This document shows positions 1-64,000 of a stretch of DNA of 64,000 bases, piece after piece. The translations under genes and the position numbers were made by a program. The DNA is from Polaribacter sp. (GTDB lineage: Bacteria; Bacteroidota; Bacteroidia; Flavobacteriales; Flavobacteriaceae). Location: the NCBI GenBank assembly GCA_965656305.1, contig CBFHKA010000041.1:41340-105339 (forward strand), in the 5' to 3' direction. How positions within the stretch are numbered: the first letter of the stretch is position 1; each line of letters starts with the position of its first letter. The notes beneath the pieces are model-generated. The model had not been told where the DNA came from, did not search any database, and saw nothing but the letters and a program-made list of their open reading frames with translations.

Positions 1-378
1 AAATTGATGAGATTCGTAAAATTTTTTTAGATATACTTGTGCAGAAATAGTAATTAATTCTTGATTAAAATTTTCTTTAATTGCTTTAATAGATGCTTTC
101 ATTAAAGTATGCCCATAACCATATTTACGTTCTAAAGCAGCAACTACTACTCTACCAATACTTGAGTTTTTAAAATAATCTCCAGGTTTAAAAATTCGTG
201 TATAAGCTACAATTTTATTGTTCTTTATACCTAATATATGTAATGATTTTTGATCTTTAAAATCTAAATCTTGATAGACACAATCTTGTTCTACTACAAA
301 TACTTCTGATCGTAATTGAAGTATTTGATAGAGTTCATCAACAGTTAATTCTTGAAAAGATTTTGTAATGAAGTTCAT
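1..378 (-). CDS. elaA: GNAT family N-acetyltransferase, ElaA-like (3' end runs off the window)
   Basis: Not in ORF track; hand translation from CAT at 376-378 gives MNFITKSFQELTVDELYQILQLRSEVFVVEQDCVYQDLD...IGRVVV...ISAQVYLKKFYESHQF, with the ElaA LRxxVFVVEQxCxYQDLD signature. Confidence 0.9.
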   Translation of the reverse strand, partial: MNFITKSFQELTVDELYQILQLRSEVFVVEQDCVYQDLDFKDQKSLHILGIKNNKIVAYTRIFKPGDYFKNSSIGRVVVAALERKYGYGHTLMKASIKAIKENFNQELITISAQVYLKKFYESHQF

Positions 379-395
379 ATAAAATAATAGATACT

Positions 396-464
396 TGTCA
401 TTACGAACGTAGTGAAGTAATCTTTTAATTTATAGAGAGATTGCTTCGTAAACTCGCAATGACA
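396..464. repeat. Bipartite palindromic REP-like element (GTCATT...AATCT family)
   Basis: tgtcattacga..gaagtaatct (396-423) and agattgcttc..tcgcaatgaca (438-464) are inverted arms with 10/11 and 9/10 matches. Confidence 0.85.
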
Positions 465-470
465 GAAAGT

Positions 471-902
471 TTAACAAGAAATTTTACCAACTCTATTTTG
501 GTGTCTTCCTCCTTCAAATTCTGTAGAAAGAAAAACATCTACAAAACCAATTGCTTGTTGTAAAGACACAAAACGTGCAGGAATTGTAAGAATATTTGCA
601 TTGTTATGTTGTCTTGTTAAGGCAACTAATTCATTATTCCAACATAAAGCAGCTCTAATTCCTTGATGTTTATTAGCTGTCATTTGTGCACCATTTCCAG
701 AACCACAAAGTATAATTCCTAACTCTGCTTTACCAGATTCTACACAATCTGCAGTAGGATGAATTGCATCAGGATAATCCATAGAAGCATTGGTATCTGT
801 ACCAAAATTTAATACTTTATATCCTTTATTTTCTAAATGTTTTATAATTTCGAATTTATATTCTGTTCCTGCGTGATCATTACCAATAGCAATTGTCATC
901 AT
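471..902 (-). CDS. rpiB: Ribose 5-phosphate isomerase B
   Basis: GNDHAG, DYPD, GIILCGSGNG, HNNANIL and FEGGRH motifs. Confidence 0.97.
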   Translation of the reverse strand: MMTIAIGNDHAGTEYKFEIIKHLENKGYKVLNFGTDTNASMDYPDAIHPTADCVESGKAELGIILCGSGNGAQMTANKHQGIRAALCWNNELVALTRQHNNANILTIPARFVSLQQAIGFVDVFLSTEFEGGRHQNRVGKISC

Positions 903-919
903 AATTTAATTTTTAAAAT

Positions 920-993
920 TGTCTTTACGAGGAAAAATGACGAAGTAAACTTTTTATTATTAAATAGATTACTTCATTTCATTCGTAATGACA
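920..993. repeat. Bipartite palindromic REP-like element upstream of rpiB
   Basis: tgtctttacga..gaagtaaact and agattacttc..tcgtaatgaca; same family as 396-464. Confidence 0.8.
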
Positions 994-1020
994 TAGTTAG
1001 AATAGCAAAAATATAGAAAT

Positions 1021-1510
1021 TAACGGTTATCAACAGTTATAAACATTTAAAATTTTATCATTTTTAATAAGTCCTTATTTTTAAAGGAATTAACTAGTTT
1101 AAGGTAATGTTAAGAACTTATCATTAAAAACTCGAAACTTTTTTTGGTGATTCTAATTTTAATTACAATACAAGCTCTTGGTTGATATATGCAAATTTTA
1201 TTTTAAGTATTTGATAAAAGTTTATCAACATAAAATTTACAATTTGTTTACATAAAAATTTAAATATTTATCAGTAAAAATAAGTGAATAACTGTTTATA
1301 AGTTTTGTTAATAACTCTAAATATTTATTGATTTTTAAGCTTTTAAATAACTCATAACTTGTCAATGCTTTTTAATAACTGATATTAAAAAGTAAATAAG
1401 TAAAATTTTATAGTAGCTATTCACATACTATTATAAACATTATTGTTTTTTAAAATTTTATAAAAGAAAAATAATTATAATATAGAATGTTGATAAGTGT
1501 GAAAAAATTG
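1021..1510. other. Probable chromosomal replication origin (oriC) with clustered variant DnaA boxes
   Basis: ORF-free AT-rich stretch with TTATCAACA (1027, 1222, rc 1488), TTATAAACA (1037, 1431, rc 1293), rc TTATTAACA (1306), rc TTATTCACT (1283), CTATTCACA (1417); parS-like sites 14-19 kb away. Confidence 0.7.
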
Positions 1511-1534
1511 AAGTGAAAATTTTAAAAAAATAAT

Positions 1535-1708
1535 TTAAACCGTCTTTTTCTCAGCTTCTAAAAGATATAAAGTGTCTTTTTGAATTTCTACAGTTTCTTT
1601 AGAAGGATGTTCTTTATTCAAAGAAGTATTTATAGTCATTACAGTAATACATATACCTGTAATGAATATAAAAGCGAAAAAAGCGATAATTTTACGTAGA
1701 TTTTTCAT
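1535..1708 (-). CDS. Small hypothetical membrane-anchored or secreted protein (57 aa)
   Basis: Not in track; MKNLRKIIAFFAFIFITGICITVMTINTSLNKEHPSKETVEIQKDTLYLLEAEKKTV has basic N-terminus plus hydrophobic helix; ECF-like promoter motif at 1735-1762. Confidence 0.6.
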   Translation of the reverse strand: MKNLRKIIAFFAFIFITGICITVMTINTSLNKEHPSKETVEIQKDTLYLLEAEKKTV

Positions 1709-1734
1709 CCTAAAAAGTTGATCTTCTTATTATA

Positions 1735-1762
1735 AAGACGTATCATTTAGGAAAACGTTACA
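1735..1762 (-). promoter_or_regulatory. Putative ECF-sigma promoter TGTAAC-N16-CGTCTT
   Basis: Minus strand reads tgtaac gttttcctaaatgata cgtctt, 26 nt before the ATG at 1708. Confidence 0.5.
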
Positions 1763-1920
1763 AATTTTTTAAGATTTTTTTAACTTATTAATTTCTAAAC
1801 TCAATTTTTAATTCTGAAAAAATCTTAAGAGTTTAATTTTCAATTTATAAGATGCTTACAATGTGAGTTATAAAAGGATAAATATTTTTAAAATCAAAAT
1901 TTTTAATTAGTAGCTATTTT

Positions 1921-2832
1921 TTATTTATTCACGACAAAATTAATTGCTTTTTCAATAATTTTTACGGTTACTTTTCCAGTACCAATGAGTTCACCATCAG
2001 CTTGAATAAAGGGTTTAGAATTTTTTTGAGTAACTGTAATTTCTTTAGTTTTATAGGTTTCTACTTTTTTGTGATATACAAACTTACCATTGTATAATTT
2101 ATGGATATTAAGAATCAAATCTAATAACGTAATATTTTTAGCAATAGTAATGTCTAAGAAACCATCTGAAGTATGTACATCTTTTGTAAACTGCATCCCA
2201 TTACCAGAAAATTTACAAATACCAAGAATTGTCATTAAACAATTTGTTTCTATTTCTTTATTATCAAATGTTACTTTAAAAACAGATTTTTTGTAAAATA
2301 ATAAACCATAAGTACCTGCAATTAAATAAGATAAAGAACCAAAAGGTTTCAGTTTTTTTAGTTTGTTAACTATATAACCATCATAACCCAAACCAGCTAC
2401 ATTATTAAAATATCTAATATTTTTACCTTTAGTTTCTAATACACCAATATCTTGTAAAATGGTGTTTTTTTGATGGATGATTTCTATAGCTTTTTGAATA
2501 TTTTTAGGGATGTTATAGGTTTTTATCCAATCATTTCCAGTACCTACAGGAATTACCCCAATAGTGATATCCGAAGTTTTTACATATCTTTGCGTCATTA
2601 TTCCATTAACTACATGATGTAGTGTTCCATCTCCACCTACTGAAATAATGTTTTTATAACCTTGTTGAATTGCGTTTTGTACCAATTCAATTTCGTGTTT
2701 AGAATACTCAGTTATAGCAAAAGAATAATCGATATTCTTGGTTTTTAAATTTTGCTGAATTTCCTTCCACTGTTTTGAAAATTTTCGATTTCCAGAAGTA
2801 GGATTTGCAATTAAAAACCAAGTTTGAATCAT
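1921..2832 (-). CDS. Diacylglycerol kinase-family lipid kinase (YegS/DgkB-like)
   Basis: ANPTSG, GGDGT, PVGTGND and QADGE motifs. Confidence 0.93.
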   Translation of the reverse strand: MIQTWFLIANPTSGNRKFSKQWKEIQQNLKTKNIDYSFAITEYSKHEIELVQNAIQQGYKNIISVGGDGTLHHVVNGIMTQRYVKTSDITIGVIPVGTGNDWIKTYNIPKNIQKAIEIIHQKNTILQDIGVLETKGKNIRYFNNVAGLGYDGYIVNKLKKLKPFGSLSYLIAGTYGLLFYKKSVFKVTFDNKEIETNCLMTILGICKFSGNGMQFTKDVHTSDGFLDITIAKNITLLDLILNIHKLYNGKFVYHKKVETYKTKEITVTQKNSKPFIQADGELIGTGKVTVKIIEKAINFVVNK

Positions 2833-2944
2833 AAATTAAAATAAATAAAAAGCCAAAATACAACAATAGATTGATAACTGTTTTTTAATACAATAACATC
2901 ATAAAATATTGTATTTTGGTATCATACAAATAAGAGTAAAATTA

Positions 2945-5245
2945 ATGACAAGAAAGAAAAAAAAGATATTTAAAAAGAAAGGAAAAGTCATCAAAGATTT
3001 AACTAGAAATATATTTAAAATATTAAACGAAGACAGTAATAAGTTTTATAATTACAAACAAATTGCTGCAAAATTAAAAGTTTCTGATACTGATGGAAAA
3101 AATCAGATTATCAAAAAACTAGCAGAACTAACTGCTACTAAAAAAATTAAAGAAATAGATAGAGGTAAGTTTCAAATTAATGAAGATCGTAAATATTCTT
3201 TAGGAACCTTAGATATTACATCTAATGGTAATGGATATTTTATGTCTGATGATTATGAAAACGATATTTTTATACCTAATATAAATCTAGGAAAAGGTTT
3301 ACATGGAGATGTTGTAAGAGCTTATGTTTATCAACGTAAAAGAAGTAGAAAATTAGAAGCTGATGTTGTTGAAGTTTTAGAACGCGCTAAAACAGAATTT
3401 GTAGGGGTTTTACAGAAAAGTAAAAATTTTGGATTTGTAATTCCTGATAACAACAAAATGTATGCAGATATTTTTATTTCAGAAAATAAAATGAATGGTG
3501 CAGAACATGGAGATAAAGTACAAGCAACCATTTCTGATTGGCCAGAAAATTCTAAAAATCCATTTGGAAAAATTACTACAGTTTTAGGAAAACCAGGAGA
3601 TCATAATACAGAAATGCATTCTATTTTATTAGAATACGATTTACCTTACGAATTTGAACCAGAAGTAGAAAAAGAAGCAGAATCTTTACCTATAGAAATT
3701 ACTGAATCAGAAATTGCTAAACGTAGAGATATGAGAGGCGATTTAACATTTACCATAGATCCAAAAGATGCAAAAGATTTTGATGATGCATTATCATTCA
3801 CAAAATTAGAAAACGGAAATTATGAAGTAGGAATTCATATTGCAGATGTATCTCATTATTTACAACCAAAAACAATTCTAGATGATGAAGCTTATGACAG
3901 AGCAACATCAGTGTATTTAGTTGATAGAGTAGTACCAATGTTACCAGAAATGCTTTCTAATGGAGTCTGTTCTTTAAGACCAAATGAAGAAAAATTAACT
4001 TTTTCCGCAGTTTTTGAAATCAACGAAAAAGCGCAAATAGTAGGAGAGTGGTTTGGTAGAACAGTTACCTATTCAGATCAACGTTTTGCATATGAAGAAG
4101 CACAATATTTGATTGAGGAAAATAGAGTAGATAAAAAAGATAAGAATCAAGATGATAAAAAGTCTGTCATTTCTAGTGAATTTTCGAAGAATCAGAAAAT
4201 TAGTATCGAGAAATCTTCATCTTTAAAATGTGTAATTCCTGCTAATGTTTCTATTACAGACAAGGAATATGAAGTAAAACCTGAAGTTGTAGAAGCTACT
4301 TTAAAGCTAGATGAATTGGCTAAAATTCTTCGTAAAAAAAGAATGAAACAAGGTGCAATTTCTTTTGATAGAGTAGAGGTGAAGTTCAATTTAGATGAAG
4401 AAGCAAATCCTGTTGGAGTATTCTTTAAAACATCACAAGATGCAAATAAATTAATTGAAGAATTTATGTTATTAGCTAATAGAAAAGTAGCAGAATTTAT
4501 TGGAAGTCATAAAGGAAAACCATCTAATAAAACGTTTATTTACAGAGTGCATGATGAACCTGATATTGAAAAATTAGCTTCTTTACAAAACATCATTAGT
4601 AAATTTGGGTATAAAATAAATACAGATACAAAAGAATCTACATCAGAATCTTTAAATCAGCTTTTAAATGATGTAAATGGTAAAGCAGAATCTAATATGA
4701 TTGAGACATTAGCAATTCGTTCCATGTCTAAAGCAGTATATACCACTCAAAATATTGGGCATTATGGATTGGCTTTTGATTATTACAGCCATTTTACATC
4801 ACCTATTAGACGTTATCCAGATGTAATGACACATAGATTACTTCAACATTATTTAGATGGTGGAGAAACGCCAAAAGCAGAACTTTATGAAGAAAAGTGT
4901 AAACATTCTTCAAAAAGAGAAGAATTAGCTTCAAAAGCAGAAAGATCATCCATAAAATATATGCAAGTAAAATACATGCAAGATCATAAAGATGAAGTTT
5001 TTGATGGTGTAATTACTGGGGTTACTGAATGGGGAATTTATGTAGAAATTTCTTCAAATAAATGTGAAGGAATGGTTAGAATTAGAGATATAAAAAGCGA
5101 TTATTATATTTTTGATGAAAAACAATATGCTATTGTTGGGCAATCTACCAAACATATTTATCAACTTGGAGATGATGTTCAAGTACAAGTAAAAAAGACA
5201 GATTTAGAACGTAAACATTTAGATTTTAATTTAATCGAAGACTAA
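2945..5245 (+). CDS. rnr: Ribonuclease R (RNB family), carrying an in-frame repeat-derived insertion
   Basis: FTIDPKDAKDFDDALS, HFTSPIRRYPD, C-terminal S1 domain; ATG 2945 (MTRKKKK) preferred over track start 2909. Confidence 0.97.
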   Translation: MTRKKKKIFKKKGKVIKDLTRNIFKILNEDSNKFYNYKQIAAKLKVSDTDGKNQIIKKLAELTATKKIKEIDRGKFQINEDRKYSLGTLDITSNGNGYFMSDDYENDIFIPNINLGKGLHGDVVRAYVYQRKRSRKLEADVVEVLERAKTEFVGVLQKSKNFGFVIPDNNKMYADIFISENKMNGAEHGDKVQATISDWPENSKNPFGKITTVLGKPGDHNTEMHSILLEYDLPYEFEPEVEKEAESLPIEITESEIAKRRDMRGDLTFTIDPKDAKDFDDALSFTKLENGNYEVGIHIADVSHYLQPKTILDDEAYDRATSVYLVDRVVPMLPEMLSNGVCSLRPNEEKLTFSAVFEINEKAQIVGEWFGRTVTYSDQRFAYEEAQYLIEENRVDKKDKNQDDKKSVISSEFSKNQKISIEKSSSLKCVIPANVSITDKEYEVKPEVVEATLKLDELAKILRKKRMKQGAISFDRVEVKFNLDEEANPVGVFFKTSQDANKLIEEFMLLANRKVAEFIGSHKGKPSNKTFIYRVHDEPDIEKLASLQNIISKFGYKINTDTKESTSESLNQLLNDVNGKAESNMIETLAIRSMSKAVYTTQNIGHYGLAFDYYSHFTSPIRRYPDVMTHRLLQHYLDGGETPKAELYEEKCKHSSKREELASKAERSSIKYMQVKYMQDHKDEVFDGVITGVTEWGIYVEISSNKCEGMVRIRDIKSDYYIFDEKQYAIVGQSTKHIYQLGDDVQVQVKKTDLERKHLDFNLIED
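4165..4216. repeat. Intragenic palindromic element (TGTCATTTC...GAGAAATCT) inside rnr
   Basis: tgtcatttctagtgaattttcgaagaatcagaaaattagtatcgagaaatct: outer stem atttctag/cgagaaat, inner stem aattttc/gaaaatt; same ends as the rc arm at 32528-32569. Confidence 0.75.
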
Positions 5246-5267
5246 TCCTGAATTTGTTTTAGGATCT
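5245..5267. repeat. Short REP-like hairpin after the rnr stop
   Basis: atcctgaa-tttgt-tttaggatct, a variant of the attctgaa-cttgt-ttcagaatct unit at 37099 and 40918. Confidence 0.55.
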
Positions 5268-5283
5268 TTTTAATAGATAAAAT

Positions 5284-5607
5284 ATGATTTTAACAACAAC
5301 ACCAAACATAGAGAACTTTAAAATAGTAGATTATTTAGGTATTGTAACAGGTACAGCTTATGATTCTAGTTATACAGCAAATGGTACAAAAATGTCTTTT
5401 AAAGATATGTTTAGTATGTCTAAATATTATGAAAAATATTCTTTAGCTCTAGAAACTATTAAAGAAAAAGCTTTTCAAAATTTAAAAAACAATGCAACTA
5501 AATTAGGAGCAAATGCTGTAGTTGGTATTCAATTAGATGTAGAACCACTTGCAAATTCATCAACTTTGTTAGTTTCTATAACAGGTACTGCTGTTAAAGT
5601 ACAATAA
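5284..5607 (+). CDS. YbjQ/UPF0145 family protein
   Basis: MILTTTPNIE...YLGIVTG...LGANAVVG...ITGTAVKV. Confidence 0.9.
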   Translation: MILTTTPNIENFKIVDYLGIVTGTAYDSSYTANGTKMSFKDMFSMSKYYEKYSLALETIKEKAFQNLKNNATKLGANAVVGIQLDVEPLANSSTLLVSITGTAVKVQ

Positions 5608-5626
5608 AATTAAAAAACTTATATTT

Positions 5627-5657
5627 AAAAAAATACGTCATATGACGTATTTTTTTT
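5627..5657 (+). terminator. Intrinsic terminator
   Basis: aaaaaaatacgtca-ta-tgacgtattttttt perfect inverted repeat with T tract. Confidence 0.85.
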
Positions 5658-5697
5658 GCTTCGTATTTGATTGACTTTTGTAAAAAACTTAATCATT

Positions 5698-7038
5698 ATG
5701 AAAACAAAATTACTTTTAGCATTTTTTTTACCAATATTAGCTTTTGGTCAAACACAGTTAGGAAATCAAATAAACAATCCAGATGAAAGCAACACAAAAC
5801 CTAGTAAATTTGGAACAGGTGTATCTATTTCAAATGATGGAAGCATTATTGCAATTGGAGCTCCAGGAAACAATGAAGATAGTTTTGTAAGAGTTTTTCA
5901 GTATCAAAATAATGCTTGGCAACAGTTAGGTTTAGATATTGAAAATGAATCAGTATTAGAAAAAGTAGGTCATAGTGTTTCTTTATCTTCTGATGGAAAA
6001 ACACTTGCAGTAGGTGCTCCAGAAGGTGGTGATTTAGATGAAGGACATATCAGAATTTATGAATATAAAAACGATGCTTGGGAAAAAATTAGCGAAATTG
6101 TTGGTGATGGAACTCAGTTTTATTTGGGCTACAAAGTAGCAATGACTCCAGATGCTAAATTTTTGGCAGCTACTGCTTATAAAACAAATTCTTCTAAAAA
6201 AGGAACTGTAAAAGTATATGAAAACATTAATGGAACCTGGGCTCAAAGAGGTTTAAACTTAGAAGGAGAATTTAATTATGATGCTTTTGGTTTTACTTTA
6301 GATTTATCTGATGATGGCAATGTTTTAGCAATTGGAAATAAAGGAAGAAAAAAAGTAAAAGTATTTGAGTTTGCAAACAATGCTTGGTCTCAGATTGGAG
6401 ATGATTTTATAGGTTTAAGTACAACTACAAGAGAATTTATGAGTGTTTCATTATCTTCTAATGGAAATAGAGTAGCAATTGGATCTGCAGAAGGAGTAAA
6501 TATTTACGAAAACACCAATAATTCATGGAGTTTATTAGGTAGTAAAATAAGTTATGGAAGCATCAATTCTTTATCATCTGATGGAAATCATATTGCTATT
6601 GGTTCACCTTACAATTACACAGTAAAAAATTATACTTTTAATGATAATTCTTGGACACAAAGAGGTATAGAAGTTTCTACCTGGAGAAGTAGTAATTTTA
6701 GTGAATCTTTAGCTTTATCAGCAGATGGAGATACTTTTATAGCAGCAAGTAACAAAGCTTTTCCAAGAGTTTATACTTTTAATGAAACATTATTATCTAC
6801 AGAAAAGAATAGTTTTAAAAACACAATTTCTTTATATCCAAACCCTGTAAACAATACTCTTAATATTCGAATTTCTAAATTAAACTTTAAATTTTTAACA
6901 ATTTATAATTTATTAGGAAAACAACTTATAAAAAGTACTAATACCAAAATTAATTTAACATCCTTTTCTAAAGGAATTTATCTTTTAAAATTAAAAACAG
7001 ATAAAGGTGTAATTACTAGAAAAATAATAAAAAATTAA
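5698..7038 (+). CDS. T9SS type A sorting domain protein with FG-GAP-like beta-propeller repeats
   Basis: Signal peptide MKTKLLLAFFLPILAFG, repeated (S)LSSDGxxxAIG units, C-terminal LYPNPV...GIYLLKL...KIIKN; ATG 5698 preferred. Confidence 0.9.
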   Translation: MKTKLLLAFFLPILAFGQTQLGNQINNPDESNTKPSKFGTGVSISNDGSIIAIGAPGNNEDSFVRVFQYQNNAWQQLGLDIENESVLEKVGHSVSLSSDGKTLAVGAPEGGDLDEGHIRIYEYKNDAWEKISEIVGDGTQFYLGYKVAMTPDAKFLAATAYKTNSSKKGTVKVYENINGTWAQRGLNLEGEFNYDAFGFTLDLSDDGNVLAIGNKGRKKVKVFEFANNAWSQIGDDFIGLSTTTREFMSVSLSSNGNRVAIGSAEGVNIYENTNNSWSLLGSKISYGSINSLSSDGNHIAIGSPYNYTVKNYTFNDNSWTQRGIEVSTWRSSNFSESLALSADGDTFIAASNKAFPRVYTFNETLLSTEKNSFKNTISLYPNPVNNTLNIRISKLNFKFLTIYNLLGKQLIKSTNTKINLTSFSKGIYLLKLKTDKGVITRKIIKN

Positions 7039-7141
7039 AGTTCTTGTTGCGTTAATTTTTTCATCTTTGCCACAATAAAAAAGGGAATAAGTCTTTATAG
7101 TGGTATACTTATTGGTTTAAGTATCATAATCAAACTTAAAA

Positions 7142-7834
7142 ATGATGAAAAAAATAATATTTGTATGTGTTTTAATGATGACCTTTTCATCTATTGCACA
7201 AAGTAAAGTAACTAAGAATTTAGGAGATTTTACAATACTAAAAGTATATAATGGTATAGAATTAGAGTTAATTAAATCTTCTGAACAGCGTTTAGAAATT
7301 ACTGGGAATAAATCTGAAATCGTAAAAATTAAAACGGTTAATAATACTTTAAAAATTTCTTTACCTTTTTCTTTAAAACCTGAAAATAATGCAGCAAATG
7401 GTGAGGTTTTGGTAAAATTATATTACTCTAAAAACATTGATATTGTTGATGCTAATGAGGGTGCAACTATTACAGGAAAAGAAATTAAACAAGACAAATT
7501 AGAAGTAAATGTGCAAGAAAGAGCATTTATAAATTTAGTTGTAAACGTAAAACATTTAGAGGTAAGAGCTTCTTCTGGTGGAATTATTAAATTATCAGGA
7601 AGTACTAAAAACCAAACTGTAGATGTAGATTTGTATGGAATTTACAATGGTTTTACTTTAATTAATAAAACAAATACTACTGTAAAAGCAGGAACTGGAG
7701 CTAAAGCAGAGGTTTTTGCTGGAGAAACTTTAAATGCAAAAGTAAGCTTTGGAGGGTCAATTTTTTATAAAGGAAACCCAGAAGTAGTAAAAGATAAGAA
7801 AGTAATTGGTGGAATCATTCAAAAAAGGAATTAA
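7142..7834 (+). CDS. Head GIN domain (DUF2807) protein
   Basis: Signal peptide, LGDFTILKVYNGIELEL, ASSGGIIKLSG, VSFGGSIFYKGNP. Confidence 0.85.
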   Translation: MMKKIIFVCVLMMTFSSIAQSKVTKNLGDFTILKVYNGIELELIKSSEQRLEITGNKSEIVKIKTVNNTLKISLPFSLKPENNAANGEVLVKLYYSKNIDIVDANEGATITGKEIKQDKLEVNVQERAFINLVVNVKHLEVRASSGGIIKLSGSTKNQTVDVDLYGIYNGFTLINKTNTTVKAGTGAKAEVFAGETLNAKVSFGGSIFYKGNPEVVKDKKVIGGIIQKRN

Positions 7835-7877
7835 TAGAATCCTTTTTGTATCTTTGTGTTATTAAATTTTAGAACAG

Positions 7878-8069
7878 ATGAATACTTTAAATATATTTTT
7901 ATTAGGAATGCCAAGTGGAGGATCTTGGATTATTATTGCAATTGCAATTTTATTATTGTTTGGTGGTAAGAAAATACCAGAATTAATGAAAGGTTTAGGT
8001 GGTGGTATAAAAGAGTTTAAAAAAGCATCTAAAGAAGAAAAAGAAAAAGAAGATAAAATAGAAGAATAG
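7878..8069 (+). CDS. tatA: Twin-arginine translocase TatA/TatE subunit
   Basis: [26 protein letters not shown]; TATCTTTG -7 promoter element at 7849-7856. Confidence 0.95.
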
Positions 8070-8086
8070 ATTTTTTTAATATCATA

Positions 8087-8121
8087 AAAAAGCCCTAATT
8101 ACATTGTAATTAGGGCTTTTT
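8087..8121. terminator. Bidirectional intrinsic terminator
   Basis: aaaaagccctaattaca-t-tgtaattagggcttttt perfect inverted repeat. Confidence 0.85.
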
Positions 8122-8279
8122 ATTTTTTTAAATCTATTAAAACTTAATAATTATTATAGATTTTAATTGTTTTGGGATAAATGGGAGTTTCTATTTACTT
8201 AAATATTTTTTAACTTTTAAGTTAATTTAAAGGTCTAAAAATGAAAATATATAAGTAGAGTTATTAGGTAGAAAATAAC

Positions 8280-8370
8280 AAAAAAAATAAAGCTCTATTT
8301 GAATAACAAATAGAGCTTCTTTGTTTAAATTAAAAATCCCCCAAAATTTAACTTAATTGCGACAAATATA
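8280..8370 (-). ncRNA. Candidate ~80-nt small RNA (own -7 promoter and own terminator, no ORF)
   Basis: Minus strand TATATTTG at 8363-8370, body containing TTTTGGGGGATTTTT, perfect 12-bp stem 8290-8318 followed by T8. Confidence 0.4.
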
Positions 8371-8447
8371 TAATTAATTACTTTATCTTAAAAAAAATGT
8401 TATAAAAAGGAGGTTTTTGATGTTTTTTGGGATGAAATGGAAGGGTT

Positions 8448-9326
8448 TTAGTCTAAAAAACTCATTAATGATTGTTTACTAAAACTTCTAGAAACAGGAA
8501 TATCAAAAGAAATTATATTAGATTTTAATAAATAACCTCTTGCATTCCCACTTATATCTGAAATATACTTTGTGTTTATAATATAAGATTTATGACACCT
8601 TATAACTTTAGAATTGACTTCTAATTCGCTTTCTATTTTAGCTAACGTAACTCTTAAAATTTTTTCTTTTAAAATGTTGTTTTCACTTTTAATAAAAAAA
8701 CTTGCATAATTTCCTTGAGATGTAATGTATACTAAGTTTTCAATATTAAAGCTTAAACTTTCTTTTTTGTTATCAGAATAAATAATAGTTTTAGATTTTA
8801 AGTTTTTAGATTTTTCTAATAATTTTTTCTTTTTATGATTTCTAATTTCTTGTACTTTTTTTATTCTTTTTCTTCTTAAATTTCTTTCATTCAAATACAC
8901 TAAAAAAAATACAGGTATTGCTCCAACAAGAAAAGTGTAAAATAAAAAAAGGACTAAACTTATTTGTTTTAAACCTCTATTACTTTTGTAATTACTAGCA
9001 CAATACCATAATACAGAACCTAAAAAAAAAATACCAAAAAAAATCAGTAATATATTTTTACCTACAGTCCATTTATCTTCATTAAAAAAATCAGGAAAGA
9101 CCAATGGAGGTATGTATAGTATTAATAAAGTCCCAAAAAAGGTAAATACACCTATAGCAGAGGTGTATTCTAATAAATAACTACCTAAAGATATTAAAGA
9201 AAAAGGCTTAAAAATATACAAGAAAACAAAAACAAAAACAGCAAGTGTTAAACTTGTTTTAAATTTAAATTTGATTGATGGGTTAAAGTAATAAGGAGTA
9301 TTAAGCCAGGAGGTTATTCTTTTCAT
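8448..9326 (-). CDS. Membrane-anchored LytTR DNA-binding domain regulator
   Basis: Four hydrophobic N-terminal segments; LVYITSQGNYA, IRCHKSYIIN, IPVSRSF LytTR motifs. Confidence 0.92.
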   Translation of the reverse strand: MKRITSWLNTPYYFNPSIKFKFKTSLTLAVFVFVFLYIFKPFSLISLGSYLLEYTSAIGVFTFFGTLLILYIPPLVFPDFFNEDKWTVGKNILLIFFGIFFLGSVLWYCASNYKSNRGLKQISLVLFLFYTFLVGAIPVFFLVYLNERNLRRKRIKKVQEIRNHKKKKLLEKSKNLKSKTIIYSDNKKESLSFNIENLVYITSQGNYASFFIKSENNILKEKILRVTLAKIESELEVNSKVIRCHKSYIINTKYISDISGNARGYLLKSNIISFDIPVSRSFSKQSLMSFLD

Positions 9327-9347
9327 GTTATAAAAATAACAAAATTA

Positions 9348-10214
9348 TTACATTAAACTTTTTATATCTTCTTTTTTAAAGCTTCTAGAAACTGGAATTT
9401 GAATAGTAAGTATTTTTGATTCTAAATAATAACCTCTTGCATTACCAGAAACAGAATTCATAAACCTTGTATTTATTATAAATGATTTATGACAACGTTT
9501 AATAAAATCATAATCTGTAAGTTCTAAAGCAATTTTAGTTAATGTATTTCTGATGATTTTTTCTTTTATACCATTTTCAGTTTTAAAAAATAAACTTGCA
9601 TAATTGCCTTGAGATGTAATATATACCAAATTATCAATATTAAAAGTGATGAAATCTTTTTTATTATCACCAATGATTTTAATTTCTTTATTAAGTTTTA
9701 AAATATCAACAGAATCTTTAGATTCCATTATTTTTTTTGATGTATTTTCTCTATAAACTGTATATAGTCTTTCACTAATATAAGTAAAAAGTGTTATAGG
9801 CAAAATTGCAATAGTGAATGTGTAAAAAAAGAAGTCTTTTAATGATAATAAGCCTATTGTAGCTGTATTTTGAATAATGGTATTATAATACCAATTACTA
9901 AAAGTTATTGTAAGAGTTAATAAAAAAAGAAAAAGAATACTTTTACCAACAGTCCAATTATCATCATTAAAAAAAGACTTGAAAATATATGGGAAAAGAA
10001 TAAAAAATACTATTTGTACTATAAAAGTTACTAAACCAAAACCAGCAGTATATAAAAAAATATTGTTTTCTAAACTACCAATACCAAATGGTTGAAAAAG
10101 ATAAAGAAATGAGAAGATAAAAAAACCAATACCAAAACTTAATAAGAGGTTAAATTTTGGAGAATTTATAAAAAAATAAGGTTTTTGTACCCAGTTTATT
10201 ATAGTCTTAATCAT
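9348..10214 (-). CDS. Membrane-anchored LytTR DNA-binding domain regulator (paralog)
   Basis: Same architecture; LVYITSQGNYA, KRCHKSFIIN, IPVSRSF. Confidence 0.92.
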   Translation of the reverse strand: MIKTIINWVQKPYFFINSPKFNLLLSFGIGFFIFSFLYLFQPFGIGSLENNIFLYTAGFGLVTFIVQIVFFILFPYIFKSFFNDDNWTVGKSILFLFLLTLTITFSNWYYNTIIQNTATIGLLSLKDFFFYTFTIAILPITLFTYISERLYTVYRENTSKKIMESKDSVDILKLNKEIKIIGDNKKDFITFNIDNLVYITSQGNYASLFFKTENGIKEKIIRNTLTKIALELTDYDFIKRCHKSFIINTRFMNSVSGNARGYYLESKILTIQIPVSRSFKKEDIKSLM

Positions 10215-10231
10215 TTTTTATATGAAACGAT

Positions 10232-10257
10232 AAAACCCTAACAATTGTTAAGGTTTT
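10232..10257 (-). terminator. Probable terminator after the SPFH gene
   Basis: aaaaccctaacaattgttaaggtttt near-perfect inverted repeat. Confidence 0.6.
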
Positions 10258-10282
10258 AATAATTTAGCCTAAGATAATAAAA

Positions 10283-11206
10283 TTATTCTTTCTTTTTAGG
10301 TTTTGCATTTTTCATAGCTTCTCCTATTTGATTACTGGCTGTAAAACTTGCTACCATATCATTTAGCATTTGGCTTCCTGCTTGTGGTGAATTTGGTAAT
10401 AGAATTAAGTTACTATTGGTTTCTTGCCCTATAGATTGTAAAGTATCATAATGTTGCGTTACAACAATTAAAGCAGATGCTTCTTGGCTGTTTATGCCTA
10501 CCTTATTTAAAACCTCTACAGACTCCTCTAAACCACGTGCAATTTCACGTCTTTGGTCTGCAATACCTTGTCCTTGTAAACGTTTGCTTTCTGCTTCTGC
10601 TTTTGCTCGTTCTACAATTAATATTCGTTGTGCATCTCCTTCATACTGTGCAGCAACTTTTTCACGTTCAGAAGCATTAATTCTATTCATAGCTTCTTTT
10701 ACTTGTGCATCAGGATCAATATCTGTTACTAAGGTTTTTATAATATCATAACCATATGTCATCATTGCATCGTTTAATTCAGATTTTACAGCAATAGCAA
10801 TATCATCTTTTTTCACAAAAACATCATCTAATTTCATTTTTGGAACTTCTGCTCTTACCACATCAAACACATAAGAAGTTATTTGATCATGAGGATAATC
10901 TAACTTATAAAAAGCATCATAAACTTTGTCTCTAATTACTTTATATTGTACAGATACTTTTAGTTTTACAAATACATCATCTAATGTTTTAGTTTCAATA
11001 ATTACATCTAATTGTTGAATTTTTAAGCTTAATTTTCCAGCAACTCTATCTACCAAAGGAATTTTCATTTGAAGCCCAGAATGACGAATACTTTGGAATT
11101 TTCCAAAACGTTCAATAATAGCAGCTGTTTGTTGTTTTACCATAAAAAATGCAGCAAAAACAATAATTGCTCCAAGTACAATTATAATAGGAAAAAAAGG
11201 AATCAT
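10283..11206 (-). CDS. SPFH/band 7 domain membrane protein
   Basis: N-terminal TM, VKQQTAAIIERFGKF, TKTLDDVFV, VTDIDPD, EAEAES-like coiled coil. Confidence 0.93.
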   Translation of the reverse strand: MIPFFPIIIVLGAIIVFAAFFMVKQQTAAIIERFGKFQSIRHSGLQMKIPLVDRVAGKLSLKIQQLDVIIETKTLDDVFVKLKVSVQYKVIRDKVYDAFYKLDYPHDQITSYVFDVVRAEVPKMKLDDVFVKKDDIAIAVKSELNDAMMTYGYDIIKTLVTDIDPDAQVKEAMNRINASEREKVAAQYEGDAQRILIVERAKAEAESKRLQGQGIADQRREIARGLEESVEVLNKVGINSQEASALIVVTQHYDTLQSIGQETNSNLILLPNSPQAGSQMLNDMVASFTASNQIGEAMKNAKPKKKE

Positions 11207-11272
11207 AGTTATTTTTTTAAAAGTTAGTATTCGTATTTCTTGTAAAGATAAAGATTTTTAGTATTTGTTTAT

Positions 11273-11299
11273 AAGACGCTTTTATTTACAAATGTTACA
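11273..11299 (-). promoter_or_regulatory. Putative ECF-sigma promoter TGTAAC-N15-CGTCTT
   Basis: Minus strand tgtaac atttgtaaataaaag cgtctt upstream of the SPFH gene. Confidence 0.45.
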
Positions 11300-11320
11300 T
11301 TTTTTGAGTTTTAAACAATA

Positions 11321-11353
11321 AAAAACCCTAAACAATAAATCTTTAGGGTTTTT
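11321..11353 (-). terminator. Probable intrinsic terminator
   Basis: aaaaaccctaaa...tttagggttttt inverted repeat after the 177-aa gene. Confidence 0.7.
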
Positions 11354-11374
11354 ATCAATCTAATTTAAATTCGA

Positions 11375-11908
11375 TTATTCTGCTTCTTTTGGAAATACTT
11401 TACCATTTTTCCTATTAAATTTAATCCATTTCTTGTATTGTTTTTCAGATAAAATTTCTTTTAAAGATTTAGCTAGTTTTTTGTCTTCAACTTTCAAGGT
11501 TTCAGCTATAGGTTTTAAGTTTTCACTCATTTTTTTTTGAATAACAGGTTGATTTGAAAGATCACGAGTTTTTAAAGCCATTTTTTGAAAATTTTCTACC
11601 ATTTCTTTGGTACTTCTCAAAGTAAAACTATTAATTCTACGAATATCTTTTATCTCTTTGTTATAGAGATTTAAGGCTTCAGAAAATGCTTTTCCTTCTT
11701 TTGAATTTAATTTTACATTTGACTTTTTTGCAGCTTTTTTTATATCGTAAATAATAATTCCTAAATACTTATCTATTTTAAATTCAGGATCTGGAGCTTT
11801 TTCCTGCATTTGTGGCATCTGTCTTTGACGCTGATTTCTCATTCCACTATATTGACTGTGAGCTAAAAAGCTTGTTAAAACAAAAATTAAAAGGATATTT
11901 TTTTTCAT
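11375..11908 (-). CDS. Hypothetical secreted/periplasmic helical protein
   Basis: Signal peptide MKKNILLIFVLTSFLAHSQ, Q/R-rich linker, ILSEKQYKKW C-terminus. Confidence 0.75.
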   Translation of the reverse strand: MKKNILLIFVLTSFLAHSQYSGMRNQRQRQMPQMQEKAPDPEFKIDKYLGIIIYDIKKAAKKSNVKLNSKEGKAFSEALNLYNKEIKDIRRINSFTLRSTKEMVENFQKMALKTRDLSNQPVIQKKMSENLKPIAETLKVEDKKLAKSLKEILSEKQYKKWIKFNRKNGKVFPKEAE

Positions 11909-11963
11909 TATGATATTTTTATGGCTAATTTAATCTTAGAAAAACTTAACTAAATAATTTTAA

Positions 11964-13484
11964 TTACAAATTTTTAATAGCATTTTCTACTCTTTTGATA
12001 GTTTCTTCTTTACCAATTAAATAAATAATATCAAATAAATGAGGTCCTGCTAGCATACCAACTAAGCATAAACGTAAAGGTTGCATTATTTTACCATAAC
12101 TAACTCCTTTTTTGGTTGCCCATTCTTTGATTTCTTTTTCGTTATTGGCTGATGAAAAATCTTCAATCTTTTTTATTGCATCCAATAACTCTGCCATTAA
12201 TTCTTTAGTACCTTCTTTCCAAGCTCTTTTAACTGATTTTTCACTATAAGATGTAGGTGTTTCAAAGAAAAAAGTAGCCAAAGGCCATAAATCTTTTACA
12301 AAAACAGCTCTTTCTTTTACGGAAGAAACTATTTTTTTAACATCTTCTTTTTCTTTTGTAATGCCTTTGCTTGCAAGAATAGGCATAAATAAATCTGTTA
12401 ACTCATCATCATCTTTGGTTTGCATATATTGTTGCTGAAACCATTTTGTTTTATCCAAATCAAATTTTGCACCAGCTTTATTCACGCGTTCAAAATCAAA
12501 TTTTTGAGTTAATTCTTCTAAAGAGAAAATTTCTTGAGTTGTACCAGGATTCCAACCTAAAAAGGCTAACATATTTATAAATGCATCTGCAAAATAGCCA
12601 TCTTCTTTATAACCTCTAGAAATTTCACCTGTTTCTTCATTTTCATAAGCTAATGGGAATACAGGAAAACCTAATTTATCTCCATCTCTTTTACTTAATT
12701 TTCCTTTTCCAACAGGTTTTAAAATTAATGGTAAATGCGCAAATTTTGGAACATCCCAATCAAATGCTTTGTACAATAAAGTATGCAAAGGCATAGAAGG
12801 CAACCACTCTTCACCACGAATTACGTGTGTAATTTCCATTAAATGGTCATCAACAATATTTGCCAAATGATAAGTTGGCATTCCATCAGATTTAAACAAA
12901 ACTTTGTCATCTAATGTATTTGTTTTCACAGTAATTCTTCCGCGAATTTCGTCTTCCATAAACAAAATTTCACTATTTGGAATTTTAAAACGAATTACAT
13001 ATTTATCACCAGCATCAATTCTTTTTTGTACTTCTTCTTCAGATAAAACTAAGGAATTTACTAATTTTCCTTCTTCTCTATTTTGCCAATTATAAACAAA
13101 CATTTTTCCTTTAGAGGCATTATAATCTCTTTGTGCAGTTAACTCTTCTGGAGTATCAAAAGCATAATAAGCCCAACCTTTTTCTAATAAAATATCAGCA
13201 TATTTTTTGTAAAGTTCTTTTCGTTCAGATTGTCTATAAGGTCCAAATTTTTCATTTTTTCCAGGTCCTTCATCATAAGGAATATTACACCAATTTAAAG
13301 CATCAATTATATATTTTTCTGCATTGGCTACATAACGAGTTTGGTCTGTATCTTCTATTCTTAAAATAAAAGTACCATTATGTTTTTTAGCAAATAAGTA
13401 ATTATATAAAGCTGTTCTTACACCTCCAATATGTAAAGGTCCTGTTGGACTTGGTGCAAAACGTACACGAACATTAGATTCCAT
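11964..13484 (-). CDS. gltX: Glutamate--tRNA ligase
   Basis: RFAPSPTGPLHIGG (HIGH) and KLSKR (KMSKS) motifs. Confidence 0.98.
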   Translation of the reverse strand: MESNVRVRFAPSPTGPLHIGGVRTALYNYLFAKKHNGTFILRIEDTDQTRYVANAEKYIIDALNWCNIPYDEGPGKNEKFGPYRQSERKELYKKYADILLEKGWAYYAFDTPEELTAQRDYNASKGKMFVYNWQNREEGKLVNSLVLSEEEVQKRIDAGDKYVIRFKIPNSEILFMEDEIRGRITVKTNTLDDKVLFKSDGMPTYHLANIVDDHLMEITHVIRGEEWLPSMPLHTLLYKAFDWDVPKFAHLPLILKPVGKGKLSKRDGDKLGFPVFPLAYENEETGEISRGYKEDGYFADAFINMLAFLGWNPGTTQEIFSLEELTQKFDFERVNKAGAKFDLDKTKWFQQQYMQTKDDDELTDLFMPILASKGITKEKEDVKKIVSSVKERAVFVKDLWPLATFFFETPTSYSEKSVKRAWKEGTKELMAELLDAIKKIEDFSSANNEKEIKEWATKKGVSYGKIMQPLRLCLVGMLAGPHLFDIIYLIGKEETIKRVENAIKNL

Positions 13485-13529
13485 CTTTTCTTCTGATTTT
13501 TAGAGCTGCAAAGATAGTTTTTCTATAAG

Positions 13530-13810
13530 AGAATAGAAATTAGAGGAAAGAAAAAAGAAGAACTAGCTTATGAAATTATTAGAATAGTTATGAAGTCATA
13601 ATTTATGATTTACAATTTACATCAAATTTATCATTCTGCAAGAATCTAAAAGTGTGTATTTTGAGTTCTTTTCAGGAACGCAAATTATATGGATAATCTA
13701 TATATAAATTTGGCACAAATTCACGAATTAATTTGTGAAACCCTTGAAATTCTTGTCTTTTTTCTTTGTGATACTCTGCGAAAATTCTATGTGAATCTGA
13801 GTGTAACAAT
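13530..13810. repeat. Cluster of degenerate short intergenic repeats
   Basis: agagaatagaaattagag, ggcacaaattcacgaattaatttgtgaa, ctctgcgaaaattctatgtgaatctgagtgtaac; no ORF. Confidence 0.35.
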
Positions 13811-13812
13811 AT

Positions 13813-14655
13813 TTAAAACTTACGATAAATTCCAAAAGTTATAGCTGCTTGTTTAGCCACATTATTCCCAAAGAAAGCACCTCCAAAACCAGCAGTTAAT
13901 CCAAAATTATCAGAAATTTCTCCTATACCTTTAAAACCAAAAGAACCATATTCTTGATTATTAACATATAAACCAGAAAACTTATTAAGTATAGGGAAAT
14001 TTATATCTCCATTTTCTAACGATTTTGAAATATCTAAAAACCCAATCAACCATATTCTTTTTCCTATTTTTCTTCCTATTTCTCCACCAATTTTAAAATT
14101 AGAACTATAATAATTAGTTCTTATATCTGCTCCAATAAAAGCTTGTAAGTATGTTTTGCCAAATCCTCTTCCTGCTAAAAAAAGTGGTGTAAAAGACCAG
14201 GCATCATAACCTGTTCTTATCCCAGATCTAGTATCATAAGAACCTGTATTTCCTTCTATTGAGATTTGTCCAGAAAGTACCCAATCTTTTTTATAAAAAT
14301 TATGTTTTAAACCTATAGAAATATTACCCAAAGCTGTTTTTTCATAATCTCTACTACAATCTCCTATACAATCAATTCTTGGGTCTTGAAAACCATCAAC
14401 AGTAATTATTTTTAAAGGTAGGTTTACTACTAAACTGGTTTTGTTTGACAAACCATATTCTCCAAAAAATTGTACAGTATTATCAGAATATTTTCCAAAA
14501 AGACTTTGATCTGGGTCTCCAAATAGAGTATTATAATTTGGGATAGTTGTATAAGAAAGTTGTGTATAGAATTTTCCTTTTTCTTGCGTCCAAGGACTTT
14601 GAGAAAAAGCTGAAATTGTTATTAATAAAAACAGAAGTTTGGTAAAATTTTTCAT
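13813..14655 (-). CDS. Hypothetical outer-membrane beta-barrel protein
   Basis: Signal peptide, alternating amphipathic strands, C-terminal aromatic TFGIYRKF. Confidence 0.75.
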   Translation of the reverse strand: MKNFTKLLFLLITISAFSQSPWTQEKGKFYTQLSYTTIPNYNTLFGDPDQSLFGKYSDNTVQFFGEYGLSNKTSLVVNLPLKIITVDGFQDPRIDCIGDCSRDYEKTALGNISIGLKHNFYKKDWVLSGQISIEGNTGSYDTRSGIRTGYDAWSFTPLFLAGRGFGKTYLQAFIGADIRTNYYSSNFKIGGEIGRKIGKRIWLIGFLDISKSLENGDINFPILNKFSGLYVNNQEYGSFGFKGIGEISDNFGLTAGFGGAFFGNNVAKQAAITFGIYRKF

Positions 14656-14678
14656 TTTTTTGTTATTTATAAAACCTT

Positions 14679-14705
14679 AGTAGTGCTAAATCTATAATAC
14701 TTACA
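14679..14705 (-). promoter_or_regulatory. Putative ECF-sigma promoter TGTAAG-N16-CTACT
   Basis: Minus strand tgtaag tattatagatttagca ctact, 23 nt before the ATG. Confidence 0.35.
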
Positions 14706-14768
14706 AAATCGTTTTAACAATTATTTTGTTGCCAGTACTTACAAATACTGTATTTTTATTTGTTGATT

Positions 14769-17700
14769 ATGAGCGAATTTAAAAACATACAACATAAATT
14801 ACATCAATTTACACGTAAATATTATACCAATGAATTGATAAAGGGAACAATTTTGTTTTTTTCTCTAGGTTTTTTGTATTTGTTTTTTACGTTGTTTTTA
14901 GAATATTTTTTATGGTTAAAACCTACAGCCAGAACTGTATTGTTTTGGATATTTATAGCTGTTGAGTTTTTTTTATTAGTGAAGTTTATATGCATTCCAA
15001 TTTTTAAATTGATAGGTTTTAGAAAAGGAATTTCTTTAGAAGAATCTTCAAAAATTATTGGCGCTCATTTTCCAGAGGTAAAAGACAAGTTGTTGAATGT
15101 TTTACAACTCAAAGAAACAGAAAATCAATCTGATTTAATTTTAGCAAGTATCAATCAAAAATCTGCAGAATTACAACCCATTCCATTTGTAAAAGCAATC
15201 GATTTTAAGGAGAATAAAAAATATCTAAAATATGCGATTATTCCTATTTTAATTTATGTAATTAGTTTATTTACAGTTAGTAATGGTTCTTTAGGTGAAA
15301 GCTTAGAGCGTGTTGTAAATCACAGAACAGCATATAATCCTCCTGCTCCTTTTTCTTTTTCTATAGAAAATAAAAGCCTAAAAGTTATACAAGGAAAACC
15401 AATTACAATTGATGTAAAAACCATAGGAAATGTAATTCCTAATGAAGCCAAAATCATCTTTAGCAATCAACAATATTACCTACAAAATAATGGAAATACC
15501 TCTTTTTCCTATACGTTTTCTGATGTGCAAAATCCTATCAATTTTTATATAGAAGCAAATGGAGTGCAATCTCAAAATTATCAAATTGATGTGATTGGCA
15601 CACCAACTATTAATAATATTTCTTTGGTTTTAAAATACCCACGATATTTAAAAAGGAAAAATGAATCTATCCAAAATTCAGGAAGTTTAACTGTTCCAGA
15701 AGGCACAAATATTACTTGGAATGCTACTACAAGCCAGACAGATTCTTTGGCTTTTATCACCAATAAAAAAAGAATATTTTTCGATAATTTATCAGCTGGA
15801 AAATTCGAATATTCAAAACGAATTAATAGCGCTTTTAATTATCAAATATCATCATCTAATCAAAATTTACAAGATTATGAAAATTTACAATTTTCTGTTG
15901 CTATTGTAAAAGATGAATTTCCATTGATTTCTGTTACTTCAAATATTGATAGTATTTCACGTGGAACATCGCAATTTGCAGGTCAAATTTCTGATGATTA
16001 TGGTTTGCGAAAATTACAAATTGTTTATTATGATGAAGATAAACCAGATCAAAAACAATATTTTGACCTTCATATAAATAAAAATACTATTCAAACTTTT
16101 TTTTATCAATTTCCTGATGGATTAAACTTGCAAAAAGGAACAAATTATGAACTCTTTTTTCAAGTATTTGATAATGATGGCGTAAACGGAAGTAAGAAAG
16201 CTAAAAGTAAAGTTTTTAATTATCGCCAAAAAACAGAAGAAGAAGTAGAGGAGGAGTTGTTGCAAGAGCAGCGTAATACTATTAACGATTTAGAAAACTC
16301 TTTACAGAAACAAAAAAAGCAACAAGAACAGTTAGAAAATATTCAGCAAGATTTACAGAATAAGAAGAGTATCAATTGGAATGATAAAAAGAAAGTTGAA
16401 AGTTTTATCAAACGTCAAGAGCAGTATAAAAAAATGATGCAAAGACAAACTGATAAACTAGAGGAAAACCTAGATGAAAAAAAGGAACAAGATGAATTTC
16501 TCCAAGAAAAAAAAGAAGATTTAAAAGAACGCATTAAAGAGTTAAAAAAACTTGATAAACAACAAAAGCTTTTGGATGAAATCCAAAAAATGGCTGAGAA
16601 ATTAAATAAAGAAGATCTTGTAAAAAAGGCAAAGAAATTAGCGCAACAAAACAAGCAACAACAACGTAGTTTAGAAAAAACATTGGAAATGGTAAAACGT
16701 TTTTATGTTGAGCAAAAGACGATGCAAATTGCTAATAAAATTGAAGAATTATCAAAAAAACAAGCAGATATAGAAAAGACTGAAGAAAATAATTTGGAAG
16801 CTCAAAAAGAAATTAAAAAAGAGTTTGATGAAATCAAAAACGAACTTGAAGAATTAGATAAAGATAATGAGAAATTAAAAGATCCAATGGAATTGCCAGA
16901 TGTTGACCAAGAAAAGGAAGATATTGATGAAGAGTTGAAAAAATCTGAAGAGAGTTTAGAAAAACAAAATTCCAAAGAAGCAAAAACCAGTCAAAAGAAA
17001 TCATCAAAAAAGATGAAAGAAATGAGTGCAAAAATGCAACAAGTTATGATGGATATGCAAGGAGAATCTATGGAAGAAAACATGGATGATTTACGTAAAA
17101 TTCTGGAAAACTTGGTGATTTTTTCTTTTCAACAAGAACAGTTGATGGATAAATTTAGTGAAACATCAACATCACATCCAGATTTTGGTAAAGATTTAAA
17201 AAAGCAAAATCAGCTTAAAACCTATTTTGAACATATAGATGATAGCTTATATGTTTTAGCAATGAGAGTTCCTAAAATTTCAACAAAAATTCAAGATGAC
17301 CTTTCATCTGCGCATTATAATTTAGAGCAATCTTTAGAAAACTTTTCTGAAAATAGATTTAATAACGGAGTTTCTAATCAACGTTATGTAATGACTGCTA
17401 CCAATAGTTTAGCCGATTATTTGAGTAATATTTTAAATAGTATGCAAAATAGTATGGCTATAGGTAAAGGGAAAAAGGGAAAAAGTCAAGGTTTTAGTTT
17501 GCCAGATTTGATTAAAAAGCAAGAAGGTTTATCCAAAAAAATGAAAGATGGAATGCAGAAAGGAGAAAAAAAAGGACAAGGTAAACAAGGAAATAAACCA
17601 GATTCAGAAGGTAAACCTGGAGAAAAAGGAGAAAAAGGAAAAAGTGGAAAAGGAGGGAAATCTGGAGAAAATGGAAAGAAGAATGGAGATGGAGAAGGAG

Positions 17701-18143
17701 ATTCTAATGATGATTTAGATGGTGAATTGTATGAAATTTTTAAACAACAATCTCAATTAAGGCAAGAATTACAAAACGCAATTAAAGAAAGTGAAAATGG
17801 TAAACCTGGAGGAAATGGAAATGCTAAGAAAGCTTTAAAAACAATGGAAGAACTAGAGAATGAAATTCTTGAAAAAGGATTTAATGCTGGAACTCTACAA
17901 AAAATGCAAAATTTAAATTATGAATTATTAAAACTTGAAAAGGCGGCTTTAGAGCAAGGAAAAGATAAGAAGCGTAAATCAACCTCAAATCAAAAAGAAA
18001 ATCAAAGAAACAAGGTTAAAACCATTCAATTTAAAAAGCAGTTCTACAATCAAATAGAGATATTAAACAGACAATCCTTACCTTTGCAGCAAAATTATAA
18101 AAAGAAGGTCAGAGCTTATTTTTCTGATGTAAAGAAAAATTAA
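14769..18143 (+). CDS. Large DUF4175-like membrane-anchored coiled-coil protein
   Basis: Three N-terminal TM segments, beta-rich middle, long Q/E/K coiled coil, G/K-rich linker, LPLQQNYKKKVRAYF C-terminus. Confidence 0.8.
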   Translation: MSEFKNIQHKLHQFTRKYYTNELIKGTILFFSLGFLYLFFTLFLEYFLWLKPTARTVLFWIFIAVEFFLLVKFICIPIFKLIGFRKGISLEESSKIIGAHFPEVKDKLLNVLQLKETENQSDLILASINQKSAELQPIPFVKAIDFKENKKYLKYAIIPILIYVISLFTVSNGSLGESLERVVNHRTAYNPPAPFSFSIENKSLKVIQGKPITIDVKTIGNVIPNEAKIIFSNQQYYLQNNGNTSFSYTFSDVQNPINFYIEANGVQSQNYQIDVIGTPTINNISLVLKYPRYLKRKNESIQNSGSLTVPEGTNITWNATTSQTDSLAFITNKKRIFFDNLSAGKFEYSKRINSAFNYQISSSNQNLQDYENLQFSVAIVKDEFPLISVTSNIDSISRGTSQFAGQISDDYGLRKLQIVYYDEDKPDQKQYFDLHINKNTIQTFFYQFPDGLNLQKGTNYELFFQVFDNDGVNGSKKAKSKVFNYRQKTEEEVEEELLQEQRNTINDLENSLQKQKKQQEQLENIQQDLQNKKSINWNDKKKVESFIKRQEQYKKMMQRQTDKLEENLDEKKEQDEFLQEKKEDLKERIKELKKLDKQQKLLDEIQKMAEKLNKEDLVKKAKKLAQQNKQQQRSLEKTLEMVKRFYVEQKTMQIANKIEELSKKQADIEKTEENNLEAQKEIKKEFDEIKNELEELDKDNEKLKDPMELPDVDQEKEDIDEELKKSEESLEKQNSKEAKTSQKKSSKKMKEMSAKMQQVMMDMQGESMEENMDDLRKILENLVIFSFQQEQLMDKFSETSTSHPDFGKDLKKQNQLKTYFEHIDDSLYVLAMRVPKISTKIQDDLSSAHYNLEQSLENFSENRFNNGVSNQRYVMTATNSLADYLSNILNSMQNSMAIGKGKKGKSQGFSLPDLIKKQEGLSKKMKDGMQKGEKKGQGKQGNKPDSEGKPGEKGEKGKSGKGGKSGENGKKNGDGEGDSNDDLDGELYEIFKQQSQLRQELQNAIKESENGKPGGNGNAKKALKTMEELENEILEKGFNAGTLQKMQNLNYELLKLEKAALEQGKDKKRKSTSNQKENQRNKVKTIQFKKQFYNQIEILNRQSLPLQQNYKKKVRAYFSDVKKN
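15953..15968. other. parS-like centromere site (intragenic)
   Basis: TATTTCACGTGGAACA, one mismatch to TGTTYCACGTGRAACA. Confidence 0.6.
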
Positions 18144-18146
18144 TTT

Positions 18147-18560
18147 ATGATTGCGTTTAATTACGAAAAGACATTTCAATTAAAGGATGAAAACCGTTTA
18201 GAAAAATGGATTCAAAATGTGGTTTCAAGTAATGGTTTTGAAGTTGGAGAAATCAATTATATTTTTTGTGATGATGCATATCTTCACAAACTAAATGTTG
18301 AGTTTTTGCAACATGATACATTAACGGATATCATTAGTTTTGACAATTCTTTAGGGAAATTAATTAATGGAGATATTTTTATTTCTGTTGAAAGAGTAGA
18401 GGATAATGCGAACGATTTTGAAGTTTCTTTTGACGATGAATTACACAGAGTAATGATTCATGGAGTTTTACATTATATGGGTTTTAAAGATAAATCCGAT
18501 GATGAAAAACTAGAGATGAGAAATCAAGAAAACCAAGCGTTATTGGTTTTAAATAACTGA
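18147..18560 (+). CDS. ybeY: rRNA maturation endoribonuclease YbeY
   Basis: TDIISF, GDIFIS, HGVLHYMGFKD (H3xH5xH) motif. Confidence 0.96.
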   Translation: MIAFNYEKTFQLKDENRLEKWIQNVVSSNGFEVGEINYIFCDDAYLHKLNVEFLQHDTLTDIISFDNSLGKLINGDIFISVERVEDNANDFEVSFDDELHRVMIHGVLHYMGFKDKSDDEKLEMRNQENQALLVLNN

Positions 18561-18581
18561 TGTTCAATAAATTAAAATAAA

Positions 18582-18597
18582 AGTTTCACGTGGAACT
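18582..18597. other. parS-like centromere site between ybeY and mnmG
   Basis: AGTTTCACGTGGAACT; central 14 bp match the parS consensus. Confidence 0.75.
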
Positions 18598-18605
18598 ATA
18601 AGATA

Positions 18606-20483
18606 ATGAGTTTATTTTCAACAACATACGATGTAATTGTAGTGGGTGGAGGACATGCAGGAAGTGAAGCTGCTGCTGCTGCTGCAAATATGGGTGCACA
18701 CACTTTATTAATTACAATGAACTTGCAAAATATTGCACAAATGAGTTGTAATCCAGCTATGGGTGGTATTGCAAAAGGACAAATTGTAAGAGAGATTGAT
18801 GCGCTTGGTGGTTACAGTGGAATTGTAACGGATAAGACTGCTATTCAATTTAAAATGCTCAACAAATCTAAAGGACCTGCAATGTGGAGTCCAAGAGCAC
18901 AATCTGATAGAATGCAGTTTGCTGAATGTTGGAGAACAATGTTAGAGCAAACAGAAAATGTAGATTTTTATCAAGATTCTGTAAACGGATTATTGTTTGA
19001 TGAAAATAAAATTATAGGTGTAAAAACAGCTTTAGGGTTAGAGATAAAAGCAAAAACAGTTATTATAACTGCAGGAACTTTTTTGAATGGTTTAATCCAT
19101 ATTGGCGATAAAAGTTTTGGTGGAGGTAGAGCAGGTGAAGGAGCCTCAAAAGGAATTACTGAAGATTTAGTAGCGAAAGGTTTTGAAGCAGGTAGAATGA
19201 AAACAGGAACTCCTCCAAGAGTAGATGGGCGTTCTTTAGATTATTCTAAAATGACAGAACAACCAGGAGATGAAATCACAGAAAAATTTTCTTATTTACC
19301 AATTACAACTCCATTAAAAAAACAACGATCTTGTTGGTTAACATATACCAACAAAACTGTTCATGATTCATTAAAAGAAGGATTTGATAGGTCTCCAATG
19401 TTTAATGGTAGAATTAAATCTACAGGGCCAAGATACTGTCCTTCTGTAGAGGATAAAGTAAATCGTTTTGCAACTAAAGAAAGGCATCAAATTTTTGTAG
19501 AACCAGAAGGTTGGTCTACAGTAGAAATGTATGTCAATGGATTTTCTACATCACTTCCAGAAGATATTCAAGACAAAGCTATAAGATCAATAGAAGGCTT
19601 TGAAAATGTAAAGTTTTTAAGGTATGGTTATGCTATTGAATACGACTTTTTTCAACCTACGCAATTAACACATTCTTTAGAAACGAAGCTGATAGAAAAC
19701 TTGTTTTTTGCAGGTCAAATAAATGGTACAACAGGTTATGAAGAAGCAGCAGCACAAGGTTTAATGGCTGGTGTAAATGCAGCTTTAAAAGTACAAGGAA
19801 AAGATCCATTTATATTAAAAAGAAATGAAGCATATATTGCTGTTTTAATTGACGATTTAATTACAAAAGGTACTGAAGAACCTTATAGAATGTTTACATC
19901 TAGAGCTGAATATAGAACTTTGTTACGACAAGATAATGCAGATTTAAGATTAACTCCCAAAGGATTTGAGATTGGTTTGGCCTCTGAAGAACGAATGAAT
20001 AGAGTTTTAGAGAAACAAAGAAAAACCGATCTATTAATTGATTTTTTAAATAAAACAAGTGTAAAACAAGAAGAGATTAATCCAATATTGGAAGCTAAAA
20101 ATTTAGCTTTGATTAATCAATCTATGAAGTTATTTAAGATTGCTGCAAGACCTCAATTAGATTTTTCAGATTTCAAAAACATTGAAAAACTAAATTCCTT
20201 TCTAGAGGAAAATAACATTGATCAAGAGATTATTGAACAAGCAGAAATTCATTTAAAATATTCTGGATATATCAATAAAGAAAAGAATAATGCTGATAAG
20301 TTAAATCGTTTGGAAAATGTAAAAATTCCATCTTCTTTCAATTATCAAAAGTTGCAATCGCTATCTTTTGAAGCTCGTGAAAAACTGAGTAAAATTCAGC
20401 CGACTTCGATTTCTCAGGCAAGTAGAATTAGTGGAGTTTCTCCAAGTGACATTTCTGTTTTATTGGTTTATATGGGAAGGTAA
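18606..20483 (+). CDS. mnmG: tRNA uridine-5-carboxymethylaminomethyl(34) synthesis enzyme MnmG (GidA)
   Basis: GGGHAGSEAA, MSCNPAMGG, GPRYCPS, AGQINGTTGYEEAAAQG, FTSRAEYR. Confidence 0.99.
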   Translation: MSLFSTTYDVIVVGGGHAGSEAAAAAANMGAHTLLITMNLQNIAQMSCNPAMGGIAKGQIVREIDALGGYSGIVTDKTAIQFKMLNKSKGPAMWSPRAQSDRMQFAECWRTMLEQTENVDFYQDSVNGLLFDENKIIGVKTALGLEIKAKTVIITAGTFLNGLIHIGDKSFGGGRAGEGASKGITEDLVAKGFEAGRMKTGTPPRVDGRSLDYSKMTEQPGDEITEKFSYLPITTPLKKQRSCWLTYTNKTVHDSLKEGFDRSPMFNGRIKSTGPRYCPSVEDKVNRFATKERHQIFVEPEGWSTVEMYVNGFSTSLPEDIQDKAIRSIEGFENVKFLRYGYAIEYDFFQPTQLTHSLETKLIENLFFAGQINGTTGYEEAAAQGLMAGVNAALKVQGKDPFILKRNEAYIAVLIDDLITKGTEEPYRMFTSRAEYRTLLRQDNADLRLTPKGFEIGLASEERMNRVLEKQRKTDLLIDFLNKTSVKQEEINPILEAKNLALINQSMKLFKIAARPQLDFSDFKNIEKLNSFLEENNIDQEIIEQAEIHLKYSGYINKEKNNADKLNRLENVKIPSSFNYQKLQSLSFEAREKLSKIQPTSISQASRISGVSPSDISVLLVYMGR

Positions 20484-20503
20484 ACTACTTCAAAATTTAA
20501 ATA

Positions 20504-20519
20504 TGTTCCTCGTGGAACA
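20504..20519. other. parS-like centromere site after mnmG
   Basis: TGTTCCTCGTGGAACA, one mismatch to TGTTCCACGTGGAACA. Confidence 0.75.
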
Positions 20520-20553
20520 ATTGCAAAAAATAAATAAAATTTTAATACGCTAC

Positions 20554-20576
20554 TATTCCAGTCAAAACCGGAATCT
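20554..20576. repeat. Short REP-like hairpin (attcc...ggaatct subtype)
   Basis: tattccagtcaaaaccggaatct. Confidence 0.5.
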
Positions 20577-20595
20577 AAAATTTGGAATACAATAA

Positions 20596-21474
20596 ATGAA
20601 TAAAAAAATTGACTTTTATAAAAATTTAAAACCCTTTTTAGAGTGTAAAGACTATACTGTTTCTAGAGAAGTTTATCAGCTAAAAAAGAACTTAGAGTTT
20701 GATATGTTAGTAACCCAACCTGTTCCAAAAAACCTTGGAGATTACTACAAAAGTGAAGACTATATTTCACATACTGATTCAAATAAATCTCTTTTTGATA
20801 AAGTGTATCAATCTGTAAAAAACATTACTTTAAAAAGAAAATTAAAACTTATAAACAAATGTCTTCTTCGTCAAAATAGTTTCTCAAGACCAGAAAAAAA
20901 TATTTTGGATATAGGAGCTGGAACTGGAGATTTTCTGAAAGTTTGTAAAAATAATTCTTGGAATGTTTTTGGAACAGAACCAGATTTAGGAGCAAGAAAT
21001 ATAGCTTCTGAAAAAGGAATTGTTCTGCAAGAAGATTTAACAAAATTCAAAAATCAAACATTTGAAATTATAACACTTTGGCATGTTTTAGAGCACGTAA
21101 AAAATTTGCAGGAATATATTTCAAGTTTAAATCAATTACTTTCAGATAATGGAACATTAATTATTGCAGTTCCTAATTATAAAAGTTACGATGCAAATTA
21201 TTATAAAGAATTTTGGGCAGCTTTTGATGTGCCAAGACACTTGTGGCATTTTAGTCAAACTTCAATTTCTAAATTATTTACTAAAGTAGATATGAAAGTC
21301 GAAAAAACGTTGCCTATGAAATTTGATGGGTATTACGTTTCTTTATTAAGTGAAAAATATAAATCTGGTAAAATGAAACCATTTACAGCTTTTTACAACG
21401 GTTTTATTTCAAATTTAAAAGCAAAATCAACAAAAGAGTATTCTTCTTTAATTTATATATTAAAAAAGGATTAA
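20596..21474 (+). CDS. Class I SAM-dependent methyltransferase
   Basis: ILDIGAGTGDFL, ITLWHVLEHV, IAVPN, PRHLWHFS. Confidence 0.92.
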   Translation: MNKKIDFYKNLKPFLECKDYTVSREVYQLKKNLEFDMLVTQPVPKNLGDYYKSEDYISHTDSNKSLFDKVYQSVKNITLKRKLKLINKCLLRQNSFSRPEKNILDIGAGTGDFLKVCKNNSWNVFGTEPDLGARNIASEKGIVLQEDLTKFKNQTFEIITLWHVLEHVKNLQEYISSLNQLLSDNGTLIIAVPNYKSYDANYYKEFWAAFDVPRHLWHFSQTSISKLFTKVDMKVEKTLPMKFDGYYVSLLSEKYKSGKMKPFTAFYNGFISNLKAKSTKEYSSLIYILKKD

Positions 21475-21540
21475 AAATCGATTTTTACAAAGCTTAAATT
21501 TAGTTTTACCTATTGTAATATAGAAATACCTTGTTTAAAA

Positions 21541-21580
21541 ATAAAAGACGCTTAAAACGAAAATTTTAAGCGTCTTTTAT
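21541..21580. terminator. Bidirectional intrinsic terminator
   Basis: Perfect 17-bp inverted repeat ataaaagacgcttaaaa / ttttaagcgtcttttat between convergent genes. Confidence 0.85.
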
Positions 21581-21618
21581 ATAAGTAAATTCTATAAAAT
21601 AAAATATAATGATAATTT

Positions 21619-22017
21619 TTAACTATTTAAAAGATATACACCCCAAAGTATAATAATGAAATAGACACCTAAGCTCATTGCTCCTGCATAATCTTTTGCT
21701 AAACGTTGTCCTATTAATAAGAAAATTATAACTACAGCACAAAGCTCTACACCTAATAAAGCAATTTCTTTTATTCCAGAAGTGTATAATTGATAAATAC
21801 CAAACAACATTAAAAAACCTGCAATAATCTCTAAAATTAAAATGACCCCTAATAATAGTGGAACTCTATTTTTTAATGGAGAGTTTTTAAAATGTTCTTT
21901 TATAAAAGAAACATTTCCTTTCCAATCTGTAAGTTTATCAATACTAGATTGTAAAAATGTAACGATTAAGAAAAGCAGCACTAAAACTTCTGTTGGGTAG
22001 TTTGATAGTAATTTCAT
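21619..22017 (-). CDS. DoxX family membrane protein
   Basis: FLQSSIDKLTDWKGN, four TM helices, GQRLAKDYAGA. Confidence 0.8.
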   Translation of the reverse strand: MKLLSNYPTEVLVLLFLIVTFLQSSIDKLTDWKGNVSFIKEHFKNSPLKNRVPLLLGVILILEIIAGFLMLFGIYQLYTSGIKEIALLGVELCAVVIIFLLIGQRLAKDYAGAMSLGVYFIIILWGVYLLNS

Positions 22018-22044
22018 CAGTATATATATTTTCGATTTTTATTT

Positions 22045-22330
<286 letters not shown>

Positions 22331-22355
22331 AACATCAATTTTTGATATTGACAAG

Positions 22356-23294
22356 TTAACAAAATTTTACTTTAATCTTATCTACAATAGTTTGTGCTAA
22401 TTTTTCTTTACTCTCAATTGTCCAACCAGCTACATGAGGAGATAAGATAACATTTTCAGCATTAATTAAATATTTAAAAGCTTTAGGCATTTTATCATCA
22501 GAAAAAAGATTTTCAAAAGATGATTTTTCATATTCTAAAACATCTAAACCAGCACCTAAAACTTTTTTAGTTTTTAAAGCTTCAACTAATTCTTTTGTGT
22601 TTACTGATGTTCCACGTGCAGTATTTATCAACCAAAAAGGTTTTTTAAATTTATCGATAAAATCAGCATTTATCATATTTTTAGTGAGCTCAGTTTGAGG
22701 TGTATGCAAACTTAAAATATTACTCTTTTCTTGCAATTCAGATAAAGACACTTGTTTGCAATTGTTATCACCAACATTGGGTTTGATATCGTAACAAATA
22801 ACTTCTACATCAAAACCACGTAATTTTTTTGCAAAAGATTTCCCCATATTTCCATAGCCAATTAAACCTACAGTTTTTCCATCTAACTCAACACCTCTGT
22901 TTTCTTCACGCAACCATTTTCCATTGCTTACCTCTTTGTCAGCTTTGTTTAATTTATTAAAAAGTGATAATAACATTCCTAAAGAATGTTCTCCAACTGC
23001 ATTTCTATTGCCTTCTGGAGCTGCAATTAATTCGATGTTTTTTGATGCAGCATAGTCACAATCTATATTTTCTAAACCAGCACCAACTCTACCTATAAAT
23101 TTTAAGTTTGTGGCTTTGTCTAAAAAGTGTTTGTCAATTTTAAAACGACTTCTAATGATAAAACCATCATAATTATGAATTTTAGCTTCAATTTCTTGTT
23201 TAGAAGAAGTATAATCTTCATCATTTGTATACCCCAAATCATTTAATTGATTTATTAAAAGTGGGTGATTTGTATCTAGGTGTAGGATTTTCAA
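22356..23294 (-). CDS. D-isomer specific 2-hydroxyacid dehydrogenase (SerA-like)
   Basis: GRVGAGLENID, GLIGYGNMG, INTARG, GLDVLEYE, SPHVAG. Confidence 0.93.
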   Translation of the reverse strand: MKILHLDTNHPLLINQLNDLGYTNDEDYTSSKQEIEAKIHNYDGFIIRSRFKIDKHFLDKATNLKFIGRVGAGLENIDCDYAASKNIELIAAPEGNRNAVGEHSLGMLLSLFNKLNKADKEVSNGKWLREENRGVELDGKTVGLIGYGNMGKSFAKKLRGFDVEVICYDIKPNVGDNNCKQVSLSELQEKSNILSLHTPQTELTKNMINADFIDKFKKPFWLINTARGTSVNTKELVEALKTKKVLGAGLDVLEYEKSSFENLFSDDKMPKAFKYLINAENVILSPHVAGWTIESKEKLAQTIVDKIKVKFC

Positions 23295-23334
23295 AATATT
23301 GATCTTTAAACTATTAGAAGTTAAAATAAAAAAT

Positions 23335-23562
23335 TTAACGAATCCATTTTATAATTAATAAAAACAATGCCATCAGAGGTAAAATGTAATATACCATAAA
23401 ACGAAAAACTTTAAAAACTAAGTCAAATAATGGTAATAAATTTTCATTAATTATTTTGATGTAATTACGAATATATTTTTTTAGAAGAAATACATACAAG
23501 TAAGCTAATGAAATGCTAAATAAAATATAAATAGTAAAATAAATTTTTTCAGATAAATTCAT
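23335..23562 (-). CDS. Small hypothetical membrane protein
   Basis: 75 aa with two hydrophobic helices; fills the gap collinear with neighbours. Confidence 0.5.
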   Translation of the reverse strand: MNLSEKIYFTIYILFSISLAYLYVFLLKKYIRNYIKIINENLLPLFDLVFKVFRFMVYYILPLMALFLLIIKWIR

Positions 23563-23576
23563 TTTATAAATATTTT

Positions 23577-23609
23577 CCCTTCCCTTTGGTAAGGTTAGGA
23601 TGGGCTTTA
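23577..23609. repeat. 33-bp dispersed repeat, second family (CCCTTCCC...GGAAGG..GGATGGG)
   Basis: cccttccctttggtaaggttaggatgggcttta, 32/33 identical to 42453-42485; overlaps the panB stop codon. Confidence 0.9.
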
Positions 23610-24425
23610 ATACTGCTCTTTTTCACTTGGAAAATCTCCAGATTTAACATCATCAACATAATTTTCAAAAGCACCTGTCATGTCTGCGAATAAATCTAAA
23701 TACCTACGTAAAAAACGTGGATTGAACTCATGTGTCATTCCTATCATATCATGAGTTACTAAAACCTGACCATCAACTCCATTTCCTGCTCCAATTCCTA
23801 TAACAGGTATTGTTAATTCATCTGCAACTTTTTTAGCCAATTTAGCTGGTACTTTTTCTAAAACAATAGCAAAACAACCAATTCTCTCTAACATCAAAGC
23901 ATCTTCCATTAATTTTTCTGCTTCCTCTTCTTCTTTAGCTCTAACTGTATATGTCCCAAATTTATAAATAGATTGTGGTGTTAAGCCCAAATGACCCATA
24001 ACAGGAATTCCTGCATTTAAAATACGTTTTATAGAATCTTTTACTTCCTTACCACCTTCCAATTTTATAGAATGTCCTCCACTTTCTTTCATGATTCTAA
24101 TAGCAGAACGCAAAGCTTCTTTTGGGTCTGATTGATAACTACCAAAAGGTAAATCTACAACAACCAAACAGCGATCTATAGCTCTTACTACAGAGCTTGC
24201 ATGATATATCATTTGATCTAAAGTAATTGGTAAAGTTGTTTCATGGCCAGCCATAACATTTGATGCTGAATCACCAACAAGTAACACGTCTAAACCAGCA
24301 CTATCTAATATTTTTGCCATAGTATAATCATAGGCAGTAAGCATAGAGATTTTTTCTCCATTGGCTTTCATATCTACTAAAGATTTTACAGTAACTCGTT
24401 TATATTGTTTTTTTGCTATAGACAT
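23607..24425 (-). CDS. panB: 3-methyl-2-oxobutanoate hydroxymethyltransferase
   Basis: [45 protein letters not shown]. Confidence 0.98.
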
Positions 24426-24562
24426 ATATTTGAATTTTTGACTTTGGTAAAAGTAAGAAATAAAAGCAGATGATTAACGAGTTAATGTTTCGTTAATTTG
24501 GTTATATATCAAAATCAGAATTAAAAAAAGAAGTAGTTTTAAGCTTTCAATATCAAACTTTT

Positions 24563-25063
24563 ATGCAAAAAATTATAACGTATTTGGTGATTTTAATTTT
24601 TTCGGTTACTCTTACAGCTCAAGAAAAACAGGAGAAAAGTGAAGTTACAACAAGTAGAACTGAAATAAAACACATAATTGAAACCTTTTTTGAAGGTTTA
24701 CATAAAGGCGATAGCATTATGCTAAAATCTACCTTACATAAAGATGTAAAAATCCAAACTACATCTACTAACAAAGAAGGACAAAAAATATTAAAAACAG
24801 ATTCAAGAGAAAAATTATTAATTGCTATAGCCAATAAAAAACCAGCTCATATTTATTTTGAAAAATTACTTTCTTATGATATTAAAATTGATGGTAATTT
24901 GGCTTCAGTTTGGACTCCTTATGAGTTCTATTTTAATGAAAAATTTAGTCATTGTGGAGCCAATTCATTTCAGCTGTTTAATAATAATGGAAAATGGGAA
25001 ATTATATATTTGGTAGATATGAGAAGAAGAGAAAGCTGTAAAGCATTAAAAGAAAAAAAATAG
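24563..25063 (+). CDS. Nuclear transport factor 2 family (lumazine-binding-like) secreted protein
   Basis: Signal peptide; ASVWTPYEFY, SHCGANSFQL, WEIIYLVD. Confidence 0.85.
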   Translation: MQKIITYLVILIFSVTLTAQEKQEKSEVTTSRTEIKHIIETFFEGLHKGDSIMLKSTLHKDVKIQTTSTNKEGQKILKTDSREKLLIAIANKKPAHIYFEKLLSYDIKIDGNLASVWTPYEFYFNEKFSHCGANSFQLFNNNGKWEIIYLVDMRRRESCKALKEKK

Positions 25064-25091
25064 CATTATATTTGGTTTTTCAAAAATTAAG

Positions 25092-25658
25092 ATGCCTCAA
25101 AAAGAAGTCACTTTAGAACCTAATAAATGGATCGATAATTACGCAGATTATCTATTTAATTATGCTGTTGTTCGTGTAAATAATAGTGATTTAGCCAAAG
25201 ATTTGGTGCAAGAAACTTTTTTTGCTGGTTTAAAATCAGCCAAAAACTTTCAAGGGAAATCAACAGAAAGAACTTGGTTAATTTCTATCTTAAAAAGAAA
25301 AGTGATTGATCATTATAGGAAAATAAATTCTAAAAAAGGAAAGGCCGAAGTTAGAATGAATTTTTATGAAGATGGCGAAAATGATGGAAGTTGGTTAGAA
25401 GAGCGAGTTCCACAAAGCTGGGATAATGCATCTGAAAAGAAATTAGAAAATGAAGAGTTAAAATCACAATTAGATACTTGCATTGATAATTTACCAGAAA
25501 AGTATGCAATGGTTTTTAGAATGAAAACCATTCAAGAATTTGAAACCGAAGAAATTTGTAAGGAGTTAGATATCACTGCGTCAAACTTATGGGTTATTAT
25601 ACACAGAGCTAGAACTCAGTTAAGAAAGTGTATGGAAGATAACTGGTTTAATAATTAA
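25092..25658 (+). CDS. ECF RNA polymerase sigma-70 factor
   Basis: AKDLVQETF, TWLISILKRKVIDHYRK (region 2), EICKELDITASNLWVIIHRAR (region 4). Confidence 0.95.
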   Translation: MPQKEVTLEPNKWIDNYADYLFNYAVVRVNNSDLAKDLVQETFFAGLKSAKNFQGKSTERTWLISILKRKVIDHYRKINSKKGKAEVRMNFYEDGENDGSWLEERVPQSWDNASEKKLENEELKSQLDTCIDNLPEKYAMVFRMKTIQEFETEEICKELDITASNLWVIIHRARTQLRKCMEDNWFNN

Positions 25659-25661
25659 GAG

Positions 25662-25925
25662 ATGTTTAAAAAATTATTTATTACTTGCGACGAAGCAACT
25701 ACAATTTGTGATAAAAGTCAATATAATGAATCCTCAATTTTTGAGAAAATTCAGTTAAATTTACATTTTGTGAGATGTAAAATATGCAGACTTTATACCA
25801 AACAAAACAATATTATGTCAGATTTATTTAAAATGAAATCTGAAGAAAGTAAGAGTGGAATGAGTTGTATGTCAAACAAAGAAAAAGATTCCTTAAAAAA
25901 GCAATTAGAAGATTTTAAAATATAG
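25662..25925 (+). CDS. Probable zinc-binding (ZAS-type) soluble anti-sigma factor
   Basis: TCDEATTIC...LHFVRCKIC (Hx3Cx2C), 3 nt after the ECF stop, no TM segment. Confidence 0.75.
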   Translation: MFKKLFITCDEATTICDKSQYNESSIFEKIQLNLHFVRCKICRLYTKQNNIMSDLFKMKSEESKSGMSCMSNKEKDSLKKQLEDFKI

Positions 25926-26031
25926 AAGATTTTTTTCGGTTTTCTCAAAACCGTATTTTTGATTTTTTGTTAGATTGAACGGAATTTATAGAAATATAGG
26001 TTCCGTTTTTTTTGAATTATAATACATAAAC

Positions 26032-26673
26032 ATGCATTTTTTACCAGAAAAAATAGATAATTACGTTGTAAATCATTCACAACAAGAGCCTCAATTACTA
26101 AAAGAATTAAGTAAAGAAACTTGGCAAAAAGTATTAAACCCTAGAATGTTAAGTGGCGCTTTTCAAGGAAGAGTTTTGTCTATGATTTCAAAATTAACCC
26201 AACCTAAAACCATTTTAGAAATAGGTACTTATACTGGCTATTCTGCATTATGTTTAGTTGAGGGATTATCTTCTAATGGAAAAATTATTACCATTGATAA
26301 AAATGAAGAACTAGAAACACTTCAAAATAAGTACTTTGAAAAATCTGGTTTTAGAAAACAAATTGAGCAGAAAGTTGGCAATGCATTAGAGATTATTCCA
26401 CAAATTAATGAAAAATTTGATTTAGTTTTTATTGATGCAGACAAATCTAATTATGTAAATTATTTTCATTTAATCATTGATAAAATGAATTCAGGTGGAA
26501 TTATTTTATCTGACAATGTACTTTGGAGTGGAAAGGTTGTAGAACAATTAAATCCAAAAGATATTGATACAAAAGTACTTTTAGCGTATAATAAATTATT
26601 AAATTTTGATGATAGAGTAGAAACTGTTTTATTACCAATAAGAGATGGTTTAACAATTAGTAGAGTAAAGTAA
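26032..26673 (+). CDS. O-methyltransferase (CCoAOMT/COMT family)
   Basis: MLSGAFQGR, LEIGTYTGYS, FIDADK, DNVLWSG, LPIRDGL. Confidence 0.93.
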   Translation: MHFLPEKIDNYVVNHSQQEPQLLKELSKETWQKVLNPRMLSGAFQGRVLSMISKLTQPKTILEIGTYTGYSALCLVEGLSSNGKIITIDKNEELETLQNKYFEKSGFRKQIEQKVGNALEIIPQINEKFDLVFIDADKSNYVNYFHLIIDKMNSGGIILSDNVLWSGKVVEQLNPKDIDTKVLLAYNKLLNFDDRVETVLLPIRDGLTISRVK

Positions 26674-26688
26674 CTACTTAAGTGAAAA

Positions 26689-26973
26689 TTACATATTTCT
26701 TTTTATAGGTCCAGTAAAATCATCAATATTTTCTTTTACTCCTTTTATTTCTTTTTTAATGTCTTTAGCTAAATCTGTATCTATACCATGTTCTTTAGAG
26801 CTAGCGTTTATTTCTTTTTTAATTTCATTAGTAGCATCTTTCATTTGACGCATACCTTTACCCAAACCTCTAGCAATTTCAGGAATTTTATCTGCACCAA
26901 AAACCATAACTACTATTAGCATAATTACAAAAATTTCAGGTGCTCCAATAAATAAAAACTGTGTACTCATCAT
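26689..26973 (-). CDS. Sec-independent translocase TatA/TatB family subunit
   Basis: IGAPEI...VFGADKIPEIARGLGKGMRQMKDA. Confidence 0.9.
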   Translation of the reverse strand: MMSTQFLFIGAPEIFVIMLIVVMVFGADKIPEIARGLGKGMRQMKDATNEIKKEINASSKEHGIDTDLAKDIKKEIKGVKENIDDFTGPIKRNM

Positions 26974-27243
26974 ATGACAAAGATAAAGGTTATTCTATTA
27001 GGTTATTAAAAAAAATACTGTAAAAATTGCCTTTTTTGAGCGTTTGTAGACTCCTTAAATTTTTATAAAACTTAAATTTGTTTTTAAACTTAAATTTTAA
27101 CGATTAGTTTAAATGATTGATTTACAGTTTTTTAAATTTATTTTAGCTTTGTTTTTCATCATTAAAAAGTTTTTTTTTCACAGTTTTGTATATAATATAA
27201 AATAGTGTAACTTTACACCCAGTAACCCTTAAACCCCTTAAGT

Positions 27244-27741
27244 ATGAAACCCCTAAAAAAATTCACAGCGCTAGCTGTGGTATTAATTTGTATTTTTTCT
27301 TTTAATAAAAAGGAAAGTACATCGTTTAAAACAGCATTAAATTTAGAAAACATTAACGTAGTAGAAGTACTCTCTAAACAACAGTTTGAGTGTAGGTCTT
27401 CTTCAGATTTTATCTTTTATGTGGAAACTAGTTTAATAAAAAAGATTAGAGGAGCAAACCACATTAATGCTAAAGTTTTTATTCTTGATAAAATTTCAGG
27501 AAGTAAAAGTTTATTAGCTCAAGAAAATGTTCAAGTAAATAAATTTGAAGACTCAATAGCTATAAAAGATCATAATTCTGAGAGTGATTTTTTAAGTTCA
27601 GTCTTAAAAAATGGTGATATGACTATTGGTGGTTCAGAAAAAGCTCCTTATGCTTTTAATGATCTGCTTAAATATGAGTCTATTTATAATAGTTATATCA
27701 ACTCTACCAATAAATTATTAAGATTAAAGAGGTCTATTTAA
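27244..27741 (+). CDS. Hypothetical secreted protein
   Basis: 165-aa ORF with signal-like N-terminus, upstream TAACTTTAC element and downstream terminator. Confidence 0.7.
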   Translation: MKPLKKFTALAVVLICIFSFNKKESTSFKTALNLENINVVEVLSKQQFECRSSSDFIFYVETSLIKKIRGANHINAKVFILDKISGSKSLLAQENVQVNKFEDSIAIKDHNSESDFLSSVLKNGDMTIGGSEKAPYAFNDLLKYESIYNSYINSTNKLLRLKRSI

Positions 27742-27774
27742 AAGAAAATTTTTACCCCTAAACCCCTAGAATCT

Positions 27775-27805
27775 AAAACCTAAAAGCTACTTGCTTTTAG
27801 GTTTT
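27775..27805 (+). terminator. Intrinsic terminator
   Basis: aaaacctaaaagc-tactt-gcttttaggtttt perfect 13-bp stem. Confidence 0.85.
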
Positions 27806-27876
27806 ATTTTTTTAATTTGATTTCACTAGTTGTGTAAAATAATTTTAATTATTTACCTTGCTAAAAAAAAGTGAAA

Positions 27877-30279
27877 ATGCCAAAAAATCCTGAGTTAGAA
27901 CTTGCCTTTGATTTTATCAATAAAACCGATAGAAATCTCTTTATCACTGGGAAAGCTGGAACTGGAAAAACTACTTTTTTACATAAAATAAAAAATGAAT
28001 CTTTAAAAAGAATGGTTATTGTAGCACCAACAGGTGTTGCTGCAATTAATGCAAAAGGTGTTACCATTCATTCATTTTTTCAAATGCCTTTTGGTCCTAT
28101 TTTACCAAATCAACCTCAGAATACGCAACAGCAAAGAAGGTTTTCTAAAACCAAAATAGATATTATTAAATCTTTAGATTTAGTTATTATTGATGAAATT
28201 TCTATGGTTAGAGCTGATTTATTAGATGGTATAGACCAAGTAATGCGTCGTTATAAAAATAGAAATAAAGTTTTTGGAGGTGCACAAGTTTTAATGATAG
28301 GAGATTTGCAACAACTGGCTCCAGTAGTAAGGCCCAATGAATGGAGTTTACTTAGAAATCACTACGAAACTGTCTATTTTTTTAGTTCTAAAGCTTACCA
28401 AGAAGCGAATGTGGTTTCAATAGAATTAAAACATATTTATCGTCAGAAAAATGAAGATTTCATTAAAGTTCTAAATGAAATTAGAAATGATAATTTATCA
28501 GAACAATCCGCAAAAATTTTAAATAAACGTTACAATCCTACTTTTTCACCAACCAAAGATGATGGTTATATTACTTTAACTACACACAATAAAAGAGCAA
28601 ATTTAATCAACGATTCTGAACTCAATAAGCTTAAAAATAAAAGCTATTTTTTTGATGCTGAGGTTTCTGGTAAATTCAACGAAAATGCTTTTCCTAATGA
28701 TGAAAAATTAGAATTAAAAGTAGGTGCACAAGTGATGTTTATCAAAAATGATTCATCACCAGAAAAAAGATATTTTAATGGAAAAATAGGAATTATTACA
28801 GATATTTCTCGTGAAAATGTAACAGTACAATGTGCCAACGAAATTGATGAAATTGTTACAGAAAGAGAAAATTGGGACAATGTAAATTATTCCATAAACG
28901 AAGAAACTAAAGCCATAAACGAAGATGTTATTGGTTCTTTTTCACAAATTCCTTTACGTTTAGCTTGGGCAATTACCATTCATAAAAGTCAGGGTTTAAC
29001 CTTTGAAAAAGCGATTATAGATGCAGAAGCTTCTTTTGCACATGGACAAACCTATGTGGCTTTAAGTAGATGTACTTCTTTAGAAGGTTTGGTTTTAAAA
29101 ACCCCTATTACTAGTAATGCTATTATTAACGATCAAACTGTTAGTTCATTTAATGAAAGTGTTGAAGAAAATCATCCTGATGAAAGCATTTTAAATGCTT
29201 CTGAAAAAGATTTTCAGTTGAATTTAATTTCGGAATTATTTGATTATCAACCTTTTTTATACCCTTCTACTAGGTTAATCGATATTTTTTACAAAAATCA
29301 AACATCAATTAAAGGAGATATAATTGATCATTTACAAACTTTAAAAGATGATGGAGTTGTGGCTTTAATGAAAGTTTCTAACGGATTCAAAAATCAGTTA
29401 AATAAACTTTCAGAGGACAATGTTCTCCCAGAGAATAGTTCTCAAATTCAAGAACGATTTACAAAAGGAGTTGATTATTTTCTCAATCACACTAAAAGTA
29501 ATATTCAAAAACCTTTGGATGCAATTTCTTTTTCTTCTGATAATAAGGCTGTAAAAAAAGATTTTTCTAAACAGTTTGACACACTTCAGGAAAGATTAGA
29601 AGAGAAGTTATTTGCGCTGCAAAAAATGACTGAAGGTTTTAAAGTAAAAACCTATTTACAAGTAAGAGCGAATGCTGTTTTGCAAAAAACTGAACCTAAA
29701 AAGAAGAAGAAAGTATCAACTAGAAAAGATCCGTTATTAGCTTTAAAATTACGTGAATTACGAGACGAAATAAGAATAGCAGAAAATATTCCTGCATTTC
29801 AAATATTTACTCAAGAAACTTTATATGCTTTATCTGATGCTTTGCCAAGATCAGAAAAAGAATTACTTAAAGTAAAAGGAATGGGTAAAGTACGTGTAAA
29901 AAAATATGGAGAAGAAATTTTAGGAGTTATTGAGCAATATTGCAAAGAAAATGGTATTAACAAATTTAACGAACAAAAAAAAGAGGATAAAAAACCTACA
30001 AAACAAATCACTTTTGAGCTCTTTAAAAAAGGATTGTCAATAAAAGAAATTGCCAAAGAACGTAGTTTAACAAATGGAACTATTGAGAGTCATTTAGCAA
30101 GTTATATTCCTACTGGAGATGTTGATATTTTGGAGTTAATTCCGCTTAAAAAGTACAAGAAACTTATCAATCAAATAGAAGAAGTTGAGTTTAAAAACCT
30201 AACAGAACTCAAAGAAAAAGTAGACAAATCTTATACATATATGGAATTGCGTATGGTTTTATTGTCTATGGAAAATTAA
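27877..30279 (+). CDS. PIF1-like SF1B helicase with HRDC and C-terminal helix-turn-helix domains
   Basis: GKAGTGKT, APTGVAA, IIDEISMV, GDLQQLAPV, TIHKSQG, YVALSR; HRDC-like LRELRDE...IF..ETL; C-terminal TIESHL. Confidence 0.92.
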   Translation: MPKNPELELAFDFINKTDRNLFITGKAGTGKTTFLHKIKNESLKRMVIVAPTGVAAINAKGVTIHSFFQMPFGPILPNQPQNTQQQRRFSKTKIDIIKSLDLVIIDEISMVRADLLDGIDQVMRRYKNRNKVFGGAQVLMIGDLQQLAPVVRPNEWSLLRNHYETVYFFSSKAYQEANVVSIELKHIYRQKNEDFIKVLNEIRNDNLSEQSAKILNKRYNPTFSPTKDDGYITLTTHNKRANLINDSELNKLKNKSYFFDAEVSGKFNENAFPNDEKLELKVGAQVMFIKNDSSPEKRYFNGKIGIITDISRENVTVQCANEIDEIVTERENWDNVNYSINEETKAINEDVIGSFSQIPLRLAWAITIHKSQGLTFEKAIIDAEASFAHGQTYVALSRCTSLEGLVLKTPITSNAIINDQTVSSFNESVEENHPDESILNASEKDFQLNLISELFDYQPFLYPSTRLIDIFYKNQTSIKGDIIDHLQTLKDDGVVALMKVSNGFKNQLNKLSEDNVLPENSSQIQERFTKGVDYFLNHTKSNIQKPLDAISFSSDNKAVKKDFSKQFDTLQERLEEKLFALQKMTEGFKVKTYLQVRANAVLQKTEPKKKKKVSTRKDPLLALKLRELRDEIRIAENIPAFQIFTQETLYALSDALPRSEKELLKVKGMGKVRVKKYGEEILGVIEQYCKENGINKFNEQKKEDKKPTKQITFELFKKGLSIKEIAKERSLTNGTIESHLASYIPTGDVDILELIPLKKYKKLINQIEEVEFKNLTELKEKVDKSYTYMELRMVLLSMEN

Positions 30280-30317
30280 TTTTACTAACTTTAATGCATC
30301 AATCAAAAAAAACAAAC

Positions 30318-30689
30318 ATGAAACTAGGTGCATTTTCAAACAGTTTAGCAGTAAAAGACATCCATAAATCAAAAGCATTTTATGAAAAATTAGGGTTTTC
30401 TGTATTTGCTGGAGAAATTGAAAAAAATTACCTGATTATGAAAAACGGCAACGCTTTAATTGGTCTTTTTCAAGGAATGTTCGAAAATAATATTATGACT
30501 TTTAATCCTGGTTGGGATGAAAATGCAACTAAATTAGAAGAGTTTGATGATGCAAGAACTATTCAAAAACATTTAAAAAGCGAAGGTGTAAAACTAGAAA
30601 CAGAAGCAGATGAAACCACTTCAGGCCCTGCAAGTTTTGTAGTTTTAGATCCTGATGGAAATGCTATTTTATTAGATCAGCACGTTTAG
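30318..30689 (+). CDS. VOC/glyoxalase family protein
   Basis: SLAVKDIHKSKAFYEKLGF, DPDGNAILLDQHV; ATG 30318 preferred. Confidence 0.9.
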   Translation: MKLGAFSNSLAVKDIHKSKAFYEKLGFSVFAGEIEKNYLIMKNGNALIGLFQGMFENNIMTFNPGWDENATKLEEFDDARTIQKHLKSEGVKLETEADETTSGPASFVVLDPDGNAILLDQHV

Positions 30690-30692
30690 TTT

Positions 30693-32474
30693 TTAGGCTG
30701 TTACTTCCACCAATTTATTTCTGTAAGCAGTTAGTAGTTTAGATTTTGAGATAAAACCAACATACTTACCCCCTTTAAGAACAGGTAAATTCCAAGCACC
30801 ACTTGATTTAAATTTACCCATCACTTTTTCTACAGAATCAGTTTCAAGTATTATTTCTGGTGCAGCTTTCATAAAGGTTTCTATAGTTACTTTGTTATAC
30901 ATTTCTGTATCAAACATTACTGGTCTAATATCATCTAAGAGTACAATTCCTAAAAATTGCTTTTCTTTATTTATCACCGGAAAAATATTTCTTGCAGAAG
31001 CTGCCACTGCTTTTTTTAGCATATCACCTAGCAACATATCAGGATAAACTTCCTTAAAATTGGTTTCTATTAAACCATCAATTTGCATCATCATCATTAC
31101 ATTTTTATCTTTATTATGTGTAATGAGTTCTCCTCTTTGAGCTAATTTATAAGTGTAAATTGAGTTTGAAATAAAATACTTTGTAAACGAGAATGAAATT
31201 GCTGCAACCAACATCAATGGCACAAATAAGTCATAACCACCAGTAATTTCTGCGATTAAAAATATCGCAGTCAGTGGAGCGTGCAAAACTCCAGCCATTA
31301 AACCTGTCATCCCAATTAAAGTAAAATTTGCTTCAGAAACATGGAACCCCAATCCTATATTATTAATAATTTTTGCGAACGCATTTCCAAGCGCAGATCC
31401 CATAACTAAAGTTGGAATAAAAATTCCTCCAACTCCACCAGCTGCAAAAGTGGTACTCATTGCTATTGCTTTAAACAATGTAATTAAAAGCAGTAATATG
31501 ATAATAACCCAGATATTATTTTCATCAAAAGAAAAAGGAGTATTCCCAATCGCTTCTATGTGATTTCCTTTTAATAAATTGTTGATTAATCCATAACCCT
31601 CACCATATAAAGAAGGCATAACATATAAGATAACTCCTATGATGACACTACCAATTATTAAGCGAACAAATCGTTTGTCAAATTGATAAAAGAATTTTCT
31701 TATTGCAAAATAAACAAACGAAAAGTAGACAGAAATTATCCCTGTGAAAACCCCAAAAATTGCGTAAAAACCGATTTCACCAATTTCAAACTTATCATTC
31801 AACTCAAAACCTAATAAAACATCAGAACCTAAAAAAAGATAGGAAGTTACAATAGCAGCAACAGAGGCTAATAATAAAGGAACTAAAGAAACAAAAGCGA
31901 TATCTAAACTAAATACTTCTAAAGCAAAAACAATGCCTGCAATTGGCGCTTTAAACATCGAAGACATTGCTCCAGCTGTTGCACAGCCAATCAATAACAT
32001 TCTTGTTTTAGTATTCATATGAAACAGCTGAGAGGTGTAGGAAGCTAAAGCTGTACCTGCACTAACAGCAGGTCCTTGTAACCCAACAGAACCACCAAAA
32101 CCAACTGTTAAAGGTGCAGTTATTAAGGAAGCAAACATATTGTATCTTGGAATGATTCCTTTGCGTTTAGAAATTGCGTATAGTGTTGTAGAAATTCCAT
32201 GACCAATATGCTTTTTTAACCAGTTTTTTTTGATGATAGCAACAATTAATAAACCAATTATCGGAAAAATGAAATACAAAGAACTTTTATAATTTTTTAA
32301 AAAATCTATAGATAAAAGCAGTTGAATGTAGTGTGTAAGGTTTTTTAGGATAACCGTTCCAAAACCTGCTAAAAACCCTACTAAAACACTTAAAATATAT
32401 ACGAATTGACGCTCAGAGATGGTTTTATATCTCCAAATTAAAATTCTTTTAAATATTTTACTTCTTGATGCCAT
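30693..32474 (-). CDS. CLC chloride channel family protein with CBS domains
   Basis: GGSVGLQGP, GGVGGIFIP, APLTAI, C-terminal CBS pair. Confidence 0.95.
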   Translation of the reverse strand: MASRSKIFKRILIWRYKTISERQFVYILSVLVGFLAGFGTVILKNLTHYIQLLLSIDFLKNYKSSLYFIFPIIGLLIVAIIKKNWLKKHIGHGISTTLYAISKRKGIIPRYNMFASLITAPLTVGFGGSVGLQGPAVSAGTALASYTSQLFHMNTKTRMLLIGCATAGAMSSMFKAPIAGIVFALEVFSLDIAFVSLVPLLLASVAAIVTSYLFLGSDVLLGFELNDKFEIGEIGFYAIFGVFTGIISVYFSFVYFAIRKFFYQFDKRFVRLIIGSVIIGVILYVMPSLYGEGYGLINNLLKGNHIEAIGNTPFSFDENNIWVIIILLLLITLFKAIAMSTTFAAGGVGGIFIPTLVMGSALGNAFAKIINNIGLGFHVSEANFTLIGMTGLMAGVLHAPLTAIFLIAEITGGYDLFVPLMLVAAISFSFTKYFISNSIYTYKLAQRGELITHNKDKNVMMMMQIDGLIETNFKEVYPDMLLGDMLKKAVAASARNIFPVINKEKQFLGIVLLDDIRPVMFDTEMYNKVTIETFMKAAPEIILETDSVEKVMGKFKSSGAWNLPVLKGGKYVGFISKSKLLTAYRNKLVEVTA

Positions 32475-32487
32475 TTTGGTTTTTTTC

Positions 32488-32569
32488 TGTCATTGCGAAT
32501 GGAGTGAAGCAATCTCAATTTGTTATGAGATTTCTCAATCGTTCCTTCTTCACTCATTTCGAAATGACA
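32488..32569. repeat. Hybrid bipartite REP-like element
   Basis: Left arm tgtcattgcga..gaagcaatct; right arm rc tgtcatttcgaa..gagaaatct. Confidence 0.85.
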
Positions 32570-32582
32570 TTTGTGTTTTTTA

Positions 32583-33287
32583 TTATTTAGCAGACAAAAT
32601 ATCAGTCCCTAAATACGTATTGTCTTTGTTATAATACCAAGCTCTTACTTTTGGCATTTTGATATCATTAATCGTTTCTAAACCAGATAACAAAATATAT
32701 TCTCCACTATCTTTTGTTGCTTTAAAAAATTGATAAACTTCCATTGCATACGTTTTTGGATTGAAATAAAAGTACCATATATCTTTACCAACCTCTTGAT
32801 TATAAGTTGCTTTTAAAACTAAATAGTCTTTTCCTTTAAAGGTTTTTCTTTTTACTTTTTGATGAATGATTGTACCTTTATCTTTCAATTTCATTGGTAA
32901 ACCATATAAATAAGTATAGTAATTTTTATACAGATTTGCGCGTTCACAGTTTAAACTAAATTTCTTTTTGATGTCTTCTGATGGATTATTATTTCCATTT
33001 AAACTTGCAGAACAATTGTCTTTATCAATAGTATACTTAGTGATTATTGTATCTCTTTTAGCAATTACAGAAAAGTATTGTTTTGGTAAATTAATGTAAA
33101 TTTTACTTACTCTATCAGCTTTTTTAGGAGTTTCCATTGTTACAAACAGTTTTCCTTTAAAGGTTTTCCAATTTCCATTTGGATCGTGAAATTGAATGGT
33201 TTTTTTCAATAATTCATCACCAGTAATTTCTTGAGAAAATGAAATTATTGATATGAAAAGGAGTAAAAGAGTAATTCGTTTTTTCAT
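32583..33287 (-). CDS. DUF6503-like secreted protein
   Basis: Signal peptide; HDPNGNW, YTYLYGLPMKLKD, DIWYFYF. Confidence 0.7.
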   Translation of the reverse strand: MKKRITLLLLFISIISFSQEITGDELLKKTIQFHDPNGNWKTFKGKLFVTMETPKKADRVSKIYINLPKQYFSVIAKRDTIITKYTIDKDNCSASLNGNNNPSEDIKKKFSLNCERANLYKNYYTYLYGLPMKLKDKGTIIHQKVKRKTFKGKDYLVLKATYNQEVGKDIWYFYFNPKTYAMEVYQFFKATKDSGEYILLSGLETINDIKMPKVRAWYYNKDNTYLGTDILSAK

Positions 33288-33303
33288 AACTTAAATGTAA
33301 TAA

Positions 33304-33327
33304 AAAATCCTGCAAAAGCAGGATTTT
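33304..33327 (-). terminator. Terminator after aspS
   Basis: aaaatcctgc-aaaa-gcaggatttt perfect inverted repeat. Confidence 0.8.
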
Positions 33328-33330
33328 AAT

Positions 33331-35085
33331 TTATTCTTGAATATCAAGTTTTAAACTCAATTCTTGTAGCTGTTCATCATCTATAAATGCAGGTGCATCA
33401 ATCATTACATCTCTTCCAGAATTATTTTTTGGAAAAGCAATAAAATCACGAATGGTTTCTTGTCCGCCTAAAATAGCAACCAATCTGTCTAATCCAAAGG
33501 CCAAACCTCCATGAGGTGGTGCTCCATATTCAAAAGCATCCATTAAGAAACCAAATTGTGCCTTGGCTTCTTCTTCAGAAAAACCTAAATGCTTCAACAT
33601 AGTTGCTTGAATTTCTTTATCGTGAATTCTGATAGAACCTCCTCCAATTTCGTTACCATTCAATACCAAATCGTAAGCATTTGCTTTTACATCTCCTGGT
33701 TTTGAATCTAACAATTCTAATTGACCAGGTTTTGGCGATGTAAATGGATGGTGCATTGCATGATAATGACCAGTTTCTTCATCTAGCTCTAACAATGGGA
33801 AATCAATTACCCAAAGAGGAGCAAATACTTTAGGATCTCTCAATCCTAAACGTTCTGCTAATTCCATACGTAAAGCAGACATTTGTGTTCGTACTTTATT
33901 GGTTTCACCAGATAAAACACAAACTAAATCACCTGGTTTTGCACCAGTAACTTCAACCCATTTTGCTAAATCTTCTTGATCGTAAAATTTATCTACTGAT
34001 GATTTAAAAGTACCATCTTCATTTACTCTACAATAAATCATTCCTAAAGCACCAACTTGTGGTCTTTTTACCCATTTAATAATGTTATCAATCTCTTTTC
34101 TTGTGTAGGAATTTCCTCCAGGAACTGCAATTCCAACAACTAACTCAGCATTATTAAAAACACCAAAATCTTTATGTTGTGTAACTGCATTTAACTCACC
34201 AAATTCCATTCCAAATCTGATGTCTGGTTTATCATTTCCATACAAACGCATGGCATCATCAAACAACATTCTTGGAAACTTATCTACCTCAACATTATTG
34301 ATTTCTTTTAGTAAATGTCTGGTTAATCCTTCAAAAATATTTAAAATATCTTCTTGTTCAACAAACGCCATTTCACAGTCAATTTGAGTAAATTCTGGCT
34401 GTCTATCTGCACGTAAATCTTCATCTCTAAAACATTTTACAATCTGAAAATATTTATCCATTCCACCAACCATTAATAGTTGTTTGAAGGTTTGTGGAGA
34501 TTGTGGTAATGCATAAAATTGCCCTTCATTCATTCTACTTGGTACTACAAAATCACGAGCACCTTCTGGAGTAGATTTAATTAAATAAGGAGTTTCAACT
34601 TCAATAAATTCTTGATCAGACAAGTATTTACGAACTTCCATAGCTACTTTATGACGAAAAATCAAGCTATTTTTTACAGGATTTCTTCTGATGTCTAAGT
34701 ATCTATATTTCATTCTGATGTCTTCTCCACCATCAGTTTTATCTTCAATGGTAAAAGGAGGTAGCTTAGCTTCATTAAGTATTTCAAGTTTGCTAACAAG
34801 AACTTCTATTTCTCCAGTTTTTATATTATTATTTTTAGATTCACGTTCAATTACAGTTCCAGTAACTTGTATTACAAATTCTCTACCTAGAGACTTTGCT
34901 TTTTCCATCATTGCTGCTGGAGTGCGCTCTTCATCAAAAATTAACTGTGTAATTCCATATCTGTCTCTTAAATCCACCCAAACCATAAAACCTTTGTCTC
35001 TTGATTTTTGAACCCAACCTGCTAAAGTAACTTCTGTATTGATGTGTGATGCTCTTAACTCACCACAAGAATGACTTCTGTACAT
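33331..35085 (-). CDS. aspS: Aspartate--tRNA ligase
   Basis: [42 protein letters not shown]. Confidence 0.98.
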
Positions 35086-35102
35086 TGTAATTATCAATTT
35101 AT

Positions 35103-35125
35103 AATTCTGAATCTGTTTCAGAATT
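35103..35125. repeat. Short REP-like hairpin in the aspS leader
   Basis: aattctgaa-tctgt-ttcagaatt perfect 9-bp stem between the TAAATTTG element (rc, 35131-35138) and the ATG. Confidence 0.65.
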
Positions 35126-35210
35126 TGACTGCAAATTTAATCAATTCATTAGAAAAACATCCTCTTTTATTATTTGATTTGATACTAGAAAATCTTTGTA
35201 AATTTGTAGT

Positions 35211-35882
35211 ATGAGTAAACTATATTTAGTACCTACACCAATTGGTAATTTAGAGGATATGACTTTTAGAGCCATTAAAGTTTTAAAAGATGCAGATTTT
35301 ATTTTAGCAGAAGATACACGTAACAGTGGAAAACTCTTAAAACATTATGAGATTACTACACAAATGCACAGTCATCATATGCATAACGAACACAAATCTA
35401 TTGAAGGTATTTTAAATAGAATTAAAAGTGGAGAAACATGTGCAGTAATTTCTGATGCAGGTACACCAGCAATTTCTGATCCTGGTTTTTTGTTAACAAG
35501 AGCTTGTGTAGATAATAATATTGAAGTGGATTGTTTGCCTGGAGCAACTGCTTTTGTTCCAGCTTTAGTAAACTCTGGTTTGCCTAACAACAAATTTGTT
35601 TTTGAAGGTTTTTTACCCGTAAAAAAAGGCAGGCATAGCCTGTTTTTGTATCTTTCTGAAGAAACTAGAACAATGATTTTTTATGAAAGTCCTCATAAGC
35701 TTTTAAAAACTTTAGGCAATTTTGTAGAATATTTTGGGGCTGATAGAAAAGTATCTGTATCAAGAGAATTGACTAAAATGTTCGAGGAAACTGTAAGAGG
35801 AACTGCAACTGAAGTTTTGGGTCATTTTACTAAAAAACCACCAAAAGGAGAAATTGTTGTTGTTGTTGAGGGGAAGAAATAG
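35211..35882 (+). CDS. rsmI: 16S rRNA (cytidine1402-2'-O)-methyltransferase
   Basis: PTPIGNLEDMT, AEDTR, SDAGTPAISDPG, YESPHK, RELTK, KGEIVVVV. Confidence 0.97.
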   Translation: MSKLYLVPTPIGNLEDMTFRAIKVLKDADFILAEDTRNSGKLLKHYEITTQMHSHHMHNEHKSIEGILNRIKSGETCAVISDAGTPAISDPGFLLTRACVDNNIEVDCLPGATAFVPALVNSGLPNNKFVFEGFLPVKKGRHSLFLYLSEETRTMIFYESPHKLLKTLGNFVEYFGADRKVSVSRELTKMFEETVRGTATEVLGHFTKKPPKGEIVVVVEGKK

Positions 35883-36399
35883 TTAATTAAGTTTCATCAA
35901 TTAAATTTCTATTTTTTGAAATTATTGATGTTTTTGTGTTTTTTACAAAATTTTCAACTTGTTTAATTGTAGCTTTTTTAAATATTATTTTTAAAACTAT
36001 GATTAAAAATATCTTTCTGGCTCCAAGAATGCTTAAGCACCATATAATAAGCTTTAGATTTTCTTTTATTATTTGATTAAATTCCATAATTTCTAATTTT
36101 ATTTTGCTTAAATATTTTCGTATGAATTAATATTCTAATGTATTATGCTCTTAAAACTATTTTTTGATATTATTGTTTCATATTAATTTAATACAACTAT
36201 TATCAGTTCTTTGTAATATCTAAATTAGAATTAACAAACATATTAATAGTAAGATTATCGCAATTATATATTAAGAATATTTATTAATAAATTCCATAAT
36301 ACTTGTTTTTTTTACTAAATTAAATTATGAAAAAAGTATTTGAGATATGAAACCATTTTGATAAAAAAATTAAATTAAGTATTAATTTTAATATAAATT

Positions 36400-36744
36400 A
36401 TGACAATCCAAGAATTCAAAACCAAACTAAAAGAAAAACCAAACTCAGTATTATTTGCAGAAACCATGCAAGTAATTGAAGAGAATTACACTTTTACACC
36501 AACAACTTTTTTAAATGGTAGCATCAAAAATCAATCAGGAGAAAACTCAGGTTCTTGCAAACTATTTGCTTTTGCTGTTCACCATAAATTATCAAAACAA
36601 GAAACTTTAGCTTGTTTTGGAGAACATTATCAAAATGTTTTAGAAGATGAAAATGGAACTTCTCATCAAAATATTCGTAATTTTATGAAGACTGGTTTTG
36701 AAGGTTTGGTTTTTGAAGGTGAGGCTTTAGAATTAAAAGATTAA
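36400..36744 (+). CDS. HopJ family protein
   Basis: FAETMQVIEENYTFTPT, GENSGSCKLFAFA, HQNIRNFMKTG. Confidence 0.85.
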   Translation: MTIQEFKTKLKEKPNSVLFAETMQVIEENYTFTPTTFLNGSIKNQSGENSGSCKLFAFAVHHKLSKQETLACFGEHYQNVLEDENGTSHQNIRNFMKTGFEGLVFEGEALELKD

Positions 36745-36763
36745 AATTTCTTATCTTCAATAA

Positions 36764-37096
36764 ATGAAAAAATCTGATAATTTTTTTGATAAAGTTTATG
36801 TAGTTGCTCGAAAAATTCCTTTTGGCAGAGTTACCAGTTATGGAGCCATTGCAACCTATTTAGGAGCAGCAAGATCAGCTAGAATGGTAGGTTGGGCCAT
36901 GAACAATTCTCATACTCAAAAAGAAGAAGTTCCTGCACATAGAGTTGTCAATAAAAAAGGGTTATTAACAGGGAAACACCATTTTGAGGGTACAAATTTA
37001 ATGCAACAATTATTAGAAAATGAGGGTATTGTTGTGATTGAAAATCAAATTCAAGATTTGGACAAGGTTTTTTGGAATCCTACTGACGAACTTTAG
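36764..37096 (+). CDS. MGMT-family alkyltransferase-like protein
   Basis: IPFGRVTSYGAIA, ARMVGWAM, PAHRVV (active-site Cys replaced by Ala, Atl-type). Confidence 0.9.
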   Translation: MKKSDNFFDKVYVVARKIPFGRVTSYGAIATYLGAARSARMVGWAMNNSHTQKEEVPAHRVVNKKGLLTGKHHFEGTNLMQQLLENEGIVVIENQIQDLDKVFWNPTDEL

Positions 37097-37098
37097 CT

Positions 37099-37124
37099 CG
37101 TCATTCTGAACTTGTTTCAGAATC
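37099..37124. repeat. CGTC-tagged REP-like hairpin
   Basis: cgtc-attctgaa-cttgt-ttcagaat-c between convergent genes. Confidence 0.85.
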
Positions 37125-37138
37125 CCATCATATTATAT

Positions 37139-38509
37139 CTAAAGAAAAGTCTCATCAAACTTATCTCCTTTCCAATAATTGAAACTTTTTTTATTGATAG
37201 CAACTTTCTTTAAAAAACCTTTGTCAACCAATTCCTCTATATCTGTTCTTGCTGTTTGATTGGTAACTGAATACGTGTTTTCAATTTCTTTGACTGTAAA
37301 AGATTTTGTGCCATTTTTCTCTAATTTATAGAGAACTTCAGCTTGTCTTTCATTAATTTCTTCTTGCTGTAAATATTTTAATAAATTACTTTCTTCTTTT
37401 TTCTTTTTAGCAACATATTTTTTCAAATCTTCAAAAGCTCTCATTAACACTTTTACTTGATAATGAATAAAATACGTAACATCCATATCATCAATTTCTG
37501 TGTAGATATAGGCTTTTTCATACTGAACTTTGGTTTGCATAATCACTCTAGAAATCGATAAATATTCAGTTAGCCAATACCCGTTCTTCAGTAAATACCA
37601 ATAAAAAATAGCTCTTGCAGTTCTTCCATTTCCATCTACAAAAGGATGAATATAGCCAATCAAAAAATGTAAAATACTCGCTTTTACTATGGGATGAATA
37701 AAATCCTCTTTTGGGTTGTTATTAAAAAAACGAACAAATGAATCCATTAAACTTTCCAGGTTTTCAAATTTTGGAGGAGTATGCAAAATTTCCCCAGTAA
37801 TCTCGTTAACTACATTTACATCATTACTTTTTCTAAAAACACCAACACTTTCTTCTTCTAAAGTATTTTCTGTAACTAATTTGTGTAATTCATATAGTTT
37901 TTCAACAGAAATATCATCTTCCTTATGCTCACTAATGTATTGAATCGTTTTATAATTATTCAATATCATTTGTTCAGAATGCGTTTTTGGCTTCTTGTTT
38001 TTACGCAACATTTCTTTCGCTTTTACACGAGTAGTTGTTGCACCCTCAATCATAGAAGAAAAAACAGCTTCTTCCATTAATGCATTTTTTAGATATTGTT
38101 GTTTTTCTAATTCTGATAAAAGCTGTTCCTTTTGTAAACCTGCTCCAAAATTGAAATCTAAATAATGGAGTTTTTGGCGCAAATAAATATTTTCATTGTA
38201 ATAGTATTTTATACTATTAAAATTTGAGCTAAATAAAAACCTTCTAATTTGATTATACTTTCTATTTGCTTTCGTAGCTATCCAAAGCAATTCGTTGTTT
38301 TTGAACTTATCAAACGCTTTTCGTTTTATAGCTTTTTTTAAATTATCTATATTATCGTGATTAAGATATTTTATTTTATCCCAATAAAGATAATTTTCTT
38401 CTATTTTGGTAGTTACTTCTTGTCCTGCATATAGTATCTCATTTAAGTAAGAATTATCTATACCTGTAAATTCTCTTTCAATATTAATTTCTGGAGCTTT
38501 CTCAATCAT
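37139..38509 (-). CDS. Fic family protein with C-terminal winged helix
   Basis: Canonical HPFVDGNGRTAR, inhibitory SSMIEG motif, C-terminal TNQTARTDIEELVDKGFL. Confidence 0.95.
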   Translation of the reverse strand: MIEKAPEINIEREFTGIDNSYLNEILYAGQEVTTKIEENYLYWDKIKYLNHDNIDNLKKAIKRKAFDKFKNNELLWIATKANRKYNQIRRFLFSSNFNSIKYYYNENIYLRQKLHYLDFNFGAGLQKEQLLSELEKQQYLKNALMEEAVFSSMIEGATTTRVKAKEMLRKNKKPKTHSEQMILNNYKTIQYISEHKEDDISVEKLYELHKLVTENTLEEESVGVFRKSNDVNVVNEITGEILHTPPKFENLESLMDSFVRFFNNNPKEDFIHPIVKASILHFLIGYIHPFVDGNGRTARAIFYWYLLKNGYWLTEYLSISRVIMQTKVQYEKAYIYTEIDDMDVTYFIHYQVKVLMRAFEDLKKYVAKKKKEESNLLKYLQQEEINERQAEVLYKLEKNGTKSFTVKEIENTYSVTNQTARTDIEELVDKGFLKKVAINKKSFNYWKGDKFDETFL

Positions 38510-38513
38510 AATT

Positions 38514-38640
38514 CAATTTATTTCCTAATTTTTGTAAAATTTACAATTAATTACAAATATACAATTTATCCTAATAGTTCCTAATTTATCAAAAATTAGG
38601 AAATAATTACAAAATTAGATTAGTGTAATTTGTAAAATTA
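38514..38640. promoter_or_regulatory. Fic promoter region with operator-like repeats
   Basis: Perfect IR ttcctaattt-atcaa-aaattaggaa (38578-38602), extra ttcctaattt at 38522, rc TATATTTG at 38554-38561. Confidence 0.5.
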
Positions 38641-38797
38641 GTGCCCAAAAACAGTCTATAATTTCCACTTATCAATCTATAAACAAACCTAATTTATTCT
38701 CTTTATTTTATAATAAGTATGCTGTATCTTTGTAATGTAGATTAAATAAAAATAAGAAGAGTTTTATAACCAATAGCTACAAACAAATAGCAATAAA

Positions 38798-39937
38798 ATG
38801 AGTTTTAAAAAACAAGATATATACAACGCATTAGAAACAATTACTGCACCTGGAGAAGGTAAAAGTTTAATTGAAAATAATAATGTTAAAAACATAGTTA
38901 TTTTTGGAGACGAGGTAAACGTAGATGTTACTATTAGCAATCCAACTTTGCAAGCCAAAAAGAAAGTAGAGGCAGAAATTACTAAGGCAATCAAAACTAA
39001 AGTAAATGAAAAAATTGATGTGAAAATCAATTTGAAAGTTGAAAAAACTGCACCAAAAGAAGATCCAAATTTAATTAAAGGAAAGCCAATTCCAAATATT
39101 AAAAATATCATTGCAGTGGCTTCTGGAAAAGGTGGAGTAGGAAAATCTACTGTAACTTCTAACTTGGCTGTTACCTTAGCAAAAATGGGCTTCAGTGTTG
39201 GTGTTTTAGACGCAGATGTTTATGGTCCATCTCAACACATTATGTTTGATGTTGAAAAAGAAAGACCTCTTTCTGTAAATGTAGATGGGCGTTCTAAAAT
39301 GAAACCAATCGAAAACTATGGCGTAAAATTATTGTCTTTAGGGTTTTTTACAAATCCAGATCAAGCTGTAATTTGGAGAGGGCCTATGGCTTCAAAAGCG
39401 CTAAAACAATTGATTTTTGATGGTGCTTGGGGCGAATTAGATTTCCTTCTAATTGATTTACCTCCAGGAACAGGAGATGTGCATTTATCTATAGTACAGG
39501 CATTGCCAATTAACGGAGCAGTTGTAGTTTCTACACCTCAAAATATAGCTTTGGCAGATGCTAAAAAAGGAGTTGCTATGTTTCAACAAGATTCTATAAA
39601 GGTGCCAGTTTTAGGAATCATTGAAAATATGGCGTATTTTACACCAGAAGAATTACCAGATAATAAATATTATATCTTTGGTAAAGATGGAGCTAAAAAT
39701 TTGGCTGAAGACATTGATACCACTTTTTTAGGAGAAATTCCATTAGTACAAAGTATTCGTGAAGCTGGTGATGTTGGGCATCCAGTAGCTTTACAAGAAG
39801 GTACTGTTTTAGAGCAATCATTTAGTGATATAACTAAAGAAATGGTAGCTCAATTATTGAAAAGAAATGAAAATTTACCACCAACAGAAGTTGTTAGAAT
39901 TACAACAATGAGTGGTTGTAGTGCAGTAAAAAAATAG
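38798..39937 (+). CDS. mrp: Mrp/NBP35 (ApbC) Fe-S cluster carrier ATPase
   Basis: ASGKGGVGKST, DADVYGPS, WRGPM, DLPPGTGD, ENMAYF. Confidence 0.96.
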   Translation: MSFKKQDIYNALETITAPGEGKSLIENNNVKNIVIFGDEVNVDVTISNPTLQAKKKVEAEITKAIKTKVNEKIDVKINLKVEKTAPKEDPNLIKGKPIPNIKNIIAVASGKGGVGKSTVTSNLAVTLAKMGFSVGVLDADVYGPSQHIMFDVEKERPLSVNVDGRSKMKPIENYGVKLLSLGFFTNPDQAVIWRGPMASKALKQLIFDGAWGELDFLLIDLPPGTGDVHLSIVQALPINGAVVVSTPQNIALADAKKGVAMFQQDSIKVPVLGIIENMAYFTPEELPDNKYYIFGKDGAKNLAEDIDTTFLGEIPLVQSIREAGDVGHPVALQEGTVLEQSFSDITKEMVAQLLKRNENLPPTEVVRITTMSGCSAVKK

Positions 39938-39940
39938 ATC

Positions 39941-40177
39941 ATGACAGCAGAAGAAACACAAAATAATGTTGAAAAAGCTTTAGACGAGATTCGTCCTTTT
40001 TTAATGAGTGATGGAGGTAATATCAAGTTACTTTCTATAGAAGAATCAATTGTAAAAGTACAATTAGAAGGTGCTTGCACTGGTTGTTCTGTAAATCAAA
40101 TGACGCTTAAAAATGGTGTAGAGGCTACTATTAAAAAATATGCTCCACATATTGAAGAAGTGATTAATATAGCCTAA
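39941..40177 (+). CDS. NifU C-terminal domain (Nfu-like) protein
   Basis: IRPFLMSDGGNI, GACTGC (CxxC), TLKNGVE. Confidence 0.93.
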   Translation: MTAEETQNNVEKALDEIRPFLMSDGGNIKLLSIEESIVKVQLEGACTGCSVNQMTLKNGVEATIKKYAPHIEEVINIA

Positions 40178-40252
40178 TCTTTCAGTTATTGAGAGTTTAC
40201 CAAGCAATCTATTTATTAAAATGAAATTTGTATTTTAGTTAAAAATAGAAAT

Positions 40253-40789
40253 ATGATTTTGAAACCTTTTTTGTTGGTCATAAATTGTTTTGGTTATCAA
40301 AATGACCCAAATGGATATGATTTATTTATGTTTGGGTTAGGTTCATTTGTAGTTATTTCTATTTTATTTTTTTACTACAACAAAATTCCAAAAAGTAAAT
40401 TTGAAGAAAATGATATGGAAATCGAAAGAAAAGTTTCACGATTACCTAAATTGATCCTTTATCTTTTAATCATAATTCCAAGTATAATTATACTGGTTGA
40501 TTTTTTTAATTTTGGAAACCTTTTTAAAGATTTTGATGTATTTATGTTAATATTTTTAACCACAATGGTTTTATATTTAAACATTTCTCCAGAAATTAAA
40601 AAAATAGTTTATAAACCCCAATTAGATAACCCAATTTACCAAACAAAAGATATTTTGTTACAATCAAATTCTGCTGATGCAACTTTTGTTATTGCAGAAA
40701 GAAAAATGGCTACTTGGGTTAAAGTATTAGTATTTTTTTTAATTCTGATTTTTGCATTTACACCATTTCAAGAATTTTTAGGAATATAA
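40253..40789 (+). CDS. Hypothetical membrane protein
   Basis: 178 aa with four hydrophobic segments. Confidence 0.6.
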   Translation: MILKPFLLVINCFGYQNDPNGYDLFMFGLGSFVVISILFFYYNKIPKSKFEENDMEIERKVSRLPKLILYLLIIIPSIIILVDFFNFGNLFKDFDVFMLIFLTTMVLYLNISPEIKKIVYKPQLDNPIYQTKDILLQSNSADATFVIAERKMATWVKVLVFFLILIFAFTPFQEFLGI

Positions 40790-40917
40790 TTTTAAATTAT
40801 TATCTATCAGACTTTTCCTATCTTTGTAAAAACAACGAAATCGATTGAGATGTTTTCAGATTTACTTTCACTTCTAAAATTCTTAATAAAACGCAATCCA
40901 GAATGATGCTTCTTTCA

Positions 40918-40943
40918 GTCATTCTGAATATGTTTCAGAATCT
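40918..40943. repeat. Short REP-like hairpin in the hmgA leader
   Basis: gtc-attctgaa-tatgt-ttcagaat-ct, downstream of TATCTTTG at 40820-40827. Confidence 0.85.
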
Positions 40944-41040
40944 CAATATTTCTGAATTCTGTACTTCACTTTATTCAATTTAGCTTTAAAAATGAATTGT
41001 TTAGAAAACGATTCAACAGTCTAACAATTAAACATTTTTT

Positions 41041-42198
41041 ATGCCTTTTTATCATAAATTAGGAAGTATTCCGCCTAAAAGACATACACAGTTTCGTAAA
41101 AAAGACGGAAGTTTATATTATGAACAACTCTTTGGTACTATTGGTTTTGACGGAATGTCCACCAACTCTTACCACGAACATAGACCAACAATGGTCAAAT
41201 CAATAGGAAAGCAATATTCCGTAAAACCAAAAATTGCAAAAGCAAATAACATTCAATCTTATCGTTTTCGAGGATTTCAAGTAAAACCAGAAAACGATTA
41301 CTTGGAAAGTAGAAAAATCGTATTAACAAATTCCGATTGTAATATTATTCTGTCAGCTCCAAAAAAATCTACAACTGATTATTTTTATAAAAATACAGAT
41401 GCAGACGAAGTAATTTTTATTCATAAAGGAACAGGAAAACTAAGAACGCATTTAGGAAATATCGATTTTAAATACGGAGATTATCTAGTAATTCCACGTG
41501 GAATTATTTACAAATTAGATTTCGATGATGAAAATAACAGACTTTTTATAGTTGAGTCCTATTCTCCTGTTTACACACCAAAACGTTACAGAAATTGGTT
41601 TGGTCAATTATTAGAACATTCACCATTTTGTGAACGTGATTTACGAAGACCTCAAGAATTAGAAACGTATAATGAACTTGGAGATTTCCTCATCAAAGTA
41701 AAAAAACAAGGCGAAATTATAGAAATGACTTATGCCTCACATCCTTTTGATGTGGTTGGTTATGATGGTTACAATTTTCCGTATGCATTTTCAATTCACG
41801 ATTTTGAGCCAATTACAGGTAGAATTCATCAACCACCTCCTGTGCATCAAACTTTTGAAACAAATACCTTTGTAATTTGCAGTTTTGTGCCACGTTTGTA
41901 CGATTATCACCCAAATTCAATTCCTGCACCTTACAATCACAGTAACATTGATTCTGATGAGGTTTTATACTATGTAGATGGCGATTTTATGAGCAGAAAC
42001 GATATTGAAGCTGGACATATTTCTTTGCATCCTGCAGGCATTCCTCATGGTCCACATCCAGGAGCCACAGAACGTAGTATTGGAGAAACTGTTACAGAAG
42101 AATTGGCAGTTATGGTAGATACTTTTAAACCTTTACAGGTAACAGAAGAAGCCATGAAAATTGCTGATGAAGATTATTTTAAATCGTGGTTGGAGTAA
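41041..42198 (+). CDS. hmgA: Homogentisate 1,2-dioxygenase
   Basis: YEQLFGTIGF, HQPPPVHQTF, PYNHSNIDSDE, HPAGIPHGPHPG. Confidence 0.95.
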   Translation: MPFYHKLGSIPPKRHTQFRKKDGSLYYEQLFGTIGFDGMSTNSYHEHRPTMVKSIGKQYSVKPKIAKANNIQSYRFRGFQVKPENDYLESRKIVLTNSDCNIILSAPKKSTTDYFYKNTDADEVIFIHKGTGKLRTHLGNIDFKYGDYLVIPRGIIYKLDFDDENNRLFIVESYSPVYTPKRYRNWFGQLLEHSPFCERDLRRPQELETYNELGDFLIKVKKQGEIIEMTYASHPFDVVGYDGYNFPYAFSIHDFEPITGRIHQPPPVHQTFETNTFVICSFVPRLYDYHPNSIPAPYNHSNIDSDEVLYYVDGDFMSRNDIEAGHISLHPAGIPHGPHPGATERSIGETVTEELAVMVDTFKPLQVTEEAMKIADEDYFKSWLE

Positions 42199-42200
42199 TC

Positions 42201-42226
42201 TGTCATTCCTTTGAAAAAGGGAATTC
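42201..42226. repeat. TGTC-tagged REP-like hairpin
   Basis: tgtc-attcctt-tgaaa-aagggaat-tc just after the hmgA stop. Confidence 0.7.
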
Positions 42227-42263
42227 AACATAAATAATTCATTAAAATAAAAAATTATTAGAA

Positions 42264-42332
42264 GCCATTTCGCGCTTTCCATTATATCTTTTTTTAAGAA
42301 AAATAAAAAAAGGATGCCATTTCAATCACGGC
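42264..42332 (+). ncRNA. Flavo-1-like structured RNA or repeat motif
   Basis: gcgctttccattatatctttttt...aaaaaaggatgccatttcaatcac resembles the Flavo-1 pattern (GCTTTCC.CTATATCTTTT..AAAAGGATG.CG.T.CAATC) as I recall it; not confirmed with a covariance model. Confidence 0.55.
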
Positions 42333-42452
42333 TAAACTAGTTTGCAGATTTAAGCGAAAAAGGAAACAAATGGCTTATTAATAATAAAAACCTGAAAGGT
42401 CTGCAAAAAAATAAAAAAAATTAAAGTACTCGTTATTCACCCAGATATGAGT

Positions 42453-42485
42453 CCCTTCCCTTTGGGAAGGTTAGGATGGGCTTTA
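42453..42485. repeat. 33-bp dispersed repeat, second copy, at the hppD 5' end
   Basis: cccttccctttgggaaggttaggatgggcttta, 32/33 identical to 23577-23609. Confidence 0.9.
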
Positions 42486-42488
42486 GTT

Positions 42489-43625
42489 ATGTATACATTA
42501 GAAAAAATATTTGAAGGAGCACAAGACTTTCTTCCATTGTTAGGTACAGATTATGTAGAGTTTTATGTAGGTAATGCAAAACAAGCAGCACATTTTTACA
42601 AAACAGCTTTTGGTTTTCAATCACACGCTTATCGTGGATTAGAAACAGGTGCAAAAGATTCTGTGAGCTATGTATTAACTCAAGACAAAATCAAGTTGAT
42701 GTTAACTACTCCATTGAATAGTAAGTCACCAATAAACGATCATATAGTAAAACATGGAGATGGAGTAAAAGTTGTAGCACTTTGGGTAGAGGATGCAAGA
42801 CAAGCTTACAAAGAAACCACTTCTAGAGGTGCAAAATCATATATGGAACCCACTGTTGAAAAAGACGAATTTGGAGAAGTGGTTAAAGCAGGAATCTATA
42901 CGTATGGAGAAACTGTACACCTATTTGTTGAGCGTAAAAACTATAAGGGAGCTTTTTTACCTGGTTTTCAAAAATGGGAATCAGATTATAATCCTCCAAT
43001 TTCAGGTTTAAAATATATAGATCATATGGTTGGCAATGTAGGTTGGAATCAAATGGATGTTTGGGTAAAATGGTATGAAGATGTTATGGGTTTTGAAAAC
43101 TTTTTATCTTTTGATGACAAGCAGATCCATACAGAATATTCAGCATTAATGAGTAAAGTAATGTCTAATGGAAATGGACGCATAAAATTCCCAATAAACG
43201 AACCAGCAAAAGGTAAAAAACGTTCTCAAATTGAAGAATATTTAGATTTTTACGAAGGTGCTGGAGTACAACACATAGCTGTAGCTACAGATGATATTTT
43301 AAAAACAGTTTCTCAATTAAGAGCAAATGGAGTCGAGTTTTTATCAACACCTCCAGATGAATATTATAAGTCAGTTCCTGGACGTTTAGAAGAATTTAGT
43401 CATGAATTAAGAGAAGATATTGAAAAACTGAAAGATTTGGGAATTATGATAGATGCTGATGAAGAAGGATATTTGTTACAAATTTTCACAAAACCTGTTG
43501 AAGATAGACCAACCTTGTTTTTTGAAATTATCCAAAGAATGGGAGCCAAAGGTTTTGGTGCAGGAAACTTTAAAGCGTTGTTTGAATCGATAGAAAGAGA
43601 ACAAGCAAAAAGAGGAACACTTTAA
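42489..43625 (+). CDS. hppD: 4-hydroxyphenylpyruvate dioxygenase (alternative in-frame start at 42447)
   Basis: DYVEFYVGNAKQAAHFY, IDHMVGNV, GAGVQHIA, LLQIFTKP, GFGAGNFKALFE. Confidence 0.97.
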   Translation: MYTLEKIFEGAQDFLPLLGTDYVEFYVGNAKQAAHFYKTAFGFQSHAYRGLETGAKDSVSYVLTQDKIKLMLTTPLNSKSPINDHIVKHGDGVKVVALWVEDARQAYKETTSRGAKSYMEPTVEKDEFGEVVKAGIYTYGETVHLFVERKNYKGAFLPGFQKWESDYNPPISGLKYIDHMVGNVGWNQMDVWVKWYEDVMGFENFLSFDDKQIHTEYSALMSKVMSNGNGRIKFPINEPAKGKKRSQIEEYLDFYEGAGVQHIAVATDDILKTVSQLRANGVEFLSTPPDEYYKSVPGRLEEFSHELREDIEKLKDLGIMIDADEEGYLLQIFTKPVEDRPTLFFEIIQRMGAKGFGAGNFKALFESIEREQAKRGTL

Positions 43626-43646
43626 AAATTTGAATTAAGATAAAAA

Positions 43647-43760
43647 AGAACCAAGAGTCAAGATAGGTTGGCTAGATGTTTTTTGTGTTTTTATAATTAG
43701 TTTTATATTAAATTGCAATCCAAAGCACCAAAAATCAATTTCATATTGTTTCTTGGTTCT
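43647..43760. repeat. Inverted-repeat-bounded intergenic element
   Basis: agaaccaaga (43647-43656) and tcttggttct (43751-43760), with further outer aagat/atctt match. Confidence 0.5.
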
Positions 43761-43785
43761 AACAAATCTTGAATCTAAAAAGAAA

Positions 43786-44703
43786 ATGGAAAGAGACAAA
43801 ATTTTAAAAGCCATAGAAGAAAAGTACGATAAATTAGGTGTTCCAGTAGATGCCATGTTAGAAGGTTTATTGCATAGCACACCTATTACTTATTGGGATT
43901 ATATTCAAACAGATGCATTGTTAGGTTTGCAAACACCAAGAACAAATCAACCTGATGAAATGGTGTTTATCATGTATCATCAAGTAAATGAATTATTATT
44001 TAAAATGGTTTTGTGGGAAATAGATCAAGTTGCAAAATCAATAGAAATTACAGCTGATAAATTTTCGCTTCACCTAGGCAGAATAAGTAGGTATTTTGAT
44101 ATGTTATGCAGTTCATTTACAGTAATGGCTGATGGAATGGAGCGTGAGCAATATTTAAAATTCAGAAATACATTAACACCAGCAAGTGGTTTTCAGAGTG
44201 CACAATACAGAAAAATTGAATTTGCTTCAACTGAATTAATTAATTTAATTGATGTTCGTTATAGAGATTCTATTGATAGAAATTCATCATTCAAAAATGC
44301 TTATAACCATTTGTATTGGCAAGCTGCTGGAAAAAATTATACTACAGGTCAAAAATCAACCTTATTAAATCTTTTTGAAAAAAAATATATGGGAGATTTT
44401 ATAGATTTTATGGAAGATTATAATGATATCAATCTGTCTTTAAAATTCAAACAATTGCCTAAAGAAGTTCAAGAAAATAAAGATTTAATAAAAGCAATGC
44501 GTCATTATGATTATACTGTAAATGTAAAGTGGGTTATGGCTCATTATAATGCTGCAGCAAAATATATTGGAGGAGATGACTCTGATTTAAAAGCTACTGG
44601 TGGTAGTAATTGGCGTAAATATATGCACCCTAAATACCAAAGAAGAATTTTCTTTCCTTATTTATGGAGTGAAGATGAATTAATAAACTGGGGTGCATTT
44701 TAG
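43786..44703 (+). CDS. kynA: Tryptophan 2,3-dioxygenase family protein
   Basis: YWDYIQTDALL, DEMVFIMYHQVNELLFK, FRNTLTPASGFQSAQYR, ATGGSNW. Confidence 0.92.
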   Translation: MERDKILKAIEEKYDKLGVPVDAMLEGLLHSTPITYWDYIQTDALLGLQTPRTNQPDEMVFIMYHQVNELLFKMVLWEIDQVAKSIEITADKFSLHLGRISRYFDMLCSSFTVMADGMEREQYLKFRNTLTPASGFQSAQYRKIEFASTELINLIDVRYRDSIDRNSSFKNAYNHLYWQAAGKNYTTGQKSTLLNLFEKKYMGDFIDFMEDYNDINLSLKFKQLPKEVQENKDLIKAMRHYDYTVNVKWVMAHYNAAAKYIGGDDSDLKATGGSNWRKYMHPKYQRRIFFPYLWSEDELINWGAF

Positions 44704-44869
44704 GCTGAAAAAGAAATTCATTTTTTTATTGAACTCGTAAAAAGTAACATTTCTTACCAAAACAGGAATCTAAATAAATCGTTAAAAATTCATTTAGAAA
44801 CAGTTAGTAAGTTACTTTTTTTCTTTTTGGAACGGTAATTGTCAATACTTTTTTATAAGTTTGATTTTT

Positions 44870-45640
44870 ATGAAAAAGTATATCCTATTATTTTTTATCA
44901 CATTTTTTTCTATAAATACTAATAGTCAAGAAAAAATTACCGCTTTTAAAAGTGGAGAATGGCTAAGTTATAAAATGAGTTATAGTGGTTTCTTAAGAGC
45001 AGGATCTGCTGTTTTGGAAGTTAATGAGAAAGATTATAAAGGTAAGAAAGTTTTTTACACCAAAGGCACAGGCTGGACATCTGGAATGATAAAATGGTTT
45101 TTTGAAGTAGATGATACTTATGAGTCTTATTTTGATATGGACACTATAAAGCCTTATCTTTTTAAAAGGAAGATTGATGAAGGAGGTTATAAAAAGCATA
45201 GAATAACTTCTTTTAATTACGAGTCTAAACAAGCATATATACAAGATTTTACCAATCAAAAAGATACTTCTGTAGCATTTACAAATGTCCAAGATATGAT
45301 GTCTTCTTTTTATTTTCTAAGAAATATAGAAACTAAGAATTTAAAAAATGGAGATGAAATTGCTTTAGATATGTTTATGGATTCTCAAGTATACCCTTTT
45401 AAATTGCGTTTTTTAGGAAAACAAGTATTAAAAACAAAATTCGGAAAAGTCAATTCTTTGGTTTTTAAACCATTGGTTCAGTCAGGTAGAATTTTTAAAG
45501 AGCAAGAAAGTGTTACCATTTGGATAACAGATGATGCAAATAAAATACCTATAAAAATGCAAGCTTCTTTAGCTGTAGGTTCTTTACGTGCTGAGTTAGA
45601 AAAGTATAAAGGATTAGCAAATCCTTTTAAGAAAATTTAG
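44870..45640 (+). CDS. DUF3108 domain protein
   Basis: Signal peptide, GEWLSYKMSYS, VDDTYESY, WITDDANKIP..L.VGS. Confidence 0.85.
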   Translation: MKKYILLFFITFFSINTNSQEKITAFKSGEWLSYKMSYSGFLRAGSAVLEVNEKDYKGKKVFYTKGTGWTSGMIKWFFEVDDTYESYFDMDTIKPYLFKRKIDEGGYKKHRITSFNYESKQAYIQDFTNQKDTSVAFTNVQDMMSSFYFLRNIETKNLKNGDEIALDMFMDSQVYPFKLRFLGKQVLKTKFGKVNSLVFKPLVQSGRIFKEQESVTIWITDDANKIPIKMQASLAVGSLRAELEKYKGLANPFKKI

Positions 45641-45741
45641 AAAAATTTAACGAAACCGTTTTATGAAGTTCTATTCATTCCTTTCTATATAAATCAATTT
45701 TATTTGTACTTTTGGATTTGATTTAAAATAGTTCAATTTCC

Positions 45742-47010
45742 TTGAAAAAATTACTGATTCTCCTTGCTTTTACATTATCATTTTCTTCTTGTACAAAAGA
45801 GAAAACTAAACCAGTTATTGTTAAAAAGGAAGCTCCAAAACCAGAAATTAGATTTGGTTATAAAATTGATGATTATAAAGTAATTCAAGATACCATTAAA
45901 AGGGGAGAAAGTTTTGGGATAATTTTAGATAGGCATCATGTAATGTATCCTAAAATAAACCAAATAGCAGCTGTTGTAAAAGATACTTTTGATGTAAGAA
46001 GAGTAAGAGCAGGTAAACCATATACTATTTTAGCAAGTAAAGACTCTACTGAAAAAGCGCAAGTTTTTATTTACAAACACGATAAAATAAATGCAACTAT
46101 CTTAGATTTTAAAGACTCTTTAATTACAGCAGTTCAATACAAAAAACCAATCAAAATTGTAGAGAAAGAGGCTAATGGAGTTATAAACTCTAATTTTACT
46201 TTTTCTATGGATAGTTTAGGGTTAAAACCAAATTTAACTTACAAAATTGCTGATATTTATGCTTGGACTTTAGATTTTTTAAGACTTCAAAAAGGAGATA
46301 AATTTAAAATAGTTTATGAAGAGAAATTCATTGACGATTCTACTTTTGCAGGTTATGGAAAAGTAAAATCTGCAGTATTTAATCATAATGGAAAAGATTT
46401 ATATGCATTTCGATTTTTAGCAGATTCAATTTTAAATATTCACGAATATTATGATGAAAACGCTAAAATGTTAAGAAGTCAGTTTTTAAAATCACCTATT
46501 AAGTTTCAATATCGAATTTCCTCGAGGTATAATTTAAGAAGAAGAATAGCCTATTATGGAAATAGAGTAAAACCTCATAGAGGAACTGATTTTGCTGCAA
46601 GAGTTGGTACTCCAATTATTGCTACAGCAAATGGTACAGTTACAGAATCTACAAGAAGAGGAGGTAATGGAAAGTTTGTAAAAATAAAACACAATAGTAC
46701 TTATTCTACTCAATATTTGCACATGAGCAGAAGAAAAGTAAAAAAAGGTCAATTTGTTAAACAAGGTGATGTAATTGGTTATGTAGGAATGACAGGAAAT
46801 ACTGGAGGACCACATGTCTGTTATCGTTTTTGGAAATATGGTAAACAAGTAGACCCTTTAAAAGAAAAACTCCCAGCTGCTAAACCTATGAAAAAAGAGG
46901 TGAAACCTACTTTTTTCGAGTTTATAAAACCACTAAAATATCAATTAGATTACAAAAGAGTTCCATTACAGGAGCCTGAAGAAATTACAGAAACTATAGC
47001 ACAAAATTAA
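45742..47010 (+). CDS. M23 family peptidoglycan DD-metalloendopeptidase (lipoprotein, TTG start)
   Basis: SFSSC lipobox; [23 protein letters not shown]. Confidence 0.93.
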
Positions 47011-47014
47011 GAAA

Positions 47015-48583
47015 ATGGCTTTACCAAACATTAATCCAACCCAAACAGCTTCGTGGCAAAAACTAACAAAACACTTTAATGATATTAAAAATATCACTAT
47101 CAAAGATTTGTCTAAAGATGAAAATAGAGTCTCTGAGTTTTCTTTATCGTTAAATGATTTGATGGTAGATTTTTCTAAAAATAGAATCACTAAAGAAACG
47201 TTAGATTTATTAGTAGAATTGGCAAATGAAATTGAGTTAAAAAAAGCGATAGAATGTCAATTTTCTGGAGAAGTAATTAATGTTACTGAAGGAAGAGCGG
47301 TAATGCATACTGCATTAAGAAGCACTTCTGAAGAGCCAGTTTTAGTAGATGGAAAAAACATTAAACCTCAAATACAATCAGCTTTAAGAAAAATTAAAAG
47401 TTTTTCTAATAAAGTAATTTCTGGAAAATGGAAAGGATATACAGGAAAATCAATTACAGACGTTGTTAATATTGGAATTGGAGGTTCAGATTTAGGGCCA
47501 GATATGATTGTTGAATCATTAAAATTCTATAAAAATCAATTAAATACAAATTTTGTTTCTAATGTTGATGGAGATCACGTTTCTGAAATCATTAAAACCT
47601 TAAATCCAGAAACAACACTTTTTGTAATTGTTTCAAAAACATTTACAACTCAAGAAACCATTTCTAATGCAGAAACCATTAAAAACTGGTTTTTAAAATC
47701 GGCTACTATTTTTGATATTCCAAAACATTTTGTGGCAGTTTCAACAAATTTAGAAGCTGTAGATAGTTTTGGAATCGATAAAAAGAATGTTTTCCCAATG
47801 TGGAATTGGGTTGGAGGTCGTTTCTCTCTTTGGTCTGCTGTGGGTTTATCTATTAGTTTGTCAGTTGGTTTTGATAATTATAGAGCTTTATTAGATGGAG
47901 CAGAAGAAATGGATATTCACTTTAGAAATGAAGATTTTGATAAAAACATACCTGTTGTTTTAGCTTTAATTAGCATTTGGTATAATAATTTTTATATGGC
48001 AGAAACAGAAGCTGTTTTACCATATTCACAATATTTAAAAAAGCTTCCCGATTATTTACAACAAGCCATTATGGAAAGTAATGGAAAAGGTGTAGATAGA
48101 AATGGAGATAAAATAGATTACCAAACAGGAACCATTGTTTGGGGAAGTACAGGAACCAATATGCAGCATGCTTTTATGCAATTGGTGCACCAAGGAACGA
48201 AGTTAATTCCTGCAGATTTTATTGGCTACAAAGAATCTCTTTATGGACTAGAAGATCATCACAAAAAATTAATGGCAAATTTCTATGGACAAATGGAAGC
48301 CCTTGCTTTTGGTAAAACCAAAGAAGAGGTACATTTAGAATTACAGTTTTCTGGAGATGAGGCTAAAATAAACCAGTTGTTACCTTTTAAAGTTTTTGAA
48401 GGAAATAGACCAAGTAATGCTATTCTTTTTGATAAGCTTACACCAAAGTCTTTAGGTAAGTTAGTTGCTTTATATGAACATAAAATATACACTCAAGGTA
48501 TTTTATGGAATATTTACAGTTATGACCAATTTGGAGTAGAACTAGGTAAAGAATTAGCTAAAAAACTTTTAAACAAACAGTAA
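47015..48583 (+). CDS. pgi: Glucose-6-phosphate isomerase
   Basis: [43 protein letters not shown]. Confidence 0.98.
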
Positions 48584-48803
48584 AAATTATATTTTAATAG
48601 CAACTAGATAAAATATTAACAAAAACCTGACTTTTTGTTAATAAATCTGTTTAAATATAAATGCTTGATTATTAATAATCAAGCATTTTTTTTCTACATT
48701 TAATTTTCTTAATTTCTTGTTAAAAATTAACGCTAAATTAACAAATCAACCATGTAAAAGTTTGACTTTTGCGAAACATTCAATAAACAAATCAAATTAA
48801 ACA

Positions 48804-51371
48804 ATGAAAAATTTTAAAAACCTATTATTTGTAGCTCTCTTTTTTGTAGCTGCAACAGTTTTAGGACAAACCAAAATTACAGGTGTTATTGTTGATGAAA
48901 CAAATCAACCTTTACCTGGAGCAAGTGTTCTTGAAAAAGGAACTACTAATGGTATTTCTTCTGATTTTGATGGTAAATTTACCTTAAATACAAAATCTGA
49001 TTCAGGTACTTTAGTAATATCATTTATTGGTTTTAAAACCAAAGAAGTTATTTTTTCTTCTGCAAAATCTAATATTGGTAATATCCAATTACAAGAAGAT
49101 TCAGTTTTAGATGAAATAATACTTACAGCTACTTCTTTCGCTATTGATAGAAAAACACCAGTTGCAGTTTCTACAGTAAAGGCTGTAGATATCGAAGCTA
49201 AATTAGGAACTCAAGAGTTTCCTGAAATTTTAAAATCAACTCCTGGAGTATACGCAACTAAAACTGGTGGTGGTTATGGAGATTCTAGAATTAACTTACG
49301 TGGTTTTAGTTCTGATAACGTTGCTGTAATGATTAATGGTATTCCTGTTAATGATATGGAAAATGGAGCTGTATATTGGTCTAACTGGGCTGGTTTATCA
49401 GATGTAACTTCTGCAATGCAAGTACAAAGAGGTTTAGGAGCTTCTAAAGTTGCTGTGCCTTCAATTGGTGGTACAATAAACATTATTTCTAAATCAACAG
49501 ATGCAGAAAAAGGAGGTAATTTTAAAATGGCAACAGGAAATGATGGTTACCAAAAATTTGGTATGACTTTGTCTACAGGATTGCTAGAAAATGGGTTTGC
49601 AGTAACTGCTTCTGCAGCTAAAATTTCTGGAGATGGTTATGTAAATGGTTTACAATTTAGTGGTGTAAACTATTTTTTAAATGTTTCTAAAGAAGTAAAC
49701 GATGATCATAAACTGTCTTTTACAGTGATTGGTGCTCAGCAAACACATGGTCAAAGATTTAATACTAGAACCATTGCTCAAAATAGAGCAACTGAGCAAG
49801 GTGGTAAAAGATTCAATCCTGATTGGGGATATAGAAATGGACAAGTAGAAAATATTTCTTATAACTTTTATCATAAACCACAGATATCTTTAAATCATGA
49901 TTGGACAATTTCAGATAAAACTTATATTACTACTTCTGCTTATGTTTCTTTTGGTAGAGGTGGAGGAAGAAGAACTCAAGGTTCTGGTAAATTTACAGAT
50001 AATGATTATAGATTAGGAGATATAGATCAACCTATAGATTTCGACAGAATCGTTGCAGAAAACAAAGCAAATGGAGCATTAGGATCTACAGATGTATTTG
50101 CAGCTTCAGTAAATAATCATAACTGGTATGGTGTTTTATCTACATTAAAAACAGATTTATCCGAAAATTTAAAATTAACTGCTGGATTAGATGGAAGATA
50201 TTATGAAGGAATTCATTTTTATCAGATAACAGATTTATTAGGAGGTCAATATTATTTGAACCCTAACTCTAATGATAATAACTTTAATGAAGCATTAAAG
50301 GTTGGAGATCGTTTTAATAGAGATTATGTAGGTAGAGTATTAAGATATGGAACTTTTGCGCAATTAGAATATTCAAAAGATGATTTATCAGTTTTCTTTT
50401 CTACTAATATTTCAAATACTAGATATGGAAGATCAAGTTTTTTAGATGATTCTACAAATATAAACGGACAAGTATCTGATAACGTAAACTTTTTAGGTTA
50501 TGGTGTTAAAGGTGGTGCAAACTATAATATAGATGATACTAATAATGTTTTCGCTAATATTGGTTATTTCTCTAGAGCACCTTTTTTAACAGGTGGAGTC
50601 TTTGTAAATAAAGAATCTGTTGACTTCAATGAAAATGCTGCTAATGAGAAAATTTTTAGTGCAGAAATAGGTTATGGTTATAGAAGTGAAAATTTTAATG
50701 CAAATGTAAATATTTATAGAACATCTTGGTTAGATAAATCTATATCACCTTCAATTCAAGACCCTAATAATGTTGGTGAATTTTTGAATACAAACATCAC
50801 AGGATTAGATGCATTACATCAAGGAATAGAAATTGATTTTATCTATAAATTAACTGATAAGTTAAGAATAAATGGAATGGTTTCTTTAGGTGACTGGAAA
50901 TGGAATAGTGATGTAAGTGCTGATATACTTGATGACTCAGGTGCATTCGTTAGAAACATTACTGTTAATGCAAAAGGTTTAAAAGTAAATGATGCAGCAC
51001 AAACAACTTACGCATTAGGTTTAAACTATAAAGCTTTAGATAGAACATCTGTATTTTTAGATTATAATTATGCAGGAGATATTTACTCTAGATTTGATTT
51101 TAGTAGAGGTACAACAGACAGATTAAATACTTGGAAAATACCATCATATCATTTATTCGATTTAGGGCTTAACCATGGATTTACAATTGGAGATTTTGAT
51201 GCTATTTTATCAGGTAATATGAATAATATTTTTGATGTTGAATATATATCAGATGCTTTTGATAGTACTGAAGAAACAAGTCCAGGTGTATTTGAACATA
51301 CAGCTACAAATTCTGGAGTATACTATGGAGCTGGTAGAACATTTAGTTTAGGATTAAAAGTTAACTTTTAA
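48804..51371 (+). CDS. TonB-dependent receptor with N-terminal CarboxypepD_reg-like domain
   Basis: Signal peptide, QPLPGASV..GT.NG...DFDGKF, plug NLRGF..NG.PVN..VQRG, C-terminal GRTFSLGLKVNF. Confidence 0.93.
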   Translation: MKNFKNLLFVALFFVAATVLGQTKITGVIVDETNQPLPGASVLEKGTTNGISSDFDGKFTLNTKSDSGTLVISFIGFKTKEVIFSSAKSNIGNIQLQEDSVLDEIILTATSFAIDRKTPVAVSTVKAVDIEAKLGTQEFPEILKSTPGVYATKTGGGYGDSRINLRGFSSDNVAVMINGIPVNDMENGAVYWSNWAGLSDVTSAMQVQRGLGASKVAVPSIGGTINIISKSTDAEKGGNFKMATGNDGYQKFGMTLSTGLLENGFAVTASAAKISGDGYVNGLQFSGVNYFLNVSKEVNDDHKLSFTVIGAQQTHGQRFNTRTIAQNRATEQGGKRFNPDWGYRNGQVENISYNFYHKPQISLNHDWTISDKTYITTSAYVSFGRGGGRRTQGSGKFTDNDYRLGDIDQPIDFDRIVAENKANGALGSTDVFAASVNNHNWYGVLSTLKTDLSENLKLTAGLDGRYYEGIHFYQITDLLGGQYYLNPNSNDNNFNEALKVGDRFNRDYVGRVLRYGTFAQLEYSKDDLSVFFSTNISNTRYGRSSFLDDSTNINGQVSDNVNFLGYGVKGGANYNIDDTNNVFANIGYFSRAPFLTGGVFVNKESVDFNENAANEKIFSAEIGYGYRSENFNANVNIYRTSWLDKSISPSIQDPNNVGEFLNTNITGLDALHQGIEIDFIYKLTDKLRINGMVSLGDWKWNSDVSADILDDSGAFVRNITVNAKGLKVNDAAQTTYALGLNYKALDRTSVFLDYNYAGDIYSRFDFSRGTTDRLNTWKIPSYHLFDLGLNHGFTIGDFDAILSGNMNNIFDVEYISDAFDSTEETSPGVFEHTATNSGVYYGAGRTFSLGLKVNF

Positions 51372-51382
51372 AAAATACAATC

Positions 51383-53017
51383 ATGAAAAAAATATTTTTA
51401 TTATTAACAGTTTTTGCAATGGTTTTCACTTCTTGTGATCCATTGGAAGACATCAATGCAGAAATTGATGCTCAAGAATCTGCAATTGTAGGTGATGCAA
51501 CATACATCTTAACTTCAGATGATTATGATGCTTTAGAATTAAGTTTTGGAAGTTTTAGCTCAGTAGATGATGCTAAAGCTAAATTACCAGATTTCTTAAC
51601 AGAAAAATATCCAGTTTGGGGTAAATCTTCTTCTGTAAATGTTGGTTATCAATTATATATAGGTAATGCAGAGGGTGTAAGTGATTATTCAAGATCAGAC
51701 GCTTATCAGTTTACAAATGGAGATTATGCTACTACAGGTAGTGATGCTTTTGGTTTTTATCCAGATGTTGATCCACTAGAAAAAATACCAAGTATATTAG
51801 ATACTCAAATAGCATCGCCTACAGAAGGTCAAATTGTTTTGGCAAAATACAAGCAATATACTAAAACGCCTGTTGTAGGGTTAGCAGATATCGTTAAGTA
51901 TAACTTTGCAGGAAGTATGGAAGGATGGACGATTACTGATGTGGTTGGAGCTTTAGGATGGACATCTGAATCTGGTTATGTACAAGGTAATGGTTTTTCA
52001 GGAGGACAACAAGCAAATGAAGATTGGTTAATTTCTCCAGAAATTGATTTATCAACATCATCTAACTTAAAGTTTCAAATAACTCATGAATTAGATTATG
52101 CTGGTGATAAAACTTTACTTAAAATCTTAGTTTCTACAGATTATACAAATGACATAACAACAGCTAACTGGACAGAGATTACTTTAGGTACTCCAGTGTC
52201 AGGAAGTATGGCTGCTTCTGAAGATTATGATTTTTCTGCTTATGATGGAGAAAAAATTAATATTGCTTTAAAATATGAATCAACAGATTCTGATGCAGGA
52301 AGATGGAGAGTAGAAAGTTTAGCAATTAAAACATTAGGTGCAACTGGAGAAACAGCTAGTAAAGGTACTCACTTTAAATATTCTGGTAGTGCATGGGAAG
52401 CTGTAGATGATGTGTATTATTTAAGTTCTGCTGATTTTGATTCTATGGGTGAAGCTTCAGGACAACCAGGGAGATATAATAACTTTGGAAGTAGCATACC
52501 TCCAAATGATTATTTACCTAAATTTTTAGGACTCAAATATCCTTATGCACAAGAAGCTACTGAGTTGTTTGTTATTTATGATTATTTTTCAAGTTCATCA
52601 GGAGCACAAGTAAGAGGTAACCTTTTTACTTTTACAGGAGGTGTTTGGGTTGCTTACGAATCTACAATAAGTACAACTTTACAGTTTGGTCATGATGGTA
52701 CATCATGGTTGCCAGATAATACAATTAAGTATACTTTAACTAGAGGAGCAAATAGCGATTACGATTGGATTGCAAGTCAATTAACAACAGATGAATATAG
52801 TGGTTTAATTGGTAATTTATCTAATTATGATGATTTTGATTATAACTGGACAGACGCTCAGATTACTTATTCTTTAGTTTTATTCTTAGATTATTTAGAT
52901 CCAACAGCAGCTGAAGGACAAAAATATACGTTAACTTATGTTGTTTATGATAATGGAGAAGGTGATTACACTAAAAACTTTATCAAAACAAATGGAGAAT
53001 GGGTAATTAATAATTAA
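51383..53017 (+). CDS. Surface lipoprotein with beta-sandwich (choice-of-anchor J/DUF5017-like) domain
   Basis: FTSC lipobox followed by DPLED; EDWLISPEIDLS...ILVSTDY...W motif. Confidence 0.75.
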   Translation: MKKIFLLLTVFAMVFTSCDPLEDINAEIDAQESAIVGDATYILTSDDYDALELSFGSFSSVDDAKAKLPDFLTEKYPVWGKSSSVNVGYQLYIGNAEGVSDYSRSDAYQFTNGDYATTGSDAFGFYPDVDPLEKIPSILDTQIASPTEGQIVLAKYKQYTKTPVVGLADIVKYNFAGSMEGWTITDVVGALGWTSESGYVQGNGFSGGQQANEDWLISPEIDLSTSSNLKFQITHELDYAGDKTLLKILVSTDYTNDITTANWTEITLGTPVSGSMAASEDYDFSAYDGEKINIALKYESTDSDAGRWRVESLAIKTLGATGETASKGTHFKYSGSAWEAVDDVYYLSSADFDSMGEASGQPGRYNNFGSSIPPNDYLPKFLGLKYPYAQEATELFVIYDYFSSSSGAQVRGNLFTFTGGVWVAYESTISTTLQFGHDGTSWLPDNTIKYTLTRGANSDYDWIASQLTTDEYSGLIGNLSNYDDFDYNWTDAQITYSLVLFLDYLDPTAAEGQKYTLTYVVYDNGEGDYTKNFIKTNGEWVINN

Positions 53018-53042
53018 TTATTCAAAAGTTTTTAATTTATAC

Positions 53043-53068
53043 AAAACCACCTCAATAGAGGTGGTTTT
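53043..53068 (+). terminator. Intrinsic terminator
   Basis: aaaaccacctc-aata-gaggtggtttt followed by T tract. Confidence 0.85.
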
Positions 53069-53110
53069 TTTATACATAAAATTGTAACTTTACACTATCA
53101 AAATTTTTTT

Positions 53111-53539
53111 ATGATGATGAAAAATATACATTCTTATTGGGCTTATTTGGCTTTAGCCATTTTAATCTTTGCAGTAGTAAATGCAATTATTGGTTTATTA
53201 CAGAAAAAACAATTTACAGACAAAGATTTACGTATTGGTTTGTTTGCTTTAATAGTATCACATATTCAACTTTTAATTGGTTTAGGTTGGTATTTTATGT
53301 CTCCATGGTATAAAGCTTTAAAAGAAAATGGAAGTGAAATTATGGGAGATAAAGGAGCAAGATTATTAGCAGTAGAACACCCAATTATGATGATTTTAGC
53401 AATTGTTTTAATTACAATAGGTTGGTCTAAGCATAAAAAGAAAACTGAAAGTGGTGCAAAATTTAAAACATTTGCTATTTTTTATGGATTAGCTTTAGTA
53501 TTAATCCTATCAAGAATTCCTTGGAGCAATTGGTTTTAA
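53111..53539 (+). CDS. Conserved four-TM hypothetical membrane protein
   Basis: HSYWAY, HIQLLIG, VEHP, SRIPW with conserved-looking His residues. Confidence 0.8.
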   Translation: MMMKNIHSYWAYLALAILIFAVVNAIIGLLQKKQFTDKDLRIGLFALIVSHIQLLIGLGWYFMSPWYKALKENGSEIMGDKGARLLAVEHPIMMILAIVLITIGWSKHKKKTESGAKFKTFAIFYGLALVLILSRIPWSNWF

Positions 53540-53542
53540 AAG

Positions 53543-54271
53543 ATGAAAATTTTAAGTTATATTTTATCGCCTATTTTTATAGTAACCTTTACTTTATTTT
53601 TGGTGATTTTTCATCCATTTCAATGGTTAAGTTTTAATTTATTTGGAATTAAAGGGCATTCAAAAGTTGTAAATGCATTAAACTTTTGTTTGGTAAAATC
53701 ATTGTTACTTATAGGTGTAACTGTAAGCGTAAAGAATAAACACAAAATCCCAGAAAATACATCAATAATATTTGTATCCAATCATCAATCAATTTCAGAT
53801 ATTCCTCCAATTGGATGGTTTTTTAGAAAATACAATCCGAAGTTTGTTGCTAAAATTGAACTAGGAAAAGGTGCCCCAAGTGTCTCTTATAATTTAAAAA
53901 AAGGGGGTGCAGCTCTTATTGATAGAAAAGACCCAAAACAATCCATAAGTGAGTTGCTCAAATTTGCTAAAAGAATAAACAAAAATAAATGGGGTGCTGT
54001 AATTTTTCCAGAAGGAACAAGAAGTAGAAATGGAAAGCCTAAAAAATTTGCTGCAAGTGGCTTAAAAGTAATTACTAAATTTAATAAAGAAGGCTATATT
54101 GTTCCATTAACTATAAATAACTCTTGGAAAATTTTTAAATACGGAAAATTTCCACTAGGTTTAGGTAGTCCAATAACAATAACTGCTCACAAACCAATAA
54201 AAATTGATTCTATGCCATTTGATGAGCTGCTAGAAAAAACAGAATCAGTTATTAAAGAACATATAAAATAA
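53543..54271 (+). CDS. Lysophospholipid acyltransferase (PlsC family)
   Basis: NHQSISD (HX4D), FPEGTRS. Confidence 0.93.
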   Translation: MKILSYILSPIFIVTFTLFLVIFHPFQWLSFNLFGIKGHSKVVNALNFCLVKSLLLIGVTVSVKNKHKIPENTSIIFVSNHQSISDIPPIGWFFRKYNPKFVAKIELGKGAPSVSYNLKKGGAALIDRKDPKQSISELLKFAKRINKNKWGAVIFPEGTRSRNGKPKKFAASGLKVITKFNKEGYIVPLTINNSWKIFKYGKFPLGLGSPITITAHKPIKIDSMPFDELLEKTESVIKEHIK

Positions 54272-54277
54272 ATAGCG

Positions 54278-55261
54278 ATGTCTATAAAAAACGTAAGAAA
54301 AGAAGTAATGCAAACTTTAGAACAAAAGATGCAGCACTTTATGGATACTTATTTGATACCTGCCGAAAAAATTTGGCAACCAACAGATTTTTTACCTAAT
54401 TCTCAAGCAGATTCTTTTATTACAGAAGTAGAAGAAATTAGAGAAATATCCAAAGAATTACATGATGATTTTTGGGTGGTTTTAGTGGGTGATACTATCA
54501 CAGAAGAAGCTTTACCAACTTACGAATCTTGGTTGTTAGATTTAGATGGTGTTTGCCAAGATCCAGACAATAGCTGGGCAAATTGGGTAAGAACTTGGAC
54601 AGCAGAAGAGAATAGACATGGAGATGTTTTAAATAAATATTTATATCTGTCTGGACGTGTAAATATGCGTGAAGTAGAAATTACTACCCAACATTTAATT
54701 GCAGATGGTTTTGATATTGGTACATCTACAGATCCATATAAAAACTTTGTATATACAAGTTTCCAGGAATTAGCAACGTATATTTCTCACAATAATGTGG
54801 CAAAAATTGCGCGTAAAAAAGGACACAAAGCATTGGCAAAGATGTCTAAAATTATAGCAGGAGATGAAATGCGTCATCACCAAGCGTATGCTCATTTTGT
54901 TAAAGAAATTTTTAAGATTGATGCTAGTGAAATGATGTTGGCTTTTCAGCACATGATGAAACATAAAATTGTAATGCCAGCAATGCATTTAAGAGAATCT
55001 TTTGGAGAAAAAGGAAGTTTATTTGACGATTTTTCTTCAGTAGCTCAAAGAGTTGGTGTGTATACAGGTTTCGATTATGTAGATATTATTAAGAAATTGA
55101 ACACAATGTGGGAAATTGATAAAATTACTAACCTAACTCCTGAAGCTGAAAAAGCTAGAGATTATTTGATGAAACTTCCAGATAGAATGTACAGAATTAC
55201 AGAAAGAATAGTAGTTCCTGATACAAAGTTCGAGTTTAAATGGATGATTCAACCTAGCTAA
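54278..55261 (+). CDS. Soluble acyl-ACP desaturase (diiron)
   Basis: WQPTDFLP, TEEALPTY, WTAEENRHG, SFQELAT..SH, DEMRH. Confidence 0.95.
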   Translation: MSIKNVRKEVMQTLEQKMQHFMDTYLIPAEKIWQPTDFLPNSQADSFITEVEEIREISKELHDDFWVVLVGDTITEEALPTYESWLLDLDGVCQDPDNSWANWVRTWTAEENRHGDVLNKYLYLSGRVNMREVEITTQHLIADGFDIGTSTDPYKNFVYTSFQELATYISHNNVAKIARKKGHKALAKMSKIIAGDEMRHHQAYAHFVKEIFKIDASEMMLAFQHMMKHKIVMPAMHLRESFGEKGSLFDDFSSVAQRVGVYTGFDYVDIIKKLNTMWEIDKITNLTPEAEKARDYLMKLPDRMYRITERIVVPDTKFEFKWMIQPS

Positions 55262-55276
55262 ATAGCTTGTGTTTTA

Positions 55277-55699
55277 ATGATGAAACATCATTTATTTTTT
55301 TGTTTTCTTATTTTAATGTTCACTTCTTGTGCTGTTTCAAAAGTTACAGAAATACAAGTTGTGAAGCTTGTAGAAACATCTAAAAGTTGGAATGGTGATA
55401 ACTTGCCTAATTATCCTACTGGAAAACCAAAAATTACGGTTTTAAAAATTACAATTCCACCAAAAACGAAATTGCATAAACATTATCACCCTGTAATTAA
55501 CTCTGGTATCGTTTTAAAAGGAGAATTGAAGGTAGTAGATATTGACGATAATGTTCTTATTCTAAAGGAAGGAGATGTTATTGTTGAATTGGTCAATAAA
55601 ATCCATTATGGAATTAATGAAGGTAGAAAACCAGTGGAAATAGTTGTTTTTTATTCAGGAACTGAAGATTTACCAATAACAATTTTGGCGAAAGATTAA
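55277..55699 (+). CDS. Cupin domain lipoprotein
   Basis: FTSC lipobox; HYHPVINSGIVLKGEL, HYGINEG. Confidence 0.85.
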   Translation: MMKHHLFFCFLILMFTSCAVSKVTEIQVVKLVETSKSWNGDNLPNYPTGKPKITVLKITIPPKTKLHKHYHPVINSGIVLKGELKVVDIDDNVLILKEGDVIVELVNKIHYGINEGRKPVEIVVFYSGTEDLPITILAKD

Positions 55700-55715
55700 T
55701 TTCAATACAGTTCAT

Positions 55716-56495
55716 TTATTGAATAAAAAAAGAATCCTTATCATTTAAAAAACCCAATTTCTCTCTAATCATATCTTGATTATTTTTTACTAAAGTAGCT
55801 TTCACAATTCCTACAGCATTTCTAGGTAAACTAGCAAGTTCATCACCTAAATAATCAACAATTAAAGAGTTTCCAGAATATTCATACCCATTACCATCTT
55901 TACCTGTTCTATTTACGCCAATTGTATAACACATATTTTCTATTGCACGAGATTTTAAAAGCGTATCCCAAGCTTTTATTCTTTTTATAGGCCAATTTGC
56001 CATATAAATTAAAAGGTCATAATTTTCAGTATTTCTAGCCCAAACTGGGAAACGTAAATCATAACAAATTAAAGGACAAATTTTCCATCCTTTGTAATTA
56101 ACAATTAATTTTTCATTTCCAGAAGTATATACTTTATCTTCTCCAGCTAAAGTAAAAGAATGTCTTTTATCATAAGTTTCTATTTTTCCTGAAGGATGTA
56201 CAAAAACTAACCTATTGTAGTATTTATTATCTTCTTTAATAACAATACTTCCAGTAATCGAAAAATCATTTTTTTGAGCTATTTTTTTCATCCAAGAAAT
56301 AGCATTTCCATCCATAGATTCTGCAACTTTTTGGGGCTGCATTGTAAACCCAGTTGTAAACATTTCTGGCAACACTACTAAGTCAGTTTTTTCTGATAGA
56401 TGATTTATTCGCGCCTCAAAAAAAGCGAGATTTTTTGCAGGATTTTCCCAAACTAAATCTGCTTGAATGCCTATTACACTTATTGAATTTTGCAT
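55716..56495 (-). CDS. Carbon-nitrogen hydrolase (omega-amidase YafV/Nit2-like)
   Basis: LPEMF, YDKRH, ICYDLRFP catalytic E-K-C triad. Confidence 0.93.
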   Translation of the reverse strand: MQNSISVIGIQADLVWENPAKNLAFFEARINHLSEKTDLVVLPEMFTTGFTMQPQKVAESMDGNAISWMKKIAQKNDFSITGSIVIKEDNKYYNRLVFVHPSGKIETYDKRHSFTLAGEDKVYTSGNEKLIVNYKGWKICPLICYDLRFPVWARNTENYDLLIYMANWPIKRIKAWDTLLKSRAIENMCYTIGVNRTGKDGNGYEYSGNSLIVDYLGDELASLPRNAVGIVKATLVKNNQDMIREKLGFLNDKDSFFIQ

Positions 56496-56546
56496 AACAT
56501 AAATTTACATATATTATGTTATAAAGGTAATACTTGTAAAATAAAT

Positions 56547-57593
56547 TTATGGATTATAAATTTCTGTATCGTAAAAAGCAGGTATAGCAAACCAAAAAGC
56601 CATAAAAGATTCAGAAGATGTTAAGCGCTCTCCTATTCTTGGTCCAGTAATTGCTTCACCAAAAATATTCCATGTGTTACCCTCGTTATCTATTAATAAA
56701 GACTCTGTATTATTATAGCCATACTCAAAAGTTAGTGCATTGGTAGTATCATCTAAAAGAAATGAAACTATAAAATCATTGTTTCCTACTACCAGATATT
56801 CATCGCCTTCAAAAGAATCTCTAATAACATTGTTAGTAGCAAATACAGAAAATTGATAAGTTTTGGCTTTAGCACCTTTTATAATTGCATGAATTCTTTC
56901 TTTAAGTGGCAATCTATTATCTTTTGCTACAGGAAATAAAAATAAATCGTTATTTGTATTATAATCTCCATAAGGCGAAACTCCATAAGTTCTAGGAAAG
57001 CCTGTATTTCTACTTACTACTTTTGTATTTGGGTATATGGTTTTCCAAGTTTTCCAAGAAGTTTCAAACAGAGGTACTAAATCAATTTTTGTATCAATTA
57101 ATTCTCCATTAACAGATGTATTTAAAATTTGAGACCAATTACTGTTTGTTTGTCTATCAAAAGGAATTAAATTGGTGTTGTATAACAAACCAGAAACGCC
57201 AAAAGTAGTTTCACTTCCATTTAAAATTCTATTCCAACCTATTCCTGTACCTGTAAGTGGGCAATAAGTAATTGCCACAGAAACATCGCCTATATTATCA
57301 TTAATAATTTCGTGCCAATCTAATATACTATGAGAATATGCTCTAATATCATCTCCATTTTTATAACCAATAACTAAATCTGTATCTTTTATAAAACTGG
57401 CTTCAGAATCATCAGCACTAACTAGATTTGGGTTAGTTAGAGCAGGAATACCATCTAGACCAGGTCCGCCATCAAAAATTTCAGATATTGGAATACTCCA
57501 TTCAGATGAAAAATTATTTTCATTTGTATTGTTGTCATTATTTTGACAAGAAACGAGTATGCCTAAGATGAATAATAGTGCAAGTTTTTTCAT
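56547..57593 (-). CDS. DUF3179 domain lipoprotein
   Basis: LVSC lipobox; GGPGLDGIPAL, WHEIIND, TYCPLTG, GVSGLLY, FWFA. Confidence 0.88.
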   Translation of the reverse strand: MKKLALLFILGILVSCQNNDNNTNENNFSSEWSIPISEIFDGGPGLDGIPALTNPNLVSADDSEASFIKDTDLVIGYKNGDDIRAYSHSILDWHEIINDNIGDVSVAITYCPLTGTGIGWNRILNGSETTFGVSGLLYNTNLIPFDRQTNSNWSQILNTSVNGELIDTKIDLVPLFETSWKTWKTIYPNTKVVSRNTGFPRTYGVSPYGDYNTNNDLFLFPVAKDNRLPLKERIHAIIKGAKAKTYQFSVFATNNVIRDSFEGDEYLVVGNNDFIVSFLLDDTTNALTFEYGYNNTESLLIDNEGNTWNIFGEAITGPRIGERLTSSESFMAFWFAIPAFYDTEIYNP

Positions 57594-58567
57594 TTTATGT
57601 TTGTTATTAAAGATTGTTTTTTAAAGAATTTGTAAGTAAAACCAGTAGTGAATCTAGAAGTTGGTGTAAGTTGTGTGCCATCTACATAACTGTATAGAGG
57701 TACTTCATATTTATTGGTAAAACTTAAATTTTGAGATAATTGTATGGTTAATTCAGCTCTAGCAAAAAGCCATTCACCTCCTGTATTTGGAATAATCGAA
57801 TTATCAATTTTATCTACTGTAGATTTTCTATATTTAACAACTAAACCTGGGTTTATAAGAGTTTTAGATACTAAAAATTCATCTACATAACTAATATTGG
57901 CTTGTAATACATTACCAAATTTATAGGTAGATGTATTGTTTAAATACGAACTATTTACACCTGTAAACCTGTAAGTTAAATTACTAGAAAAAGTAGCTGT
58001 AGGTCTAAAATTAAATTGTTTTGCTAAGGATAACCATCCAATACCATCAAAAGCACCACTTCCAGGTTGTAAATCTGCAGTTAACTGAATGCCTTGGTTA
58101 GAAACAATATCTGATTTGCCTAATGGTATTTTAGAGCCTATACCAATGTTTAAAGTGGTGTTGTTTTTAAAAACGTTTGGGAACGTATATTTTAATAAAA
58201 TTACAGCATCTCCAATTCCTTTGGTTTCAGTAAAATTTTCATTACCAAATTGAGTGATTGTTCTTGTTTGATTTACCCAAGTAAATAAGGTTTCTACAGA
58301 AAATTTATCTGTAAATGAATACCCAAAATTTGCTAAAATAGAATTAGTAATGCGTTGTCTAGAATTATCATTTAATCTATCATTACCAGCATTTAAGGTG
58401 TTTAAATTATTGTAATCATAATTAATACCTACCTGAAAGGATCCTTTTCCTTCATTGGAAAGTCCTAAGTTGTTAGATAAGGGCACCCCTCCAGAACAAC
58501 AGGTTTGTGCATAAACATATTGCCCAAAAAGTAAGACTAATAATATTATTAAAGTAGTAAACTTCAT
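57590..58567 (-). CDS. Outer-membrane beta-barrel protein with N-terminal CC motif
   Basis: Signal peptide then QTCCSGG; GIGDA, LQPGSGAFD; overlaps the DUF3179 start by 4 nt; ATG 58567 preferred. Confidence 0.78.
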   Translation of the reverse strand: MKFTTLIILLVLLFGQYVYAQTCCSGGVPLSNNLGLSNEGKGSFQVGINYDYNNLNTLNAGNDRLNDNSRQRITNSILANFGYSFTDKFSVETLFTWVNQTRTITQFGNENFTETKGIGDAVILLKYTFPNVFKNNTTLNIGIGSKIPLGKSDIVSNQGIQLTADLQPGSGAFDGIGWLSLAKQFNFRPTATFSSNLTYRFTGVNSSYLNNTSTYKFGNVLQANISYVDEFLVSKTLINPGLVVKYRKSTVDKIDNSIIPNTGGEWLFARAELTIQLSQNLSFTNKYEVPLYSYVDGTQLTPTSRFTTGFTYKFFKKQSLITNIK

Positions 58568-58584
58568 GGAAAAATTTTCCAATC

Positions 58585-58611
58585 AGTCAAAATAATTTCT
58601 AAAAACTTACA
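58585..58611 (-). promoter_or_regulatory. Putative ECF-sigma promoter TGTAAG-N16-TGACT
   Basis: Minus strand tgtaag tttttagaaattattt tgact, 17 nt before ATG 58567. Confidence 0.45.
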
Positions 58612-58697
58612 ATTTGTTTTTAATTTTATTCTAAAAATAAAGGTTTCTTAAACTTTAGATTTTGTAATTTAGAATTTCATAGCAAGCCACTAATTTG

Positions 58698-61436
58698 ATG
58701 CAATCTTTTATTTCTGAAACTATAGATGATATTTTACAAACTACAACTTCTTTTGAAGATGTAGTTTTTGTACTGCCCTCTCAAAGAGCAAAAGTATTTG
58801 TAAAACAAGAATTTAAAAATAACATTACAGTTGGTTTTTTACCAGAAATGTTGAACATAGAAGAGTTTATACAACAAATTTCTGGAGTTCAAAAAACGGA
58901 TAATATTCAGCTATTATTTCACTTTTACAGCATTTATAAAAGTGTAGAAAAAAATCCTGATGCGTTTGACATTTTTTCTTCTTGGGCATTAACTGTTTTG
59001 CAAGATTTTAATGAAATTGATCAGCATTTAGTCAACACAAATGATATTTTTATCTATTTGAGGGATATTGAACGCTTACGAAAATGGTCTGTAAAAGGTA
59101 CTTTCAAAGAAACAGAACTTGTAAAAGATCATTATTCTTTTCTAGAAAAGCTGAATAAATATTATAATGTTTTTTATAAATTTTTATTGAAAAATAATAT
59201 TGGTTATCAAGGGCTAATGTATAGAGAAGCTTCACAAAAAATTAGTACTTATTTGGATAAAAATGCTAATAAAAAGTTCTTTTTTATTGGTTTTAATGCT
59301 CTAAACAAAGCAGAAGAGATGTTGTTGCAAAAGACTTTAGAAAGAGGAAATGCAGAGGTGTATTGGGATATTGATGAAGCTTTTTTTAACTCTAATCATC
59401 AAGCAGGAAGATTTATCAGGAAGTATAAAAACGAGTGGAAATATTATGAAAAAAATAAACTCAAATCTTTAGGAAATAAGTTTTCTAAACCAAAAGAAAT
59501 TCAGGTAGTTGGTGCTGCAAAAAACACTACTCAAATAAAATATATTGGTGAAATTTTAGAAAAAACAACCAATTTTAAGAATACTGCTTTGGTTTTGGCA
59601 GACGAAACTTTATTGCCAATTACTTTAAATTCGTTGCCTAAAAACATCAATGCAATAAATATTACAATGGGTTATCCTCTAAAAGATATACCCACAACTA
59701 GTTTGTTGTTTGCTATTTTTCAATTGTTTATTTCTCAAGAAAAATTACAAAAAAATAGAATTAACGAGTTCTATTATAAAGATGTAATCCGTTTTTTTAA
59801 ACATCAATCTATATATCGTTTTATTGATAATATTGATGAATTTACAGTTCAAATAGCTAAAGAAAATCAGACTTTTATTTCTGAAAATGACATCAATAAT
59901 TTTTTAAAAGAAACAAATATTGAGGTTAAAAGTGTCATAGAACATCTATTTAAACCTTTTACAAATGTTGCAGATTTTGTTGATAGAATTTTAGGGTTAA
60001 TTGACCTATTAAAAGATGAAGTAAGTGCATTAGAAAAAGAATATTTATTTAGGTTTTATACTGTATTTACACAATTAAAAACCTTGCAAAATGAGTTTGA
60101 ATATTTTACAGATTTAAAAACATTAGCACAGTTCTTTAGACAGTTAATAACTTCAGAAAGCCTGTCTTTTCAGGGAGAACCGTTAAAAGGTTTACAATTA
60201 ATGGGGATGTTAGAAACGCGTGTTTTAGATTTTGAAAACATCATTTTAGCATCTGCAAATGAAGGAGTTTTACCTGCCAGTAGTCAACAAAACTCTTTTA
60301 TTCCTTTTGATGTTAAAGTAGAATTTGGTTTGCCTACTTACAGAGAAAAAGATGCAATATTTTCTTACCACTTTTTTCGATTGTTACAAAGAGCAAAAAA
60401 CGTTTATATTTTATACAATACAGAACATGATGTATTTGGAAGTGGAGAAAAAAGCAGATTTGTAACGCAATTAGAAATGATGAGAAATGATGTTATTCAT
60501 AAAACTGTATCTCCAAAAATAGTATCACAAAAAACAGAATTGAAAGAAATTCCTAAAAATGATTTGGTATTTGAAAGACTCAGAGAATTGGCAGGACAGG
60601 GTTTTTCTCCTTCTTCTTTAACTAATTATTTACACAATCCAGTTGCCTTTTATAAACAGAAAATTTTAAGAATTAAGGAGTTTGATGATGTTGAGGAAAC
60701 TGTTGCATACAATACATTAGGAACAGTAGTACACGAAACTTTAGATGAACTGTACAAGCCTTTTATGGGCAAATTTTTAAAGGTGGATGACATTTTAAAA
60801 ATGGAAAAGTTAGCCAAAAATTTGGTCGTAAAACACTTTAAAATCCATTTTAAAAATGGTGATTTATCTACAGGAAAAAATCGTTTAATTTTTGAAGTTG
60901 CAAACAGATTTGTGACAAATTTTTTATCCAAAGAAAAAGAACTTTTAAAAGATGAAACTAATCAACTTAAAATAATAGCTACTGAAGAAAATTTATCTAC
61001 AGAAATAGAAATTGAAGGCATAGATTTTCCAATAAAACTGCATGGAAATGTAGATAGAGTTGATGAATTAAATGGAGAAATCAGAATCATAGATTACAAA
61101 TCTGGAATGGTAAAATCTTCTGAATTGAAGGTGTTAGACTTTGAGCAATTGAGAGCAAAAGAACAATACAAAGCCATTCAGGTTTTGTTATACGCTTTCT
61201 TGTTTACAAAAAATAAAAAATTCGATTTTTCTAAAAGTTTAAAAGTAGGTATTTTTTCCTTTAAAAATCTGAACAGTAGATTTTTAGCGATTAATTTTTC
61301 ATCAAATTATAGAAAACCTGATACAGAAATAACTCAAGAAAAATTGGATGTTTTTATTGAGGAATTAAAAGGATATATCAAAGAAATTTACAATCCTGAA
61401 ATAGCTTTTTTAGAACCTGCTGATTTGAAGTATTAG
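58698..61436 (+). CDS. PD-(D/E)XK nuclease family protein, AddB-like
   Basis: VLPSQRA, QLMGMLETR, FSPSSL, LHGNVDRVD, IIDYKSG. Confidence 0.88.
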   Translation: MQSFISETIDDILQTTTSFEDVVFVLPSQRAKVFVKQEFKNNITVGFLPEMLNIEEFIQQISGVQKTDNIQLLFHFYSIYKSVEKNPDAFDIFSSWALTVLQDFNEIDQHLVNTNDIFIYLRDIERLRKWSVKGTFKETELVKDHYSFLEKLNKYYNVFYKFLLKNNIGYQGLMYREASQKISTYLDKNANKKFFFIGFNALNKAEEMLLQKTLERGNAEVYWDIDEAFFNSNHQAGRFIRKYKNEWKYYEKNKLKSLGNKFSKPKEIQVVGAAKNTTQIKYIGEILEKTTNFKNTALVLADETLLPITLNSLPKNINAINITMGYPLKDIPTTSLLFAIFQLFISQEKLQKNRINEFYYKDVIRFFKHQSIYRFIDNIDEFTVQIAKENQTFISENDINNFLKETNIEVKSVIEHLFKPFTNVADFVDRILGLIDLLKDEVSALEKEYLFRFYTVFTQLKTLQNEFEYFTDLKTLAQFFRQLITSESLSFQGEPLKGLQLMGMLETRVLDFENIILASANEGVLPASSQQNSFIPFDVKVEFGLPTYREKDAIFSYHFFRLLQRAKNVYILYNTEHDVFGSGEKSRFVTQLEMMRNDVIHKTVSPKIVSQKTELKEIPKNDLVFERLRELAGQGFSPSSLTNYLHNPVAFYKQKILRIKEFDDVEETVAYNTLGTVVHETLDELYKPFMGKFLKVDDILKMEKLAKNLVVKHFKIHFKNGDLSTGKNRLIFEVANRFVTNFLSKEKELLKDETNQLKIIATEENLSTEIEIEGIDFPIKLHGNVDRVDELNGEIRIIDYKSGMVKSSELKVLDFEQLRAKEQYKAIQVLLYAFLFTKNKKFDFSKSLKVGIFSFKNLNSRFLAINFSSNYRKPDTEITQEKLDVFIEELKGYIKEIYNPEIAFLEPADLKY

Positions 61437-61437
61437 C

Positions 61438-62229
61438 TTATTTCCCTTTCAAAATTAATAAAGGAAGACTTGTGTGAAACTCTTCTTTAAGAATCGTATT
61501 CTTTTCCCAAAGTTTAGTAAAAAAACCACGTTTGCGTCTAAAAACACAAAGCATATCAGGATTATGTGTTTGAAAATGTTCTAATACTCCTTGAAAAGTA
61601 GTAGCATTTTCAGTTACAGTTAGGGTAGATTGTAGTTTTTTTAGACTATCATTAATAATCAAATCTTCTTCTTGATAATCTGGAGTTTTTACCAACAATA
61701 GGTTTACATCAGCCTTAAATTTTTCAACAATAAAAGCTAAAGGTTTCAAAGCAGTTTTACTTTTTACATTTCCAGATTTAAAAGCGGTTAAAATACTTTT
61801 TACAGGTTTGTAAACATAGTTTTCTGGCACAGTTAAAATAGAAATATCAGTTTGTTTTACTAAACTTCCAGCTGTTTTTCCTAAAAAAATCTCTTCTTTT
61901 ATAGAGTTACTTTTGGCACCAATAATAACCAAATCAATTCCTAATTCGTCGTCAATAGCTAAAACACTATCAACTACACTACCTTTTGCAGAAATTAATT
62001 TTACATCAACATTTTTTGTATCTACAGCATTTACCATTGTTCGTAAATATAAATTTGTTTCACGTTCAATAATAGCATCAACATTAATCATAGTTCCTGC
62101 TTTTGATAATGAGCTATAAGCTCTAAAAACAAAAATATTAGCTTTGATTTCATTAGCAAAATCTATAGCAAATTGCAATGTAGATTGAGCATTTTCTGTT
62201 GATCCAATAGGTACTAAAATATTTTTCAT
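61438..62229 (-). CDS. Universal stress protein (tandem USP domains)
   Basis: MKNILVPIGS, IDLVIIGA, LGKTAGSLV; ATG 62229 preferred. Confidence 0.9.
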   Translation of the reverse strand: MKNILVPIGSTENAQSTLQFAIDFANEIKANIFVFRAYSSLSKAGTMINVDAIIERETNLYLRTMVNAVDTKNVDVKLISAKGSVVDSVLAIDDELGIDLVIIGAKSNSIKEEIFLGKTAGSLVKQTDISILTVPENYVYKPVKSILTAFKSGNVKSKTALKPLAFIVEKFKADVNLLLVKTPDYQEEDLIINDSLKKLQSTLTVTENATTFQGVLEHFQTHNPDMLCVFRRKRGFFTKLWEKNTILKEEFHTSLPLLILKGK

Positions 62230-62326
62230 TGGTATAAATTTAATCGATGCAAAGTTAGTTATTTTTGACACATAACCTTCTTTTTCCATTTTTTAGATAT
62301 GTAACTTTGTAAAAAAGAAATATTTC

Positions 62327-63658
62327 TTGAGTACAAACATTAATTCAAAGAGTATCAATAAATTAGCAATTCCTGCTTTAATAGCTGGTATTGCAGAACC
62401 ATTATTATCTATTACAGATACTGCTATTATTGGTAATATTGATGAATATGCAACAGAGAGTTTAGCAGCTGTAGGTATTGTTGGGGCATTTATTTCAATG
62501 TTAATTTGGGTTTTTGGTCAAATAAGGAGTGCAATTTCATCTATTGTTTCTCAATATGTAGGAGCAAATAAATTAGAAGAAATTAAAACGTTGCCTGCGC
62601 AAGCAATTGCAATTGTAGTAGGTGGAAGTTTCTTAGTCTTAGCAATATCTTATCCGTTTGCAAAACAGATTTTTCAATTTTATAATGCATCAGGAGTAGT
62701 TTTAGAATATTGTATTACGTATTTTAAAATACGAATTTTTGGATTTCCGTTTTCACTCTTTGTATTTGCTATTTTTGGTATATTTAGAGGTTTACAAAAT
62801 ACATTTTACCCAATGATAATTGCAATTATTGGAGCTTTGTTAAATGTAATTTTGGATTATGCTTTTGTTTATGGAATAGAAGGCTTTATACCTGCAATGC
62901 ATATAGAAGGAGCAGCTTATGCAAGTTTAACAGCGCAAATAACAATGGCAATTATAGCAATGATTTTGTTGTTGAAAAAAACTACAATTTCATTAAAAAT
63001 GAATTTGCCTTTTCATCCAGAAATACCAAAGTTATTAGGTATGGTTGGCAACCTTTTTGTTAGAACAATTGCCTTAAATGTAGCTTTATATTTTGCAACT
63101 GCTTATGCTACAGCTTATGGAAAGGAATATATTGCAGCTTATACAATAGGGTTAAATATTTGGTTATTGGGTGCTTTTATGGTAGATGGTTATTCTAGTG
63201 CAGGAAACATATTGGCAGGAAAATTATTAGGTGCTAAAGACTACAAGACTTTGGTTAAATTAAGCCATAGATTAACTAAATATGGCCTTATTATGGGAGC
63301 TATTATTGCTGCTGTTGGTTTTATTTTCTACAATTTTATAGGTCATGTTTTTACGAAAGATGCTTTGGTTTTAGAACAATTTTATAGTGTTTTTTGGATC
63401 TTAATCTTAACCCAACCTATAAATGCAGTCACTTTTATTTTTGATGGTATGTTTAAAGGAATGGGTTTTATGAAGTATCTAAGAAACGTATTAATACTAT
63501 CAACAGCATTTGTTTTTATTCCTACACTTTTGTTTTTTGATTATTTTGATTACAAGTTGATAGCAATTTGGATTGCTTTTACATTTTGGGCTTTAGCAAG
63601 AGGAATTCCTTTAATTATAAAGTTTAGAAATACTTTTTTGCCATTAATAAAATCTTAG
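62327..63658 (+). CDS. MATE family efflux transporter (DinF-like)
   Basis: LAIPA...DTAIIG, FRGLQNT, LNVILD, about 12 TM; TAACTTTG element at 62302-62309. Confidence 0.93.
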   Translation: MSTNINSKSINKLAIPALIAGIAEPLLSITDTAIIGNIDEYATESLAAVGIVGAFISMLIWVFGQIRSAISSIVSQYVGANKLEEIKTLPAQAIAIVVGGSFLVLAISYPFAKQIFQFYNASGVVLEYCITYFKIRIFGFPFSLFVFAIFGIFRGLQNTFYPMIIAIIGALLNVILDYAFVYGIEGFIPAMHIEGAAYASLTAQITMAIIAMILLLKKTTISLKMNLPFHPEIPKLLGMVGNLFVRTIALNVALYFATAYATAYGKEYIAAYTIGLNIWLLGAFMVDGYSSAGNILAGKLLGAKDYKTLVKLSHRLTKYGLIMGAIIAAVGFIFYNFIGHVFTKDALVLEQFYSVFWILILTQPINAVTFIFDGMFKGMGFMKYLRNVLILSTAFVFIPTLLFFDYFDYKLIAIWIAFTFWALARGIPLIIKFRNTFLPLIKS

Positions 63659-63719
63659 TACCTGTATTTGTTATCGATTTTTTAAATTACTTATCTTGTA
63701 CACATAAATAATTTAAAAA

Positions 63720-64000
63720 ATGAAATTCAAAAATTTACTTTTTATATGCTTCTTTGGAATACTTATTGCTGCTTGTAACAAAGAAAATTCATTAAAAGAA
63801 TATATGACAGCTTCTTGGCAAACAACGTATTTAAAATTAGAAATGCCAACTTATGAAAAGTCTGATTATTTAGAGGTTTACGAAGATAAATTTGACAAAA
63901 ATACAGAGTTAGTAGCACAATCCAAATACAATGCTGATGGGACTTTTAACGCTTGGTTTATTAATAAAAAAGGCGAGAAGGTTTCCGAATCTGAAGGAAA
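63720..64000 (+). CDS. Hypothetical lipoprotein (partial, runs off the window)
   Basis: Not in track; MKFKNLLFICFFGILIAACNKENSLKEYMTASWQTTYLK... with LIAAC lipobox, open to the window end. Confidence 0.75.
   Translation, partial: MKFKNLLFICFFGILIAACNKENSLKEYMTASWQTTYLKLEMPTYEKSDYLEVYEDKFDKNTELVAQSKYNADGTFNAWFINKKGEKVSESEG

Follow-up and report, generated by a model that had tools for sequence, protein, structure and literature searches.

The origin of replication of Escherichia coli, oriC, lies in the gap between gidA/mnmG and mioC, about 42 kb from dnaA. Its box R1 has the ACA end facing the 13-mers, and box 7 of Bacillus subtilis faces the DnaA-trios in the same way. The B. subtilis BUS is made up of boxes 6/7, DnaA-trios and an A+T-rich region (PMC8287927, PMC6669920), and it is searched for as a box followed, after no more than 16 bp, by three or more NAN triplets (PMC8287927). 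On the basis of DoriC, it has been described as common in the Bacteroidetes for the origin to be distant from dnaA (PMC4755523). The only Bacteroidetes origin found cited with experimental support is that of Cytophaga hutchinsonii, for which replicative oriC plasmids provided the confirmation (Xu et al. 2012, cited in PMC3531139). In the genome report of Algorimicrobium bowmanii KMM 8389, Ori-Finder 2022 marks an 'oriC (mnmG)', given by its indicator gene only and without sequence details (PMC12843772).

The stretch of DNA analysed here (the window, 64,000 nucleotides) corresponds to positions 41340-105339 of contig C41 in a draft genome of 2.94 Mb with 29% G+C and 50 contigs. The nearest relatives at the gene level are Polaribacter species, followed by Tenacibaculum, all of them Flavobacteriaceae. 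A cluster of DnaA boxes is located in a non-coding gap, with rpiB on one side and the gene for a yegS-like lipid kinase on the other. The conserved block at 1004-1497, present as a single copy in the genome, is read as the oriC of this Polaribacter-like member of the Flavobacteriaceae, with a probability of roughly 0.9; from the sequence we infer DnaA binding and the exact melting site. An earlier note on this DNA had proposed an origin unlinked to dnaA. That proposal is supported by the strand-bias switch and the conservation reported below, and dnaA and dnaN are indeed outside the window, on contigs C10 (8.6 kb) and C26, respectively. The features of the locus are:

471 to 902, minus strand: rpiB (Pfam LacAB_rpiB, E = 2e-55), the left neighbour, with transcription directed away from the putative origin
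1004 to 1497, no strand: conserved non-coding block read as oriC, comprising the box array and the unwinding element
1006 to 1013, minus strand: conserved CAAAAATA, the reverse complement of TAnnTTTG, at the left edge of the putative origin (columns at least 80% conserved)
about 1443 to 1487, no strand: probable DNA-unwinding element, A/T-only with one G, with a T5 run at 1447-1451
1535 to 1708, minus strand: ORF of 57 codons between the putative origin and yegS, with a hydrophobic N-terminus, unconserved
1921 to 2832, minus strand: yegS-like lipid kinase (Pfam DAGK_cat and YegS_C), the right neighbour in most Polaribacter and Tenacibaculum
2909 to 5245, plus strand: RNase R, beyond the yegS-like kinase
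18606 to 20483: mnmG, within the window, 17 kb from the box cluster

In many relatives the first box is found 15-60 bp after the yegS stop, so the region of the ORF at 1535-1708 is regarded as an insertion or fast-evolving filler. The gap between rpiB and the array is 124 bp here, compared with 46-60 bp in most relatives, because a REP-like hairpin of 72 nt is inserted at 921-992. A second imperfect hairpin of this kind (67 nt) occupies 397-463, on the other side of rpiB. The hairpin termini read GTCWTTRCGA...TCGYAAWGAC, and at least 12 strict copies are present genome-wide.

The sites of the array are given below with their state in relatives, taken from per-site box profiles of a 54-sequence alignment; A6 and C6 denote A or C at box position 6.

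1027 to 1035, plus strand: DnaA box TTATCAACA, first of a tandem pair; TTATCAACA in 41 of 54 relatives, position 5 C, T or G, A6 in 50/54
1037 to 1045, plus strand: DnaA box TTATAAACA, second of the tandem pair after a 1-bp gap; TTATAAACA or TAATTAACA in relatives, A6 in 53/54
1108 to 1116, minus strand: invariant box variant TTCTTAACA, identical in 52 of 54 aligned relatives
1222 to 1230, plus strand: DnaA box TTATCAACA, the same in 48 of 54 relatives, A6 in 53/54
1283 to 1291, minus strand: weak box TTATTCACT, degenerate among relatives, with C6 in 26 and A6 in 24
1293 to 1301, minus strand: DnaA box TTATAAACA, identical in 52 of 54 relatives
1306 to 1314, minus strand: DnaA box TTATTAACA, the same in 46 of 54 relatives, A6 in 54/54
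1417 to 1425, plus strand: DnaA box cTATTCACA, position 6 C in 31/54 and A in 23/54, within the part best conserved family-wide
1431 to 1439, plus strand: DnaA box TTATAAACA, pointing into the A/T-only stretch; relatives vary between TTATAAACA and TAATAACAA
1488 to 1496, minus strand: DnaA box TTATCAACA, abutting the probable unwinding element; seven of nine positions identical in 54/54, position 5 C, T, G or A, position 3 A in 52/54
1498 to 1506, minus strand: box-like TTTTTCACA with C at position 6, unconserved, the alignment being gapped and variable

The exact motif TTATMAACA is present at six sites (1027+, 1037+, 1222+, 1293-, 1431+ and 1488-), and the C6 boxes are TTATTCACT at 1283-, cTATTCACA at 1417+ and TTTTTCACA at 1498-. 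The earlier note had counted nine box-like 9-mers, seven of them with A6, and this count is correct: the seven are the six exact sites and TTATTAACA at 1306-. Its list did not contain TTCTTAACA at 1108-. The window holds 13 copies of TTATMAACA, six of which fall inside 470 bp; shuffled windows have 5.6 on average, and none of 100 shuffles reached 13. Over the whole genome (2.94 Mb), the best 500-bp interval is the one described here, with six exact copies against a maximum of two elsewhere, and for the looser form TTATNMACA the counts are seven here and at most three in any other 500-bp interval. The window shows no enrichment of the canonical TTWTNCACA. A box cluster that is unique in the genome and far above background, as an origin should have, is in this way established directly.

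Conservation was followed with a protein-anchored scan, which gave 80 loci with a yegS homologue, 72 of them containing rpiB. The 54-sequence alignment is highly conserved between about 1004 and 1497, with a decay on either side. The loci of Polaribacter and Tenacibaculum repeat, completely or partially, a seven-box spacing of 0/57/182/195/267/452/462 bp together with its strand pattern, and the spacing is kept in other Flavobacteriaceae as well. Within 700 bp upstream of rpiB, 70 of the 72 rpiB loci have at least four exact copies of TTATNMACA, the background being 0.28 per 700 bp. Insertions part yegS from the array in several relatives, where the array remains with rpiB, and no full array was found at the loci without rpiB. 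When one genome per genus was searched with BLAST in 151 genera of Flavobacteriaceae, matches were obtained in 61, about 25 of them at E < 1e-8. The strongest family-wide matches are one per genome and are centred on 1400-1497, which contains two boxes, the A/T stretch and a third box. Boxes are clustered beside rpiB in all three Flavobacteriaceae genomes inspected and in none of 19 genomes from other families of the Bacteroidota, and the linkage to rpiB is therefore a family-level trait. The conservation is itself an observation; the position, spacing and orientation of the boxes are kept across genera, as would be required of an origin, and the check by conservation that the earlier note had named thus came out in its favour.

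Raw GC skew on C41 tracks gene orientation closely, and for this reason a gene-strand-corrected GC3 skew was used, namely the coding-strand GC3 skew of each gene minus the genome-wide coding-strand mean, signed by gene strand. Twenty-one contigs have 25 or more long ORFs, and in 20 of these the cumulative curve is monotonic with both extremes near a contig end. Contig C41 alone has an internal minimum, at 39.7 kb, after a drop of 163 units and before a rise of 866; the cluster is located at 42.36-42.85 kb, 2.6 kb away. A 7-mer strand-polarity log-odds score, trained on the other contigs and chosen after strongly skewed 8-mers gave too few events on C41, is lowest on this contig at 38.9 kb, within a flat floor that spans 38-44 kb. 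The complete chromosome of Polaribacter sp. HL-MS24 (2.49 Mb) was sampled in twenty 20-kb pieces and contiguously at 996-1140 kb. Its corrected skew is negative in 9/9 samples from 0 to 1016 kb, and positive in 8/8 between 1120 and 2012 kb; the last three are mixed. The cumulative minimum is at 1112-1117 kb and the orthologous cluster at 1115.9-1116.4 kb. For Tenacibaculum sp. A30, 280 kb surrounding the locus were analysed; the curve is a clean V whose floor, at 1782-1830 kb, includes the cluster (1826.2-1826.6 kb). The resolution of the skew is about 5 kb in the present genome and about 45 kb in Tenacibaculum A30. The cumulative minimum is directly observed to coincide with the cluster, within these resolutions, in three genomes. 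In this genome and the two complete relatives the switch is at the cluster and not at dnaA, which agrees with what had been proposed from the window.

The probable unwinding element follows the tandem boxes 1417/1431. The earlier note had described an A/T-only run at about 1443-1483; a run is present at 1446-1484, although with a single G at 1466. The 40-mer at 1446-1485 is the least stable of window positions 1-8000 (-35.7 kcal/mol, mean -45.0, sd 3.0). At least 93% of relatives have T throughout the columns of the T5 run (1447-1451), and at 1447-1487 G and C are almost absent from the 54 sequences, while A and T interchange at many columns, for example 1452, 1456, 1461 and 1476. The A/T-only state is kept while the sequence drifts, and selection therefore acts on composition rather than on sequence, as expected of a DNA-unwinding element. 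An A+T-rich element beside the boxes, and the constraint on it, are matters of observation. The flanking boxes at 1431+ and 1488- converge, the ACA end of each facing the A/T stretch. The BUS pattern is formally present after box 1431 and before box 1488; its (NAN)n part has no discriminating power, because the DNA is 85% A+T and meets it trivially. Neither a 3-nt periodicity of conserved A nor GAT was seen in this A-rich DNA across the 54 sequences.

Compared with the described systems, the putative origin resembles E. coli oriC in being unlinked to dnaA, in its mnmG neighbourhood and in having a fixed-length array of oriented boxes. The polarity of the box at the end of the DUE is the same, 5'-DUE-TGTGGATAA-3' (R1) in E. 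coli and 5'-A/T run-TGTTGATAA-3' here. However, mnmG is 17 kb away here and adjacent in E. coli, there are neither 13-mer repeats nor a clustering of GATC, box position 6 is A and not C, and a box stands on both sides of the unwinding element. The B. subtilis BUS (PMC8287927, PMC6669920) is formally matched by the tandem boxes 1417/1431, a short spacer, the T-middle triplets TTG TTT TTT and the A/T-only region, but no 3-nt periodicity of conserved A was seen and the GAT consensus is absent. The origins predicted in Bacteroidetes by DoriC/Ori-Finder, such as that of Prevotella intermedia OMA14, are likewise intergenic box clusters at a GC-skew switch far from dnaA; those predictions used the E. 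coli box with one mismatch and no lineage consensus (PMC4755523), whereas the present locus has TTATNAACA, a fixed architecture in several genera and the linkage to rpiB. The oriC of Cytophaga hutchinsonii, as far as the citing source describes it, shares the phylum and a DnaA-box origin and differs in its class. Algorimicrobium bowmanii KMM 8389 belongs to the same family, but no box cluster is present here beside mnmG itself. Its 'oriC (mnmG)' denotes the same chromosomal neighbourhood, since 8-17 kb separate mnmG and the rpiB array in the genomes checked.

Alternatively, DnaA could bind the block in a regulatory or titrating role, the block being an rpiB promoter under DnaA control or a site of the datA/DARS type, with the true origin elsewhere in the 38-44 kb skew floor, for example nearer mnmG. 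In 62 of the 72 loci the last box is followed by the rpiB start after 46-60 bp, and the left edge of the array overlaps a conserved promoter element of the TAnnTTTG type, which we take to be the Bacteroidetes -7 element. From this match, CAAAAATA at 1006-1013 is probably the rpiB promoter. The upstream element of such a promoter would overlap the tandem boxes at 1027/1037, and DnaA occupancy could therefore affect the transcription of rpiB. The array abuts this probable rpiB promoter, and part of its conservation may serve transcription. A scan for sigma-70 promoters and terminators found no more sites than in shuffles, with a consensus that is wrong for the Bacteroidetes phylum. The same reading gains from the position of mnmG, 8-17 kb off in this genome and six relatives (7/7 checked), from the 'oriC (mnmG)' of the Algorimicrobium report (PMC12843772), and from the skew, which has no power to separate sites a few kb apart. 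However, no second box cluster was found near mnmG, in the window or elsewhere in the genome. A promoter would have no need of 490 bp of boxes at fixed spacing with a 40-bp A/T-only stretch, and the part most conserved in the family (1400-1497) is the part far from rpiB. Sites of the datA, DARS or B. subtilis DBC type would be expected mid-arm and away from the switch, whereas the cluster is at the switch in three genomes. A regulatory or titration role in place of an origin is accordingly considered improbable. An origin directly beside mnmG was rejected in view of the distance and of the missing box cluster there.

Still less probable is a conserved structured non-coding RNA, or a cis-element unrelated to DnaA, in which the 9-mers would be incidental in A+T-rich DNA. 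The conserved block is of constant length, and its 494 nt fold somewhat better than shuffles (z = -2.0 and -2.8). These modest scores arise because the inverted boxes pair: the predicted outer stem consists of the inverted terminal DnaA boxes pairing together. There is no Rfam match at E <= 1, the conserved positions cluster in 9-mers of either strand whose fifth position is free, and the location matches the skew switch in three genomes. The RNA reading was rejected on the lack of an Rfam match and on the source of the fold signal. It is equally implausible that the box cluster is real but replication begins beside dnaA as in most bacteria. In favour of this, contig C10 has one TTATTCACA some 80 bp upstream of dnaA. 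However, it is the only box there and no cluster is present; dnaA of HL-MS24 (307 kb) shows no skew switch and sits within a uniformly negative arm; and in eight complete or near-complete relatives 0.8-1.85 Mb, or 32-43% of the chromosome, separate dnaA from the skew-minimum locus. A dnaA-adjacent origin is excluded by the skew of a complete relative, and the cluster itself adjoins neither dnaA nor dnaN.

If the block is oriC, DnaA would bind, through its domain IV, about ten 9-bp sites with the consensus TTATNAACA, C6 being tolerated at a few. The fixed spacing of the sites would let the bound DnaA-ATP form an oligomer, which would melt the A/T-only segment 1443-1487 bracketed by the inward-facing boxes 1431+ and 1488-. 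The replicative helicase would be loaded next, and forks would depart both ways.

Box positions 1-4 and 7-9 are near-invariant in the 54 sequences, and position 5 varies freely between C, T, G and A, like the N of the canonical TTATNCACA. At seven sites (1027, 1037, 1108, 1222, 1293, 1306 and 1488) A6 is found in 50-54 of the 54 sequences, and at two, 1417 and 1283, A and C are swapped at position 6. The retention of A6 at seven sites argues for purifying selection on it at most sites, with C6 accepted at some. Judged by the alignment, A6 is selected and is more than mutational drift tolerated in an A+T-rich genome. The working consensus is TTATNAACA, with TTATNMACA as a looser form. The lineage-specific consensus put forward in the earlier note holds in the comparative data, A6 being as strict as the core positions while position 5 drifts.

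The DnaA protein encoded on contig C10 has 475 aa and was aligned over its full length with solved DnaA structures. Six residues of E. coli DnaA make base-specific contacts, R399, P423, D433, H434, T435 and H439 (PMC7561715, PMC5043019). Four of the six are kept here, and the changed ones are P423A (in SLASIG) and T435A (in RDHATV). In none of 30 DnaA sequences sampled from across the phylum is residue 423 a P: Flavobacteriaceae have A there, and most other families have K. At residue 435, Flavobacteriaceae share A with one other family, the remainder having S or T. We infer that P423A and T435A underlie the A6 preference. A tentative extension, which we hold at somewhat less than even odds, is that the preference of Flavobacteriaceae DnaA has moved from C to A at box position 6 through P423A/T435A. 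TTATNAACA would then be a high-affinity site and not a weak variant, and the origin would have co-evolved as a rigid architecture of about 490 bp, common to several genera, with the unwinding element clamped between two convergent boxes. DnaA would in that case bind TTATCAACA tighter than TTATCCACA. The pairing of A6 boxes with P423A/T435A offers a small, directly testable case of co-evolution between initiator and origin, and the possible specificity shift is the one part that might repay experiments. A full-text literature search for TTATCAACA returned unrelated papers only. A second, short ORF on contig C18 (7950-8177) encodes 179 aa with similarity to domain IV of DnaA (36% identity, E = 1e-8); its product may be a stand-alone DnaA-box-binding protein.

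The find is solid yet fairly ordinary, because origins distant from dnaA are already on record for Bacteroidetes, and it leaves the general picture of bacterial replication initiation unchanged. New are the skew test in three genomes, the per-position footprint, the A/T-only element flanked by convergent boxes, the restriction of the rpiB linkage to the family and the lineage distribution of the two DnaA substitutions. The origin of abundant marine flavobacteria (Polaribacter, Tenacibaculum) would be pinned to a defined 490-bp element, which could serve as a starting point for oriC-based shuttle plasmids. Its position helps to orient draft genomes and MAGs and supports coverage-based estimates of growth rate (peak-to-trough ratio). 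The family consensus TTATNAACA would sharpen the prediction of origins relative to searches with the E. coli box.

Some further observations were made on other contigs. An intergenic dif-like GATGCACCATAATTTATATTATGTAAAATA is present on contig C12 (17911-17940), where the corrected GC3 skew passes from weakly positive to negative at about 8-17 kb; the site is a candidate replication terminus. On contig C40, whose G+C is the highest (32.4%) and which carries few long genes, the 7-mer polarity forms an inverted V peaking at 51.6 kb, whereas the corrected GC3 skew is monotonic. One locus of the scan (L007, CAXMOR010000028.1) comes from a MAG labelled 'uncultured Acidimicrobiia bacterium', and its yegS and rnr have 75-84% amino acid identity to those of this flavobacterium; it is probably a mis-binned Polaribacter contig.

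Follow-up and report, generated by a model that had tools for sequence, protein, structure and literature searches.

Palindromic elements of Rickettsia reportedly lie in frame in housekeeping genes, as Ogata and colleagues are said to have described in 2000. A palindromic segment within the RNase R gene (rnr) of a Polaribacter sp. raises the question of whether such an insertion has also occurred in this genus, and how it has been kept in a coding sequence. The window, namely the whole 64-kb stretch of DNA analyzed, contains most of the features listed in Table 1. The rnr product matched Bacillus subtilis RNase R (8cdu) in a phmmer search (E 1.5e-141), and rnr orthologs were present in 41 of 41 relatives. 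The segment TGTCATTTCTAGTGAATTTTCGAAGAATCAGAAAATTAGTATCGAGAAATCT (4165-4216) is in frame within the rnr ORF and codes for the peptide SVISSEFSKNQKISIEKS, which spans residues 407-424 (S407-S424) of RNase R. The initial annotation had described a repeat in the RNB domain that does not break the frame, and the intact 766-aa ORF bore this out.

Table 1. Coordinates of rnr, its repeat module and other Ssn-related motif (SRM) modules. Positions refer to the window unless a contig label is given.
Feature	Position	Strand	Basis
rnr, RNase R, 766 aa, host gene	2945..5245	+	ORF, ATG 2945 to stop 5245
Low-complexity K/D/N/Q-rich stretch ENRVDKKDKNQDDK, directly 5' of module	4121..4162	+	Ortholog alignments
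Solo "long" SRM module, in frame, 52-56 nt	4163..4218	+	R1 covariance model, model positions 1-54 of 54
Outer helix 5' arm (ATTTC), partner 4210-4214	4169..4173	+	Family covariation
Inner hairpin 5' arm (AATTTT), partner 4196-4201	4179..4184	+	R1 alignment, inner-pair covariation
Inner hairpin 3' arm (AAAATT)	4196..4201	+	Family covariation, R1 alignment
Outer helix 3' arm (GAAAT)	4210..4214	+	Family covariation, R1 alignment
Intergenic composite, two short modules inverted; copy cited in the initial annotation	32489..32568	.	RNA fold, module list, R1 17.3 bits
Composite element module, TTGC stem	32489-32513	+	Module list
Composite element module, TTTC stem	32530-32568	-	Module list
Two short SRM modules	397..463 (397-421 +, 440-463 -)	.	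Covarying-stem scan
Short SRM module, TTAC/GTAA stem	968..992	-	Module list
Short SRM module, NTS-like TTCC/GGAA subfamily	42202..42224	+	Module list
Short SRMs around intact GIY-YIG gene	C26:149470-149492, 149822-149844	+, -	

A covariance model (R1) was built from 42 other genomic copies, and the rnr copy was left out. R1 matched 4163-4218 from end to end (56.9 bits, E 1.4e-11), confirming the proposed membership in a repeat family. An nhmmer search over the whole genome recovered the rnr copy with an E value of 1.8e-8. The closest single copy was C6:34427-34478, with 84.6% identity over 52 ungapped bases. The segment's ends had been compared with an intergenic copy (reverse complement of 32528-32569); that copy was a true relative, but a more distant one (R1 17.3 bits, E 0.13). 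The genome contained 46-48 long copies. Modules of all subfamilies numbered 170, versus 37 in a reversed-genome control. A loose end-motif regular expression gave numerous chance hits in genes (42 within long ORFs; the reversed control gave 37 over the whole genome), so only copies with a family-like interior were counted. No Rfam family covered the modules, and the only Rfam match within the window was Flavo-1. A literature search returned nothing specific on the motif letters or on palindromic or in-frame repeats of Flavobacteriaceae.

AT-rich, low-complexity coding sequence might resemble the repeat by chance. The surroundings of the rnr segment are of low complexity, the genome GC content is 29.5%, and the 37 matches in the reversed genome show how readily the loose expression is satisfied. 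However, the match to R1 was full-length although the model lacked the rnr copy, the rnr copies of other Polaribacter scored higher still (63 and 60 bits), and the segment is an indel relative to 20 congeners. The first two results refuted chance resemblance, to which we give practically no credence.

The structure of the family was analyzed with an alignment of 42 copies (A3). A3 displayed conserved TGTCAnTTCGAGTGA ... TTGTATCGAGAAnT and two helices, with 93.5% of cells paired and 8 pairs changed on both sides; none of 500 shuffles scored as high. Both-sided changes occurred at 6 of the 7 pairs of the inner helix across the family. Family pair 8-58 of the outer helix also covaried (GC 27, CG 7, UA 3, AU 2), and the rnr copy has U-A there. 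The inner loop of the rnr copy, CGAAGAATCAG, agrees with the commonest loop of the family, GAAGAATGA. The rnr segment was not more stable than shuffled sequences when folded as RNA (-6.5 kcal/mol, z +0.3) or as DNA (z -0.6), and neither RNA nor DNA folds of typical intergenic long modules exceeded shuffles. Fold energy was therefore dropped as evidence for structure, and family covariation was used instead. Of the nested 52-bp hairpin originally described, both helices can be drawn and covary across the family, but the fold is no better than shuffled. As the hairpin is thermodynamically weak, the suggestion that it matters in the mRNA of a structured-RNA nuclease was unsupported. The intergenic composite 32489-32568 gave RNA fold z values of -4.1 and -4.6; intergenic pairs such as this one bear GTCATT...AATGAC ends.

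By sequence, the repeat family is one already known, the "Ssn-related motif" (SRM) (Chenal et al. 2025, PMC11893778). SRMs, which include Neisseria NTS/dRS3, accompany ssDNA nucleases of the SsnA GIY-YIG type (Chenal et al. 2025, Nat Commun, PMC11893778). For NTS, the consensus sequence reads CGTCATTCCCGCGMAVGCGGGAATCYRG. The TTCC subfamily in Polaribacter reads TGTCATTCCTGCGAAGGCAGGAATCTCAG and agrees with the NTS consensus at 25 of 28 positions. The rnr copy shares with NTS only the GTCATT-stem ... stem-AATCT frame, and its interior is that of the long variant. An intact GIY-YIG gene is located at C26:149503-149802, and both flanking copies read TGTCATTCCTGCGAAGGCAGGAATCTCAG. A second GIY-YIG paralog (C19:62791-63072) is a pseudogene in this genome; among its orthologs in three other Polaribacter genomes (G017, which is P. 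cellanae, G004 and G014), two are intact, including that of P. cellanae (G017:C1:1680591-1680878), and one has a stop. Long modules lie on both sides of the second paralog, at most 45 nt away (50-71 bits), in 4 of 4 Polaribacter genomes. The GIY-YIG proteins have 97-103 aa, and Pfam GIY-YIG is their sole domain (67 and 46 bits); for the two proteins, NCBIfam yielded no equivalog. As judged from these matches, SRMs in Polaribacter flank genes for small, single-domain GIY-YIG (Ssn-like) putative nucleases, candidate members of the cd10448 clade, and are also scattered genome-wide. RAYT was rejected as the mobilizing enzyme because a different repeat surrounds its gene. The sole Y1_Tnp gene is C31:75509-76066, and the Y1_Tnp match within it (C31:75581-75805) has ACTCGTTACAAACGAGCACTA-type hairpins on its flanks, not GTCA modules.

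The Polaribacter repeats resemble SRM/NTS in being oriented 20-50-nt hairpin repeats with a conserved 5' flank (C/T)GTCATT and 3' AATC, in having tens to hundreds of copies per genome, and in flanking a single-domain GIY-YIG gene on both sides. They differ in that a 46-52-nt variant bears a further covarying hairpin within its loop and is paired with a putative nuclease paralog of its own, that the 5' tag is TGTC rather than CGTC, and that the host is a marine flavobacterium with a free-living lifestyle. In this genome, most copies of the short TTTC subfamily are intragenic (9 of 15), whereas 2% of NTS lie inside genes in N. meningitidis (PMC11893778). RPE-4, RPE-6 and Neisseria dRS3/NTS are CGTC-tagged REPs (Di Nocera et al. 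2013, PMC3733652). The Polaribacter modules, going by their NTS architecture, belong with CGTC-tagged REPs and Rickettsia RPE-4/RPE-6 in one superfamily. The analogy to Rickettsia elements drawn at the outset is thus closer than was supposed. The family consensus, cUGUCA, contains TGTC instead of an unpaired CGTC tag, and CGTC occurred in one genomic copy (C50:31971).

As with RPE-4/RPE-6, small palindromic repeats lie in frame in housekeeping genes, add a short peptide, leave the protein intact and are missing from orthologs of relatives. The phylum and lifestyle are different, and the inserts are single 26-52-nt modules coding for 9-18 residues, versus RPE dimers encoding 20-30; the two are likened by features and not by sequence homology to RPE families. 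No dedicated transposase was known for intragenic CGTC-REPs/RPEs in 2013 (PMC3733652). The modules also resemble the REP/BIME-RAYT systems (IS200/IS605-like Y1 transposases), with dispersed hairpins that are frequently clustered or paired in inverse orientation, a small nuclease gene between its own repeats, and presumed ssDNA-hairpin recognition. Unlike those systems, they bear no GTAG tag and show no RAYT-repeat (REPtron) pairing. Bacterial MITEs that insert in frame (Correia, ERIC or cyanobacterial hairpin inserts, for example) are likewise short and non-autonomous and may occur within ORFs. The rnr copy consists of a single 52-56-nt module, whereas MITEs span 70-300 bp and end in terminal inverted repeats. 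It had no inverted partner downstream, and neither a target-site duplication nor a target motif was seen. We conclude that an SRM has truly been inserted here in frame in the manner of an RPE, an event of a known kind in a new lineage.

The position of the insert in the protein was examined with an AlphaFold 2 model. Residues 396-424 were modeled as coil with pLDDT below 50, located between two helices (383-392 and 446-468) of the RNB domain; the model as a whole was weak (mean pLDDT 66.7). Residues 393-440 had no aligned counterpart in the solved structures of RNase R (8cdu and 5xgu). In other families and in Flavobacterium, the loop was shorter or had unrelated sequence. The catalytic DPKDAKDFDDA motif (272-282) is distant in sequence from the insert. 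The insert is carried by a length-variable, probably disordered loop.

About ten further in-frame copies were found in housekeeping genes. The MurB copy was verified against orthologs, which had 341-343 aa with VISS(G/A/E)VEKS and 335-336 aa without it. Candidate hosts are LeuRS, E2 acyltransferase, PolA, PurL, TopA, TilS, YicC, a MobA-like protein and an oxidoreductase. The claim that the family also invades coding sequence was therefore upheld, with MurB verified and about nine further candidates. LeuRS was rejected as a third clean indel; its SRM peptide lies in a linker for which species vary in length by just 2 residues. Frame 1, which reads VISSEVEKS, was used by 9 of 10 forward copies, even though the other two frames are open as well.

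Ortholog alignments indicated that the rnr segment was absent and the loop shorter in 20 of 24 same-genus (Polaribacter) species, giving the indel that the initial annotation had anticipated. Other orthologs carried a long, short or different-stem version at the identical in-frame site. The long form, conserved as the peptide EFSK(N/D)(E/Q)KISIEKS, was kept in at least eight Polaribacter RNase R clusters, so the insertion is neither recent nor private to this genome. Some close relatives had a short form with 8 codons less than the long one. The long copy was 94-98% identical between species, versus 85-87% for the rest of rnr, and ranked in the top 0-9% of the 52-nt windows of the gene. Such conservation would not be predicted for a purely neutral relic.

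This conservation and the retained peptide would fit a function of its own, in which the hairpin regulates rnr mRNA (stability, processing or RNase R autoregulation) or the 18-residue peptide adds to the enzyme. However, the fold energies were at shuffle level for both RNA and DNA, close relatives lack the insert or have the form shorter by 8 codons, disorder is predicted for the loop, and the same module occurs in unrelated enzymes. We consider such a function very unlikely.

Four forms occurred at the rnr site, namely long TTTC, short TTTC and two TTCC/GGAA-stem modules, the latter near the consensus of that subfamily. Their boundaries (CTGTCATT...AATCTC) and frame were identical and their flanks homologous. 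The LeuRS and E2 copies were identical to the consensus at 25 of 25 positions, including codons rare in this genome, and Polaribacter and Lutibacter both had near-consensus VISS(E/A)VEKS in LeuRS. These forms, together with the high identity of the long copy, are consistent with in-place re-templating of the SRM, in which gene conversion or repair would draw on other genomic copies, perhaps once Ssn has cut the hairpin in ssDNA; the site would then stay near consensus and could switch subfamily. On the other hand, neither a conversion tract nor a donor copy was demonstrated, conserved ends of only 8-10 nt are short for homologous recombination, and selection on the protein plus recent allele spread could yield equal conservation. 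Re-templating at rnr is possible but doubtful. We hold it just as tentatively for coding-loop SRM copies in general, which may be kept near consensus, even subfamily-swapped in place, and not be fossils.

In the rnr tree, the insert-bearing species did not form one clade and four changes were needed. A single clade was rejected (AU test, p 9e-5), and insert-bearing G017 was sister to insert-free G002 (support 100/99). A single ancient insertion therefore requires several losses or exchanges. A recombination patch in G017 was unsupported, as the stretch after its module was still nearest G002, which also speaks against re-templating. The stretch 3' of the module was the fastest-evolving part of rnr in every pair. 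The patchy distribution, the different SRM subfamilies at one site across species, and an unrelated insert in the corresponding loop of Flavobacterium RNase R would agree with a loop hit several times independently, each lineage receiving its own SRM at one permissive position. Against this, insert-bearing alleles share upstream DKNQD...K and downstream "LKC/NC(T/V)IP", which insert-free alleles lack; the K/D/N/Q-rich stretch (4121-4162) was likewise confined to insert-bearing alleles. Moreover, boundaries and frame agree down to the single base, and neither a target-site motif nor a duplication was detected. Repeated independent insertion is unlikely.

The rnr segment is very probably a solo long SRM, in frame in a variable loop, ancestral to part of Polaribacter and tolerated since. 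Beside what was observed directly (family membership, the ortholog indel, module-gene-module architecture, other in-frame copies and frame bias), we propose the following course. An SRM copy would have reached rnr in an ancestor shared by some Polaribacter species and been read in one frame, giving a hydrophilic, stop-free peptide (VISSE...EKS) that has been tolerated since. The repeats would spread via an ssDNA-hairpin route with the Ssn nuclease, and selection would retain only benign in-frame insertions in permissive loops. The rnr copy would have no function of its own. Since the nuclease paralog with long modules is a pseudogene here, the rnr copy is probably inert in this genome.

Ssn nucleases and their hairpin repeats were first described in 2025 (PMC11893778). 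Polaribacter adds a free-living, culturable genus with two putative nuclease paralogs, each paired with a different type of repeat, roughly ten in-frame copies within essential genes, and an allelic series at one rnr site. The Rickettsia puzzle of palindromic elements in proteins is thereby linked to a candidate enzyme family, and concrete substrates and genes become available for tests of cleavage, mobility and tolerance. For annotation, peptides of the VISSEVEKS, VIPTQAGIS and DFSTSLEMT types in Bacteroidota proteins are best interpreted as repeat-derived. If copies are indeed re-templated in place, in-frame sites would record how Ssn-associated repeats copy, for example by nuclease-started repair templated by another copy, and a housekeeping gene would provide a dated, alignable frame for watching repeat copying.

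The segment in rnr is a genuine case of an Ssn-related hairpin repeat (Ssn, a small GIY-YIG ssDNA nuclease) inserted in frame into RNase R, in the manner of the Rickettsia palindromic elements (RPEs). The gene encodes 766 aa, and the segment, TGTCATTTCTAGTGAATTTTCGAAGAATCAGAAAATTAGTATCGAGAAATCT, encodes residues 407–424, SVISSEFSKNQKISIEKS. The genome (50 contigs, 2.94 Mb, G+C 29.5%) was searched with the segment by short-word BLAST. One 52-base ungapped match (84.6%, E 2.6e-4) and many partial matches were found, all of one pattern. By this shared pattern, TGTCA[G/C/T]TTCGAGTGA, a variable hairpin and TTGTATCGAGAA[C/G/A]T, 42 other copies of 46–52 nt were gathered (the long module, with a nested inner hairpin). 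They shared two covarying helices. In the outer helix, the pairing partners were two variable positions, one following GTCA and the other preceding the final T (GC 27, CG 7, UA 3, AU 2); in the inner helix, six of seven pairs had changes in both partners. Across the alignment, 93.5% of cells were paired, and none of 500 shuffles reached the observed values. A covariance model was built from these 42 copies, leaving the rnr copy out. It matched the rnr copy over its full length (all 54 positions, 56.9 bits, E 1.4e-11), confirming the in-frame repeat proposed in the initial annotation. The intergenic copy cited there as similar was a real relative but a more distant one (17.3 bits).

The rnr hairpin itself is weak. 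Folded as RNA it reached −6.5 kcal/mol (z +0.3), leaving the suggested effect on rnr mRNA unsupported. Folded as DNA, the rnr copy and typical intergenic copies were no better than shuffles.

RNase R was present in all 41 relatives searched, and most of their matches split in two around query residues 393–430. Orthologue alignment showed the predicted indel: 20 of 24 same-genus species lacked the segment, and other families in the order lacked about 20 further residues at the same place. Three congeners had residues there: P. porphyrae (SFISSEVEKS), P. cellanae (VISSEIEKS) and genome G021 (a degenerate IIPTEKQKS). The DNA of the first two was the same module minus the 24-nt inner hairpin. A search of the wider protein database placed the long form (…SSEFSK[ND][EQ]KISIEKS) in at least eight Polaribacter RNase R clusters and the short form in four. 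A third allele group carried VIPTQAGIS, VIPNEERGGIS and similar peptides. The DNA of two such alleles was CTGTCATTCCTACGCAAGCAGGAATCTC and CTGTCATTCCGAACGAGGAAAGAGGAGGAATCTC; a TTCC/GGAA stem replaced TTTC/GAAA, with boundaries, frame and flanks unchanged. Insert-free Polaribacter alleles (L005, L006, L008 and others) were of two types, ENVTLSDDVQPYTMP and IET-KNNIIP, both scattered across the gene tree. The longer type may be a decayed module; by hand count, it had 13 of 27 bases in common with the short-module consensus.

A maximum likelihood RNase R tree, computed after masking the variable region, required four changes to place the four genomes that bear an insert. Their grouping together was rejected (AU test, p 9e-5), and insert-bearing P. 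cellanae was sister to an insert-free genome (G002). Insert-bearing alleles had common flanks absent from the others: K/D/N/Q-rich sequence upstream and LKC/NC(T/V)IP downstream. A sliding comparison found no clear recombination patch in rnr. Orthologous long copies scored 63 and 60 bits, and the long copy was 94–98% identical among three species, versus 85–87% for the rest of the gene. The insert may go back to a single old insertion that was later lost in places and remodelled where it stood, to several separate hits, or to an exchange of alleles.

In an AlphaFold model of mediocre confidence (mean pLDDT 66.7), residues 393–445 formed a coil between helices 383–392 and 446–468, with pLDDT below 50 at residues 396–424. 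Residues 393–440 had no counterpart in solved RNase R structures. The site is likely a permissive surface loop. In Flavobacterium RNase R (proteins P0043, P0045, P0054 and P0072), this RNB-domain loop held some 25 inserted residues of unrelated sequence (…LLLDDT.KKSLSKSSKTK…), so the loop takes inserts in other genera too.

Further copies lay inside genes. The rnr copy was the only gene-internal one among 48 long copies, whereas 9 of 15 short 26-nt TTTC modules were gene-internal. All three forward frames of the short module are open, and the VISSEVEKS frame was used by nine of ten forward copies (binomial p ~4e-4, our own arithmetic). In MurB, VISS(G/A/E)VEKS was present in Polaribacter proteins of 341–343 aa and absent from those of 335–336 aa. 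LeuRS was not upheld as a clean indel on comparison. An in-frame DUF559 domain (PF04480, Vsr-like endonuclease fold; residues 313–408) directly preceded the LeuRS repeat peptide and the editing domain, and was present in all LeuRS matches listed (Polaribacter, Tenacibaculum and Lutibacter by name). TopA, besides its two-module element, contained a second stretch resembling an Ssn-related motif between its C-terminal zinc-finger repeats (…GVKQSINNNEIASSKTHND…).

Repeat copies and associated genes (C numbers are contigs of this genome; other positions are in the window)
Feature	Position	Remark
RNase R gene	2945–5245	ATG to stop
rnr segment	4165–4216	in frame
rnr copy, model match	4163–4218 (+)	long module
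52-base BLAST match	C6:34427–34478	
Cited intergenic copy	32526–32571	
Forward short copies		LeuRS, E2 acyltransferase linker, MurB, PolA, MobA-like protein, Fe-S oxidoreductase
LeuRS copy	C29:11912–11936	
Reverse short copies		TilS (two), YicC; DFSTSLEMT and DFSIYVEMT
TilS, C-terminal half	C41:257944–258184	two reverse short modules, DFSTSLETT and DFSTSLEMT, ~70 residues apart
TTGC-type copies		PurL, TopA
TopA (topoisomerase I)	C38:39769–39837	entire 69-nt two-module element in frame (VIANNKGMKQSVNSKISLQGRNDK)
Small GIY-YIG gene	C26:149503–149802	intact; ~100 aa, GIY-YIG sole domain
Second small GIY-YIG paralogue	C19:62791–63072	pseudogene; in-frame TGA, frameshift in A run
RAYT-like Y1 transposase gene	C31:75509–76066	
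Flavo-1 RNA (Rfam RF01705)	42264–42337 (−)	70.2 bits
TTCC-type module	42202–42224	~40 bases from Flavo-1

Ssn-related motifs (SRMs) border small GIY-YIG genes, and the proteins that these genes encode cleave ssDNA beside the motif; the Neisseria form, NTS or dRS3, is defined as CGTCATTCCCGCGMAVGCGGGAATCYRG (PMC11893778). The genome had four GIY-YIG matches, two of them small ORFs. The intact gene had TGTCATTCCTGCGAAGGCAGGAATCTCAG-type modules on both sides in inverted orientation, agreeing with NTS at 25 of 28 positions. The pseudogene had long modules on both sides. Its orthologues in P. cellanae (intact, 84% identical), G004 (intact) and G014 (one stop) also had long modules on both sides, at most 45 nt away (50–71 bits). 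Therefore, this second Ssn-like paralogue has the long module as its repeat. Counts of the long module across relatives ranged from 0 to 75, without closely tracking the nuclease gene. Requiring complementary stem bases, a scan found 170 SRM-type modules of several stem subfamilies in the genome, versus 37 in a reversed-genome control. A RAYT-like gene was rejected as partner: the only one in the genome lies between copies of another hairpin repeat (…ACTCGTTACAAACGAGCACTA…), with which it looks like a separate REPtron-like unit.

The class of 'CGTC-tagged REPs' was already described as including dRS3 together with RPE-4 and RPE-6 of Rickettsia, and its intragenic copies and lack of a transposase were noted (Di Nocera et al., PMC3733652). 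The analogy to Rickettsia drawn at the outset thus amounts to kinship within one family, with one reservation: the consensus of the Polaribacter long module has TGTC instead of CGTC. Events of this kind are already known; new details here are the lineage, a nested-hairpin variant that has a nuclease paralogue to itself, the bias in reading frame and the series of alleles.

Follow-up and report, generated by a model that had tools for sequence, protein, structure and literature searches.

A probable LytTR-linked small RNA with a five-G loop behind membrane-anchored regulator genes in Polaribacter

In a Polaribacter genome (GenBank assembly GCA_965656305.1), a predicted non-coding RNA gene of roughly 79 nucleotides, with its own promoter and terminator, lies directly behind two membrane-anchored LytTR regulator genes, carries their likely docking sites, and displays a five-G (G5) loop complementary to a five-C (C5) box found just upstream of the start codons of about a dozen genes and conserved in orthologues of three of the four genes tested. 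We regard it as a probable LytTR-activated trans-acting small RNA (sRNA), which points to an undescribed sensor-to-small-RNA circuit in marine Flavobacteriia. The window analyzed, by which we mean the whole stretch of 64,000 nucleotides (contig CBFHKA010000041.1, positions 41,340 to 105,339 of the forward strand), had first been examined from its letters alone, and that sequence-only reading proposed a stand-alone sRNA of about 80 nt with an exposed G5 seed, possibly the output of the adjacent membrane LytTR sensors, while allowing that the hairpin could simply terminate the LytTR mRNA. What was observed there proved to be real, with every described feature in place on the minus strand. The interpretation is likewise supported, as comparative evidence backs its three elements, namely a stand-alone transcript, an exposed G5, and an output of the LytTR proteins.

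Read along the minus strand, the locus begins with the TAA stop codon of the proximal LytTR gene (8450–8448) and continues with a 16-nt direct repeat CTTCCATTTCATCCCA (box 1, 8443–8428), a second repeat CCTCCTTTTTATAACA (box 2, 8413–8398), a T8 run at the −33 position (8397–8390), a 19-nt spacer, a −7 box TATATTTG matching the Bacteroidota sigma-A consensus TAnnTTTG (8370–8363), the segment GCAATTAAGTTAAATTTTGGGGGATTTTTAATTTAAACAAA, the hairpin GAAGCTCTATTTG-TTATT-CAAATAGAGCTTT (8319–8289), and then A and T8 (8287–8280). Stem-loop 1 (8356–8325) shows UUGGGGGA in its loop, with TTTTGGGGGATTTTT around 8346–8332 and G5 itself at 8342–8338. Stem-loop 2 is the intrinsic terminator, for which a terminator scan counts 13 pairs with a loop of 5, where the sequence-only reading had counted a perfect 12 bp. 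The same scan lists five terminator-like sites in 3 kb, against 0.6 expected, one of which is the hairpin of tatA itself (8087–8121, plus strand), as had been noted. The 91-nt stretch folds at −23.5 kcal/mol, against −10.9 ± 2.5 for shuffled sequences (z = −5.0). The predicted RNA (8358–8280) has no coding potential; there is no ATG, no open reading frame of 30 aa or more, and the only start-like codon, TTG, is followed by four codons. Scanning Rfam at E ≤ 10 returned no match, the best overlapping hits being chance terminator look-alikes at E ≥ 0.25.

The two upstream genes encode LytTR-1 (8448–9326, minus strand; 292 aa) and LytTR-2 (9348–10214, minus strand; 288 aa), which are 42% identical and share one architecture, four hydrophobic segments within residues 20–147 followed by a C-terminal LytTR domain (Pfam PF04397; E = 2.8e-9 for LytTR-1 and E = 1.4e-7 at residues 188–282 for LytTR-2). 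Their best relatives in named genomes are all from Polaribacter, and cultured strains that carry the module include Polaribacter sp. Hel1_85 (locus L194) and P. aquimarinus (L190). An SPFH/Band 7 gene lies further upstream, and tatA (7878–8069, plus strand) and a DUF2807 gene are convergent downstream. How the LytTR genes are themselves transcribed is unclear, as a terminator-like hairpin AACCTTAACAATTGTTAGGGTT plus TTTTAT (10236–10262, minus strand) lies between SPFH and LytTR-2, only about 20 nt before the LytTR-2 ATG, and no TAnnTTTG box follows it.

Is the unit conserved, as an RNA gene should be? The spacer from the LytTR stop codon to the hairpin is 71–75% identical in three other species, one of which (genome G008) has a copy behind each of its two LytTR genes. 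A covariance search among relatives had been proposed in advance as a check, and a model built from the stretch between the −7 box and the T-tail (R1; 77.4 bits for the window copy) hits at least 125 of 267 genomes of the genus at E ≤ 1e-3, about 65 of them below 1e-6. Because R1 included the −7 box, its hits lean slightly towards copies that keep that box. In 33 aligned copies, 92.6% of cells are paired, against 34–57% when the partners are slid by 1–3 columns, and 19 of 27 pairs change on both sides, 11 of 13 in stem-loop 1 and 8 of 14 in the terminator; no shuffle out of 500 reaches the observed values. That alignment is fitted to the model, which favors the structure, but the raw sequences show the compensatory changes by eye, for example AATGGTAATTG...CAATTATCATT in place of AATTAAAAAT...ATTTTTAATT. 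Many G-U pairs fit only the LytTR strand, and G5 always lies in the loop, which always reads UUGGGGGA. The specific family is therefore genus-level: the four R1 hits in 200 other genera are ordinary terminators without G5, and the 11-mer TTGGGGGATTT, sought in 150 genera, falls mostly inside open reading frames, with one clear sRNA-like unit seen in genome G310.

Loss of the promoter in relatives had been named beforehand as grounds for abandoning the sRNA reading, and the promoter is in fact kept. In 33 of 34 copies, the T, A, T, T, T, and G of TAnnTTTG are invariant, whereas the two n positions and both flanks vary, and the distance from the box to the hairpin, counted to G5, ranges from 15 to 29 nt, as expected of a free 5′ leader. 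In Flavobacterium psychrophilum this box occupies −12 to −5 of mapped sigma-A promoters (PMC9723704), placing +1 near 8358, as the sequence-only reading proposed, with the 3′ end in the T-run; no transcript data were examined, and thus both ends, and even expression, are predictions. The window's −33 element is only a T-run. The element is strictly syntenic, lying between [SPFH, 0, 1 or 2 membrane LytTR genes] and convergent tatA-DUF2807. Four species (loci L040, L046, L048, and L051) have no LytTR gene yet keep the box and the RNA, and in L040 and L046 a terminator-like hairpin follows SPFH and precedes the box, such that there the RNA cannot be a 3′ UTR; L048 and L051 were not inspected for such a hairpin. 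One alternative is that the region is only the 3′ UTR and terminator of the LytTR mRNA and, in relatives, a bidirectional terminator shared with tatA, without a separate RNA that has a function of its own. In its favor, no terminator separates the LytTR-1 stop codon from stem-loop 2, and in relatives, which lack tatA's own hairpin, stem-loop 2 is the only hairpin between the convergent genes, so that it probably acts in both directions. However, a terminator explains neither an invariant TAnnTTTG at a fixed place nor a second covarying hairpin with an invariant G5 loop, nor the persistence of the unit behind another terminator, nor the phasing of the repeats described below, and we consider this alternative unlikely. 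LytTR mRNA probably does also end at stem-loop 2, a possibility that the sequence-only reading had raised and that is compatible with an independent sRNA.

The link to the LytTR proteins rests on the direct repeats. All 29 copies that directly follow a LytTR gene carry two copies of a 16-nt motif, CTTCCnnTTTAYmmCA or, with its variants, (C)TTCC(C/T)nTT(T)(A/G)(T/C)mmCA, starting a few bases after the stop codon, and all five copies that do not follow one lack it. In the window, box 1 (19.3 bits with a position weight matrix) starts 5 nt after the LytTR-1 stop codon and box 2 (17.3 bits) lies 30 bp after box 1 and 43 bp before the −7 box, ending 8 nt before the 19-nt spacer, a stretch filled by the T8 run that stands in for the −33 element. 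Across copies, the proximal repeat starts 44 (about 20 cases), 54 (2), or 64 (3) bp before the −7 box, and the repeat period is 30 bp in the window and most Polaribacter, or 19 bp in three species. These are steps of about one helical turn, which is what a protein bound to one DNA face and touching RNA polymerase would impose; an RNA element would not be expected to show it. Together the two boxes form the only paired site in the 2.9-Mb genome. We also considered, and dropped, a long-range 3′-UTR helix between box 1 (AUCCCAAAA) and the G5 loop, as only 5 bp can form, a change in G008 is not compensated, and both the 10-bp phasing and the conservation of the boxes in front of protein genes elsewhere point to a DNA-level role.

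The most telling support comes from distant relatives of the LytTR protein. Full-length homologues (28–43% identity) in Bacteroidales, Gracilimonas, Bernardetia, Saprospiraceae, and other Flavobacteriaceae have TTCCCnTTnATCnCA repeats directly after their stop codons, with the canonical 21-bp period in the Bacteroidales examples, followed by a TAnnTTTG box and then a protein-coding gene on the same strand. These envelope-related genes encode DUF2141-like secreted proteins, CPBP-type membrane proteases, an Ntn-hydrolase-like protein, and membrane acyltransferase-like proteins (loci L206, L209, L210, and L214–L219), and the arrangement seems general for this protein family. The box type therefore travels with the protein family, whatever lies downstream, and the regulated unit would be the one behind the gene. 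In an uncultured Tenacibaculum MAG (locus L204), about 120 nt after the membrane LytTR stop codon, the boxes and a terminator are present, but the short unit between them carries AUAUCCCCCGAUAU, a C5 in place of a G5. Could the sRNA be real and independently transcribed, yet the repeats not be LytTR operators for it? They could be RNA elements of the LytTR 3′ UTR, sites for another factor, or neutral passengers of the LytTR gene cassette, with a promoter that is constitutive or controlled otherwise. The LytTR-less species express, or at least keep, the sRNA without boxes, and thus the LytTR proteins cannot be essential for its expression; the boxes are physically linked to the 3′ end of the LytTR gene, so that co-occurrence alone could be hitch-hiking; and the 30- or 19-bp period departs from LytTR operators in the literature, in which repeats of about 9–11 bp are separated by 11–13 bp (a period of about 21–22 bp). 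Neither binding of the LytTR domain nor dependence of transcription on it was assayed. On the other hand, the 10-bp steps in both box-to-promoter distance and box-to-box period argue for a DNA-face constraint, the canonical period is found with distant family members, and a different LytTR subfamily has its own repeats in front of its own G5 sRNA, and we therefore think that this second alternative is improbable, although less so than a mere 3′ UTR.

The RNA is one of a family. TTGGGGGA occurs 39 times in the genome, against about 18 expected, and at least six further occurrences sit in a hairpin loop followed by a terminator in intergenic DNA (with C and a number denoting sequences of this genome, C30:101831–101926, C41:170700–170860, C29:48890–48990, C38:148480–148600, and C39:61390–61450 on the plus strand, and C31:89800–89900 on the minus strand). 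The genome has 14 LytTR genes, and two classical REC-LytTR response-regulator genes (stops at C30:101742 and C41:170648) are each followed on the same strand by a −7 box, a G5-loop hairpin, and a terminator. The C30 module also has direct repeats TTTATCG/TTCATCG with a 21-bp period, and its orthologues in five other species keep the arrangement, with (C)ATTCGTCGAA repeats. The C38 unit is divergent from a single-domain receiver gene. Rfam returned nothing for the paralogous modules at gathering scores; over both Rfam scans only chance terminator look-alikes and tRNAs came up. The module of LytTR gene, repeats, promoter, and G5-loop RNA has thus arisen or been kept with at least two unrelated LytTR architectures, and the window's type duplicates as a whole in genomes G008 and G107, while G281 instead has two sRNA copies behind one LytTR gene. 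Alignment to the variant modules of G008 and G107 shows that positions 8122–8279 (minus strand) of the window are a decayed third module, with a remnant of a LytTR C-terminus (…KKYLSK*), a box 1 copy ACTCCCATTTATCCCA (8188–8173; 19.5 bits, one of the few strong single sites in the genome), a mutated −7 box TAGATTTA, and the RNA body lost. The private terminator of tatA aligns with the stem-loop 1 region of intact variant modules, and it may derive from that hairpin. Directly after another REC-LytTR gene (C19:119725–119820, plus strand), about 13 tandem copies of the heptamer ACATCAA run up to the next gene.

What, then, might the G5 loop do? Among 2466 crude gene starts (longest ATG open reading frames of at least 70 aa), CCCCC occurs 8 and 11 times in the 10-nt bins −20 and −10, against 0–4 times in every other bin between −150 and +150 (about 1 per bin), an enrichment of about 10-fold; GGGGG shows no such peak. 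The roughly 14 genes with the box 2–20 nt upstream of the start codon (e.g. C16:14328+, C26:26496−, C41:14621−, C41:15728−, C9:33279+, and C12:41562+) include a single-domain receiver, an AraC regulator, a REC-LytTR regulator, a GAF histidine kinase, an HTH protein, an alpha/beta hydrolase, and small exported proteins. Of four genes tested in other species, the box is kept in 8 of 8 orthologues of the hydrolase at C16:14328 (UAAUCCCCCA in otherwise diverged leaders, and absent from paralogues), 5 of 7 close orthologues of the receiver (REC) protein at C26:26128, and 5 of 9 orthologues of the AraC regulator, but in only 1 of 21 of a small GTPase, which is likely not a real target. Paralogues of the C16 hydrolase in many Polaribacter (loci L150–L166) have a different conserved leader motif (TCAAAACTACATAAA...CACTACATTGT) in place of the C5 box, possibly an operator or RNA element of another system. 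There are no C-rich sites near the starts of tatA, DUF2807, SPFH, or the LytTR genes. C5 counts from loci retrieved from other genomes were biased by how the loci were chosen and are not used. AAUCCCCCAA is the exact complement of the invariant UUGGGGGAUU, and we therefore propose, tentatively, that the loop pairs with the leader and occludes or remodels the ribosome-loading region. The C5 link is correlative, pairing beyond about 9 bp is not evident, and a poly(C)-binding protein could explain the boxes equally well. It is also possible, although we think it unlikely, that the G5-loop RNAs bind a protein rather than a message, the partner being a poly(G)- or GGA-recognizing RNA-binding protein, or that they engage the ribosome's anti-Shine-Dalgarno CCUCC, with which GGGGG can pair with one G-U, such that the C5 boxes would be an unrelated signal. 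An invariant loop motif in many paralogues is also typical of protein-binding RNAs. Against this, no CsrA, Hfq, or ProQ homologue was found by tblastn in this genome (94% complete; CsrA was sought with E. coli and B. subtilis queries), each RNA has a single motif, in contrast to the multiple GGA loops of CsrB/RsmZ-type sponges, and the exact 10-nt complementarity between the loop and the UAAUCCCCCA box of the hydrolase orthologues would be a coincidence.

Taken together, our preferred explanation, which we hold to be more likely than not, is that 8358–8280 (minus strand) is a gene for a trans-acting sRNA of the Polaribacter G5-loop family, transcribed from its own sigma-A promoter with a weak −33 and a consensus −7 box. 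In this view, the membrane-anchored LytTR proteins encoded immediately upstream would bind the two phased repeats and activate that promoter, the RNA would fold into a hairpin that presents UUGGGGGAUU, its terminator would also stop LytTR read-through and, in relatives, tatA, and the loop would pair with (A)AUCCCCCA(A) boxes 2–20 nt upstream of the start codons of a small regulon, changing their translation or stability. The conservation, the structure, the promoter box, the box phasing, and the co-occurrence with the protein family come directly from our computations, whereas LytTR binding, activation rather than repression, and the C5 targets are inferences from them. Everything rests on comparative sequence analysis, without transcript, binding, or phenotype data. 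Our confidence differs accordingly by part: an independent sRNA is likely, control by the LytTR proteins through the boxes is somewhat more probable than not, and action on C5 boxes by base pairing is a tentative proposal.

The logic resembles that of agr P3 and RNAIII of Staphylococcus aureus (with the LytTR response regulator AgrA) and of VirR/VirS with VR-RNA of Clostridium perfringens, in which a LytTR-domain regulator binds a pair of direct repeats just upstream of a promoter next to its own genes and the product is a regulatory RNA. Here, however, the regulator is a one-component protein with four membrane segments and no receiver domain, the RNA is tiny, with one seed loop and no open reading frame, it lies downstream on the same strand rather than divergently, it belongs to a multi-copy family with a shared G-run seed, the 16-nt repeats are spaced differently, and the phylum is Bacteroidota, which lacks Hfq and Shine-Dalgarno-led initiation. 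LytTR Regulatory Systems (HdrRM, BrsRM) and the LRS-like operons of Bacteroides are also close (PMC6193735); the Bacteroides LytTR regulators have several transmembrane segments and direct repeats next to a TGTA-19-TATCTTTG promoter, but upstream of the operon, and LRS repeats give positive autoregulation. In our genome no box precedes the LytTR genes, so that such a loop is not evident, the regulators themselves are membrane proteins rather than soluble, no separate membrane inhibitor gene (DUF2154/NfeD) is seen beside them, the neighbors being SPFH and a second LytTR gene, and the output is an sRNA. Qrr1–5 of Vibrio (LuxO-dependent) and other multi-copy families likewise comprise paralogous short sRNAs that share an invariant seed and a terminator and lie beside signaling genes, but each G5-loop paralogue appears to have its own regulator (membrane LytTR, two REC-LytTR types, or others unknown) rather than one common activator, there is no Hfq, and the seed is a G-run in a hairpin loop. 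In the C-rich-loop sRNAs of Staphylococcus (RsaE and other Rsa RNAs, RNAIII), a short homopolymer-like loop motif pairs with G-rich Shine-Dalgarno sequences just upstream of start codons; here the polarity is mirrored, with a G-run in the sRNA and a C-run in the mRNA, and the proposed target is a dedicated C5 box present in only about 0.6% of genes. Rfp18 and the other Rfp sRNAs of F. psychrophilum (PMC9723704) are independently transcribed Flavobacteriaceae sRNAs with a TAnnTTTG promoter, strong structure, a stem-loop seed, and genus-level conservation; no sequence relation was detected, but only in that R1, built from the present sRNA, matched nothing real in the 200 other genera searched, Rfp18 itself was not compared, and no link of Rfp18 to a LytTR regulator or a G5 loop is reported. 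Literature searches for Flavobacterium or Polaribacter sRNAs linked to LytTR found nothing relevant, and no Polaribacter sRNA study was found.

A bolder possibility, which we think less likely than not but which the evidence allows, is that Polaribacter, and probably related Flavobacteriaceae, use a private post-transcriptional code, in which single-seed G5-loop sRNAs are each wired to a different sensory regulator (membrane one-component LytTR proteins, REC-LytTR response regulators, and others) and all converge on the same C5 box in the Shine-Dalgarno-less ribosome-loading region of a small regulon rich in signaling genes. For the membrane-anchored proteins, the target promoter region starts five bases after their own stop codon, and this may be because a membrane-tethered factor, inserted co-translationally, can reach only DNA next to its own gene.

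Regulatory RNAs of Bacteroidota are poorly known; only a handful have been characterized (GibS, MasB, DonS, RteR, FopS, and Rfp18), the phylum has no Hfq or ProQ, and translation starts without Shine-Dalgarno pairing. This locus offers a compact, testable circuit in an ecologically important genus of algal-bloom degraders, running from a membrane one-component sensor to a promoter with phased operators, to a 79-nt RNA with a single G5 seed, to a candidate conserved C5 box at start codons, and the comparative data supply ready-made mutational predictions in the 10-bp steps of box spacing and in G5/C5 compensatory changes. The circuit would show how a membrane-tethered transcription factor can act, namely on the promoter that abuts its own gene. 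Additionally, it suggests what LytTR systems of Bacteroidota control, and how mRNAs without Shine-Dalgarno sequences can be made sRNA-responsive.
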